This document shows, in pieces, positions 1-64,000 of a DNA stretch of 64,000 nucleotides; within the stretch, counting starts at the first letter, position 1; every line of letters begins with the position of its first letter. Position numbers and translations under genes: made by a program. The stretch comes from a virus. Under the pieces are notes generated by a model, which did not search any database, was not told the DNA's origin, and saw nothing but the letters and a program-made list of their open reading frames with translations. The stretch covers positions 21,130-85,129 of IMG/VR virus record IMGVR_UViG_3300035034_000707; one strand, given 5' to 3'.

Positions 1-749
1 CCAGCATCACGGGGAAATACCGTGAAATGGCTGAGACGGCGGGTATGACGGCCAAGGAGATTGAAAACTACCGCATCCAGCAGGAACTCCTACAAGCGGC
101 GCAACAGGATGGTGTGGCCCTATCCCCCGAAATCGTGGCCTCTGTGCTGGCCCAGAAGGATGCGTTCGAACAAGCGGCGCTATCCGCTCAGACATTTGCG
201 GCTGGGGCGAAGCAGGGTTTCCAAGACTTTGCAGATAGCGTTCAGACGAACATGGAGTTTGCGCGGGACTTTACCCAAAGCGCCTTCCAAGGGCTGTCCG
301 GTGTAATCTCCGACTTTGTAATGACTGGCAAGGCGGACTTTGTTGGCTTGTTCAAAGACCTCCTTGGGCAGATATCAAAATTCCTCGCCAACCAATTGGT
401 TATGCAACTCTTCGGCGGCGGCAAGGGTGGCGGTGGCCTCTTTGGCGGCGGTGGTGGTGGTGGCGGCTTCCTGAGCGGCCTCTTTGGGGGCTTCCTTGCA
501 GAGGGCGGACCCGCGCAAGCAGGCAAACCTTACATCGTAGGGGAAGAGGGGCCAGAGTGGTTCGTGCCTAAACAGTCGGGGACGGTTGTACCCAATGGGC
601 AGCAACCTGACTTCGCTGGCAACCGTGAGCCGATAAATGTAAACTTCAACATCACGACCCCGGATGCGGACAGTTTCCGCCGCTCTCAAGGTCAGATCAA
701 AGCGAACATGAGCCGGGTGCTGTCTGACGCTGATCGCCGCAATAACTAA
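1..749 (+). CDS. Tail tape measure protein, C-terminal part (5' truncated by window)
   Basis: Frame open to window edge; Gly-rich tract, AEGG...GEEGPEWFVP motif and ADSFRRSQGQI end typical of lambda/GTA tape-measure C-termini; directly before DUF2460. Confidence 0.85.
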   Translation, partial: SITGKYREMAETAGMTAKEIENYRIQQELLQAAQQDGVALSPEIVASVLAQKDAFEQAALSAQTFAAGAKQGFQDFADSVQTNMEFARDFTQSAFQGLSGVISDFVMTGKADFVGLFKDLLGQISKFLANQLVMQLFGGGKGGGGLFGGGGGGGGFLSGLFGGFLAEGGPAQAGKPYIVGEEGPEWFVPKQSGTVVPNGQQPDFAGNREPINVNFNITTPDADSFRRSQGQIKANMSRVLSDADRRNN

Positions 750-759
750 GGGACTTCCA

Positions 760-1404
760 ATGGCTTTCCATGAAGTGAGACTTCCAACTGATGTAGAGCG
801 CAACGCCTCTGGTGGGCCGGGCTTTCTGACCAGCGTAAGCGTTCTTCAATCGGGCAAGGAACAGCGTAATTCTCTCTGGGAAGTGGACCGTGGGAATTGG
901 GATATTGGCTACGGTATTCAAACCCGGGACCAAGCCCTGATCGTCAGGGACTTTTTCTATGCTCGACGCGGGCGGCTTTATGGGTTCCGGTTTCGGGACT
1001 GGTCGAACTACCGCACCGAAGGCACGGCCAAGGCCCCGGCAGGTCTTGCGTCAGAGACCACGGGAGAACCCGCCGAAGCAGACGGCATCGGCACCGTCTT
1101 TCAGCTTTACTACCGCTACACAGACAGCGGGGCCTATGGCTACACGAAGAAAATCTTCAAGCCGGTGGCAGGGACGATCAACGTCTATATCGAAGGCGCT
1201 CTCGTGGACCCCGGGGATTACTCTCTGAATACGACGAATGGGCAGATCACCTTTGACGTTGCGCCAGAGTATAACTCAGACGTTGAATGGTCTGGTCAAT
1301 TCGATCTACCTGTCCGGTTCGACACTGACCGCTTGGACATGGTAGTCACGACCGTAGAAGTCATATCTCAACCCTCTATCCAACTCGTGGAACTCAAACT
1401 CTAG
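760..1404 (+). CDS. GTA-like distal tail protein (DUF2460)
   Basis: MAFHEVRLP, GGPGFLT, FFYARRGRLYGFRFRDW, FDLPVRFDTD motifs. Confidence 0.92.
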   Translation: MAFHEVRLPTDVERNASGGPGFLTSVSVLQSGKEQRNSLWEVDRGNWDIGYGIQTRDQALIVRDFFYARRGRLYGFRFRDWSNYRTEGTAKAPAGLASETTGEPAEADGIGTVFQLYYRYTDSGAYGYTKKIFKPVAGTINVYIEGALVDPGDYSLNTTNGQITFDVAPEYNSDVEWSGQFDLPVRFDTDRLDMVVTTVEVISQPSIQLVELKL

Positions 1405-1413
1405 GATTGCCCC

Positions 1414-2508
1414 ATGCCGTTGACGCTGCCCCCTTCCCTTGTGGCTCACTTGCAAGACGACTCACTGACCCTCGCTACTTTGTGGCAGATCATTCGTGTG
1501 GACGGGTTAGAGTATTTCTATACCGATCACGATATGGATATCACCTTTGACGGGCAGATTTACAAAGCCGGAGTGGGCTATGACCGTTCCGCCATTGAGG
1601 ACAAGGGCGACCTCTCCCCTGACAACCTTGATATTCAGGGTATCCTGTCCAGCACTGAAATTAGCCGTGAGGATATCCGGGCCGGTATGTTCGACGGCGC
1701 AGAAGTCTGGATCAGGATTGTGAACTGGAACAACCCGGACGGGGGCGCGGTTATCCGGCGACGCGGTTGGCTTGGGGAAGTCAAGCAGAACAATCTCGGG
1801 CAGTTTGATACCGAACTCCGGGGACTGTCAGAAGCCCTCTCTGAGCGGCTATCCCGCGTCTACACGCCCGGGTGCGTGGCGGACCTAGGTTCCATGCCCG
1901 GGGACCGTGCGACGGCAATCTGCGGGCGCTCTATGACCCCGGGTATTCGCGTAGAAGCCCAATACTATGAGGCCGGTCAAGAAATGACAATTCCGGGGAT
2001 AAACGATCTGGTGTTCCGGGCCAGCCTAAATGCCCCCACCGGGACCAATCCCTATGATGATGATTTTGATTATGCCAATATCGGGGACGTAATTGAGGAC
2101 GGGGATCAACGATGGGTGGCCTATGAGCCGTGGCGGTTAGAGGCTACCGTGCAGCTTTTCCCAACACCGGACCGTCGCGTCTTTGCGATTGATCTTGTTA
2201 GCACCCGGCTGGACGCAGACCCCCGGCACTTTGACGGCGGCTTGATTACCTTCCTTACGGGGGACAACGCGGGCTATAGCCGAGAACTGAAATACGTTGA
2301 TCAAGATAGTGTCCTTGTATCAGAATGTTTCCTCTATCTCAGGATGCCGTTCGACGTGAACCCCGGTGATCGGGTTGCAGTCTACCCGGGGTGCAATAAG
2401 ACTATCACTGCCTGCCATACCAAATTCGACAATAGCATAAACTTCAAAGGCTTCCCCCATGTGCCGGGTGATAGCTACCTTTCAAATTACCCGGATGCCA
2501 AACGATGA
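1414..2508 (+). CDS. GTA-like baseplate hub protein (DUF2163/BR0599)
   Basis: YTDHDMDITFDG, C-terminal GCNK...CHTKFDN..NFKGFPHVPG. Confidence 0.9.
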   Translation: MPLTLPPSLVAHLQDDSLTLATLWQIIRVDGLEYFYTDHDMDITFDGQIYKAGVGYDRSAIEDKGDLSPDNLDIQGILSSTEISREDIRAGMFDGAEVWIRIVNWNNPDGGAVIRRRGWLGEVKQNNLGQFDTELRGLSEALSERLSRVYTPGCVADLGSMPGDRATAICGRSMTPGIRVEAQYYEAGQEMTIPGINDLVFRASLNAPTGTNPYDDDFDYANIGDVIEDGDQRWVAYEPWRLEATVQLFPTPDRRVFAIDLVSTRLDADPRHFDGGLITFLTGDNAGYSRELKYVDQDSVLVSECFLYLRMPFDVNPGDRVAVYPGCNKTITACHTKFDNSINFKGFPHVPGDSYLSNYPDAKR

Positions 2509-2984
2509 TGAGCAAGAAGCCGTACACGGGGCCTAGGAAGGGCGAACCGCCCATAGGGGGTGTTACGCGCTCAGATATCGTTGCCTGCGCTCAGGGCTAC
2601 GTAGGGACGCCGTGGCGGCATATGGGGAACGATGGGCGCGGGGTAGACTGCGTGGGCCTTCTGGTTGCTATTTGGCGTGATCTTAGGTTCACTCCTAAAC
2701 CGGTAATACCCCCTTATCGCCGTGAGCCTGATGGGTCCCTGCTGGAATACTTTCACGAATACATGATCCCTATTCCTGTCCATAAACTCAAAGTCGGAAG
2801 CGCTCTTATCTTTGCTTATCAGGGGTCGCCCTATCATGTAGGCGTTGTGGTAGACCCGGACCGGCGCAGCATGATACATGCCTATGCCCGGACCCGGAAA
2901 GTGGTGTTTGATATCATCGACCACGGACAGGAAACGCGCAGGCTCATTTGCGCATGGGATTACCCGGGGGTGACAGATGGCTGA
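2505..2984 (+). CDS. NlpC/P60 tail-associated peptidase
   Basis: GTPWRHMG..GVDCVGL catalytic Cys, HVG and IHAY His; position in GTA-like module. Confidence 0.9.
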   Translation: MMSKKPYTGPRKGEPPIGGVTRSDIVACAQGYVGTPWRHMGNDGRGVDCVGLLVAIWRDLRFTPKPVIPPYRREPDGSLLEYFHEYMIPIPVHKLKVGSALIFAYQGSPYHVGVVVDPDRRSMIHAYARTRKVVFDIIDHGQETRRLICAWDYPGVTDG

Positions 2985-5900
2985 TCCAGTAAGCATTGCT
3001 ATCAATATTGCGCTTCAAGCCGCTATCGGTCTGATTATGGCGGTACTCACTCCCAAGATACGGGAAGAGGGGCCACGACTGGACGACCGGCAGGTAACAA
3101 CGTCTACCTATGGCGAAGAGATATCGCTGGGGTATGGCACCGTTCTGGTCGCGGGCAACATTATCTGGGGCAAGGATATCGAAGAGGCTACTCTGGTCGA
3201 AGACATAGGCAAGGGTGGCCTTATGTCTAAAGGCTCGGTGACCAGCTATGAGTACTTCGCCACTTTCGCCCTCGCATTTTCCCGGCGTGAAATCAAGGAC
3301 GTGTTGCGCATCTACGCAGACGGAAAGCTGATCTACGACAAGACGGATGATGATACCCCCCGCGCCGATGTTATGAGTGGTCTGGACTTCACGCTCTACA
3401 AAGGGACCATGACCCAAGAGCGTGACCCCTTGATCGAAGCGGACGTGGGGACGGGTAACTGCCCAGCCTTCCGAGGCATCGCGTACATAGTGTTCAACCG
3501 CCTCCCCCTTCAAAACTTCGGGCGGCGCATTCCCTCTATTCGCGTGGTCATGGCCTTTACAAGTGGCGAATTAGGCCAGCCCTCTTATGCGTTTGAAGAC
3601 CTTTTGCGGGGGCAGACCTTTTCCAGCAACGACTTGGACCCGGTTAGGCGCGTGATGATCAGTCACGCCCGAGATATAGCGTCTGATGATTACCACCACA
3701 TGCTCCATGAGTACGACACGGGGAAGCTACTCTATAAGCGCCGCTTCTCTGATCTGAACGATGATATCGTGGCTATGGGGGGTCCCGCCGGATTTTTCAG
3801 TAATACTGGCGGCAGCGCTCAGTTTTCTGAGGGTCTAAAGGCCGGGGGTGCCTGCCCCTACTATATCTGCAAAAACAGGCAAGGCAGCTCTGCGCGGTTC
3901 GCTCTGATTGAAAAGGATACGCTGCGCGTTATTGATTGGACATCTAGGGCCGCGAACATATTTGACAGGTATGCCAACACCGAAGCCCACCCGACTACCG
4001 GAGTGGACACGGGACACCCCTATGTGGACGGCACCGCCAACTTCGAAATCGTAGAAGTCGTTGGCCTATTCGGTCTCGAATACTTTGCTGTATTTTTGGG
4101 GAGTGGTATCTCCGGAGCCTATGAGGCGGGTGGCCTAGCCATATGCCAAATTACCAGTTCAGGGTTTTCATGGATATGGGGTTCTGGAACGGGGCGAAAC
4201 CAGCTTGGTAGCTTGGTAGCCTCGGGTGCCTACCGAGGCTCTATTGCAGCGGGAACTCAGCGCGGTGAATTCCGGGATATCTATGTGTCTTGCATAGAGG
4301 GGCAGGTTAATTCCGGCCTAGCGCGGGGACCTTACCATATATTCAATATACGTCTGAGCGCAGCGGGGGACTATATCTTGCCGCAAGGTAATAACGCGCC
4401 CCTGAGTGGCTATGCCTTTGAACCGTTCATTACTATCCCAGAACAGACGGAAGCCGGGGGTGGGACTCATCAGCTATGGTTTAACATCAGGACTGGGGTA
4501 CTGGTATGGTCTATCTCGGACGCTGACGAATTTAGAACCCGGGGCTATAATACACTGGCCTTGGTGGGGGACCCGGCTACCCCGGCACAGCTATGGGAAC
4601 GGGATGTCTCTATCTTTTCTCCGGGGTCTACTCAGCACTATCCGTACACCCGCAATCAGATCACCGACTTTGAACGGGCTACCCGCACAATAACGACCTA
4701 TGACATGGACACTGGGGAAACCGTTGATCAGTTCTCTACGAGGTCCGAAGACTACCCTGCGGGGGATGGTATCACGTGGCCTGCTACGGTTGATAACAGC
4801 GTGTATTACTTCCCGGAAGGCAGGCATCAGGTAGACCCCCGCTACGGTGTCTTCTATGCCACCCCTCCTACCACTCGTGGCGCAGAAAGGCTTGACCGGG
4901 TAGTCTTGGACATCGTGACCCGGGGTAGACTGCTAGCCGATGATATAGACGTTACCGGCCTCGAAACTAAAGAGGTGCGGGGCTACCTTATCGCGCGGGG
5001 TATAGACTACCGAACGATCCTTGAGCCACTTATGTCAGGCTATAACTTCTATGGGGTAGAGAAAAACGGCAAGCTGGTATTTGACTTCCATACAAATGTT
5101 CCGGATGTGACTATCCCGGAAGATGATCTTCTACGATCCGGTTATGAAAACGTGCTTGAAGAGGCCCGGGGGCAAGAACTCGAAACACCCCGGGCGCTCT
5201 ATCTGGCGCACCGCGACCCGAACCAAGATGATAACAAAATGGTGCAGGGTGCTCGGCGGACCTCTTTTCCAGATGAAACGATGAACTCTGTGGGGGAACA
5301 GACGGTTGAACTCCCACTCTACCTTACCGTGGAAGAGGGCGCGCGGGTCGTTGAGCGCATTTTGTTTGAGTCTTGGATACAGCGTGAGACGTTGAAATTC
5401 CGCCTGCCCCCGCGCTATCTGGGTATCTTGCCCAATGATATCCTGACTGTTACAGCGGAAGGCCGCACGGAAGCTATTCGGGCAAATAGAGTGAGTATCG
5501 GTTCCAACCTAGAATTGGAAATTGAAGGCAACCTTGTCGAAAACCACATCTATACCCAGAGGGTTCAGGGCGTTCTTGCTTCGGGTTCTCCCAATTTTAT
5601 ACATGGTGGGAACACGGCCAATACTGCCGACAGGGTTACGGGCTGGTTGATGGATATGCCCCTTCTGCGTGACTATGACCTCCCTGACCGCACCCGGGGT
5701 CTGGTCTACTTCTCCGCAGGAGTAGGGGCTACTGACCGGGGGCTATTCCCGGGCGCGGCGCTCTACACCAGCTATGATGGTTCCAGCTTTGACGGCAGGT
5801 CCGCCGCTTCTGTGGGTTCTCCTTGGGGTCTGACGCGGGGACAAGTACCTAACTCCCCCGGGATAGACTGGAACGGGGTTCAGGAGGTTTCCATTGAAGT

Positions 5901-6645
5901 ATCCATCTTTGCCGGGGAAGACCGTATGGCCTCGGTGCTAACGGCGGACATGATAGGGAACGATGCCAATACCGCCGTCCTGCTTAAACCCAATGGGGAA
6001 GCTGAAATCATTGGCTTCCGAGACGTGACCTATCTGACTGGGAATACCTACCGTCTGACGGGCCTAATGAGGGGCAAGAGGGGGACAAACAGCGCAGCGG
6101 TAGGTTACCCCCTATCAGGCTTGGTTTCCTTTATCCTGATGGACCCTCTATGGGTTACCGGCTTCTATGAAAGTCTCGCCCGGGATGAACAGACGATGGG
6201 TTACAGGGTTATAGCGGCAAACGCGGGGCAGACCTTCTCTCAAGAAAAAAGCCAGCTTATCAAACTGAAAACGCTTATGCCCTACGAACCGGCTCATGTT
6301 AGAGTGGAGGCTATTGCGGGCGCGCATAGGATTAGCTGGACCCGGCGGACCCGACAGGCAGGCGCGCTTCGATCCGGGGTAGCCACGGTTGCTATCAGCG
6401 AAGATGCCGAACTCTACGAACTGGAAATCTATGGGTTCTTTGACGCTTCGGCTGAAGAAGAATTCGGGGTAGTCCGCACGGTTACCGGTCTGACGACGCC
6501 TACCTTTGACTATACCGATGCCATGCTGCTGGACGACTTCTTTTCTTCATCGCTACCTGAACCTCTTTTTGTTAAGGTGTACCAGATATCAGCCCAAGTA
6601 GGGCGCGGGTTCAGCACCCGGCGTGCCCTTTATGTAGAGGACTAA
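2977..6645 (+). CDS. Central tail/host-specificity protein (GTA megatron-like)
   Basis: STYGEEISLGYG, PAFRGIAYIVF N-terminus; GLMRGKRGT, ISWTRRTR, VYQISAQVGRG C-terminus. Confidence 0.88.
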   Translation: MADPVSIAINIALQAAIGLIMAVLTPKIREEGPRLDDRQVTTSTYGEEISLGYGTVLVAGNIIWGKDIEEATLVEDIGKGGLMSKGSVTSYEYFATFALAFSRREIKDVLRIYADGKLIYDKTDDDTPRADVMSGLDFTLYKGTMTQERDPLIEADVGTGNCPAFRGIAYIVFNRLPLQNFGRRIPSIRVVMAFTSGELGQPSYAFEDLLRGQTFSSNDLDPVRRVMISHARDIASDDYHHMLHEYDTGKLLYKRRFSDLNDDIVAMGGPAGFFSNTGGSAQFSEGLKAGGACPYYICKNRQGSSARFALIEKDTLRVIDWTSRAANIFDRYANTEAHPTTGVDTGHPYVDGTANFEIVEVVGLFGLEYFAVFLGSGISGAYEAGGLAICQITSSGFSWIWGSGTGRNQLGSLVASGAYRGSIAAGTQRGEFRDIYVSCIEGQVNSGLARGPYHIFNIRLSAAGDYILPQGNNAPLSGYAFEPFITIPEQTEAGGGTHQLWFNIRTGVLVWSISDADEFRTRGYNTLALVGDPATPAQLWERDVSIFSPGSTQHYPYTRNQITDFERATRTITTYDMDTGETVDQFSTRSEDYPAGDGITWPATVDNSVYYFPEGRHQVDPRYGVFYATPPTTRGAERLDRVVLDIVTRGRLLADDIDVTGLETKEVRGYLIARGIDYRTILEPLMSGYNFYGVEKNGKLVFDFHTNVPDVTIPEDDLLRSGYENVLEEARGQELETPRALYLAHRDPNQDDNKMVQGARRTSFPDETMNSVGEQTVELPLYLTVEEGARVVERILFESWIQRETLKFRLPPRYLGILPNDILTVTAEGRTEAIRANRVSIGSNLELEIEGNLVENHIYTQRVQGVLASGSPNFIHGGNTANTADRVTGWLMDMPLLRDYDLPDRTRGLVYFSAGVGATDRGLFPGAALYTSYDGSSFDGRSAASVGSPWGLTRGQVPNSPGIDWNGVQEVSIEVSIFAGEDRMASVLTADMIGNDANTAVLLKPNGEAEIIGFRDVTYLTGNTYRLTGLMRGKRGTNSAAVGYPLSGLVSFILMDPLWVTGFYESLARDEQTMGYRVIAANAGQTFSQEKSQLIKLKTLMPYEPAHVRVEAIAGAHRISWTRRTRQAGALRSGVATVAISEDAELYELEIYGFFDASAEEEFGVVRTVTGLTTPTFDYTDAMLLDDFFSSSLPEPLFVKVYQISAQVGRGFSTRRALYVED

Positions 6646-6649
6646 CCCA

Positions 6650-7471
6650 ATGGCAACAGGCCAACTCAATATAGCACACGTTGTCGGTTCCCAGAACAAT
6701 AAGGAAACGACGATCAACGCCGGGCTTGATGCTCTTGATAACGCCATGAACAAGGTGAGTGTCCTTACGATCACCGGAAACCGTACCTTGACGGCCTCGG
6801 AACTCCGGGGCGCGGGGATATTTGAATTGACCGGGACGCCTAGCGAATTCACTCTGACAATCCCACCCAGCATTGACCGTACCTTTATCATAGCCAACCT
6901 GACCGGCGCGTCGTGTTTGATTAAAACCAGCGGGTCCGCCGAACCGGCTATTGTACTGGCTACTTCGACGATAGGCAGTCTCTACTCGGATGGAACTGAT
7001 ACCAAGACGGTCGCCAGCGGTGGGGGTGGCGGCGCGGTTTCTGTATCTGTCGATGGCTCGCTTCTTCTGGCTGAAACCACCGGATTTAATTTCTTGGGCG
7101 GAACTGTTTTTGAGAATAGCGATGGCAGTGTCGCTATCGACCTGAGCGGTACCGGTGGGACCTCAACCACACAATCGGTTGAAGCGGCCTCGCGTGATAT
7201 AGACAACTCCGATCTGATTGGGGGCGTCATTCTTAAAGCATCCTCCGGCGGGGCTGTAGTCTTCACGGTCCCTTCTGGGCTGACAGGTATTGAACCTGTG
7301 ACAGTAATCCGTATTGGGGCCGGTGCGGTTTCTTTCGCTGCGGAAAGCGGTGTAGCTATCCTGTCAGCTAATGGTGACCTTACGCTGTCTGCTCGGTATT
7401 CGGCGGTAACCCTCATACCCGATCTAAACACCGATGATACCTTCTATCTGATAGGGGATATAACGACATGA
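6650..7471 (+). CDS. Tail fibre/adaptor protein (DUF2793-like N-terminus)
   Basis: SQNNKETTINAGLDALD N-terminus, beta-rich, follows megatron. Confidence 0.65.
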   Translation: MATGQLNIAHVVGSQNNKETTINAGLDALDNAMNKVSVLTITGNRTLTASELRGAGIFELTGTPSEFTLTIPPSIDRTFIIANLTGASCLIKTSGSAEPAIVLATSTIGSLYSDGTDTKTVASGGGGGAVSVSVDGSLLLAETTGFNFLGGTVFENSDGSVAIDLSGTGGTSTTQSVEAASRDIDNSDLIGGVILKASSGGAVVFTVPSGLTGIEPVTVIRIGAGAVSFAAESGVAILSANGDLTLSARYSAVTLIPDLNTDDTFYLIGDITT

Positions 7472-8220
7472 TAACCCCAAGCCTGATAGGCGTCATTGCT
7501 TCCGCCACGTCTATAGTAGAAGCACCCCCGGAACTCTTCATTGAAGACTATGAAGAAGACTTCAACTTTGACCCGGATTATACCTCGGCTGGGCATACAT
7601 TGACGAACGCTAATAAAACCCTTGAAAATACTTCGGGTGGAACGGACTACCGCCGCTTTGTGCCTTCGGAACAAGAGATACCAAAGGACACCGGTCGCTA
7701 TTTTGAAATCGAATGTCTGACCACTGCGACTGCTGATTATAATGGGTATATGGGGGTTATGACCGATAACTTACGGGACAGTGTGTCTGTTGGTCCGACC
7801 TCTGGTAACAACCCGATTGATCTGGGTTCTTTAGCTTACCGTGGAACAGGGGATATTTGGGGGGATGACTCACAACAACTTGTTACGGGGGTAGGCACCT
7901 TTGGGACGGGCGATATCTTGATGTTCTTCGTGGATATGGAAGCCCGCGAATTCTATGTCGGTAAAAACGGAACATGGCACCGGGACCCTGATAGTGCGCG
8001 GCCCAGCCGATTGTTTCAGTATGGTTATGAGGGCGGGGCCTATTATGTTACCGGCCAAGGTCGGGATCAGACAGAAGGCGGAACTTTGATCAGTAAAGAG
8101 GCGGACTTCAACTACACGCCTCCTGCCCGGGCGCTTCCCCTCGGGCGCATATACGCCCCGGCTCAAAGGGTGGAAAGCCATACCGCTTACGTTATTACTC
8201 AGGATGGGTCATTCCTATGA
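7468..8220 (+). CDS. Putative virion protein with SPRY/lectin-like beta-sandwich
   Basis: GRYFEIEC, GDILMFFVDM...FYVGKNGTW pattern. Confidence 0.55.
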   Translation: MITPSLIGVIASATSIVEAPPELFIEDYEEDFNFDPDYTSAGHTLTNANKTLENTSGGTDYRRFVPSEQEIPKDTGRYFEIECLTTATADYNGYMGVMTDNLRDSVSVGPTSGNNPIDLGSLAYRGTGDIWGDDSQQLVTGVGTFGTGDILMFFVDMEAREFYVGKNGTWHRDPDSARPSRLFQYGYEGGAYYVTGQGRDQTEGGTLISKEADFNYTPPARALPLGRIYAPAQRVESHTAYVITQDGSFL

Positions 8221-10655
8221 AGGTTCTTTTCGCCAGCAACCGCGTAGACGACTTTAGGGGTTACACTCCCTTAGCTTCGAACACTTTGTTCTTTGACGAA
8301 ACTCGGGTTCCTTACGCTATCGGGTGTATTTACGGTGGGCGGGTAACCTTGGCCGGACGGCTTCATAAGGCTCCGGTCGGGAACGTGGTTTGGTATCATA
8401 TGAACATAGGGTGCAACCGCACTTGTAGCCCAAACTACGGTGGGGACCTTTTAGTAATTCGGGATGCAGGAATCAATACGCTATGTGTTCTTCGTATTAA
8501 GGCTTCTAATGATGATCTGGAAGTGTCGACCGCTGGCGATACGACTGAAGTTGGAAGCCCCGGAACTCAAACTCTACAGCCAACCCCTTTTCGAATAGAT
8601 ATTCGAGTAGAAGTCACAGCGTCCAATATTATCGTGGGCTACTATGAAAATGAAAACCTTGTCAGTAATACTACGGTAGCCAATACCTCCGGTGGAAAGG
8701 GTGTAGCCCGCAGCATCGACTTTCTATCGACAGTGAAACAAACGGGCTTCAACCTATTTGGGGACGTGTATTTTTCTGAACTGATTATATCCGAAGAGGA
8801 AACGCTTGGCGCGCGATTGAGACGTGTCAACCTCGGGACAGGTGACCTAGTTTCTGATTACGAAGGAAGTCCAAGTGCCCTAGGTCTTGAAAGTTTCAAA
8901 GAGGATATCCGGACCATAACCGAAGACACCCAGACAACGGGCATCCTCCGGACCTACTCTTCCACCGAGAACGTGGTTGGGCTGGTCCTTTCGACCTCGG
9001 CTGGGGTAGGCACAGTAGATGGACCTCAGACCCTAACTCAATCGGTTGAAATTGGTGGAGAAGTCTTCGGGGGCGATGTTCACAGTCTGGAACGTGGGTC
9101 AAAGCCCTTTCTGACAACGTGGGAAACCAATCCTTATACAGGGGTCGATTGGACGCCCGGTGATATCGACCGCCTAAAAGTCGGGTTTAAGGCTGGGGCG
9201 ATTGCTACGCCCTCCCCCGCCGCGCGGTACTGGCGTCTGTTTATGACCGACAGCATTGACCCGACGCAAACTTTTGTGGGCTTGACTGAAATCGAATTCA
9301 GAACTGCCGTAGGTGGCACCGACCTTACGGACCCGGCGGACGCCTTAGCCGGGGCTGCTACATCCAGTAGTGAACTTTCAGCTTCTTTCGCGGCTCAAAA
9401 CGCTTTCGATGATGTGGTATCGGCGGGGGCTGATAATGTCTGGACTACTGCTAGCGGGGATCAACTCAACGCTTGGATCACCTATGATTTTGTTACGCCC
9501 GCCACTATTTCAGAAGTGCTGGTAACCGGCCTGAATGACCCGCTTCAATCCCCGAAGGATTTGAAACTTCAAAAGTCTAGCGACGGTACCACATGGGTAG
9601 ACGTTATTGACTTCGGCCTTCTCTCGTGGACTGCCTTAGAGCAGAAGGCCCTAGCCGTTACCGACGCCACGGTCACCATACTACCCATAGACCCTTATGA
9701 CTTCCCCATCCTCTCTACGGATGCGACCGGTACGGCCAGCGATTGGTCGCGCTTTGGGGGAAGCGTTCTTACCGCTTGGGGTTCCGAACCAACTTTCTGG
9801 GTCCCCTCTTTGACGAATGACCGGGTTATCCACTATCAGGAATTCGCGGTCCCGGATGGCTTCATCCCCTTCATCGACGCTGGCAACGCACTGGTCGATC
9901 TGTCTCATGTGATAAAATCTTTGGGGGGGGATGATGGCTGCTTTGCCATAGTGGAATTCCTCGACGGATCGACCGGATCAGACTTCCTTGGCCGGGGCTT
10001 TACTGAGGATCAACTACCGACTGTCGAAACGGCTACCAGCCAGAATGATATCAGGGTCCCTCCGGGTACGCGCGTATGCCGCATTGGCTGGCAAGGCTTC
10101 CGTAAAGCGGGGACGCAACTGAACGGTAACGTGAAAGATATTGCCTGCACTCTGAAACAAGGTAATGGTGAGGCTACTGAGGCAGTCATGCTCTTCTCCG
10201 AAGAGGAAGCCAGCCTTACTGGTTGGTCGGGGGATACGGGGGTCGTTGTAATCCTTACCTCGGATGGGGACTGGCAGCGCGGCGGGGATCGACCACACTA
10301 CGCTGGTGGCCCGACTAACGCTAACAGCCGGATATTCAGGACGCTACCTATTCCTTCCGGATGGGCTGATAAGGTTGCCACGGGCGCGGCCCGTATCCAG
10401 ATTACCGCGTCCCTGTTCAATGCAAATGACGACGACGATGCGGGCATCGGCATTGAATTTAATCGGCCCGGGACCAATACTTTCCTTGAAACTGGCCGCG
10501 TGGCCATAACGAATGAAGTCATACCCATTACGCTAGACGCAGTGGTTCCCTCGGACACTATCGACTTTATTCTGGACTTGGAATTCTGGCGGGATGATGG
10601 GACCTATAACGATGGCGCGATCAGCCAGATTGGTATATTCCTCTACCTCACTTAA
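8217..10655 (+). CDS. Putative receptor-binding protein with discoidin/F5-8-like domain
   Basis: ARYWRL...EIEFR, AQNAFDD, WITYDF, LQKSSDGTTW; 812 aa beta-rich, at end of tail module. Confidence 0.6.
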   Translation: MKVLFASNRVDDFRGYTPLASNTLFFDETRVPYAIGCIYGGRVTLAGRLHKAPVGNVVWYHMNIGCNRTCSPNYGGDLLVIRDAGINTLCVLRIKASNDDLEVSTAGDTTEVGSPGTQTLQPTPFRIDIRVEVTASNIIVGYYENENLVSNTTVANTSGGKGVARSIDFLSTVKQTGFNLFGDVYFSELIISEEETLGARLRRVNLGTGDLVSDYEGSPSALGLESFKEDIRTITEDTQTTGILRTYSSTENVVGLVLSTSAGVGTVDGPQTLTQSVEIGGEVFGGDVHSLERGSKPFLTTWETNPYTGVDWTPGDIDRLKVGFKAGAIATPSPAARYWRLFMTDSIDPTQTFVGLTEIEFRTAVGGTDLTDPADALAGAATSSSELSASFAAQNAFDDVVSAGADNVWTTASGDQLNAWITYDFVTPATISEVLVTGLNDPLQSPKDLKLQKSSDGTTWVDVIDFGLLSWTALEQKALAVTDATVTILPIDPYDFPILSTDATGTASDWSRFGGSVLTAWGSEPTFWVPSLTNDRVIHYQEFAVPDGFIPFIDAGNALVDLSHVIKSLGGDDGCFAIVEFLDGSTGSDFLGRGFTEDQLPTVETATSQNDIRVPPGTRVCRIGWQGFRKAGTQLNGNVKDIACTLKQGNGEATEAVMLFSEEEASLTGWSGDTGVVVILTSDGDWQRGGDRPHYAGGPTNANSRIFRTLPIPSGWADKVATGAARIQITASLFNANDDDDAGIGIEFNRPGTNTFLETGRVAITNEVIPITLDAVVPSDTIDFILDLEFWRDDGTYNDGAISQIGIFLYLT

Positions 10656-10662
10656 AAGAACA

Positions 10663-10691
10663 GTGACGAACGGGCCAGCCTCGTGTAGTGT
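10663..10691 (+). promoter_or_regulatory. Variant phage promoter GTGACG-17-TAGTGT before endolysin
   Basis: GTGACGAAC, 17-bp spacer; TTGGAG RBS at 10705. Confidence 0.5.
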
Positions 10692-10718
10692 CTCCGAAAA
10701 CACATTGGAGTATGCCTC

Positions 10719-11771
10719 ATGGCTGGCCCTTACGTTTACGCGGGGATCGACCGGACCCCTACCCCTTCGATGATCAAGAACGCGGCGGACTCCATAGGGG
10801 TATCGCCCGCCGTCATGCAGGCGGTGATCCGGGTAGAAGCCGGGGGCAAATGGTACAACGGCGACGGCAGTATGGTCCGCCGGTTCGAACCGCACCACGG
10901 CACACCCCGCATTAAGCAGGAACTAGGCTTCCGGGGGAACTGGCGGGATAGCCTCAAGATCAAGACTTCCTCGCGCCGCAAGATGTTCGACCGTGCTTAC
11001 GCCGTGGACCCGGAAGGCGCTTGCCGCGCGTCCTCGTGGGGCGCATTTCAGATCATGGGTTTCAACGCCGAACGCTCGGGCTTCAAATCCGCCCGGGATA
11101 TGGTCAAAGCCTTCGCTGGTTCCATCGAAGCCCAGCTTCGGGCCTTCATCAACTTCGTGAAATTCATCAAAGCGGATGGGGACCTGCGCGCGCAGAACTG
11201 GACCGGCTTCGCCCGGAAATACAATGGCTCCGGACAGCCAGCCGTCTATGGCAAGAAACTCGCCTCAGCCTACGCCAGCATCACCGGCTCCGGATCGCCC
11301 AAGGTGCTGCGCCTCGGATCGAAAGGCGCGACCGTCACGGAACTTCAAAAGGCGCTGGCTACTCGTGGGTACCCTGTCGGGGTCGATGGCTACTTCGGGG
11401 CCGAAACATATGAGTCTGTCCTTGAATTTCAGAAGGCCGAAAGCCTCACGGCGGACGGTATGGTCGGGGCTATGACGTGGCAGCAACTCCGCCAGACTTC
11501 GGCCTACTCCCCCAAGCCGGAACTCACGCAGACCGTATCCGAAAACCTGTCCGAAAAGGTGGCCGTTGCCTCGGCTGCGCTTACGACAGGTACGGGCGCG
11601 GTGACCACCGTTCTAGGGGACGCCCCCTCGGACGCGGTACGCATAAGCCTGATCGCCGCTATTGTGGTGCTGGCCGGGGTCGGTGGTTTCGCCTATCTCT
11701 GGATGAAGAAATCCAAGAAGGACCGCCTCGTTGAATACCGGTTTGATCCGCAACAGGGGGAATTTGGATGA
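10719..11771 (+). CDS. Endolysin: N-acetylmuramidase (DUF3380-like) + peptidoglycan-binding domain + C-terminal hydrophobic segments
   Basis: VEAGG, RFEPH, SSWGAFQIMGFN, FARKYNG; LRLGSKG..V.ELQ..L, VDGYFG, ADGMVG. Confidence 0.9.
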   Translation: MAGPYVYAGIDRTPTPSMIKNAADSIGVSPAVMQAVIRVEAGGKWYNGDGSMVRRFEPHHGTPRIKQELGFRGNWRDSLKIKTSSRRKMFDRAYAVDPEGACRASSWGAFQIMGFNAERSGFKSARDMVKAFAGSIEAQLRAFINFVKFIKADGDLRAQNWTGFARKYNGSGQPAVYGKKLASAYASITGSGSPKVLRLGSKGATVTELQKALATRGYPVGVDGYFGAETYESVLEFQKAESLTADGMVGAMTWQQLRQTSAYSPKPELTQTVSENLSEKVAVASAALTTGTGAVTTVLGDAPSDAVRISLIAAIVVLAGVGGFAYLWMKKSKKDRLVEYRFDPQQGEFG

Positions 11772-12115
11772 TACCTTTTCTGCTCAGATACGGCCATTGG
11801 ATCGCCATTGCCGCAGCTATCGCCACCGCGCTTTGGTACGCAAACCGCCTAGGGGTTCAAAGCGAACGTCAGGTATGGAAGGATCGACAAGATGAAATCA
11901 CCGCGAAACTCCGGGCTGACCTTCGGGTGGCCGACGAACAAAGCCGCAAGGACGAAGCGGCTATCCGGGAACTCAGCCGCGAACGGGAAGAGGTTGTCGC
12001 AGAGTTTGAAAAGACCCTCGACTTCAATTCTAACTTTGAGTGCATTTCTGCTGATGGGATGCGAACCCTTAACGACACCCTCGAAAGACTTCGACCTCAA
12101 ACGCCCCAGCCCTGA
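11768..12115 (+). CDS. i-spanin (Rz-like)
   Basis: N-terminal TM helix then coiled coil, after endolysin. Confidence 0.7.
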   Translation: MIPFLLRYGHWIAIAAAIATALWYANRLGVQSERQVWKDRQDEITAKLRADLRVADEQSRKDEAAIRELSREREEVVAEFEKTLDFNSNFECISADGMRTLNDTLERLRPQTPQP

Positions 12116-12284
12116 ATTAGAAGCTGTCTGCACATGGCCCGGCAATCCGGAAGGGGTTCAGTCGGTGGGCCTGCGCCGGGCAGTCGTGGCCTACGCCGCG
12201 TCCCTCGCTGACTGCGCCGAACGGAAGGCGGCGGTTCAGGCCCACTACGAACGCCAACGCAAGATCATGTCACAGGCTTTCTAG
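12006..12284 (+). CDS. o-spanin (Rz1-like lipoprotein), overlapping i-spanin; TTG start inferred
   Basis: Signal peptide with lipobox FLLMG-C in a different frame of the i-spanin 3' end. Confidence 0.7.
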   Translation: MKRPSTSILTLSAFLLMGCEPLTTPSKDFDLKRPSPELEAVCTWPGNPEGVQSVGLRRAVVAYAASLADCAERKAAVQAHYERQRKIMSQAF

Positions 12285-12286
12285 GC

Positions 12287-12958
12287 GTGGGGGCTGAATG
12301 GTTCGATAAAATAGAGTGGGAACCCCGGGGGGCCTTCCATACTACGCGCTCAGAGCCTCTACGCGGCCTCCCTGTGGTCATACTAGGTGGGGGGCCGGGG
12401 CTACTACCCGGACATACCCAAGCCCTCCATGCGGCCCCCAGAGCCATCCTGACAAACAACGCCTATACCCTATGGCCCCGACCCGCCCCGGTCCTCGCAC
12501 TTGACCGGCGCTGGTGGGAATGGCACGGAACCAATGTAGCAGAACTAGGGCACCTGCCCATCACCGCGCTGCGACCCGGACAGACGATACCCAAGCCGCG
12601 TACCCATTACGCTTTCGAAAAGGGGATAGCAGAAGCGCTGACTACCGACCGAAACTTCCTGACCGGAAAGAATACGGGACACGCAGCTATTCAGCTTGCG
12701 GTGCACCTAGGATCACCGACGATCTATCTGGCTGGGTTTGATATGGGTTTCCCGGGGGGCCGAACGCACTGGCATGAAGGCCACCTTGTTCCGTCCTCCG
12801 AGTCCAACTATACGCGACGGTTCAAACCGCAGCTTGAAGAACTCGTGCGCGCACTGCATGATCGTGGCATTTCTGTTTCAGCCATAACCCCCACGGCGGC
12901 GGACATACCCTCTACCCCTTTCGATATGGCCCTAAAGGATTTGAAGACCTCCGTATGA
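12287..12958 (+). CDS. Glycosyltransferase-like protein (DUF115/Maf-like)
   Basis: VVILGGGPGL, NTGHAAIQLAVHLG..IYLAGFDM. Confidence 0.6.
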   Translation: MGAEWFDKIEWEPRGAFHTTRSEPLRGLPVVILGGGPGLLPGHTQALHAAPRAILTNNAYTLWPRPAPVLALDRRWWEWHGTNVAELGHLPITALRPGQTIPKPRTHYAFEKGIAEALTTDRNFLTGKNTGHAAIQLAVHLGSPTIYLAGFDMGFPGGRTHWHEGHLVPSSESNYTRRFKPQLEELVRALHDRGISVSAITPTAADIPSTPFDMALKDLKTSV

Positions 12959-13773
12959 CACGAACGCACCCCATAGCTTGGCTCACACTCAGACATCAAC
13001 CGCCCTACCGGGCTGACGCCTTTGCGGACGGGTTCGAACGGTTGGGGTTCCGTGTAAAAATGGCTTTCCCGGCGGGCAATGAAGTGCGCCCACAAGATGT
13101 GGTAGTCACTTGGAACCTCAACCCACGGTATCAACCGGCGGCGGCAGAGGCGCACAAGGTAGGTGCGGCCCTGATCGTTGCAGAGAATGGCTATATCACC
13201 CCCCGGTACGGCCCCCCTCAAACCTATGCCATTGCCCGGGACGGACATAATGGGTCTGGGTCTTGGATCGTGGGGACAGAAGACCGGTGGGCCAAGCTGG
13301 GTCAGATTATTGAACCTTGGGTAACCCGGCCCGGTGGTTACATACTGGTTACGGATCAGCGCGGTATTGGCTCAGACCTCATGCGATGTCCGAAGCTATT
13401 CTATGAGTCAGTCAGACCTAAAATCCTCCGGGTGTTTTCCAAGACGGGGTATCAACCAGAAATTCGGCTAAGGGTTCATCCCGGGCGGCACGAGTCACTC
13501 ACGCCGTTGGAGACTGATCTGGCTGGCGCACGGGCCGTGGTAACATGGGCTTCGAATGTGGCGAACATTGCACTCCTGAAAGGCATCCCGACCTTCCGGT
13601 GCGCACCCTATCATGTGAACGAAGCGGCCATGTCTGATTTAAGCACCTTGCCTGCCCCTCTTGAGCCGGATAGGCTGACAGCCTTCAAGAAACTCGCATG
13701 GGCGCAATGGTCCCTCTCAGAGATTGAGGCAGGGACAGCCTTTCGGCATTTGCTTAGAGACAGGCTAGAATGA
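12955..13773 (+). CDS. Capsule-synthesis (KpsS/KpsC-like) GT-B glycosyltransferase-like protein
   Basis: ENGY, RVHP, VVTWASNVANIALLKGIP. Confidence 0.6.
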   Translation: MTRTHPIAWLTLRHQPPYRADAFADGFERLGFRVKMAFPAGNEVRPQDVVVTWNLNPRYQPAAAEAHKVGAALIVAENGYITPRYGPPQTYAIARDGHNGSGSWIVGTEDRWAKLGQIIEPWVTRPGGYILVTDQRGIGSDLMRCPKLFYESVRPKILRVFSKTGYQPEIRLRVHPGRHESLTPLETDLAGARAVVTWASNVANIALLKGIPTFRCAPYHVNEAAMSDLSTLPAPLEPDRLTAFKKLAWAQWSLSEIEAGTAFRHLLRDRLE

Positions 13774-14612
13774 CCAATAGGATATCCATAGAACGGTTCG
13801 TCTTTCATACTCATAAGCCGAAAGCCGAAGCCATAGCGCAGTTCTTCAAAGAGGGATGCACCGCCCTAGGGTATGACTGCATTGTTACCGATAGCAATCA
13901 GCCCGTCAAAGACCGCGTGGGGGTATTCTATGGGGTAATTCCGTCAACCTATGCGGCCTTCCAATTCTATAAAGCGGAACGGCGCGCGGTCTATCTGGAC
14001 AACGGGTGGCTATCGACCAGAGAACTCCCAACCCTGCGCTATACATGGAACGGCGTTCAGTCCTTCCTTCGGGATATGGAACCTGTCAGGGGGAAACTCT
14101 ACTTCCCGGACCTGCCTGAAATAGACCGGAAACCCCAGAACGATCTGGCGCTGCTTATCCTCCAATCCCGGGCCTATTTTGACAACCTGTCACTGGGCTA
14201 TTCACGAGACGTTTGGGAACGGGCTACGACGCGCCTGCTGACGATGAAGGGCTACCGGGTAGAGACACGCGAAAAACCCCAGAAGCGCGGGCCGCAGACG
14301 GAAGACTTCTTTGAGCAGATCGCACGCGCTGGTATCGTGGTCAGCCTGAATTCGGCTTCCTGCATAAAGGCCCTCCGCTATGGCATCCCGGCCTACTGCA
14401 CACTTGACTGCACGCTCTCCCCCTACGCCCCCGTTAAACTCCCAAACGTGGGCATGGCGGCTCCCCCTCCGCCGGAAGACGTTATGGACCTGATGAGGCG
14501 CGTGGCTCAGTACGAAAAGACCAAGAAAGACTTCACGAGCGGTCGCATAATTGAAAGCCTGCTGGCCGTCCCGCAAGAGAAACGCAGAGGAATGTGGTAT
14601 GGTACTCGATGA
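13770..14612 (+). CDS. Second KpsS/KpsC-like glycosyltransferase-like protein
   Basis: LDNGW, REKP, VVSLNSASCIKALRYGIP; same layout as upstream gene. Confidence 0.55.
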   Translation: MTNRISIERFVFHTHKPKAEAIAQFFKEGCTALGYDCIVTDSNQPVKDRVGVFYGVIPSTYAAFQFYKAERRAVYLDNGWLSTRELPTLRYTWNGVQSFLRDMEPVRGKLYFPDLPEIDRKPQNDLALLILQSRAYFDNLSLGYSRDVWERATTRLLTMKGYRVETREKPQKRGPQTEDFFEQIARAGIVVSLNSASCIKALRYGIPAYCTLDCTLSPYAPVKLPNVGMAAPPPPEDVMDLMRRVAQYEKTKKDFTSGRIIESLLAVPQEKRRGMWYGTR

Positions 14613-15327
14613 TATCGGGAAGAAAGTTGGCGGCGTCTGGTTACCAAAGGATGAACAGCACCTGACAGAGTGGATGGTCAAGAGCAAAGGCCGTTTTGAA
14701 AAGGATGGTGTTTTGACCTATCAATGGGCCAAGCAGTCCTTTGCTCAGGACGCCATGATAAAATATATCCCTGACTATGGCACCCGATCCTTCATAGACG
14801 TGGGCGCGCATGTTGGGCTTTGGTCAATGTGGTGGTCCTGCCTGATGGCCGGGACCATAGCCTTTGAGCCTATCCCGGAAATGCGGGAACTCTACCGGGC
14901 CAACATGCAAGGCCGGGGCAGATATCTCCTGCTATCTGAGGCCCTAGGCCACCAGCCGGGCTGTTTGGAATTGTCTTTTAACAAGGAAAACACGGGCAAC
15001 ACTCACGCTACCAGACAGAAAAATAAGGGCCTGCCTATCATTCAGGTGGCCATGACCACTCTGGACCTAAAAATGAGCGTCATGCCCAACTCCCCCGCGC
15101 CCGGTGTGATCAAGATCGACTGCGAAGGTTTTGAGGAATTGGTGGTAAGGGGGGCAGAGGCTACCATCCGTGAGCACCGCCCCCTCCTGATAGTGGAGCA
15201 GAAAAAGGGATCAGACTACTATGGGATGTCCCCACTTGGGGCAGTAGAGGTCCTGACCAAATGGGGCTTCAAGGTAGTCAAAACCATGTCAGGCGATCAC
15301 ATTATGGTCCATGAGGTATACCTATGA
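14599..15327 (+). CDS. FkbM-family SAM methyltransferase
   Basis: IDVGAHVG, AFEP, IKIDCEGFE. Confidence 0.88.
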   Translation: MVLDDIGKKVGGVWLPKDEQHLTEWMVKSKGRFEKDGVLTYQWAKQSFAQDAMIKYIPDYGTRSFIDVGAHVGLWSMWWSCLMAGTIAFEPIPEMRELYRANMQGRGRYLLLSEALGHQPGCLELSFNKENTGNTHATRQKNKGLPIIQVAMTTLDLKMSVMPNSPAPGVIKIDCEGFEELVVRGAEATIREHRPLLIVEQKKGSDYYGMSPLGAVEVLTKWGFKVVKTMSGDHIMVHEVYL

Positions 15328-15899
15328 AGACGATCACGGCGAAGTACCTGCGCACACAAGAAGCGCTTCACGAGGGGGCCTATGGTTCCTCCGGGCATTA
15401 CTGGCTCGGCCACGTCGCGGAAATCTGTGACGTCCTCAACTGCCGGTCAGTGCTGGACTACGGCGCTGGCAAGGGGACGCTTGGACCCTACCTCAAACGG
15501 CTGGGTATTGAATACGCCGCGTATGATCCGGTGACGTTCCCCAAGAAGCCCTCAGGCCGCTTCGATCTGGTGGTATGCCTAGACGTTATGGAACATATCG
15601 AAGAGGCGTTCGTCCCCGCAGTTATGGCAGAGATATGGGGCTATACCAACATCGCCATGTTCTGCGTTGTGAATACCCGGGCTTCCTCCAAGACCTTGAG
15701 CGACGGGCGGAACGCACATATCACGGAACGCCCCTATGAATGGTGGCGCGATAATTACCTTTCGGAAGGGTGGAAGCCCGCGCGGGTTCGACAGACAGCG
15801 GACGGCTTTGATATGGTATCCACGCGGACCCCACCCCCAACGGGGGTCAGCCCTATCAGCCGGGCGCAGCTACACACTTTGAGAGGGATCAGGAAATGA
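15324..15899 (+). CDS. Class I SAM-dependent methyltransferase
   Basis: VLDYGAGKG, FDLVVCLDVMEHI. Confidence 0.85.
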   Translation: MKTITAKYLRTQEALHEGAYGSSGHYWLGHVAEICDVLNCRSVLDYGAGKGTLGPYLKRLGIEYAAYDPVTFPKKPSGRFDLVVCLDVMEHIEEAFVPAVMAEIWGYTNIAMFCVVNTRASSKTLSDGRNAHITERPYEWWRDNYLSEGWKPARVRQTADGFDMVSTRTPPPTGVSPISRAQLHTLRGIRK

Positions 15900-16708
15900 C
15901 CAGACGGGACACCTATTTTCTAGGTTATGATGCGCGCGAACACGAAGCCGCCTGCATAGCGGGGTACTCAATCCTGCGCCGGGCGAACCGCAGATCGCAG
16001 ATATTCCTGATCGAACATCAGATGCTCCGGGCGCTCAAGAAGTTTGACAGGGAATGGCTCACGACTGCCACAGGGCAGACCTATGACACACTGGATCATA
16101 AGCCCTTCTCTACGGCCTTCTCTCATTCCCGCTTCCTCGCGTTCACGCTGGCTCGTGATCTTAGGTGCACCGGCCCCTGTATGTTTATCGACTGTGACTG
16201 GTTGTTCCTCAATGACCCGGGCGAACTCATGGCACAGCAAGAGAAGAACCCTGACAAGATTGGGGTCGTGTCCCGTCACCGTGAAATCGAAGAAGGCTCG
16301 ACCAAGATGGATGGTATGGTTCAAGAGGCGTATCACCGGAAACTGTGGTCAGCCCTCTTTACCTTCATGCCTACTCAGGAGTGGGCCGCGCTCTTCGACG
16401 TTCAAGCGGTTAACAACCGGACGGGCCGCGCCCTTCACGGCTTCCTTGGATTGGATAAAAATCGCTTCTGGGAAGTGGACCCGCGCTGGCACTATATCCC
16501 CTCGCTGGACCCGGCACAGGAGGCCCCCGGGGGTATTCACTACTCCGAATTCAGCCCTTGGTTAAACCCTGAGCGGTATGCCGAATTCCCGAAAGCCTTT
16601 GACGCATGGACTGATGAGAAATCTGCTTGGCTGGAATACGCGGCCAAGCGCGGCGCTCTGGAAACTTGGGATGATCTGAACACGGCCCTCTTGGCGGCGG
16701 CGGCTTGA
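15896..16708 (+). CDS. GT-A (GT8-like) glycosyltransferase
   Basis: FLGYDARE, STAFSHSRF, FIDCD (DxD), RKLWSA, IHY. Confidence 0.75.
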   Translation: MTRRDTYFLGYDAREHEAACIAGYSILRRANRRSQIFLIEHQMLRALKKFDREWLTTATGQTYDTLDHKPFSTAFSHSRFLAFTLARDLRCTGPCMFIDCDWLFLNDPGELMAQQEKNPDKIGVVSRHREIEEGSTKMDGMVQEAYHRKLWSALFTFMPTQEWAALFDVQAVNNRTGRALHGFLGLDKNRFWEVDPRWHYIPSLDPAQEAPGGIHYSEFSPWLNPERYAEFPKAFDAWTDEKSAWLEYAAKRGALETWDDLNTALLAAAA

Positions 16709-16733
16709 CGAACAAGGTAAACGCCTATATATA
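16705..16733 (+). promoter_or_regulatory. Phage promoter TTGACG-17-TATATA preceding a non-coding element
   Basis: TTGACGAAC overlapping upstream TGA; no ORF before the terminator. Confidence 0.65.
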
Positions 16734-16734
16734 C

Positions 16735-16822
16735 TCACACCTAGCGCTGTTTCTCCAAGGCAGTCGCTTGGTGGTGAAACTGGACGGGCGCAGGTTGTGG
16801 TGAGCTAGCGCCCGTCCTTTTT
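16735..16822 (+). ncRNA. Candidate two-hairpin antisense small RNA
   Basis: Own promoter; hairpin 1 (16735-16777) with loop TCTCCAA; hairpin 2 (16782-16817) enclosing AGGTTGTGGTGAG, then T5; loops complement leader motifs TTGGAGA and CACCACAACC. Confidence 0.7.
16782..16822 (+). terminator. Intrinsic terminator
   Basis: GGACGGGCGC/GCGCCCGTCC perfect 10-bp stem + TTTTT. Confidence 0.8.
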
Positions 16823-16832
16823 AGTTTTGGGG

Positions 16833-16861
16833 TTGACAAACGGTCCTAAAGATTATATACC
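16833..16861 (+). promoter_or_regulatory. Phage promoter TTGACA-17-TATACC
   Basis: GGTTGACAAAC; leader ACCACAACC at 16868. Confidence 0.7.
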
Positions 16862-16891
16862 TTCGGGACCACAACCGAAAGGAAATCCCAA

Positions 16892-17635
16892 ATGCTTGTG
16901 CAGTCTGGCGGCAATAATGTATACGCCGTCCTCGCCAATACTGACGAATTCGAACTGTCGATTACGCCGACGCTGACTATCCAATCCACTACCGTAATCC
17001 TCGCGCTGCGGTGCCGGTTCAAATCCCTTCAAACAGATTACTTTGACCCCATGATGGTCCCCAAGTCTGTTCTGGTGTCGGGTATTGAGCGGTCGAAGAA
17101 TACTCTGCGCGGCACCCTGATGCTGAATACTGGCTTCACCGTGGAAAAGGTTGGCTCCGGCTTCCCAGATATCGTTGCCAAGAAGCTGGTCAGCGAGGTC
17201 TCGGGCATACTCCTGCCCATTTCGGAAGAGCAAGAGAAGGCGGTGCTCTATATCAATCACCTGAGGGACGACTTTGTTACAGACTTTGCGAAGCTGGTTA
17301 CCTCAGTCATTGCTCCGATATCCCCAGCCAAAAACTTCTCAAAGGTGCCCGCCCTCCTGAGCCTCTTCGATATGAATATCTATATGGCAGCGGCGGCGGA
17401 ACACGGCCCAGAGGTGCCCTTCAAGGTGGTCCCGGAACCGGAACCGGCAGGCACCGGGGCCTCAGTAAAGAAACTGGACGTGAGTGGGGATTACGAACCT
17501 GACCCAGAGAAAATACCTGTGGATAACTCTGAAAAGCCGGTTGACAAACCCGCTACAGGTACGGAAGGGTCTAAGGTTCATCTACTCGGACAGGCCCCCG
17601 CCCTCACACCGGCGGAACCTGAAACCACCGACTAG
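16892..17635 (+). CDS. Hypothetical protein
   Basis: 247-aa ORF with GAAAGGA RBS and promoter. Confidence 0.75.
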   Translation: MLVQSGGNNVYAVLANTDEFELSITPTLTIQSTTVILALRCRFKSLQTDYFDPMMVPKSVLVSGIERSKNTLRGTLMLNTGFTVEKVGSGFPDIVAKKLVSEVSGILLPISEEQEKAVLYINHLRDDFVTDFAKLVTSVIAPISPAKNFSKVPALLSLFDMNIYMAAAAEHGPEVPFKVVPEPEPAGTGASVKKLDVSGDYEPDPEKIPVDNSEKPVDKPATGTEGSKVHLLGQAPALTPAEPETTD

Positions 17636-17660
17636 CCGGGGCGGTTTTACCACCGCAGTT

Positions 17661-17691
17661 AGCACGCCCCTTGAACCGGGCGTGCTTTTTT
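17661..17691 (+). terminator. Terminator-like hairpin directly before the initiator RBS
   Basis: AGCACGCCC/GGGCGTGCT stem + T-run. Confidence 0.7.
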
Positions 17692-17705
17692 ATTGGAGTT
17701 ACCCC

Positions 17706-18665
17706 ATGATAGACACGCGCGTTCTGACCCATACGCCTACTCAGGCGAACCTACTCAGGTTAATTCTAAACCTTCACAAGACCTCAACGATACTCCGGGA
17801 TGGGAAGCCTTACCTCGCCATTCAGCTAGATAAGATGGCCAGTATGGTGGGTCTAAAGGCCCGTTCATCTGTAAGTCGGGCATTAAATTGGCTAGAGGCT
17901 CAGGGTATAATTCAGATTATACGCGACCGATGGAACCGCTCCCCCCGGCTTTATATCCGCCCGCTTATCAAGACCCGCGCAACGTCAAACGAACGTCAAA
18001 CGAACGTCACACGTTGCGCGGACGCAACGTCCTGTCTTAAACCTTCTGAAAAACTTAAAACCTCAAACACGGCAGCACCCTCCGGGACTGCCGGGATCAC
18101 GGTGGATACAAGTATCCCTGAAAATTCAGGAAGGTTGCGCGGAAATCTGGCCGGGGCGGCTGACAGGATCAAAGAAAAGAAAGACACCGCGCGCGCGCAC
18201 GTCCGGGATCAACAGCCTAAACCCAAGATCGTCGCTCACGCTTGGGTCCGCATCCTCGGGGAATATGGGTATCTTGGGTTCGACCCGAATGATGGAAAGC
18301 ACCTGAAACATATCAGCAAAACGCTATCTCTCTTCGACAGCCCTAACGTAGGGGCCTTTGAAGTCGAACTGGAACGCCGCATAAGCGCATGGCAGGAACA
18401 TCGCCCGAAGGCTCTGGGTAAGGCCGCGCCGCATCCTTGGGCAATCAATCGCACCGACCCCCTATTCCAGAAACTCGCCACCGTTCAAGACGACGAAGAC
18501 TATACCATCCCCGGTATGGCTCCGCTGATACCAGATGCGATAATTCAGTCACCCCCAGCAGTTGACGAATTAAAAACGGGTTCCCAGAATGGGCCTGACG
18601 TGGTAACCCCGCCAAAGAAGGGTGGCATGATGCACCTCTTCAAAAAAGGCAAGGACGCCAAGTGA
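17706..18665 (+). CDS. Putative replication initiator (N-terminal winged HTH)
   Basis: LDKMASMVGL..RSSVSRALNWLEAQGII HTH; internal repeats; upstream of loader-like gene and DnaB; TTGGAG RBS. Confidence 0.65.
   Translation: MIDTRVLTHTPTQANLLRLILNLHKTSTILRDGKPYLAIQLDKMASMVGLKARSSVSRALNWLEAQGIIQIIRDRWNRSPRLYIRPLIKTRATSNERQTNVTRCADATSCLKPSEKLKTSNTAAPSGTAGITVDTSIPENSGRLRGNLAGAADRIKEKKDTARAHVRDQQPKPKIVAHAWVRILGEYGYLGFDPNDGKHLKHISKTLSLFDSPNVGAFEVELERRISAWQEHRPKALGKAAPHPWAINRTDPLFQKLATVQDDEDYTIPGMAPLIPDAIIQSPPAVDELKTGSQNGPDVVTPPKKGGMMHLFKKGKDAK
17976..18030. repeat. Iteron-like 11-bp tandem repeats plus inverted repeats (candidate origin)
   Basis: AACGTCAAACG x2 + AACGTCACACG (17981-18013); ACGTTGCG/CGCAACGT inversion; A-rich tract follows. 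Confidence 0.55.
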
Positions 18666-18671
18666 GGCACC

Positions 18672-19262
18672 ATGAACACAGAAGCACACAGCCTTGCTCC
18701 CCCGGGGGCCTATAACGCCTTTGCCCCCGGCAAGCTGCGGCAGGGTATCCACGACACATTGATCAAAGAAATAGATCGTATCGCGCACGATGCCGGGATC
18801 ACTCCGGGCGACGTAACCGGGGCCACCTATCACATGACCGATACTGAACTGGATTATCTCAAGGGCTTTCGTCGCACGGAAGAGACGGGAAAACTCGGGA
18901 TCATCTACGTTGGACAGCACGACCCTGCGGTAGCCCTCCGATGCCGAACGGTATGCGGCGCGCTCCTGCGTAACTTCATCACGGCGCGGCTTATCGTCCG
19001 TGAAGAACTCGTGTCCGAATTGTTCGACAACCGGCGTCAGCCTAATGCAGACCTCGTGGCCGTCCCAGACTTCGCATACAGGGATGCTCCCCCGGCCACG
19101 CGCCGGGCGCTATCCTCGTGGCTGATGGGCCGTATCTCACGGGGCAGGCAGACGGTGCTCGGGCTTCCCGACAAGACAGCGATCAGTGATATCTTTGGGG
19201 CGGAAGCGCCCCTTTACACGAAACACTTCGCCGTCAAACACGGTGCGCAATCCCCAAAGTAG
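18672..19262 (+). CDS. Degenerate DnaC/IstB-like helicase loader (putative)
   Basis: Between initiator and DnaB; GIIYVG..ADLVAVPD..R....RQTV layout but no GKT. Confidence 0.45.
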   Translation: MNTEAHSLAPPGAYNAFAPGKLRQGIHDTLIKEIDRIAHDAGITPGDVTGATYHMTDTELDYLKGFRRTEETGKLGIIYVGQHDPAVALRCRTVCGALLRNFITARLIVREELVSELFDNRRQPNADLVAVPDFAYRDAPPATRRALSSWLMGRISRGRQTVLGLPDKTAISDIFGAEAPLYTKHFAVKHGAQSPK

Positions 19263-19277
19263 GGGAAAGGAAATCAC

Positions 19278-20567
19278 ATGGCCTCTATGAACGCCAGTAC
19301 GGCGGGCCTTCGCGTCCTGCGGGGCATACTCGATCTGCCAACTAAACATGCCGGGGCTGAACTCATGCGGGTTCAGCCCTACCTCACCTATGACGAAGAC
19401 CAGAAGGTGTTCGACTTCGTGCGGTCTCACTTCGCCAGCACTGGAAAGATGCCGCACCCCGATACTATTCTGGACAAGGTATCAGTGTTCCTACCTCCGG
19501 CTCAGGAGACTTTCGATTTTGAAGTTGGTCAGCTAAAGAACCGCTTCATAGAAGACTCAATGCGCGCCGCCTCGGACAAGGCTTCCTCTCTCCTACTGGA
19601 AGGCAATGCGAAGGCGGCGCTGGCGTCCCTCATAAGCGACCTCCTACCGGTCACACAGGGGCAAGGGGGCTATTCCCTTACCGACCTACGCCATACGCAG
19701 GTCGTGGCCCTCTATGAGCAGGCTCTGGCAGGGCTGGGGCCTCCCATCGAAGAGTTGGGATACCCTAGCCTTGACGCGCAGGGCGGGATCGAAAACGGGG
19801 ACATGATGGCGATTGTCGGAAGACCGGCTTCTGGCAAGACATGGCTTATGCTGAAAACGGCGCTCAACCATTGGTCCAAGCAGGCAGAACCCCATATGTT
19901 CGTTACTCAGGAAATGAGCGCGGAACAGATCGAACGCCGGGCCTTACCCATGATAGCCGGTGTCAACCCCACCCCACTCTACAAGGGGTCAGCCCATACC
20001 TACGAAGTTGGGGGCCTGACGCATGAAGCCTATTTGTCAAAGCTGGAAGAGGCCCGGGTAATGTTGAACCATGCTCAGTCCCCTTTCCTTATCTACGATA
20101 GCAAGATGGCCGGGACCGTGGCGGACATAGAAACCATCGCGGCGATGCACGGGGTAAAACGTATCTGGATAGACGGGGCTTATATGCTCCGACACCCTGA
20201 CCCGCGCCTAGGCAGGTACGCCCGCGTCCCTGAAAACCTAGACTTGATGAAACAATGGTGTCAGCGGACGGGGTGCGCTACCATATCCTCATGGCAGTTT
20301 AAGCGCGGGGCCGGGAAGGACGAACAAGGGGGCACACCTGATCTGGATGATATCGGCTACTCTCACGCTATCGGGGAATATATGACGCTCATCCTCGGCC
20401 TGCTGGAAAATCCGAAGTCCGTGGCGCAGATGAACAAGAAACACATTACGATTATGAAAGGCCGCAACGGGGAAGTTGGGGGGTTCGACATAAACTGGTT
20501 GTTCTCCGATATGAACTTCGATGAAATTACCCCGCAGGAAATGACATCAGACCTGACCTACCTATGA
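19278..20567 (+). CDS. dnaB: DnaB-like replicative helicase
   Basis: GRPASGKT, QEMS, IWIDGAY, KGRNGE. Confidence 0.9.
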   Translation: MASMNASTAGLRVLRGILDLPTKHAGAELMRVQPYLTYDEDQKVFDFVRSHFASTGKMPHPDTILDKVSVFLPPAQETFDFEVGQLKNRFIEDSMRAASDKASSLLLEGNAKAALASLISDLLPVTQGQGGYSLTDLRHTQVVALYEQALAGLGPPIEELGYPSLDAQGGIENGDMMAIVGRPASGKTWLMLKTALNHWSKQAEPHMFVTQEMSAEQIERRALPMIAGVNPTPLYKGSAHTYEVGGLTHEAYLSKLEEARVMLNHAQSPFLIYDSKMAGTVADIETIAAMHGVKRIWIDGAYMLRHPDPRLGRYARVPENLDLMKQWCQRTGCATISSWQFKRGAGKDEQGGTPDLDDIGYSHAIGEYMTLILGLLENPKSVAQMNKKHITIMKGRNGEVGGFDINWLFSDMNFDEITPQEMTSDLTYL

Positions 20568-20576
20568 TCAAACTGG

Positions 20577-20605
20577 TTGACTAACGCTACAAGGGGGCTT
20601 AGTAT
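20577..20605 (+). promoter_or_regulatory. Phage promoter TTGACT-17-TAGTAT
   Basis: GGTTGACTAAC; leader CACCACA. Confidence 0.75.
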
Positions 20606-20641
20606 GGCCTCATAACCACCACACTCGAAAAGGATCACCAA

Positions 20642-21130
20642 ATGCCTAAGATTGGAAATATCACGCTGCCTACCGTGACGTTGAGCGGACAGGACCCGGC
20701 AGACGTTGCCGCACTTCTCAAGGATAAGAACATGCCCTTGGAGGCGATGGTAGAAGTTGCCATCTATTGCAAGCGCGAACGCGAAAAGGCAGAGGCCCTA
20801 GCGCCTATCGAAGACCTGATGCGCGCCCGCCTCAAGAAAGCCTATGCTGCCATGCCGCCGGAAAAGCGGGTAACCACGCGCACCGAAGTTGGGATGCTGA
20901 CCTACACGGCGGAAGCTGAAACGATCACGCTCAAGGACCGGGACAAGACGGTCGAAATGCTGACTGATGAACAAATTCGGATTACATACAAGCCTGATCT
21001 AAAGGCGCTCAAAACGATTATGAAACCGGCAGAATTCAATCGGCACGTCACGCGCGGCAAAAGTGATCCTAAGATCACCTTACGGGATAACCGGGCCAGT
21101 GATGAATACTCCGAACTGGACGACTTCTAA
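20642..21130 (+). CDS. Hypothetical protein
   Basis: 162-aa ORF, RBS AAAGGA. Confidence 0.75.
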   Translation: MPKIGNITLPTVTLSGQDPADVAALLKDKNMPLEAMVEVAIYCKREREKAEALAPIEDLMRARLKKAYAAMPPEKRVTTRTEVGMLTYTAEAETITLKDRDKTVEMLTDEQIRITYKPDLKALKTIMKPAEFNRHVTRGKSDPKITLRDNRASDEYSELDDF

Positions 21131-21133
21131 ACG

Positions 21134-22102
21134 ATGGAAACAGACATCGGAAATGAAGAGGCTATTCGTGCAGTCCTTGAACAAATGGGCGTCACGATAG
21201 GCGATACGAAGCGGGGGTGGGTCCATTCATCCTGCCCCCTAGCGGCCTATAACCACACAGGCGGCGTTGATAACAACCCCTCCTTCGGCGTCGTTTACAA
21301 CTCAGCAGAGGCTCATAAGGAGGAAGGCCACGCTCACTGTTTCTCATGTGGCTATTCTGGTGACGTGCGGGAAATCGCTTCTTTGCTCTATGCCTACAAG
21401 GACCTAACCGTCGCAGACCTCGGGGCTGTTATGACAACGATGGAAACGGTCAAGACGGGCAACCTTCCGCTATCCCTATCGACCCACAACCTTGACGACC
21501 CGTTCCCGGACGAAGACTGGCTAATCAGCTTTCCTCCGGTAGACCCCTCGCACACACGCGCCTGCGAGTACCTGAACGCCCGGGGGATCAGCCCCCGCGT
21601 TGCCATGCACTTCGATGTTCGGTTTGACCCCCAGAGATACCGCGTCTGCTTTCCCCTACGCGACCGCGCGCAGCGGTTTCGAGGCCTTATTGGACGCACC
21701 CTAATCCCGAACCCAGAGGGGCCACGCTATTTCTACTACCCCTATAAGGGCAATGCCCCTCGGGGATTTACTTGGTGGAACGAAAACGAACTGGACCTTT
21801 CAAAACCTATCGTCGTGGTCGAAGGCATCTTTGATGCGCTCAAGGTATGGCAGACCTACAGGAACGTCACGGCGGCGCTGTCTATCGGGTTCCGGCACCC
21901 CGGCCTCGGATGGAATACAGGGGTGTCTCGCTGGATTAGCATGTTCGATGTAGGGCAGGGAGGGCAGCTTGCTCGGGGCCGTTTGGATAAACTCGCCAGC
22001 AAAGGCTCACGAGTATGGCACCTGCCCCCGCCTCCGGGCCGGGATGATCCGGGTGAAGCCACTCCAGCAGAGATTAAGGCGCAGCTAGAGACCCTGAAAT
22101 AA
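21134..22102 (+). CDS. DNA primase (Zn finger + TOPRIM)
   Basis: CP..H..HCFSC; VVEGIFDAL; DDPGE. Confidence 0.85.
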   Translation: METDIGNEEAIRAVLEQMGVTIGDTKRGWVHSSCPLAAYNHTGGVDNNPSFGVVYNSAEAHKEEGHAHCFSCGYSGDVREIASLLYAYKDLTVADLGAVMTTMETVKTGNLPLSLSTHNLDDPFPDEDWLISFPPVDPSHTRACEYLNARGISPRVAMHFDVRFDPQRYRVCFPLRDRAQRFRGLIGRTLIPNPEGPRYFYYPYKGNAPRGFTWWNENELDLSKPIVVVEGIFDALKVWQTYRNVTAALSIGFRHPGLGWNTGVSRWISMFDVGQGGQLARGRLDKLASKGSRVWHLPPPPGRDDPGEATPAEIKAQLETLK

Positions 22103-22106
22103 AGGG

Positions 22107-22135
22107 TAGGCAAACGCTTCGGAAGAGACTAGACT
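22107..22135 (+). promoter_or_regulatory. Variant promoter TAGGCA-17-TAGACT
   Basis: Keeps AAC after -35 and 17-bp spacer; intergenic. Confidence 0.4.
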
Positions 22136-22188
22136 GACTAAGCCGCCTATGGCGCGCACTACTTTACACCCCCGAAAGGAACAGCCAG

Positions 22189-23208
22189 ATGGCTATCAAA
22201 ATTCACGGCTCTAAACCAGCTACGGCTACCAAGCAGGCTCCGGCCTCTGACACTCAGACAGACCTAGGGACCATAGGCGGCACGACGACCGCCACGCCCT
22301 CAGAGACGCCTCAGGAAAGCACTAATGCTACCCCCTCGGCGGATACCTCCCCAACAACACAAAGCGCCCCAGCGACCAATATAGAGGCCCCCGGCACTCA
22401 AACGGGCGCAGCCTTCCTTATGACGGGGACACAACAGAGAACCCAAGTTGATCAGGTCAAAGCGGTTCAGGACCTTCGCTCCAAACTCAGGGGAGGCGCG
22501 CGGGAATTCTGGTTGAACCCCGGGGAATTCGCCAAACTGTATTTTCTTGATGGTAAGCTGCTTTCGGATAACGTCTTTGACACGCCGATGATCAGCGTAC
22601 ACTTCCTGCAAATCGGCGGAAACTGGGCCAAGTTTGTGTGCAACCGACACACCGAGGGAAACTGCGTAGTTTGCGATAGCAACGCGGATGGGACCCAGCC
22701 TATGACGTTTCAGCTTTTCACCGTGATCAACGCGATGCCCTACACCATTCAGGGTGGACCGAACAAAGGCAAGGTGTTGCCCGCGCGGCTCCAACTATTC
22801 CCTGCCACACTCAAGGTTCGGGAAAAGTTGATGAAGCGCGCCCAGAACCATGACAACAAGCTGGCGGGGTCCTTCTATCAATTCAGTCGTGAGTCCAAAC
22901 AAGCGGCCCGCACTGGCGACGATATAGAATACATGCAGGATGTTCCCATGCAGGGTGTGTTGAACAAGTATCCAATGCTTGGGACGCAGTACAGCGCCAC
23001 GAAGAAAGCATGGGAAGACGCGCCCACAACAGTCTACGACTATGCCAAAGTCTACCCGATCCTGACCAACGCGGAAATTGCCAGCCTCCGGCCCGATATT
23101 GCCAGCATGGCGGGCTTTACCGCCTATCAACCCCTTGATAACAACTCTACGGTATCGGGCTTTGGCAACGATCCTACTAAGGACATGGACTCAGAAATTC
23201 CATTTTGA
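22189..23208 (+). CDS. Single-stranded DNA-binding protein (gp32-like, Zn-binding)
   Basis: H..C..CVVC, acidic tail DMDSEIPF, replication cluster. Confidence 0.7.
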   Translation: MAIKIHGSKPATATKQAPASDTQTDLGTIGGTTTATPSETPQESTNATPSADTSPTTQSAPATNIEAPGTQTGAAFLMTGTQQRTQVDQVKAVQDLRSKLRGGAREFWLNPGEFAKLYFLDGKLLSDNVFDTPMISVHFLQIGGNWAKFVCNRHTEGNCVVCDSNADGTQPMTFQLFTVINAMPYTIQGGPNKGKVLPARLQLFPATLKVREKLMKRAQNHDNKLAGSFYQFSRESKQAARTGDDIEYMQDVPMQGVLNKYPMLGTQYSATKKAWEDAPTTVYDYAKVYPILTNAEIASLRPDIASMAGFTAYQPLDNNSTVSGFGNDPTKDMDSEIPF

Positions 23209-23249
23209 GAATTATTGGCAGGTAGGAATACCCCCTTAACCGGGGGTTA

Positions 23250-23295
23250 GAGGCGCGGTTCCGCATGGAAGCTGAGGGGACCGCGCTTCACTTTT
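23250..23295 (+). terminator. Long hairpin/terminator between SSB and helicase
   Basis: GAGGCGCGGTTCC/GGGACCGCGCTTC stem then ACTTTT. Confidence 0.55.
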
Positions 23296-23307
23296 AAGGA
23301 TCACCAC

Positions 23308-24666
23308 ATGAGCACAGTCCCCTCCGACTTCCCCAAGATGCTCGCACCGCCGGAAGAGGTAGACGCCCTCGCTTGGTATGACGAACATGATCACGCCTAT
23401 GAACTGTCCAAGATGCAGTATCAGGCGCGGGATGAAGTGGTCCCCCTCCGGCGCTACCACCCGAACAAACACCACTTGGTAGGGGTCCCCCGGACACTGG
23501 CCCCCTCGGGCGTCACAGCGAACGATAACCGGGCCGTGGGGGCCTTTGACTTCGATGCCTCGTTTCAGTCAGACCTCCGGGAAGAACAAGTCCCCTTCGT
23601 GGAACAGGTGTTTCACACGCTGGAAACCGAACAGGGCTGTATAGGGGAAGCCCCTACCGGCTTCGGTAAGACGACTACCGGGTGCGCCCTGACGTGCCGC
23701 ATAGGACGCCCCGTATGTATCGTGGTTCCCAAGGGCGATCTGGATTGGGACAAGGAAATGCTCCACCACACCAGCATCCCGAAAGAAAAGATCGACTTCT
23801 GGTCAGGGCAACACCTACCGGACCCGGGCGCTTGGGTCGTGATAGCCTCGCTGCAATCAGTCTACCGCGACGGCATCTACCCGCAGGCAGTCTATAACCG
23901 CTTCGCCTGCCTGATAGTCGATGAAGTCCACAGAATAGCTTCCGCTGAATTCAGCGCGGTCATGCGGAAATTCCCGGCGATGTTTCGCCTCGGGCTATCG
24001 GCCACCCCGGAACGCCGCGACGGCAAGATGGACCTTATCCACGCACACATGGGATGGCGTCACATCATCGGCCAGTCAGACGCGGAACAGCCCAACTATT
24101 ATGTGATCAATTCAACGTGGATAGAACCGCTCGATGGTAAGGGCAAGATGATCCAGTATGACCCGTCCCGGACCAATCAGGCGAAGCGCAGCATGATGGC
24201 TGATCCGATCAGGAATTCACAAATCGCCGGTGCCGTCTACCGCGCCCACAAAGGCGGACGCCGCACCATAGTCTTCGTGGAACAGACGAAGCACGGGGAA
24301 AAGATCAAGGCCGCGCTCCGGTCGATGAACGTCCCGGCCAGTAGCATTGTGGAATACAATGGGGGGATAAACGCGGCGGACAAGAAACGCGCCAAGGACT
24401 GCTTGGCAGGTATTGTTCTGATCGCCACCTATAAGTATACGGCGGAAGGGACGAACATACCCCCACTTGATACCGCCGTCTTCGCTCACCCGATATATGA
24501 TCCACGACAGGCGGCAGGCCGTATCCTGAGAAAACTACCCGGGAAGCCCACCCCCATTGTGATTGACATATGGGATCGAAACTCTCAATCCCTGTCTCGG
24601 ATAGCAAAAGCCCGCTGGGAATACCTGAGAAAACAGGGGGCCACTTGGAAGGGTCTTTTCGGTTGA
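23308..24666 (+). CDS. Superfamily II DExH helicase
   Basis: APTGFGKT, DEVH, SAT, QAAGRILR. Confidence 0.9.
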   Translation: MSTVPSDFPKMLAPPEEVDALAWYDEHDHAYELSKMQYQARDEVVPLRRYHPNKHHLVGVPRTLAPSGVTANDNRAVGAFDFDASFQSDLREEQVPFVEQVFHTLETEQGCIGEAPTGFGKTTTGCALTCRIGRPVCIVVPKGDLDWDKEMLHHTSIPKEKIDFWSGQHLPDPGAWVVIASLQSVYRDGIYPQAVYNRFACLIVDEVHRIASAEFSAVMRKFPAMFRLGLSATPERRDGKMDLIHAHMGWRHIIGQSDAEQPNYYVINSTWIEPLDGKGKMIQYDPSRTNQAKRSMMADPIRNSQIAGAVYRAHKGGRRTIVFVEQTKHGEKIKAALRSMNVPASSIVEYNGGINAADKKRAKDCLAGIVLIATYKYTAEGTNIPPLDTAVFAHPIYDPRQAAGRILRKLPGKPTPIVIDIWDRNSQSLSRIAKARWEYLRKQGATWKGLFG

Positions 24667-24691
24667 CTAACGTAGCAGGGGGGTTTATCCT
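24663..24691 (+). promoter_or_regulatory. Phage promoter TTGACT-17-TATCCT
   Basis: GGTTGACTAAC overlapping helicase stop. Confidence 0.75.
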
Positions 24692-24720
24692 CAGTGAGCC
24701 TAGACCGGAAAGGTATGGAT

Positions 24721-25185
24721 ATGGGTTATACCCCCGAATGGTGGCAGCGCGAAGGCAAGAAGGTCGCTGCAAAACGCCGCAAGAAGTACGCCAATGACAA
24801 AGACTACCGTGAAGCCGCCAAGGCCCGGTCACGGGAATACCGTGAGCAGAAGAAACTCGAACGCGAGGCCTTCTATGCCAGTCCTTATCTGGAATTGAAT
24901 GGGGAGAAGGTAGCCGCGCTGACGGTAGACACCCTTTGCTCCGACCTTGGTATTGACAAGTCCCGTCTCAAATACATGCAGAAGGCTGGGTATATCCCTA
25001 CTGCTATCGTTAGCCGCCCGGTGCGCCTCTACACCGAGGCCCAGCGTGATAGGCTCCGGGAACTCGAAGCCTTCCTGCAAAAGAATTCGGCACACCTGCG
25101 GGTTCCGAATAGCGAAGCTGGCGTTATGGCGACTGCCAACTTAGAAACGCTTATTGCCACCATCAAAGCAAACTGGAAAAACTGA
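24721..25185 (+). CDS. MerR-like HTH DNA-binding protein
   Basis: TVDTLCSDLGIDKSRLKYMQKAGYIP...RLYTEAQ; RBS GAAAGG. Confidence 0.65.
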   Translation: MGYTPEWWQREGKKVAAKRRKKYANDKDYREAAKARSREYREQKKLEREAFYASPYLELNGEKVAALTVDTLCSDLGIDKSRLKYMQKAGYIPTAIVSRPVRLYTEAQRDRLRELEAFLQKNSAHLRVPNSEAGVMATANLETLIATIKANWKN

Positions 25186-25186
25186 A

Positions 25187-25567
25187 ATGGCTATTAAAAT
25201 TCACGAAAAGGCTCCGGCCCCTGAGCAAGCCCCAGATCAAGCCTCTGCACACGACGAAGCGGCTGCGGAAATTCAAACGGAAATCGGGAAGACCATGACC
25301 GAAGCTGGGACAGAGAAGGAACCGCTCAGTCAGACCATCCAGACAGAAAGCATACCGGTGAACCTCGCCTTCCCATTCGAGCGCATCGAAGTTGGCATGT
25401 CCTTCAAGATGCCGGTGGCCTCCTATACGATGCTGGAATTCTCGGTGCGCCGCTCTGTCCCGTTTAACCCGGTTGAGACCAACGCCGATACAGTCTTCGA
25501 CAGCACCCACAAATGGGTCGAAGAGAAGCTGAACCAGCTTATTGAAGAACAACAAAACGAAACATAA
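25187..25567 (+). CDS. Hypothetical protein
   Basis: ORF beginning MAIKIH, tightly packed. Confidence 0.7.
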   Translation: MAIKIHEKAPAPEQAPDQASAHDEAAAEIQTEIGKTMTEAGTEKEPLSQTIQTESIPVNLAFPFERIEVGMSFKMPVASYTMLEFSVRRSVPFNPVETNADTVFDSTHKWVEEKLNQLIEEQQNET

Positions 25568-25579
25568 AGGTGATCTTAC

Positions 25580-26695
25580 GTGCACAAGCTAACTGATGCA
25601 GTGTCCACGATCACCAAAGCATACGGCAAGACCGCAGGGGGACTGGGCTTCCGGTTCCCCTCCTTCGCCAGACTGCCCACAGGTATCTTGACGCTTGACC
25701 TAGCACTTGCTGGGGGAATACCGATGGGGGCCGTGTCCCTCATTTATGGAAATGAAAGTAGTGGGAAGACCTCCCTTGCGCTCCGCCTAGCCGCGCAGTT
25801 TCAGAAGAGGCACGGGAAGGGTAAGAACGCTCGGAAGGTTGTCTGGCTGGACGTGGAAAACGCATGGGATGAGGAGTGGGTACGACTTCACGGGGTTGAC
25901 CCGGATCAAGTCTACCTGTTTCGACCAACCACGGCGGAAGAGGCGGCGGACGTAGCCGACGAAGTGGCGATGGCACAGGACGCGGGCCTGATCATCGTGG
26001 ACTCCATTGCGGCCATGTCCTCTATCGACCAGCTAGAGAAGTCCGCAGAGAAGGTTGTGGTGGCCGGTGCGGCGAAGCCATCGACTACCCTACTGCGCAA
26101 GATAGGCGCGGGCATTACCGAACACGCAAAGGCTGGTCAGACCCTAACCGTCATTTATATCAATCAGCCTCGTATGAAAATCGGGTTTCATATGGGTAAC
26201 CCGGAATTCCTGCCCGGCCCCGTTATGCAGAACTTTCAAGCGTTTTTGAAACTACGCCTGACGGGCAAGGCTATCCTCAAGGAAAAGATATCCCCCATCC
26301 CGATCTACTCAGACAACACGGCTAAGATCGTCAAAAAGAAATTCCCATGTATCAGGCAGTCCTGTGAATGGCAGACGATGCTTTACCCGTGGGAACATGC
26401 CGGGAAGAAACACTGGCCGCTGGAAGTCAACAACCGGACACATGCCGAAGCCCTCTTGGAAGACCTCGACTACCTCAGCAAGAGCGCGACCGTGAAAGGG
26501 AAGTGGGACCTGTTCGACATCGAACACCCAGACGCCGGGGAACTGCTGCAATTCCCGACGAAGACGGCGGCGGTAGACTGGGCCGTGGAACGGTATGATG
26601 CTCTCACTAAATTCCTGATTGACGACCTCCTTCTGCTCTACAAAGACGATATCAAGAAGCAGCTAGAGGAAGCCGAGAAAGCAGGCCACAAGTGA
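25580..26695 (+). CDS. recA: RecA/UvsX-like recombinase
   Basis: PTGILTLDLALAGGIP, GNESSGKT, IIVDSIAAM, YINQ. Confidence 0.92.
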   Translation: MHKLTDAVSTITKAYGKTAGGLGFRFPSFARLPTGILTLDLALAGGIPMGAVSLIYGNESSGKTSLALRLAAQFQKRHGKGKNARKVVWLDVENAWDEEWVRLHGVDPDQVYLFRPTTAEEAADVADEVAMAQDAGLIIVDSIAAMSSIDQLEKSAEKVVVAGAAKPSTTLLRKIGAGITEHAKAGQTLTVIYINQPRMKIGFHMGNPEFLPGPVMQNFQAFLKLRLTGKAILKEKISPIPIYSDNTAKIVKKKFPCIRQSCEWQTMLYPWEHAGKKHWPLEVNNRTHAEALLEDLDYLSKSATVKGKWDLFDIEHPDAGELLQFPTKTAAVDWAVERYDALTKFLIDDLLLLYKDDIKKQLEEAEKAGHK

Positions 26696-27024
26696 GCATC
26701 CGGCGAAACTTCCCCGCAGATAACCCCCGCGAATATGGCAACCGCAAAGAGGCTGGTATCGTCAAGCGTGGTGGCTATAAGACCACCCCGAACTCCGGGG
26801 CGTCCAGCGTCAAGGGGGACCTCCGGCGGGGAAAATGGATGGTCGAAGTTAAGGCGACGAAGCACGCCAGCTTCCCGGTCACCGCTGAGATAATGGGAAA
26901 ACTGCGCAACGATGGGTTGACGAACGGTAAACCGGGGGTTCTAATAGTGGAAATCGGGACAGGCGAGAAATTTGCCGTGATGCCCCTCTCACAATTCGAA
27001 AGGCTCGTGCCAGACGATGATTAA
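26692..27024 (+). CDS. Small PD-(D/E)xK nuclease (resolvase-like)
   Basis: SGA..KGD...VEVK. Confidence 0.65.
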   Translation: MSIRRNFPADNPREYGNRKEAGIVKRGGYKTTPNSGASSVKGDLRRGKWMVEVKATKHASFPVTAEIMGKLRNDGLTNGKPGVLIVEIGTGEKFAVMPLSQFERLVPDDD

Positions 27025-27991
27025 ATTCAAATCGAAGACCCCTGCCCCGGAACCACCCAAAAAAGGGAAGGCCGCGCCCGCCGAAAGCGCAGACCATGAA
27101 CCCTTGTTCCAGATAAAAGACTTCCCCGAGAACCACGTTCTTTACCATATCCACAAGAATACCCCTGCGCCCCGCTCCGCACGGCCACATGACGTGGTGC
27201 ACGCCTCCGATCTTGACCCGGTGCGCAACTGGTGTCCGAAAGAACCGGCGCTCCTGACGCTCCATAAGAAAAAACGGAAGTCAGACTTTGTATCGACTGC
27301 ACAGCGTATGACATGGGGTATGGGCTACAAGGGGGCCGATCTTCTCATGGACCTTATCCCTAGGCAAAAGGTATGGGGTAACTGGAAGTGCCGATCATGC
27401 AGCCACGAAATGAAATTCAGCTACTCCCCTACAAAGTGCGGCGGTTGCGGCGGAAACTGGAAAGCTATCAGGTATGTGGAAGTCTTCCTGCGTGATCCGG
27501 TCAGTAAGATCGTGGGGTCAGTCGATTGTTTTGTGGATATCCTCGGGAACGGTATCAAGACGCCGATGGAATTCAAGACGGAAGGCAACAGTAGTTTCAA
27601 GCCGCGAACGAAGCCCGAGTTTGATCACGAGTGGCGCACGATGCTTTATCTCTGGCTGATCGCCCAAACGCCCGGGATGGTAGACAAGGGCCTAAACCCG
27701 AATGAAGGCCGGGTGCTCTACTTTACGAAGGAAGGCTGGGCCGACTGCCCTAAGATCAAGGAATGGAAACTGTCTGACTGGCCGAAGTCCTCAGTCAAGG
27801 AATACTGGGTCAACCGAAATGACAGCATGGTGGCGAACAAGATAGACGCCGCGATGTCCTATAGGCTCTGGCGTGAGAAGCATGATCTTGGGGTAAGCCC
27901 GAACGATAACCCGATGCCCGAACGGGTATGTCAAACCGCGCAAGACACGAAGGCGAAAAACTGTGTCGTGTGCAAGGAGTGTTTCAAATGA
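27017..27991 (+). CDS. Cas4/RecB-like exonuclease with Cys cluster and Zn ribbon
   Basis: HASDL..CP, GSVD..EFKT, C-terminal Cys cluster; CRSC..CGGC insert. Confidence 0.7.
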   Translation: MIKFKSKTPAPEPPKKGKAAPAESADHEPLFQIKDFPENHVLYHIHKNTPAPRSARPHDVVHASDLDPVRNWCPKEPALLTLHKKKRKSDFVSTAQRMTWGMGYKGADLLMDLIPRQKVWGNWKCRSCSHEMKFSYSPTKCGGCGGNWKAIRYVEVFLRDPVSKIVGSVDCFVDILGNGIKTPMEFKTEGNSSFKPRTKPEFDHEWRTMLYLWLIAQTPGMVDKGLNPNEGRVLYFTKEGWADCPKIKEWKLSDWPKSSVKEYWVNRNDSMVANKIDAAMSYRLWREKHDLGVSPNDNPMPERVCQTAQDTKAKNCVVCKECFK

Positions 27992-28512
27992 GGGTATGTG
28001 GCTGCGACCCGGACCTGAACGGCGGCTTTGCCGTGATTGACACGCAGACCCTAGAAATAGTCTCTCTGCGCCTCATGCCGCTCTTTGTCCCCCCGGTAAA
28101 GGGCAAGAGACGCATCGACGCACAGGGGGCCTTTGAACTTCTCAAGGAAGCGCGCCGCGTTGGGGCTGAATATGTCGCGCTGGAACAGGCCGTGGTCAAG
28201 CCTCAGATATCTTCCAAAGGCCCGGCGATGATGGGCAGCGTTCATACCGTTCATCAGAACTATGGGATGCTGCGCGCGCTATGTGAAATCATGTTTAGCA
28301 GAAGTCGCGTGATTGACGCTTGGCCCTCTACATGGAAAAAGGATATGGGTCTAACCTCGGACAAAAACCTGTCACTGGAAAAAGCGATAGCCCTCTACCC
28401 CTCTCATACCTCACTCTTTGCCAAGAAAAAGAACGTAGGTCTGGCTGAGTCCCTGTTACTGGCTCGGTGGGGCGCAGAAAAAGTGATCTTAAGATCATCG
28501 GGGGTTGACTAA
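27988..28512 (+). CDS. RuvC-like Holliday junction resolvase
   Basis: CGCDPDLNGG, ALEQ, PSTWKK, AESLLLA. Confidence 0.75.
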   Translation: MRVCGCDPDLNGGFAVIDTQTLEIVSLRLMPLFVPPVKGKRRIDAQGAFELLKEARRVGAEYVALEQAVVKPQISSKGPAMMGSVHTVHQNYGMLRALCEIMFSRSRVIDAWPSTWKKDMGLTSDKNLSLEKAIALYPSHTSLFAKKKNVGLAESLLLARWGAEKVILRSSGVD

Positions 28513-28533
28513 CGCCACGAAGGGGCTTAGGTT
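28505..28533 (+). promoter_or_regulatory. Phage promoter TTGACT-17-TAGGTT
   Basis: GGTTGACTAAC; 16-bp palindrome ends 6 bp upstream. Confidence 0.75.
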
Positions 28534-28566
28534 ACGAATACCACTAAGCAACAAAGGACAATCAAA

Positions 28567-29733
28567 ATGAACCCTATCATCTACAAAGAGGCGGTCGAAG
28601 CACTCGCCATCCCGAAACTCACCGCGTTCCTGAAACTCGTTACAGATACCGTCGAAATCGAAGGCTGGTCGAAGCTGCGTGCCCCGGAAAAGCGGGCTAA
28701 CATGCTCGAAGCCCTTGAACAGTCCTCGGAACTCCGCAAGGAATTTGTCGTGTTCTACGGGGAAGAAAAAGGCACGGACACCGACTATTCCGAATGGGAA
28801 ACATCGGACCTCCCCGAAGTATCAGAGACGCCTCAGGAACCGGCCCCTGAGCCACCGACCGGCACAGATGTCAGCAAAGCCACCGCCTACACTCCGACAC
28901 AGGACACACCCACCGCGTTCGTTGAAGGCGCTTTTGAAGTGATCGTATCAGAGGTCGCTGGGCTGGACGCCGTACAGTCCAAGGCGAACCTTCACGAAGC
29001 CGAAGACCGGATGCAATTCGAACATATCCGCATCGGCGCGCTGCTGGCGCATATCCAGAAAGCAGACCTTTACATCCAACTCGGGTATGACAACCTCCGG
29101 GAATTCCTTCACGCGGAAACCACGATGGACTACCGCAAGGGCGTTCAGTTGATCAAGAATTTCAACACGGTCAAGGAACTTGGCATCCCGGCGAAAGACC
29201 TGACCGGCGTGACATGGGCGGCGCTCCGCCATATCGTCCCTATTCTCACGGCAACGAATTACAAGAAGTGGCTCGACGCCGCACGGTCCAGCACCCACAT
29301 CACGCTGATCGAACAGGTCTACAAAGAAAAGACCAAGCAGGCTGGGGCACTCCCCGCTCCGGGTGATACCGCCACGGGCGAAGCTATCCCGGAACAGGAG
29401 AAACTCACATCGAAGGTGTTCAACGTCTACGCAGAACAGAACGCCAATATCACAGCGGCTATCGACAAGGCCAAGAACGCGGCCAACGTCAACAGCATGG
29501 GCGCGGCCTTGGATATCATCGCATCGGCCTATATAGGGTCCCCGGCCTCGGATGCCACGATAGGCGCGATTATGCCCGATACCTCAGTGGAGGGCCTTAC
29601 CAACGTCTTCTCAAAGATGGCGAACGATGATCCGGCCAACGCAATTATGGTGGTCTTCTCCGCACTCGAAGCGGTATGGCCCACCGTAGAAGTCGCAGTC
29701 ACGTTCCCACCCAACTATAATGGGACCACCTAA
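28567..29733 (+). CDS. Hypothetical protein
   Basis: 388-aa ORF with promoter and RBS. Confidence 0.8.
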   Translation: MNPIIYKEAVEALAIPKLTAFLKLVTDTVEIEGWSKLRAPEKRANMLEALEQSSELRKEFVVFYGEEKGTDTDYSEWETSDLPEVSETPQEPAPEPPTGTDVSKATAYTPTQDTPTAFVEGAFEVIVSEVAGLDAVQSKANLHEAEDRMQFEHIRIGALLAHIQKADLYIQLGYDNLREFLHAETTMDYRKGVQLIKNFNTVKELGIPAKDLTGVTWAALRHIVPILTATNYKKWLDAARSSTHITLIEQVYKEKTKQAGALPAPGDTATGEAIPEQEKLTSKVFNVYAEQNANITAAIDKAKNAANVNSMGAALDIIASAYIGSPASDATIGAIMPDTSVEGLTNVFSKMANDDPANAIMVVFSALEAVWPTVEVAVTFPPNYNGTT

Positions 29734-29760
29734 CCGATACATCTAACTAAAGACTGTAAC

Positions 29761-29788
29761 AGGGCCGGGGGTAACACTCCGGCCTTTT
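29761..29788 (+). terminator. Intrinsic terminator
   Basis: GGCCGGGG/CTCCGGCC stem + TTTT. Confidence 0.65.
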
Positions 29789-29791
29789 CGG

Positions 29792-29820
29792 TTGACAAAC
29801 GGGGCAAGAGACCGGATGCT
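29792..29820 (+). promoter_or_regulatory. Phage promoter TTGACA-17-GATGCT
   Basis: GGTTGACAAAC; leader TCACCACAAC at 29828. Confidence 0.65.
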
Positions 29821-29853
29821 GGGCCGATCACCACAACGCAAAAGGCTAACCCC

Positions 29854-30474
29854 ATGAACCTCTTCGTGCTAGATACAAACCCGCTTACCGCCGCCACAGC
29901 GCTCAATGATAAACACGTCCTAAAAATGATCCTAGAGACAGCGCAACTCTTGGACGGCGGGACCCGCCCGATTATGCAAGCGATACAGCCCAACCAGACG
30001 CATGAGATAGTTGGTATCCCAGCCAGCCAGAAGAACAATCCCTGCATCCTATCCGCTTCCTCTGAGATAGTCTGGGACTATGCCCATCGTCATTTTATCG
30101 GGCTACTCGGGGAATACCGCTACCGCTATGGCAAGAGGCACTCCTACGATACTGAGGATATGCGCCGCAAACTCACAGAGCGGGGCAACAGCGCACGAAA
30201 CGGCATGAGCGGGGCGGGGTTCTACCTAGCGATGCCAGATGCCCATAAGGGGCGCGATAAACGGGGTCTCGCCTCACTGGCACAAGCAGTCGTCAGCTAC
30301 CGCAGCTACTACTCCCGTGAAAAGACTTCCTTTGGAACGGTCCCCAAACCTGCTACATGGAAACGCCGCGCTCCACCGGTATGGCTCACCCGGACGATGA
30401 ATGACTTGGACTATCAACGTAACCTGTCCAGCGATGGGCACTATCATTTTTATCAAAAGAAGGTAACGGCATGA
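29854..30474 (+). CDS. Pyrimidine-dimer DNA glycosylase-like protein (DenV-related)
   Basis: MNLFVLD..P..A...DKHVLKMILETAQLL, EYRYRYGKRH, YRSYY. Confidence 0.75.
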   Translation: MNLFVLDTNPLTAATALNDKHVLKMILETAQLLDGGTRPIMQAIQPNQTHEIVGIPASQKNNPCILSASSEIVWDYAHRHFIGLLGEYRYRYGKRHSYDTEDMRRKLTERGNSARNGMSGAGFYLAMPDAHKGRDKRGLASLAQAVVSYRSYYSREKTSFGTVPKPATWKRRAPPVWLTRTMNDLDYQRNLSSDGHYHFYQKKVTA

Positions 30475-30794
30475 CCGAAGCAGAAACCGATAAGTTCCTG
30501 AATAATGCCACAGACGGCCAAACGATCAGGGTCACCGTGGCGTCAGGCCGCGTCTTTGATGGCGTCTACGATGGTGCACACACAACGCCAGACGACGCCC
30601 TCTATTTTGAAACTATGGAGGGCACGGCCTGCCGGGCAGAGTGGCCAAACATTGTTGAAATAAGCTATCGCTCCGCCCGGACGATGGGGCGCAGTATGAT
30701 GGTTCCTCCTGAACACCCGCTGTCCGGGGTATCACGGCAGCAGACTGGCCCGAATGGAGGGCCTATGCGCCCGTATACGACGCGGAACCGGTGA
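30471..30794 (+). CDS. Hypothetical protein
   Basis: ATGA-coupled ORF. Confidence 0.6.
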   Translation: MTEAETDKFLNNATDGQTIRVTVASGRVFDGVYDGAHTTPDDALYFETMEGTACRAEWPNIVEISYRSARTMGRSMMVPPEHPLSGVSRQQTGPNGGPMRPYTTRNR

Positions 30795-31390
30795 TGGTTA
30801 CAAAGATCAAACAACTGGCCAAAGGTCTACTGAAAGACGAAGGGGCGTTCATGGGGGGCGATCACGAGTTTGACCAGATACCTATCCCCGTGAAGGTCAT
30901 TAAGCCCCTTATAGGCCCCCTACCACCACTGGACCCGGACGATCTATCAGGGTTCGATGTGGCCTCACCCGATAGCCCTGAGGTTCAGGACTACATCACT
31001 GAGGAAGACCTAAAGGAAGCCGTGTTTAAGCTAGCGGCTACTCCAAACCCTAAGGGGCTGGTCCCAGTCACGCCATTGGATACGCCGAAAGGCTATACGA
31101 ATATGACGTTCGATCATGGTGAGGGTTCTTCAAAGGTAAAAAATAATGTTGGCATAACGGTTTTATTTTACAAGGATACGGTGACGCATAGCTACGTAGC
31201 AAAGCTAAAAATAACAGACATTACTATGAACGTGGCAATCCCCTCTCACGCAATAGCTGAGAAAGGGGAAAGCTACTTTGATGAACACCTATACCCTGTC
31301 CTTGCCAGTATGCTAACTCAGGCGCTAATGGACGGAATAGGGGGCCAACTTAAGACGGCAGTTTCCAACGCGGTCAAGGTCGTGGATTGA
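30791..31390 (+). CDS. Hypothetical protein
   Basis: Coupled 199-aa ORF. Confidence 0.65.
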   Translation: MMVTKIKQLAKGLLKDEGAFMGGDHEFDQIPIPVKVIKPLIGPLPPLDPDDLSGFDVASPDSPEVQDYITEEDLKEAVFKLAATPNPKGLVPVTPLDTPKGYTNMTFDHGEGSSKVKNNVGITVLFYKDTVTHSYVAKLKITDITMNVAIPSHAIAEKGESYFDEHLYPVLASMLTQALMDGIGGQLKTAVSNAVKVVD

Positions 31391-31415
31391 CGAACGCAAT
31401 GATAGGGGCCATAGT
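31387..31415 (+). promoter_or_regulatory. Phage promoter TTGACG-17-CATAGT
   Basis: TTGACGAAC overlapping stop codon. Confidence 0.6.
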
Positions 31416-31445
31416 TACGGCTTCCTGCGTAGCCCAGAGGACCTC

Positions 31446-32009
31446 ATGGACAAAATAGAACAACGCGCGCTATCCGATCTTAAAGCAGCGCCCCAGAACT
31501 CGCGTAAGCATGGGGCCTATCAGATCAAACAGATCATGGCCTCCATCCAAAAATTCGGCTGGACAATCCCGGTTCTTATTGACGAAGAAAACATGATAAT
31601 CGCGGGCCACGCCCGGGTTACCGCCGCGAAGAGACTTGGCATAAAGGAAGGCCCTTGTATCGTGGCAACGGGCTGGACGGCGGAAGCCAAGGAAGCCTAT
31701 CAGATCACTGACAATCGGCTGGCCGAACAGTCAGAATGGGATGAGGAAATCCTGAACAACCAGATCAAACGGCTCAACGCCGCAAACTTTGATCTGGGCT
31801 TCCTCGACATGACGGCGTTCAACACGGAATTGTTTAACCCATCTGTGAACCCAAACTTCGATACCAGCAACGTAACAGAGGCTCAGGCTCAGGCCGCATC
31901 TGATAAGCTGACTGGTCAGTTTGACCCGGCCAACGCCACCGCACCAGCAAAGGCGGACTATACCGTGGCTTGCCCGCACTGTGGCGAAGACTTCGAAATC
32001 ACAATCTAA
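31446..32009 (+). CDS. ParB/Srx N-terminal domain protein with C-terminal CPHC
   Basis: NSRKH, SIQKFGWTIPVLID, IIAGHARV, DNRLAE. Confidence 0.85.
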   Translation: MDKIEQRALSDLKAAPQNSRKHGAYQIKQIMASIQKFGWTIPVLIDEENMIIAGHARVTAAKRLGIKEGPCIVATGWTAEAKEAYQITDNRLAEQSEWDEEILNNQIKRLNAANFDLGFLDMTAFNTELFNPSVNPNFDTSNVTEAQAQAASDKLTGQFDPANATAPAKADYTVACPHCGEDFEITI

Positions 32010-32023
32010 CACAGGAGGCCCCC

Positions 32024-32677
32024 ATGGCCGTGAAGACAAAAGGGGCTGCGGCCTCAAACGAACTGGCTATCGTTTACAAGGCCGTGGCTGACCTCGAACC
32101 CTACGCGAACAACCCGCGCAAGAACGATGATCAGGTCCCGCGCATGGTAGACCTGATCAAGAAGTTTGGGTTTAAGGTCCCTCTGCTGGTCCGGGGCAAC
32201 CAGATCGTGGACGGGCACCTGCGTATCAAGGCCGCAACCAAGATGGGTATGGCAACGGTCCCGACTATCGACGTTGGTGCAATGCCGGAAGCCGAAGAAC
32301 GGGCGCTCCGCATCGCCCTGAACAAATCGGTCGAATGGGCTGAGTGGGACAACGACCTGCTTGGCACCGAAATGAAAGCGATTATGGCGGGCGGGCTAGA
32401 CCTGAACCTGACAGGGTTTGACAGTTCCGAATTTGACAAGCTGATCAAGGAAGTCGCTGAACCAAAGCCGACCGCGCCCTCCGTGAACAAGACGAAGTTG
32501 GCCGATGCCGGGACCCCAGCAGACCCAGATTATGTCAGTCTGTCCTTCCATATGACGGCGGCGAACCGGGATACCCTGATGGCGGCGCTTGAGAAATACC
32601 GCACCCAGCATGAACTGGTAAACCAGTCGCAGGCGCTCCTATCAATGGCGAAGGCATGGGTAGGGGCGTCCAAATGA
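32024..32677 (+). CDS. Second ParB/Srx N-terminal domain protein
   Basis: PYANNPRKN, KFGFKVP, IVDGHLR. Confidence 0.85.
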   Translation: MAVKTKGAAASNELAIVYKAVADLEPYANNPRKNDDQVPRMVDLIKKFGFKVPLLVRGNQIVDGHLRIKAATKMGMATVPTIDVGAMPEAEERALRIALNKSVEWAEWDNDLLGTEMKAIMAGGLDLNLTGFDSSEFDKLIKEVAEPKPTAPSVNKTKLADAGTPADPDYVSLSFHMTAANRDTLMAALEKYRTQHELVNQSQALLSMAKAWVGASK

Positions 32678-33321
32678 CTATTCAACAGTTTGGGCCTCAT
32701 CGCGTTCGCCACGGTAACGTCATGGACCGGGCCGGTATTGATGCCCTCATGGATGGGGACGCTGCCGACATCTTTTATTCAGACCCGCCGTGGGGTCAGG
32801 GCAATCTGAAATACTGGTCAACGATAAACAAGAAAATGACCGGACAGGTCATGGAACAGCCCCCGCTGGACGACTTCCTCAACGCTATCTTTGACCTCGC
32901 GGCTCACTACACTCAGGATTATCTGTGTATCGAATACGGATGCCGGTGGCTGGACGCTATTCAGAAACACGCGACTGACCGGGGTTTTACGCCCCTCGTG
33001 GTCGTGGATATCCAGTATCGCAGCGGGGCCAAGATGCTCCCACTTCATCTGCATGTCTTCTCTAAAGGCGGGATGCCCCTCCCCCCGGGCTACGTCGCCT
33101 CGGTGGCCGGAACGCATGGCTATGACTGTATAGCCAAGGCGGTTAAGCCCCTTGCGGAAATGGTCAAGAAAAAGAGCAGCGACCCGATCATCATGGACCC
33201 ATGTTGTGGCATGGGGTACACGGCAAGATGCGCTCTCGAATTCGGGTTAGACTTCCGGGGCAACGAACTCAACGAAAAGCGTCTGGCCAAGACCATTGCC
33301 CGGTTTGGCAAGATCAAGTAG
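32674..33321 (+). CDS. Amino-methyltransferase-like protein (N6A/N4C-type motifs)
   Basis: YSDPPW and DPCCGMG. Confidence 0.7.
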   Translation: MTIQQFGPHRVRHGNVMDRAGIDALMDGDAADIFYSDPPWGQGNLKYWSTINKKMTGQVMEQPPLDDFLNAIFDLAAHYTQDYLCIEYGCRWLDAIQKHATDRGFTPLVVVDIQYRSGAKMLPLHLHVFSKGGMPLPPGYVASVAGTHGYDCIAKAVKPLAEMVKKKSSDPIIMDPCCGMGYTARCALEFGLDFRGNELNEKRLAKTIARFGKIK

Positions 33322-33330
33322 GGGGTCCCC

Positions 33331-33918
33331 TTGGACAAAATCCCATATCACAGTGCCCTTAAACAGGGAAAAGGCGAAGAGGCCGAACCCCTTCAAGGGG
33401 TCCATACCGACGCGCAGGGGAACACTTGTTTCGTTTGGGACGTAACCACCCCCGACATCCCAGAAGCCTACCTGACGTGTGACCTGATCTACGCAGAGCC
33501 GTCTTGGCCCGGGGGGCTAGAGCGGTTCGATGCTCGGGCCGGGGTCAAGACTGACTCTTATGCTGCATATGCCGGGGCTATCGCATCCTTTATTGAAAGG
33601 CTGAATAAGCCGACTGTCATGTTTGTGGGGGCCAATGCGCTTAGGCACACTCCCCCGCCTGACTTTACGGTCAGCGCGATCCTGAATGGCAACAAGGTTC
33701 AGGCGGCTTTCTGGAACGGGGCCTTTGCTACGGGGAACAGCAATCAGGAAATCATCCGAAACCTAGCAAAACGCTATGATAGGGTAGGCGACTTCTGCTG
33801 CGGGTATGGGACAACTGGGCGGCTGTTTATGGAAGCTGGAAAGACCTGCGTTCTGACGGATTACAACGCGAACTGTTGTGGCTATATCGCGCAGGAAATG
33901 AAGGGCTGGGGCGCATGA
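33331..33918 (+). CDS. Second, divergent methyltransferase-like protein
   Basis: YAEPSW and DFCCGYG. Confidence 0.6.
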   Translation: MDKIPYHSALKQGKGEEAEPLQGVHTDAQGNTCFVWDVTTPDIPEAYLTCDLIYAEPSWPGGLERFDARAGVKTDSYAAYAGAIASFIERLNKPTVMFVGANALRHTPPPDFTVSAILNGNKVQAAFWNGAFATGNSNQEIIRNLAKRYDRVGDFCCGYGTTGRLFMEAGKTCVLTDYNANCCGYIAQEMKGWGA

Positions 33919-35105
33919 AAATCAACATGAAAGAGAACGTATATGAGGCGGCGTTACAGCGCATCGAATACCTCTTCGAACAATTCGATACGGTCTATGT
34001 TTCATTCTCTGGGGGGAAGGACAGCACGGTAGTTTTGAACCTCGCCTTGGAAGTGGCCGAACGCCTTGGGCGACTACCCCTCCGGGTATTCTTTCTGGAT
34101 CAGGAGGCCGAATGGCAGGCCGTGATTAACTATGTCGAAACGGTTATGTATGATCCTCGCATCGACCCCTACTGGCTACAAGTCCCTTTCAAACTGACCA
34201 ACTCTACCTCCGAAACGGAAAATTACCTGAATTGCTGGGACCCCGAAAAAGAGGCGGTCTGGATGCGTGAGAAAGACCCGGTGTCAATCAAAGAAAATAC
34301 TTTTGACGAAACCCGGTTTCACATGATGTTTCACGCGATCATGGCGAAGTGGCACCCTGACGAAAAGGCCTGCATGATTGGCGGCGTCCGGGCGGAAGAA
34401 AGCCCGGCCCGATATCAAGCCCTGACCACGAACCCGAAGTATCAGCACGTCACATGGGGGAAGCGCCTGAACAAGGACAAGCACCCGCACTGGACGTTCT
34501 ATCCGATTTATGACTGGTCCTACAAAGACGTTTGGAAATACATCCACGACAAGGCCCTGCCCTACTGCCTGATCTATGATTATTTCTATCAGCATGGCGT
34601 CAATGTCCGGGACATGCGGGTGTCTAGCCTGCACCACCAAACTGCCGTCCGGTCCCTCTACTACCTCCAAGAGATTGAGCAAGAAACGTGGGACAAGATG
34701 GTGCGCCGCATCGGGGGTATCCACGTTACTCGGAACATGGAAATGGGTGAAATGTTCAAGACGATAAAGACACTTCCTTGGATGTTTCGAAGCTGGTCTG
34801 AATACCGGGATCACCTTCTGGACAAGCTGATTACGAACGAAGAGACAAAGGCAAACTTCAAGGCCCGCTTCGACAGGGACGATGCCTTCTATGACCTCAT
34901 GCTCAACCCCGACCGATATGTGAAGGTGCATATCACAACGGTCCTCGCCAACGATACTGACTTTACCAAACTGAATGACTTCTACGTTCAGCCTCGCGTC
35001 CGGGAATACACGAAGTGGCGCAAGGGTGGCGAAGTGAAACGGGAATTTGCTCAGTGGATCAGAGAAGAATACCATGCCGACATCAAGTTCGTGAAAGGAC
35101 GCTGA
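33915..35105 (+). CDS. PAPS-reductase-family PP-loop protein (IbrA/DUF3440-like)
   Basis: SFSGGKDS, GVRAEES..R, YPIYDW, MRVS. Confidence 0.85.
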   Translation: MKINMKENVYEAALQRIEYLFEQFDTVYVSFSGGKDSTVVLNLALEVAERLGRLPLRVFFLDQEAEWQAVINYVETVMYDPRIDPYWLQVPFKLTNSTSETENYLNCWDPEKEAVWMREKDPVSIKENTFDETRFHMMFHAIMAKWHPDEKACMIGGVRAEESPARYQALTTNPKYQHVTWGKRLNKDKHPHWTFYPIYDWSYKDVWKYIHDKALPYCLIYDYFYQHGVNVRDMRVSSLHHQTAVRSLYYLQEIEQETWDKMVRRIGGIHVTRNMEMGEMFKTIKTLPWMFRSWSEYRDHLLDKLITNEETKANFKARFDRDDAFYDLMLNPDRYVKVHITTVLANDTDFTKLNDFYVQPRVREYTKWRKGGEVKREFAQWIREEYHADIKFVKGR

Positions 35106-35106
35106 T

Positions 35107-35778
35107 ATGAACTCCGCCTTGGACCAAAGCCTAGACGAACTCCTGACCGGGTTAGACGCGGTAAGCGACGATGAGCGGTTGGACGCCATCGAAGCCATCC
35201 GGGAAAAGCTGCATCTGGTCAGCCCGCTAAAAAGCCAACCAGTTGATCGTATCAGGTGGGTCCCTATCGAAATGGTGTCCCCGAATGACTACAACCCCAA
35301 CGCCGTAGCCGAAGTCGAAATGAAGCTGCTGTATCACTCCATTAAGAATGATGGCTATACTCAGCCTATTGTTACGATATGGGATGAAGAGGCCGGGGTC
35401 TTTGTAATTGTGGACGGCTTCCACCGCTATTATGTCTGCAAGATGAATGAAGATATTCGAACCCGGAACAACGGGCGGCTACCCATTGTTGTAATTGACA
35501 AAGGGATCAATGACCGGATGGCCTCTACCGTCCGACACAACCGCGCCCGGGGGAAGCACTCAATAGCTGGTATGTCCAACATGGTGTTTTCGATGCTGGA
35601 TGAAGGATGGGGCGATGCGGATATCTGCAACGAACTTGGCATGGAAGCCGGGGAACTAGCCCGCCTAAAACATATCAGCGGCTTTTCAAAGCTGTTCGAA
35701 AAGGCTGAATACAGCAAGGCTTGGAAGTCCCGCACTATGATCCGGGCGGAAAAGAAATTACGGGACGCCAAAGGTTGA
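35107..35778 (+). CDS. IbrB-like ParB domain protein
   Basis: NDYNPNAVA, DGYTQPIV, VDGFHR, STVRHNRARGKH. Confidence 0.85.
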   Translation: MNSALDQSLDELLTGLDAVSDDERLDAIEAIREKLHLVSPLKSQPVDRIRWVPIEMVSPNDYNPNAVAEVEMKLLYHSIKNDGYTQPIVTIWDEEAGVFVIVDGFHRYYVCKMNEDIRTRNNGRLPIVVIDKGINDRMASTVRHNRARGKHSIAGMSNMVFSMLDEGWGDADICNELGMEAGELARLKHISGFSKLFEKAEYSKAWKSRTMIRAEKKLRDAKG

Positions 35779-35842
35779 CGCTTGCAACTAGGGGGTGGGC
35801 CGTTCTATGATGCGGTGCACCTAAGATCACGGAGACGCTAGG

Positions 35843-36280
35843 ATGGCTGTCAAAATTGTTGGGTCGGATAAGGCTACGGCCTCTTCCACTGGGTCCATGT
35901 TAAAGAAATACCCACAGATCAAGCTGGAGCAGCTAGAAGTCTTTGGACGGCTACGCATGACTCACCTCCAGATAGCAGAGTACTACGGCGTGCCCACAAG
36001 GTCCGTGACCCGCCTCATGGGCTATTCGGAAGCTAAGCAAGCCTATAGCCGGGGCCGTGCTGAAACCGTTGTAGCGGTCAGGCAGAAACAGCTTCAACTC
36101 GCACTCGGGGGGAACATCACTCTCCTGCTCCACGCGGGGTTTCACTTTGCGGATCAAGAGAAGGATGCGACACTTATCCCTCAGACGGATTTGGAACCGT
36201 CACGTTTCTCGTGGGATGCTGAAATGAAGAAGCGCCTAGCAGCCGCCCGTGAAGAGATAGGGCAGGCGGATACGGGGTGA
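35843..36280 (+). CDS. terS: Terminase small subunit (putative)
   Basis: HTH-like QIAEYYGV; overlaps TerL start. Confidence 0.65.
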   Translation: MAVKIVGSDKATASSTGSMLKKYPQIKLEQLEVFGRLRMTHLQIAEYYGVPTRSVTRLMGYSEAKQAYSRGRAETVVAVRQKQLQLALGGNITLLLHAGFHFADQEKDATLIPQTDLEPSRFSWDAEMKKRLAAAREEIGQADTG

Positions 36281-38133
36281 ACGCCCTTCTGTCTCATTTG
36301 AAATCTATCGAACAAGGCCTGATCCAAGGGTACAACCTTGATCTGGTAGTAGAAGAGGGGCAGGGGATCGAAGACCTGTCCAAGCGGCTTCTGTTCTATG
36401 ATAAGATGTTGGCGACGGCAGAGGCCCTGTATAAAGCCCAGCAGTACGAATTTGAAGTCCCGGTAGACCCAGCGACTTTCCTTGACGACCCTTACTTTAT
36501 GGGGGCCAAGGAGACGCTATGGCCTGCCCTCCGGGAAGAAATCCTCGAAGCCTGTTCTGGGCGATACATCGAAGCTGTATTTACCGGGGCTATCGGGACC
36601 GGGAAGACCACCGCCGCCCTCTACATACTGGCCTACTTCCTCTACCGCCTTATGAACCTACGGAACCCGCACAAGGTTTATGGGCTGGACCCTGCCTCGG
36701 AAATCGCTTTCGTCATGCAGTCGGTAACCGGCGGCACGGCCTTCACGGTTGACTACATGCGCTTCCGCCGGATGCTGGAAGGGTCTCCTTGGTTCAGGGA
36801 AAATGCACCCCATGAGAAAGACCGCAAGGCCACGATCCAGTTCGTTGGCCGTCCTATCTTTATTCAACCCCTACCCGGCACCGAGACAGCCGCCATTGGT
36901 GAGAACGTGTTCGGGGGCCTGATTGACGAAGTAAATCACATGAAGGTGACTCAGCAGTCCTCAAAGAAAAAGGACGGGGAAACTCACGACCAGATGCTTG
37001 AAAACTACCGGGCTATCGCGCGCCGCCGGGAAAGCCGGTTTCAGCGGACAGGCGAAGTGCCGGGTATGCTATGCCTTGTCGGCTCGGCCAACTATGCGGG
37101 CCAGTTTACTGACCGGAAGAAAAAAGAACGAGACATGCAGCTTGAGCGCGACAACGAGACCAGTATCTATATCTTTGACAAGCGCCCTTGGGACATGCAG
37201 CCACCTGATCGGTTTTCCCCTAAGCGGTTCAAAGTCTTCCTAGGGGACGGAACGCGAAAGCCGCGCGTATTGGCCCCAAGCGATATAGTAGGGGACGGGG
37301 ACAAACCTTTTATCATGGACGTGCCGGAAGACTACCGGAACACCTTTGAAAGCGACCTATCCGGCGCGGTAAAAGACGTGGCCGGTATTGCGCTACATGG
37401 CTTCTCAAGTTTCATCAGCAACTATGCTGCAATCAAAGCTGCCTTCGGACCCCGCAAGAATATCTTTCAACCAGACTGGTGCGACTTCAATAAGCAACCG
37501 GCCTCCATCCGACCCCACAACATCATCAACCCGAACGCCAAGCGGTATGTCCATGTGGACCTCGCACTATCAATGGATTACGCCGCTTTGACGATGGGCC
37601 ATTGTCCGGGCTTCGGAACCGTGGACCGGGGCGGCGGCATGGCGGATACCCTCCCTTACATCAATGTGGATGGATGCCTGACGATACGGCCTTCTAGTGG
37701 GTCCCAGATACCCATATGGAAAATCAAGAAACTGGTATTGGCGTTGATCCAAATGGGCTACCCGATCAGGTGGGTATCTTTGGACGGGTTCCAATCGGCA
37801 GACTTCATACAAACGATGCGACGAAACAATCTTATATCAGGCATTGTTTCGATGGATCGAACCCCGGACCCCTACATGGTGACCCGAACCTTGATCCTTG
37901 ACGGGATGGTCAGCGGACCGGCCAGCGACCTTGCCTGCGCCGAACTCCGGGACCTTGTATGGGTATCCCAGAACACGAAGGTAGATCACCTGCCGGATGG
38001 GTCGAAAGACGTGGCTGACACAATAGCGGGGGTTTGCTATGGGCTGGCCTCTAAACGTCAAATATGGGTGGACTATGGGATAGACCCATCAAAGTCCTCC
38101 ATGACCATAAAGAAAAAGGAACAAGAGGCATGA
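36277..38133 (+). CDS. terL: Terminase large subunit
   Basis: GAIGTGKTT, LIDE, nuclease HVDLA, SLDGFQS, DH...SKDVAD. Confidence 0.88.
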   Translation: MNALLSHLKSIEQGLIQGYNLDLVVEEGQGIEDLSKRLLFYDKMLATAEALYKAQQYEFEVPVDPATFLDDPYFMGAKETLWPALREEILEACSGRYIEAVFTGAIGTGKTTAALYILAYFLYRLMNLRNPHKVYGLDPASEIAFVMQSVTGGTAFTVDYMRFRRMLEGSPWFRENAPHEKDRKATIQFVGRPIFIQPLPGTETAAIGENVFGGLIDEVNHMKVTQQSSKKKDGETHDQMLENYRAIARRRESRFQRTGEVPGMLCLVGSANYAGQFTDRKKKERDMQLERDNETSIYIFDKRPWDMQPPDRFSPKRFKVFLGDGTRKPRVLAPSDIVGDGDKPFIMDVPEDYRNTFESDLSGAVKDVAGIALHGFSSFISNYAAIKAAFGPRKNIFQPDWCDFNKQPASIRPHNIINPNAKRYVHVDLALSMDYAALTMGHCPGFGTVDRGGGMADTLPYINVDGCLTIRPSSGSQIPIWKIKKLVLALIQMGYPIRWVSLDGFQSADFIQTMRRNNLISGIVSMDRTPDPYMVTRTLILDGMVSGPASDLACAELRDLVWVSQNTKVDHLPDGSKDVADTIAGVCYGLASKRQIWVDYGIDPSKSSMTIKKKEQEA

Positions 38134-38996
38134 CCCGGCTCAGAAAAACCGCAGTCGTCACGACCTTCTCACGCGCAGGCTGGGACCTCTACGCCGAACG
38201 AATGGTTTCAGCTTGGGTAAAGCACTGGCCGCAGGGTGTAGACCTCTACCTCTACCCTGACGAAAAGGTCCCCCTGTCCACCGATCCGAGGGTTCGGGGG
38301 GTCTACGACCGGATGGAAGAGAAGGACACCTTCCTGAGCCTCTACGCGAGCACTGACGCCTATACAGGGGCTATGGCCTCGGGCTATGACTACCGGTTCG
38401 ATGCCGTAAAGTTTTGCCACAAGCCCTTCTGTATTCAAAACCTCATGCGGAAATCTGAGGATGGTCTGACCCCTTACGAAGCCTTGATATGGTTGGATGC
38501 CGATACCCTCACTCACAACCCTGTCAGCCCAGATGCCTTATCTGAAATGACACCGGCAGAGTATGACGTGATGTTTCTGGGCAGATGCTATAAATACACG
38601 GAATGTGGCTTCCTATATTTCAACCTCACGCGGAAGCCCGCGCGCGATCTTATCGACAACTGGACTAGCTACTACACCGAAGGGACCTTCCGAAAAGAAC
38701 GAGAATACCATGACAGCTACTTGTTTGATCGGGCCAAGGAAAAGATGGGGGACGAACTGCAAGGCAAGGACCTGACCGGGCATTTACCCAAGCGAAGCGG
38801 TGCGGGCCATCCCATGATAAACAGCTTCCTTGGGGAATACCTTGACCACCTCAAAGGGGATGCACGTAAGATCACAGGGAAGCCCCGCAAAAACGACCTG
38901 TTTATTGATCACAAAAGCGACTACTGGAAGGCGAATTCACATGCAAAAGACAAACGCAGGCTCATCAATTCTAACTGGAAATCAACCCCGTCCTAA
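38130..38996 (+). CDS. GT-A glycosyltransferase-like protein
   Basis: VVTTF, DAVKFCHK, WLDAD, ECGF, HDSYLFD, HLKG. Confidence 0.7.
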   Translation: MTRLRKTAVVTTFSRAGWDLYAERMVSAWVKHWPQGVDLYLYPDEKVPLSTDPRVRGVYDRMEEKDTFLSLYASTDAYTGAMASGYDYRFDAVKFCHKPFCIQNLMRKSEDGLTPYEALIWLDADTLTHNPVSPDALSEMTPAEYDVMFLGRCYKYTECGFLYFNLTRKPARDLIDNWTSYYTEGTFRKEREYHDSYLFDRAKEKMGDELQGKDLTGHLPKRSGAGHPMINSFLGEYLDHLKGDARKITGKPRKNDLFIDHKSDYWKANSHAKDKRRLINSNWKSTPS

Positions 38997-39564
38997 GAAA
39001 ATCCCGCGCTGGCGGGACAAGACGGATGAAGAACAGTGGGCGGAAATCTATAGAGGCCGTGCGGCCAAGGAAAAGGCACGCCCCCGCTCAGTTCAGCAGG
39101 CGGTCGCCCTTGCGTTGCCGCCCTACCTTATGCACCAAGCCATTGCAGACTGCCACGCGACGTTCCAAGCAGTCGTGCGCCATGACGTACACACGGCCAT
39201 CGTAGCTGGTATTGCCAAGGTATCCTCTCTCTTGCTCAAAGAGCAGGACCGGAAGCGTATGGCGAACCAACTGGACAGGTATTATGACACGATCCGAAAG
39301 CAGGGGTTTTACCTGAACAACCGAGAATTCCTCTATGCGGTCGCACACGCTACGGTGACGCTGGCTGACGATTGGCGCTACCCCCCGGACGCCCCGGCCT
39401 GTATGGCGGCGCTCATGCTGAAAGAAGACGCTGAGACGGATGAAGTCGGGGATTGGTCCCTGTCTCGCGTTCACGCTATTCAACAGGCTGGACTGGCCTA
39501 TAATGCAATCACCGAGACGGGCCTTTATGCCTTCGCAGAAGATGTCATAAAGAGGGTTGACTAA
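38941..39564 (+). CDS. Hypothetical protein
   Basis: Helical ORF; start uncertain. Confidence 0.6.
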   Translation: MQKTNAGSSILTGNQPRPKKIPRWRDKTDEEQWAEIYRGRAAKEKARPRSVQQAVALALPPYLMHQAIADCHATFQAVVRHDVHTAIVAGIAKVSSLLLKEQDRKRMANQLDRYYDTIRKQGFYLNNREFLYAVAHATVTLADDWRYPPDAPACMAALMLKEDAETDEVGDWSLSRVHAIQQAGLAYNAITETGLYAFAEDVIKRVD

Positions 39565-39585
39565 CTACCCTATGGGGGTTAGGTT
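39557..39585 (+). promoter_or_regulatory. Phage promoter TTGACT-17-TAGGTT
   Basis: Leader CACCACAACC (39593) + TTGGAGA (39607). Confidence 0.8.
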
Positions 39586-39618
39586 GTTCTAACACCACAA
39601 CCACTCTTGGAGATAGCA

Positions 39619-41490
39619 ATGTCACAGTATTGGGCCGCAACTACAGGCTTCCCGCACACCGCCCCGCCACCGGATAAAGCCATCTATGGTGGTAAGGGTG
39701 CGGGGCTTATCGAAATGGCGCAGGCACAGTTACCCGTTCCCCGCGCGCTGGTCATTACGACCCTCGCATGGCAGTATTACAAAACCCATAACAAGCTGCC
39801 AGACGAACTCATTGATCGAGTTGCATGGTTCGTCAGTGACGACAAAGACTGCATGTTTAGTGTTCGCTCCGGCGCTCCAGTATCCATGCCGGGGATGATG
39901 GACACGGTTCTGAATGTTGGAGTAACAGTAGAACTGGATGATATGTATCCCGGCGCGTTTCACCGCTTTGCTACATCGTGGCTAGAGATCGTCAAGGGAG
40001 TGCCAAAGGCACGGGTAAAGACCCTCTCCGAAATGATAGAGGCCCGCGCAGACAGCAGCGAACGGCGGTTTTCTCTGATGGCAGGGGTAATCAAAAGCGC
40101 AGAGGGCCTCGACATTCCCTTAGCGCGCACCGAACAGGTGCTGGCCTGCATCGAAGCCGTATTCCGCTCATGGGATACCCCACGCGCTCGGGCTTATCGC
40201 AAGATGCACGATATCCCGGAAGATATGGGCACAGCCTGCGTGGTACAAAAAATGGTAATGGGGACAGCCAAGGGCCTCTCGGGGTCAGGCGTCATGTTTA
40301 CCCGGAACCCGGCCACGGGTGAGAACGAAATGAAAGGTGAGATAGCCTTCAACGCTCAAGGTGAGGAAGTTGTATCAGGTGAAATAACGCCCATGTCCCT
40401 AGACGATCTGGCACATTCCGGCAACCCATATTGGGAAAACCTGCACTCACAGCTAGGCAGTCTCTGCTCCACACTGGAAGCCCATTTCGGGGACGTTCAG
40501 GACATTGAATTCACGGTAGAGGATGGGACCCTCTACGTCCTTCAAACCCGCACGGCTAAGATGTCAGCCCGCGCCCGTATAGAAACGGCGGTGGCCCTTT
40601 GCGCCTCCATGCCCTCCCCCCAGCGCTACAGCTACCTCAAGGCCCGTCTCACGCGCCGCATGGTAGAGCAAACGCGCATCGCGGTAGTCGATACCGACAT
40701 GAAACCGACTATGACCGGTTTGCCCGCAGCCCCGGGCGCTATCTCAGGCAGGATTGTCTTTCGCACGACGCCGATAGCCAAGATTGGTAAGGACTGTATT
40801 TTGGTCGCAGAGGATACATCGCCAGACGATTTCCCTATCATGGCGAAGTGCGGCGGCATCCTAACCAAGACCGGGGGCTTTACCTGCCACTCGGCGGTGG
40901 TCGCTCGGGGCATCGGGGTTCCGGCAGTAGTTGGGGCCGGTGATCTTACGTTCACTAAGCAGGGCTGGGTCACTATAGGTAGCACCCAGATACAAGAGGA
41001 AAGCTATATCACGCTAGATGGGACCTTAGGTCAGGTATTTACTGGAGAACACCCGGTCAAGAAACAGCAGCCCCCACGCTCCATTTATGAGGCGCTTCAC
41101 TATATTGTAAAAAGCAAGGGTATTGAGGTCGCGTCAGAGGTATACTACTACGATTGCGGGATTGGCTACGATGTAGTGCTACCCCTCAACCCAGCCGATC
41201 TGGATCAGGTAGAAACCCAGCTAAAACGCATGGAAAAGATGAAAGAGAAGGGCAAGAATGTCGTCCTCGCCTTCGAAATGCAGGGCATGGGGGAAGACCT
41301 TTTCAGCGATACGGCAGAGACGCTCTTTCAAGGTATCGCAGACAACTTTGCTGGTGACATCGCCGGGACCACTATAGCCTACGGTGTCAGTCACGCTATG
41401 GCTCCTAAAGTCACCGAAATGCTAGGGGTATCGGTCAATCTCAAAAATGAGATAAGCATCCTTGACCTCCTTGACCTGCTAGGGGGTTAA
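39619..41490 (+). CDS. PPDK-like dikinase: ATP-grasp + phospho-His swivel domain, lacking the pyruvate/PEP barrel
   Basis: GGKGAGL, SVRSGAPVSMPGMMDT, GEEVVSG, QDIEFT, LQTR, GGFTCHSAVVARG. Confidence 0.88.
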   Translation: MSQYWAATTGFPHTAPPPDKAIYGGKGAGLIEMAQAQLPVPRALVITTLAWQYYKTHNKLPDELIDRVAWFVSDDKDCMFSVRSGAPVSMPGMMDTVLNVGVTVELDDMYPGAFHRFATSWLEIVKGVPKARVKTLSEMIEARADSSERRFSLMAGVIKSAEGLDIPLARTEQVLACIEAVFRSWDTPRARAYRKMHDIPEDMGTACVVQKMVMGTAKGLSGSGVMFTRNPATGENEMKGEIAFNAQGEEVVSGEITPMSLDDLAHSGNPYWENLHSQLGSLCSTLEAHFGDVQDIEFTVEDGTLYVLQTRTAKMSARARIETAVALCASMPSPQRYSYLKARLTRRMVEQTRIAVVDTDMKPTMTGLPAAPGAISGRIVFRTTPIAKIGKDCILVAEDTSPDDFPIMAKCGGILTKTGGFTCHSAVVARGIGVPAVVGAGDLTFTKQGWVTIGSTQIQEESYITLDGTLGQVFTGEHPVKKQQPPRSIYEALHYIVKSKGIEVASEVYYYDCGIGYDVVLPLNPADLDQVETQLKRMEKMKEKGKNVVLAFEMQGMGEDLFSDTAETLFQGIADNFAGDIAGTTIAYGVSHAMAPKVTEMLGVSVNLKNEISILDLLDLLGG

Positions 41491-41505
41491 AAGCCATGGT
41501 GTCAG

Positions 41506-41778
41506 ATGTTCATAGTAAACGCACAAGAGGGTCAGTCCATTCTGGTTGGGGACCGTATCATCCGCCCGGTGTCCGTGCTACGTCCGGGCGTTGTCTCATT
41601 AGAAATAGAAGGGGAACCCGGAACCATCCTAATTGGATGGGACCGAAAGCTGGCGATATTCCCAGAGGTTCTGGTAACAGTCAGCCGCACGGCGGGCTTT
41701 TCTCAACGGATCAAGTTTCTGTTCGATGCGCCGAAGTCTATCCGCATCCGGGAACTGCCCTATGACCCACCCGAATGA
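41506..41778 (+). CDS. CsrA/RsmA-like protein (extended)
   Basis: MFIVNAQEGQSILVGD and IKFLFDAPKSIRIRE resemble CsrA N- and C-terminal strands. Confidence 0.55.
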   Translation: MFIVNAQEGQSILVGDRIIRPVSVLRPGVVSLEIEGEPGTILIGWDRKLAIFPEVLVTVSRTAGFSQRIKFLFDAPKSIRIRELPYDPPE

Positions 41779-42136
41779 ATTCACGGTATCAGAGGCGGCG
41801 GTAAGGCAAGCCCGCAGTTATGGCTTCTGGGTCGATACAGCGGCCCGGGTAAGGGGTCTAGCCTCACAAGCGGCCCCGACTACCCATATGGCCGGAAACG
41901 CCACCTACGGGCCATTTGTGCTACTCATACAGGATAGGCATATCGCTTCGGTTACGATGATAGGACCGCAGCAGATTGATCATCGCCCGGTTTCAGAGTG
42001 CAAACTATGCCGGGGTCTGATGGCCTACCCATTCGTTACGATCATAGACGGCAAGGAAGGGGTCGCCCAACGGCCCTGCCCCCGCGCGTTTGATAACGCC
42101 CAACCACTCTGCGATATGAAAGGCAATAAACCATGA
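41762..42136 (+). CDS. Hypothetical protein with C-terminal Cys cluster
   Basis: CKLC...CP...C. Confidence 0.6.
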   Translation: MTHPNEFTVSEAAVRQARSYGFWVDTAARVRGLASQAAPTTHMAGNATYGPFVLLIQDRHIASVTMIGPQQIDHRPVSECKLCRGLMAYPFVTIIDGKEGVAQRPCPRAFDNAQPLCDMKGNKP

Positions 42137-42669
42137 TAAAAGCTGTCCCCATCCCTCTCGAAAATGGTCTGACAGGCTGGCTACATGCTGGCCCCACGAA
42201 AGACCTCCCACCCGGATACATGCTCATTCGGTGTGCGGAAGAAATCCCGGTCGCGGAAGAGTACATCGCCTATGACCTAGGTGTCAGAGACTTCGCCACC
42301 TTCGAAGAGGAAAATCTGGATGCCGCCCTGCCGGGAATTATTGAGGACCTTGAAGTTGGACGCCCGCTCTATGTTGGCTGTATGGGCGGAACCGGACGAA
42401 CAGGGACGCTGCTGGCCTTGCTGGTCGCACAGCACCCGGCCTTCACCGGGGGCCGGGCAATCGACTATATCCGGCAGGTTTACAAGCCCGGCGCGATTGA
42501 GACAAAAGATCAGGAAAAGCAAGTCAGGACCTATGTGCGGATCGACTCACGCTATGGGGCTGGTCTGAACAAATCCCCCTATCCTGAAATTACAGAGGGT
42601 AATGCCACGCGGCCTCACACTGAACAGGGCTGGGTGCGCCGCCTCTTTTCACGCATATGGGCTGAGTAA
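42133..42669 (+). CDS. CX5R tyrosine/dual-specificity phosphatase-like protein
   Basis: GCMGGTGRTG P-loop, AIETKDQ. Confidence 0.85.
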   Translation: MIKAVPIPLENGLTGWLHAGPTKDLPPGYMLIRCAEEIPVAEEYIAYDLGVRDFATFEEENLDAALPGIIEDLEVGRPLYVGCMGGTGRTGTLLALLVAQHPAFTGGRAIDYIRQVYKPGAIETKDQEKQVRTYVRIDSRYGAGLNKSPYPEITEGNATRPHTEQGWVRRLFSRIWAE

Positions 42670-42674
42670 CCGGG

Positions 42675-42703
42675 TTGACAAACGGGGTAGACGCCCTTAG
42701 AAT
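42675..42703 (+). promoter_or_regulatory. Phage promoter TTGACA-17-TAGAAT
   Basis: Leader CACCATAA...CCTTGGAGG. Confidence 0.8.
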
Positions 42704-42735
42704 GGGAGAACACCATAAGCCCCTTGGAGGATACA

Positions 42736-43689
42736 ATGATTACCCTAGATTATTTCAAGACCCACCCGCTCAGGGTCGCCAAATCGCAGGCTGATGTTAC
42801 TATTGGAAGTCTTCTGACTGCTGAAAAAGCCACTATCCTAGAGCCTGCCATGCACCCGTCTATGGGGGCCTATATCCACTACGGCGGCGTTGAACTGGCG
42901 GATATGCTTACGATCACCAAACCGGACCTTAGCGCTTCGGAAAGAGCAGACTTGGCTAAATACTGGTACGGTTCCTGCGGGGCCGTCACGAAGCAGCTTA
43001 TGTTCTACGTCTGGCGAATTGTTTCCAAGGAACTCCGGCACGGCAATTCAGCCAAATGCCACAAAGCCTTTTCCTCAGGCACCTTCGACCCAGACGCTGT
43101 TGCGTTATGCACCGCGATATCATCCCAGCCCGGGAACTATATGGATCATGTTGCCAAATACCCTCATATAACCGCCCTAGCCTATATTGAAGCAGTCGAA
43201 CAAAACTACCGGCATGGGGGCTGGGCTGGCGCGTTCGGTGGTAAGAAATGGGCCGATATTGCACTTGTCCTACTGTGGTATCTGAAAGGCGATATCAGCG
43301 CAATGTTGGCGGCGGACCGGGCATGGTCCCTCGTGCACAACACCGGTCCGATATTCAATAAAGGGTTCTATTTCACGCTTCATGATGGGAACCTTCAAGC
43401 CCTCCTGAACGCTCAGGCCGCTTCATCAGTTTTCACCATGGCGGATAAGGTTGAAGCCCTCTATTCGCATCAGGTGCTGGACCAGTTCAAGGAATTTAAG
43501 CACCGCGCCCTCGCGGCTATCCAGAAGGTCAAACCTGAGTATCAAGCCGGTGACGGCGGCGGGGTCCATGCGGATGGCTCGAAAGCCTCAGAGGCCTCGG
43601 CTACTACCACGGAAAACGGGGCTAAGATCACAGCCCACCCCTTTGGGGTCTACACGATAAACACCACTAATGAGCGAAAGGAAGCGTAA
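42736..43689 (+). CDS. Hypothetical protein (FGGKKW...D...HNTG..FNK)
   Basis: 317-aa ORF with promoter/RBS; enzyme-like polar motifs. Confidence 0.75.
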   Translation: MITLDYFKTHPLRVAKSQADVTIGSLLTAEKATILEPAMHPSMGAYIHYGGVELADMLTITKPDLSASERADLAKYWYGSCGAVTKQLMFYVWRIVSKELRHGNSAKCHKAFSSGTFDPDAVALCTAISSQPGNYMDHVAKYPHITALAYIEAVEQNYRHGGWAGAFGGKKWADIALVLLWYLKGDISAMLAADRAWSLVHNTGPIFNKGFYFTLHDGNLQALLNAQAASSVFTMADKVEALYSHQVLDQFKEFKHRALAAIQKVKPEYQAGDGGGVHADGSKASEASATTTENGAKITAHPFGVYTINTTNERKEA

Positions 43690-44285
43690 TGTCAGGACAT
43701 AAGGGTATGGGTTTTATCGACTTCTCAGACATGGACGATTTAGACCTTGGCTACTCCAGCAAGGGGAAGGGGCAGAGGGTTTTTATCCCGCAGGGGAAGC
43801 GGTGTCACGAGACGCACCCGGACCTCCCTATTGGCATCGGAACGCTTATCGGGGGTAACTGCCGGAACCACGACCGGCATAAGGATGTAGCCCTCTACGT
43901 CGCTCTGGATTATTCGATGGAGCACCCGAAATTTTTACCGGAAATGTCTATCACGGACGCCCCCCGCTGCGTATATTACCCGATTGAGAACATGAAAATA
44001 CCCCGGCACGCAGACAACTTTGCGGAACTGGTTAAGCTGATCCGGCGCTATCTAGACCTTGGGCAGCGGGTTCATGTTGGGTGCATCGGCGGACATGGCC
44101 GCACGGGGCTGGTAATTGCCGCCGTCGCCTCACATTACTTCGAAGGGGATTGCATCGCTTGGACGCGGAATAACTATTGCGACCGGGCCATTGAAAGCAA
44201 AGCGCAGGAAAACTTCCTCGTGGTTCACTACGGGGCCACCAAGCCTCCACAAAAGTATGTCAATACGGTTGACAAACGCAAATAA
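43689..44285 (+). CDS. Second CX5R phosphatase-like protein
   Basis: HVGCIGGHGRTG, AIESKAQ. Confidence 0.85.
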   Translation: MSGHKGMGFIDFSDMDDLDLGYSSKGKGQRVFIPQGKRCHETHPDLPIGIGTLIGGNCRNHDRHKDVALYVALDYSMEHPKFLPEMSITDAPRCVYYPIENMKIPRHADNFAELVKLIRRYLDLGQRVHVGCIGGHGRTGLVIAAVASHYFEGDCIAWTRNNYCDRAIESKAQENFLVVHYGATKPPQKYVNTVDKRK

Positions 44286-44297
44286 GGGGAATAGGGT
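44269..44297 (+). promoter_or_regulatory. Phage promoter TTGACA-17-TAGGGT
   Basis: Leader CACCACACCCTTGGAGAA. Confidence 0.8.
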
Positions 44298-44327
44298 GTA
44301 GGTACACCACACCCTTGGAGAACCACA

Positions 44328-45104
44328 ATGGCCGTCAAATTTAAGAACGCACCCGACGCGGGGGAACCCGACACAACCAAGACATTTGCTTTCCTGCAAG
44401 AAAAGGTTCGAACCGCCTTCGGCCTGCCGGATGAAGTTGAAATACACACCAGCCTAACCCGAACCTCGCTGCACTGTAACGGGGTCAGGGTTGACCTGCC
44501 CTTCGGAATTCCCGATATCAAAGGGGGTAATTCACTTCGTATGCACCTAGCGCGCAAGACCCTCGTGCAGTTAACCCACTCTGCTGGTATTGATTATGCG
44601 GCCCTTCCGAAGTATTCGCCAGAGTCAGAGGCGCTAGGCGGTGTCCCTATCCCGGCGCAGTCAGACGACCCAGATACCATGACGGATGATCAATGGGTTG
44701 TTCACGTCGCAAGCCAGCTATTCCCCGGCACGATCCATCTTCATAAAGCTAGCGACCTCTACCAGCCAGTCCTTGGCACGTCTTCTGGTTCCATATACAA
44801 AACATGCTTTATCGGACCACACCTCAAGATCGCGGCCCGGCTCAAAAAGGAGTCTGTCAGCTTCCGAGCCACGACCAACCATAACACCGCGCCAGAAGGG
44901 GACCTAGCTGATATCCTGAAACGGTTGGGGCTAGCGTCCTCGGGCGAAGATCGTATGACCGGACATGCCGCTATGACAGGCCCCTATACCGATGAATATG
45001 CTTTTGAGTATCGGGCATTGTTCGGGGCCTATTACGCCGCGCTCAAGCCTTGGATCACCAGCAATTTTCCGGCTATCGGAAAACTATCAGAGGGGGTCAA
45101 GTGA
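44328..45104 (+). CDS. Hypothetical protein
   Basis: 258-aa ORF, GTGA-coupled to polymerase. Confidence 0.75.
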   Translation: MAVKFKNAPDAGEPDTTKTFAFLQEKVRTAFGLPDEVEIHTSLTRTSLHCNGVRVDLPFGIPDIKGGNSLRMHLARKTLVQLTHSAGIDYAALPKYSPESEALGGVPIPAQSDDPDTMTDDQWVVHVASQLFPGTIHLHKASDLYQPVLGTSSGSIYKTCFIGPHLKIAARLKKESVSFRATTNHNTAPEGDLADILKRLGLASSGEDRMTGHAAMTGPYTDEYAFEYRALFGAYYAALKPWITSNFPAIGKLSEGVK

Positions 45105-48100
45105 GACTTATAGTCTGTGATGGCGACCCCGCCGATGTAAACACCGCCCTCGGACAGCTTAATGCTCCGGGGGCGTCCGTGCTTCTCAACCCCCAATGGC
45201 TGGTCCCGGACCCTACTGAGCCGTTATGGATTGCCTGCGGGGCGTCAGCCGTCAAGATGATACAGGCGGCGGGATGGATACCCAAGAAGGGGGGCGTAGA
45301 GGCCAACCGGGGTAAGCTGTATCAGGGCGTTCACCCAGACGGGTGGACCTCCCCTATCAATGTCGGGGTATCCTACGCGCCCCAGATCATGCACATGGAG
45401 TATGAGAAATTCGTCATGTTCCAAGCAGACATTGGCATCTATCGCCGGTTCGAACAGACTGGCTCCATGGAACCCCAGCTAGGGCACTACACCTATGCTA
45501 CCAGCCTGTCCGGGGTAGTGGCCTACCTCAAGGCGCAATATGCCGTCACGGGCGCTCCTGTTGACCTCTCGCTGGACCTAGAGACTGAGGGGCTGGACCC
45601 CTTTGCCCTCGACAAGCAAATCGTGACCATTCAAGCCTCGGCCAAGGAGGGTATCTCGGACGTGGTTTATACGCTCAACGTGGACAAGGGCGTGGTCTCA
45701 AAGGTGATCGAAGAACTCAACTGGATAGCCGAACAGCCGTGGATCAAACTTATTGGCGCGAACCTCAAGTATGACCTCCTATGGCTTCGGGTGAAATGGA
45801 ACGTCAACCTTGTCGAACGGTTTATCTTCGATACCTGTAACGGGGGCTCACTATGCCAAGAGAACAGACCGAACACCCTAAACCTCCACACGAAAATCTA
45901 TTCCTCAGACCTTGGGGGCTATGATGATGCCTTCGGGCGCAAGTATGGCAAAGGCAAGATGGGGTCAGTCCCAAAGGAGGACCTCCTACCCTACGCGGGG
46001 GGAGACACCGATGCCTGTCTTCGCAACTACCGCCATATCAGGAAGGACCTGCTGGCGGATAACCTTACTCCGAGTGGAAAACCAAGCCGCAACTCGCTGG
46101 CTTCGGTCTATCTGAACATCGTACACCCAACGCTCAAAGCCCTCCATAAAATGGAATACACGGGTGTCTATCTGGACATGGATAAATTCCATGAATTTGG
46201 CGCAGACCTAGAGGGTCGCATGGTGGAAAGCATGGCGCGTGCCGCCTCGGTGTTACCCAAGTCCCTGATCCAAAAGTACGGGGGCCTGAATTCCGCCGGG
46301 GGTGCTCCGCTTTCCAAGGCCAACATGATCGCTGAATTCCTTTTCTCGCCTACTGGCCTAAACCTCAAACCGACCATGACGACTGCGATCACGGGGAAGC
46401 CATCGACCGCAGAACAGCACCTTGCGCAATTCAAGGACCACCCTGACGCTGGGCCAGTGTTGGAACGATATCTTGACTACAAGTCGGTGTCCAAGATGCA
46501 CGGAACCTACTACGAAGGGTTCTTGAAACACGTCAGATCAGACGGGCGCTGGCACCCCAGCTATATCATACACAAGCAGGGGTCCGGGAAGAGCAACGAA
46601 CAGGCAGCGGCGGGCACTGTTTGCGTAACTGCGGATACTCTATTTACGACGAACCGGGGGGTGATACCTTACTCTGACCTCAAGATTGGGGACCGCGTAA
46701 TAACTCACACTGGAGCAGTAAAGCCCATCATGGGTTTGGTAGATAACGGCCACCGACCCATCGTTCGCCTTACTACACAAGCTGGCAATGTGCTTGAGTG
46801 CACGCATAACCATAAGGTAATGACTCTGGATGGCTGGGTGCCAGCCGGGTCCCTTAAACTAGGGGATATAATTGTCATTCTAACTGGGGCGGAAATCTGG
46901 AAGCCCGTTGTAGACTGGCCCTTAGAGGTTTCTTCTTGGGGGCGCGTAAAGTCTCACACAGGGGCTATCCTGACTCCCCAACCCAAAGGTAAATGGGGCC
47001 ACCTAAAAGTTTCGCAATGCAGGGATAAAGCGTGGGTCAGGGGGCCGAATTACAGAGACTTATCTATTCACAGGCTGGTAGCCACCGCGTTTGTTCCAAA
47101 CCCCAAGGGCTTACCAGAAGTAAGACACAGAAATGGTCTGGCATGGGATAACCGACCAGACAACCTTTTGTGGGGAACACCCGCAGACAATCGGGAAGAC
47201 ATGCGAAACCATGGAACGGGGCTTGGAACAAAATCTAACCAAAAACTCACACAAGATGAGGTAGCTACCATTCGTGCGTCTAAAGACACGAGTGTTAATC
47301 TGGCATTAATCTACGGTGTTTCGCGGCGGCTTGTCTCAGGCATCCGCTCAGGGGAGAAAAGGCCGCTGCTTCGACCCCCACCTAGGGTGCAGTTTACAAC
47401 GTCCCCTATTACCGCTTTGGACCTTAGTGAGGCCAAGACCTTTGGAGCAGAAGTTAAGGATGATCACAGCCATGTAACCGGGGGGGTAGTTACACACAAC
47501 ACTGGCCGAGGTAGTGCGACTGCACCCGCGTTTCAATGTGTCACCGGTGACGCAGAGATTATGACACGGAATGGGATTGTTCGGGCCGATAGCATTGTAA
47601 ACCCTCTCATTCCTGACGATAGCCGGAACCCCTTCCGGGCGCATGTTATGGACATAGCCGGGTCTGAGGGGTTTCGTCCTACCAGTAATGTATTCAGGTC
47701 ATGGCGGGCCGGGCTGCTCAAGGTAACAACGCATTGCGGGAATGATCTTACGTGCACTCCCGAACACCCGTTTATGACGAATTGTGGCTGGGTTAAAGCC
47801 AAAGACCTCACGGTAGACCATCACCTATCCGTCCCAAGCAGGGTATCGCGCGCGACTTCTCCGACATGGGCTACTAAAAGGGTTGCGGAACTGCTGGGAT
47901 GTATCGCGGCCTGCGCGTCTATTACGACTTCGGAAGATGTCATTTTCATAGAGGTTCCCAATGAGTATGCAGGTTTCGTTGAGGCTCCCCTACAACTGAT
48001 TATGGGGAAGTGGGTTTACCTAAACCGCACAGAAACCACAACGGTATTCCACTTTAGAATTGAAGACGCGCTATCGCTTGAAGCAAAGGGGTTTATGGTA

Positions 48101-64000: not shown

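Follow-up and report, generated by a model that had tools for sequence, protein, structure and literature searches.

A candidate phage-encoded small RNA with two loops complementary to the mRNA leaders of its own genome

The 85-kb genome of an uncultured lake phage contains a candidate small RNA unit at positions 16705-16822 on the + strand of the window (the whole 64,000-nt stretch of DNA analysed, to which all positions refer unless a genome coordinate is given). Comparison with related phages supports it as an RNA unit of the + strand that is structured, conserved and equipped with a predicted promoter of its own. The reading that we favour, at a probability of roughly 0.55 and judged from the sequences, is that the unit encodes a trans-acting, base-pairing small RNA of about 84 nt, which would act on the phage's own mRNA leaders and block ribosome binding. 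The original prediction for this DNA, a two-loop RNA that could silence many scattered phage transcripts, was overall partly supported.

Architecture of the candidate small RNA unit

The putative promoter of the unit is of the sigma-70 type (16705-16733, + strand), with the -35 element TTGACG at 16705-16710, a 17-nt spacer and the -10 element TATATA at 16728-16733, and from its sequence we infer that it is active. The TGA stop codon of the upstream glycosyltransferase-like gene falls within this -35 element. The predicted small RNA of about 84 nt (16739-16822, + strand) takes its probable start from the promoter geometry and its end from the U-tract UUUUU (16818-16822), which lies directly 3' of hairpin 2. 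Hairpin 1 (16739-16772) is closed at its top by weak U-A and U-G pairs only and holds seed 1, UUUCUCCAAGG (16750-16760), which has the loop CUCCA inside it and is the complement of the ribosome-binding context of the leaders, CCUUGGAGAAA. Hairpin 2 (16782-16817) consists of a 10-bp G+C-rich stem (16782-16791 with 16808-16817) and a 16-nt loop, AGGUUGUGGUGAGCUA; seed 2, AGGUUGUGGUGAG (16792-16804), is located in this loop and is the complement of the transcript-start motif (CU)CACCACAACCU. The linker GGUGGUGA (16770-16777), which is present in all four homologues, is another G/U-rich word and complements the leader start (U)CACCACC. All these elements are on the + strand. The RNA folds with a minimum free energy of -46 kcal/mol (z = -4.5), equalled by 0 of 200 shuffles, and the mean probability of being unpaired is 0.53-0.66 in seed 1 compared to 0.27-0.35 over the whole RNA. 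The proposed succession of a promoter (TTGACG-17-TATATA), two hairpins and a terminator ending in UUUUU was thus confirmed.

Hairpin 2 is the predicted terminator hairpin for both the small RNA and the upstream operon. As in intrinsic terminators, a G+C-rich stem is followed immediately by a U-tract in the window (10 bp, UUUUU), and less clearly so in the relatives. The loop does not conform to the 3-8 nt without sequence constraint that are usual for such terminators, being 16 nt long with a core that is invariant in three phages. A simple consensus scan called neither the promoter nor the terminator of the small RNA, because its rules require T as the last base of the -10 element and a loop of 3-8 nt. 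The unit had been described as enclosing no open reading frame; just two 32-codon frames are present, but neither is conserved, and it is the absence of a conserved frame that stands. The spacing between the motifs of the unit is 42, 43, 38 and 33 nt across the four homologues, and because of this variation no reading frame is kept. A coding role was ruled out on this frame-breaking spacing.

The next family promoter is found at 16833-16894 on the + strand (TTGACA at 16833-16838, TATACC at 16856-16861), with the leader ACCACAACC at 16868-16876 and the ATG of a 247-aa gene at 16892. This promoter and leader form the boundary of the unit and are a possible cis partner of seed 2.

Complementarity to the leader family

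The leaders of the phage are stereotyped and consist of ACACCACAACC, 5-7 nt, CUUGGAGA (C(C)UUGGAGA), 4-9 nt and AUG. Both motifs stand before 14 genes or operons in the whole 85-kb genome, in which there are about 27 promoters of the type GGTTGACNAAC-14-TAGGNT, and the five two-motif leaders claimed for the window were found in it with the motifs in the predicted order. Two of the 14 are away from a transcription start, one of these being intercistronic (G000 4706); the motif pair therefore moves with the ribosome site and is a feature of the RNA level. The word CTTGGAGA occurs 9 times, compared to 2.0 expected, and 0 of 100 shuffles reached 9, while CACCACAACC with at most one mismatch occurs 12 times compared to 4.4 expected. 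A second exact copy of AGGTTGTGGTG is located within a coding region (26052-26062) and looks coincidental.

All target sites cited in the original prediction exist, including CCTTGGAGAA at 44313 and CACCACAACCT at 63904, and exact matches of 9-11 nt to seed 2 were found at leader starts. On the + strand both motifs are present in the leader of a kinase/PPDK-like gene (39593-39621) and in the leader at 55847-55882. The leader at 44305-44330, which heads an operon running into DNA polymerase, portal and head genes, contains the 10-nt match, and the leader at 63904-63934 contains CTTGGAGA together with the best match to seed 2, of 11 nt. Two + strand leaders have a degenerate 5' motif: the one at 42711-42738 reads CACCATAAGCC and matches seed 1 with CCTTGGAGG, and the one at 53618-53647 matches seed 1 with CCTTGGAG. 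The leader CACCACACATTGGAGA (60480-60504, + strand) is farther from its own promoter. The sole minus-strand gene with a family promoter has the ribosome-binding region CCTTGGAGA at 55615-55632.

Loops 1 and 2 complement the two parts of the leader in the correct antiparallel order, as had been claimed. Full-length duplexes showed a modest gain for leaders (-26.5) over random G+C-rich windows (-23.3, sd 4.6), and because they separate the two poorly, seed-limited duplex energies were used to assess the fit. With the phage's own leaders seed 1 had a mean energy of -12.4 kcal/mol compared to -5.7 for shuffled seeds (z = -5.1, 0 of 200), and seed 2 a mean of -16.3 kcal/mol compared to -10.5 (z = -3.7, 0 of 200), the fit of the linker GGUGGUGA being weaker (z = -2.3). 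Duplexes between the small RNA and the leaders amount to -13 to -20 kcal/mol, and to open the small RNA costs approximately 4-5 kcal/mol, to open the leaders 0.2-4. By our own arithmetic, the chance of finding 10-mer and 8-mer complements within one 84-nt stretch in 2 x 85 kb is approximately 2e-4. As is typical for the small RNA class, the complementarity exceeds chance and involves several unlinked mRNAs near the ribosome-binding site. It had been cautioned that loop 1 alone could be a generic anti-Shine-Dalgarno sequence. It is not generic, because the match extends into the phage-specific bases flanking GGAG. These conserved flanks could serve a leader-binding protein instead.

Conservation and co-variation in related phages

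The comparisons are based on four complete homologues including the window, one of which was found through the loops themselves. In the three syntenic relatives the unit is located between the glycosyltransferase-like gene and the 247-aa gene, and the promoter-leader-gene arrangement 3' of the unit is also present in all three. The homologue L255 was reached via DnaB (67% identity) and that of the most distant relative, L314 (G002), via protein alignment, with 30% identity in the flanking protein; both are free of loop bias because they were found via flanking proteins. L311 was reached by its loop pattern, and synteny was confirmed afterwards. The promoter arrangement TTGAC(A/G)-17-TATATA/CTATAT/TTTATA is kept in all four homologues, with the upstream stop codon inside the -35 element in three of them. 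The U-tract follows hairpin 2 immediately in the window only. L311 and L314 have it in a displaced position and L255 lacks it, and for this reason a discrete 3' end of the small RNA is uncertain in the relatives.

The loops were expected to be conserved and to covary with the leaders, and this agrees with what was found: they are invariant in three phages, and in the fourth a change in loop 1 accompanies that in the leaders. Across the three phages the loop columns are identical at 9/9 positions of seed 1 and 11/11 of seed 2, compared to 7/21 and 11/20 identical stem columns, and the loops of the fourth phage differ by one base in each. Both sides have changed in 7 of 28 stem pairs, three in hairpin 1 and four in hairpin 2, the latter being 4 of the 10 outer stem pairs, none of which is broken. 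In the structure test 95% of cells were paired compared to 39-51% with slid partners, and seven double-changed pairs were seen compared to 0-3; 0 of 500 shuffles reached any of the measures. A conserved, accessible seed with variable, compensating stems is characteristic of the small RNA class, and this is the pattern seen here. Folding of the + strand is more favourable than that of its complement by 8-20 kcal/mol in all four homologues and involves 5-10 G-U pairs, and the promoter and U-tract are likewise on this strand.

In the most distant relative the leaders have UUUGGAGA replacing CUUGGAGA, and loop 1 shows the matched change, CUUCUCCAAAGG. Immediately 5' of UUGGAG, 16 of the 18 leaders in G000 and G001 have C, and the loops of these phages have G, whereas in G002 11/17 leaders have U and 2/17 have C, and the loop has A (leader shift, Fisher p = 5e-6). 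G003 has one leader-like site, away from a promoter, which reads A at this position. The co-variation in trans is essentially one evolutionary event. The test comprised four phages, with 22 further homologues of the 247-aa flanking protein lying outside it. Seed 1 of G002 fits the leaders of its own phage well (z = -4.5). Loop 2 had been put forward as the specific test, and it passes in three phages but not in the most distant one, where the word GGUUGUAGUGA fitted its own leaders no better than shuffled seeds (z = -0.6) and the leaders of G000 better. The word is also predicted to be paired in G002, with a probability of being unpaired of 0.14, and its conservation there is not accounted for by the anti-leader model.

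A check for novelty in Rfam had been proposed, and the whole window gave no family match at gathering thresholds and noise only at E up to 10. The best sub-threshold matches were tpke11 (16.2 bits, threshold 43) and SorX (13.5 bits, threshold 46.6), and the families remaining below their gathering threshold include AbcR1, GcvB, SorX and phage antisense RNAs. With blastn the region matched none of 50,697 phage records; the closest cultured phages have approximately 35% identity in DnaB. The covariance model R1, built from three close copies, finds one copy per genome and fails to recover the rearranged G002 copy. In IMG/VR the exact 16-mer of loop 2 had 14 matches, all unrelated, and loose two-motif patterns gave, among the matches listed, only chance matches besides the known relatives. 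Viral contigs queried with the 247-aa protein alone yielded no relative, nor did bacterial and archaeal genome contigs searched by protein. Pattern matches in bacterial and archaeal contigs, 46 in number, were rejected as they were without promoter and family context. The pattern scan of metagenomes gave 45 matches, one of which (L311) is a true homologue. The sequencing runs listed as containing the phage include none of RNA. A fifth, partial and diverged copy came from a salt-lake run, among four DNA runs with patchy cover, and only its loop-1 segment aligns.

Known systems, proposed action and alternatives

The AbcR1 RNA of Agrobacterium, Sinorhizobium and Brucella has two single-stranded anti-Shine-Dalgarno modules, one of them in a hairpin loop, and acts on many mRNAs (PMC4152367). 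Like AbcR1 (PMC4152367), the phage RNA would direct its separate seed modules at translation initiation regions, and it has a predicted terminator hairpin at its end. However, AbcR1 is a host RNA acting on loosely similar host ABC-transporter mRNAs, whereas the phage RNA would act on the phage's own genes through a near-identical promoter-leader cassette, and there is no sequence or Rfam similarity between the two. GcvB uses a G/U-rich seed to silence C/A-rich, ACA-containing translation enhancers upstream of the Shine-Dalgarno sequence in many mRNAs (PMC3879156). Loop 2 of the phage RNA, GGUUGUGGUG, faces the C/A-rich ACACCACAACC in a similar way, but GcvB has one linear seed and host targets, while the phage RNA has a second seed on the Shine-Dalgarno sequence and its C/A-rich target word at the extreme 5' end; Rfam shows no match to GcvB. 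The CI RNA of satellite P4 pairs with a ribosome-binding region through short, separated segments exposed in loops. The c4 RNA of P1/P7 is a phage RNA that does the same (PMC12197685). Both are cut from the leader of the operon that they control and act at one locus (ant mRNA, or seqA/seqC sites). The phage RNA differs in its own predicted promoter, in having approximately 14 targets over 85 kb and in lacking an evident immunity context, and neither processing from the leader of a regulated operon nor targets confined to the same transcript apply to it.

The small RNAs known from phages have either a single neighbouring gene or genes of the host as their targets (PMC12197685), and a 2025 review describes no equivalent of an anti-leader small RNA. 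If our reading is true, an RNA that reads a leader common to at least a dozen of the phage's own transcription units would represent a new regulatory architecture, and it would account for the near-identical leaders found before unrelated genes in some phages. Temporal control in phages is explained almost wholly by proteins, such as sigma factors, antiterminators, repressors, RegA and RegB. In T4, RegA and RegB shut down many of the phage's own mRNAs at ribosome-binding regions, RegB by cutting at GGAG. These are proteins, whereas the recogniser in the lake phage would be RNA, and thus an RNA counterpart of T4 RegA/RegB. Such a leader-plus-RNA pair would also provide a compact, orthogonal switch for synthetic biology, and the system would be easy to test because both the RNA and the leader are short and stereotyped.

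In the mechanism that we propose, the unit would be transcribed from a host-type promoter of its own, located directly at the stop codon of the gene that closes the long tail-lysis-glycan operon, and transcription would stop at hairpin 2, where that operon would end as well. Because hairpin 2 would terminate the operon too, the sequence of the unit would at the same time be the 3' UTR of the operon, and part of the RNA may arise in this way. Three G/U- or C/U-rich words, open or weakly paired (UUUCUCCAAGG in loop 1, GGUGGUGA in the linker and AGGUUGUGGUGAG in loop 2), would pair antiparallel with the leader ACACCACAACC...C(C)UUGGAGA. Loop 1, placed over the Shine-Dalgarno GGAG and its phage-specific flanks, would block 30S binding, and loop 2 on the C/A-rich 5' end would add affinity and remove what is likely a translation-enhancing, unstructured leader. 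The net result would be coordinate down-regulation of the genes carrying the module as the RNA accumulates. We infer that the RNA is transcribed, that it pairs in vivo, that the outcome is repression rather than activation, and also its timing. As a tentative extension, which we regard as possible rather than probable, the promoter-plus-leader cassette could form a private post-transcriptional operator system, a tag carried by a large part of the phage's transcription units and read with two to three seeds by one small RNA derived from its own promoter and from the tail of the longest late operon. Tagged genes would then be shut down genome-wide and late in infection, in a dosage-dependent manner, and as a side effect the mRNAs of a superinfecting relative with the same tag would be silenced. 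The early shut-off suggested originally found no indication, as two-motif leaders are found at the start of the DNA polymerase/portal/head operon and of the long tail-lysis-glycan operon as well, and nothing points to a lysogeny-like state or immunity.

It is fairly unlikely that the active species is simply the 3' UTR of the tail-lysis-glycan operon, intact or processed, with the promoter playing a minor role and the loops acting in trans or between the 5' and 3' ends of the mRNA. No terminator separates hairpin 2 from the upstream stop codon, this codon falls within the -35 element in three of four phages, and no family promoter occurs over the 26 kb from G000 11980 to the small RNA, so that a single long transcript probably ends at the unit. 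This transcript, from the promoter at G000 11980, begins with a canonical leader containing the 10-nt match CCTTGGAGAA. However, a near-consensus -10 element is kept exactly 17 nt from TTGAC in all four homologues although the spacer sequence is not conserved, which is hard to explain without promoter function, and the two sources of the RNA can coexist. A cis insulator is a considerably more doubtful explanation. In a read-through transcript, loop 2 would pair with the ACCACAACC leader 65-75 nt downstream and the first replication-module gene would be left untranslated unless transcribed from its own promoter. The downstream leader does start with ACCACAACC in the window and in L255, and with TCACCACAACC in L311, and read-through is plausible since the U-tract is weak or missing in the three relatives. 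Loop 1, however, would have no partner downstream, where the ribosome sites are AAAGGAA (window) and CAAAGGAAC (L255), the downstream leader of G002 is without the 5' motif, and the dedicated promoter would be left unexplained.

We also consider it very unlikely that the pairing protects or activates the leaders, for example by shielding the 5' end from nucleases or by displacing a repressor protein from a ribosome site that contains GGA. Seed 2 spans nt +3 to +13 of the mRNA, where pairing can stabilise transcripts, and a 90-aa phage protein with a sub-threshold match to CsrA (Pfam 19.4 bits, cut-off 27) could bind the leaders. The CsrA-like assignment is, however, weak; the protein has no PDB sequence match, and its AF2 model (pLDDT 84.6) has no Foldseek match in PDB at E <= 1e-3. 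Moreover, seed 1 covers GGAG with 8-12 nt of pairing, which in AbcR1 (PMC4152367) and P1 c4 (PMC12197685) blocks initiation. The same weak CsrA-like gene would suit a protein-binding RNA, or a minus-strand mimic of the leaders, CACCACAACC...CUUGGAGAAA, that displays GGA in a loop as a sponge of the CsrB/RsmZ type, and the minus strand does contain both leader motifs in leader order. This is highly improbable, as sponges of this type expose several GGA in loops of the transcribed strand, while the + strand RNA has a single GGA, which is paired, and its loops show the complement of GGA. In each of the four phages the fold of the minus strand is weaker by 8-20 kcal/mol, since 5-10 G-U pairs turn into A-C; this strand is without a conserved promoter or U-tract, and its motifs are 33-43 nt apart compared to 5-7 nt in real leaders. 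The minus-strand decoy, raised in the original prediction, was rejected on fold energy and lack of a promoter. There is similarly little chance that the unit is no more than a common terminator preceded by a hairpin, with fortuitous complementarity, or that a transcription factor binds the inverted words as DNA. The position is exactly that of an operon boundary, and a DNA-binding factor could act on CACCACAACC, given its place at transcription starts; but the stems drift while the loop bases are invariant, and both mirror motifs occur in one place (joint chance as calculated above). The second word, furthermore, mirrors the ribosome-binding site, which has no DNA-level role, and the motif pair was found away from promoters too.

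Structure and setting of the predicted small RNA unit

The predicted small RNA unit at 16705-16822 (+) is structured as a + strand RNA, and as a conserved RNA element it is well supported. Re-reading, folding and site checks found all coordinates and motifs of the original prediction to be correct. The promoter (+; TTGACG at 16705-16710, 17 nt, TATATA at 16728-16733) is followed by ~84 nt which form hairpin 1, hairpin 2 and UUUUU (MFE -46 kcal/mol, z = -4.5), and the loop regions bear UUUCUCCAAGG and AGGUUGUGGUGAG. The element had been proposed as novel, and no Rfam family matched it.

The virus record (85,129 bp, estimated completeness 97 %, the window being its bases 21130-85129) originates from lake and salt-lake metagenomes, and almost all genes of the phage are on the + strand. 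A DNA search gave no matches to a close cultured phage; the DnaB is ~35 % identical to that of Stenotrophomonas siphophages. Upstream of the unit lies a glycosyltransferase-like gene (15896-16708), which closes a long operon for tail, lysis and glycan modification, and downstream the replication module, with genes for a 247-aa protein of unknown function, for an HTH protein, for DnaB and for a primase.

The chief new evidence comes from three syntenic relatives, all of which carry the unit in the same intergenic gap. L255 was reached by an IMG/VR search with the DnaB protein (67 % identity) and L314, part of the complete 87-kb phage G002, by alignment of the 247-aa protein, the flanking protein of G002 being only 30 % identical to that of the window. 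L311, a metagenome contig of 3.4 kb, was picked up by scanning for the loop pattern, and its synteny was verified afterwards. In the relatives the unit is preceded by TTGAC(A/G)-17-TATATA, CTATAT or TTTATA, with the next family promoter (the type recurring through the genome) after it, and in 3/4 phages the -35 contains the stop codon of the gene upstream. A covariance model found a single copy per genome. The three-word architecture is rearranged in G002 relative to the other copies. In a salt-lake run, a diverged contig aligned with the window over 16750-16778 and otherwise only within the downstream gene, the surrounding sequence being different.

In the RNAalifold structure 95 % of cells were paired, compared to 39-51 % with slid partners, and 7 of the 28 stem pairs were altered on both sides, compared to 0-3; none of 500 shuffles attained any of the pairing measures. 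Hairpin 2 had four double changes and no broken pairs. In the three closer copies every loop-core column was identical (9/9 and 11/11), compared to only 7/21 and 11/20 of the stem columns. The two conserved words are 42, 43, 38 and 33 nt apart in the four copies, so that no reading frame is kept. The conserved words were predicted to be mostly unpaired (0.43-0.86, compared to 0.27-0.35 for the whole RNA), except for the GGUUGUAGUGA word of G002 (0.14).

Tagged leaders and their predicted pairing with the small RNA

The genome contains ~27 promoters of the type GGTTGAC(A/G/T)AAC-14-TAGGNT, and in 14 cases the RNA after the promoter reads ACACCACAACC, 5-7 nt, C(C)TTGGAGA, 4-9 nt, ATG. CTTGGAGA occurs 9 times (2.0 expected), and CACCACAACC with at most one mismatch 12 times (4.4 expected). 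The two small RNA words are arranged so that, antiparallel, both could pair with a single leader at the same time, and unconstrained duplex prediction paired both simultaneously. In seed-limited duplexes with the phage's own leaders, loop 1 gave -12.4 kcal/mol compared to -5.7 for shuffled seeds (z = -5.1) and loop 2 -16.3 compared to -10.5 (z = -3.7), and loop 1 of G002 with G002 leaders gave z = -4.5. Opening the loops would cost ~4-5 kcal/mol and opening most leaders 0.2-4, the highest value being 5.9 at the loop-1 site of the leader at 6894 of the whole genome; net pairing energies were roughly -6 to -14 kcal/mol per seed. The earlier concern that loop 1 could be a generic anti-Shine-Dalgarno sequence was not borne out, because the match reaches bases flanking GGAG which are unable to pair with the standard 16S tail and which differ between phages.

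The proposal that loops covary with leaders held for loop 1. The base before UUGGAG is C in 16/18 leaders of this genome and the relative G001, whereas it is U in 11/17 G002 leaders (Fisher p = 5e-6), and the corresponding loops read ...CCAAG... and ...CCAAAG...; this is a matched change in trans, but amounts to one event. The single leader-like site of the relative G003, away from a promoter, has A at this position. The base after CACCACAACC is a weaker hint of a second case: in this genome, with A in its loop, it is most often U, and two G001 leaders have C, the L255 loop having G. This comparison takes the contigs G001 and G003, both from one metagenome, to be the same phage. The proposal did not hold for the GGUUGUAGUGA word of G002, where the 5' motif of the leaders is degenerate and shuffled sequence fitted them as well as the word did (z = -0.6). 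A modest fit was seen only for the last-hairpin loop of G002, GGGUGGUG (z = -2.3).

A leader-like copy, TTCACCACAAACCTTGGAGACAATTATG, lies at 4706-4743 of the whole genome, outside the window, directly 3' of a TAA stop and with no promoter upstream, so the motif pair is also in use as a ribosome site between cistrons. A second exact AGGTTGTGGTG at 26052-26062 (+), with ~0.02 such 11-mers expected by chance, is inside a coding region, encodes K-V-V-V and has no hairpin or promoter nearby.

Possible function and related systems

Our best reading, to which we give slightly better than even odds (about 0.55), is a trans-acting anti-leader small RNA that blocks initiation on every tagged mRNA. In this model loop 1 would cover the ribosome site, and the C/A-rich 5' end would be bound by loop 2 together with the linker GGUGGUG. 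Judged from motifs and predicted duplexes, a regulon-wide regulator is plausible. The suggested role in early shut-off fits poorly, since the tag is not simply a mark of early genes: many small genes within the genome's first 8 kb carry it, the DNA polymerase/portal/head operon leader is also tagged, and the tagged promoters at 11461 and 11980 of the whole genome precede the long late operon.

The 26 kb from 11980 of the whole genome to 16822 of the window, with tail, lysis and glycan genes, are without any family promoter, and the late region seems to be transcribed as a single, very long unit with its end at the small RNA's terminator. The late operon would thus have the anti-leader sequence as its 3' UTR, and the RNA could mainly be a 3'-UTR-derived species. 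Among the four copies, only that of the window has a U-tract directly 3' of hairpin 2. The unit could also be a cis insulator for the gene downstream. A protein sponge or minus-strand mimic is a further rival; the + strand folds 8-20 kcal/mol better than its complement in every copy because of 5-10 G-U pairs. As for chance or DNA-level sites, the complements of both leader words sit together at the unit only, with an estimated chance of ~2e-4. Finally, the same leader pairing might activate instead of repress.

Mechanistically, the closest to the proposed anti-leader RNA are AbcR1, which addresses many targets through two anti-SD modules (PMC4152367), and GcvB, whose G/U-rich seed acts on C/A-rich enhancers (PMC3879156). 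The phage RNAs c4 and CI have short separated loop segments in common with it, but both arise by processing from the operon on which they act, a defining feature which it does not share. A 2025 review of phage small RNAs has none aimed at a leader common to many of the phage's own genes (PMC12197685).

Observations on other genes

A 90-aa all-beta protein (41506-41778, +) is kept in relatives at 55-70 % identity. Its CsrA match was below threshold (19.4 bits, cut-off 27), PDB gave no sequence matches, and Foldseek gave no match to its AF2 model (pLDDT 84.6) at E <= 1e-3. Should it recognise ribosome sites that contain GGA, the same UUGGAGA leaders could be among its targets. At 11057-11135 (+) of the relative's locus L254, a 5'-UTR hairpin (ATAGCG...CGCTAT, then GCTTTT) lies between a family promoter and an AAAGGA ribosome site; its loop has no complementarity to the leaders.

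The 1445-aa DNA polymerase (45050-49387, +) has an internal stretch, approximately residues 614-928, matching HNH endonuclease and intein-like 'terminase/head' PHROGs, which suggests an intein or homing-endonuclease insertion. Suppressor-type tRNA genes, not found in the window or the first 20 kb of the genome, were seen in two relatives (L254 10178-10252, +, and L316 10560-10634, -), one with the anticodon UUA, for UAA, and one with CUA, for UAG; stop-codon recoding or read-through may occur in the phage group. The minor head protein (51836-53449, +) carries an Alt-like ADP-ribosyltransferase domain at its C-terminus and may be an injected host-modifying enzyme.
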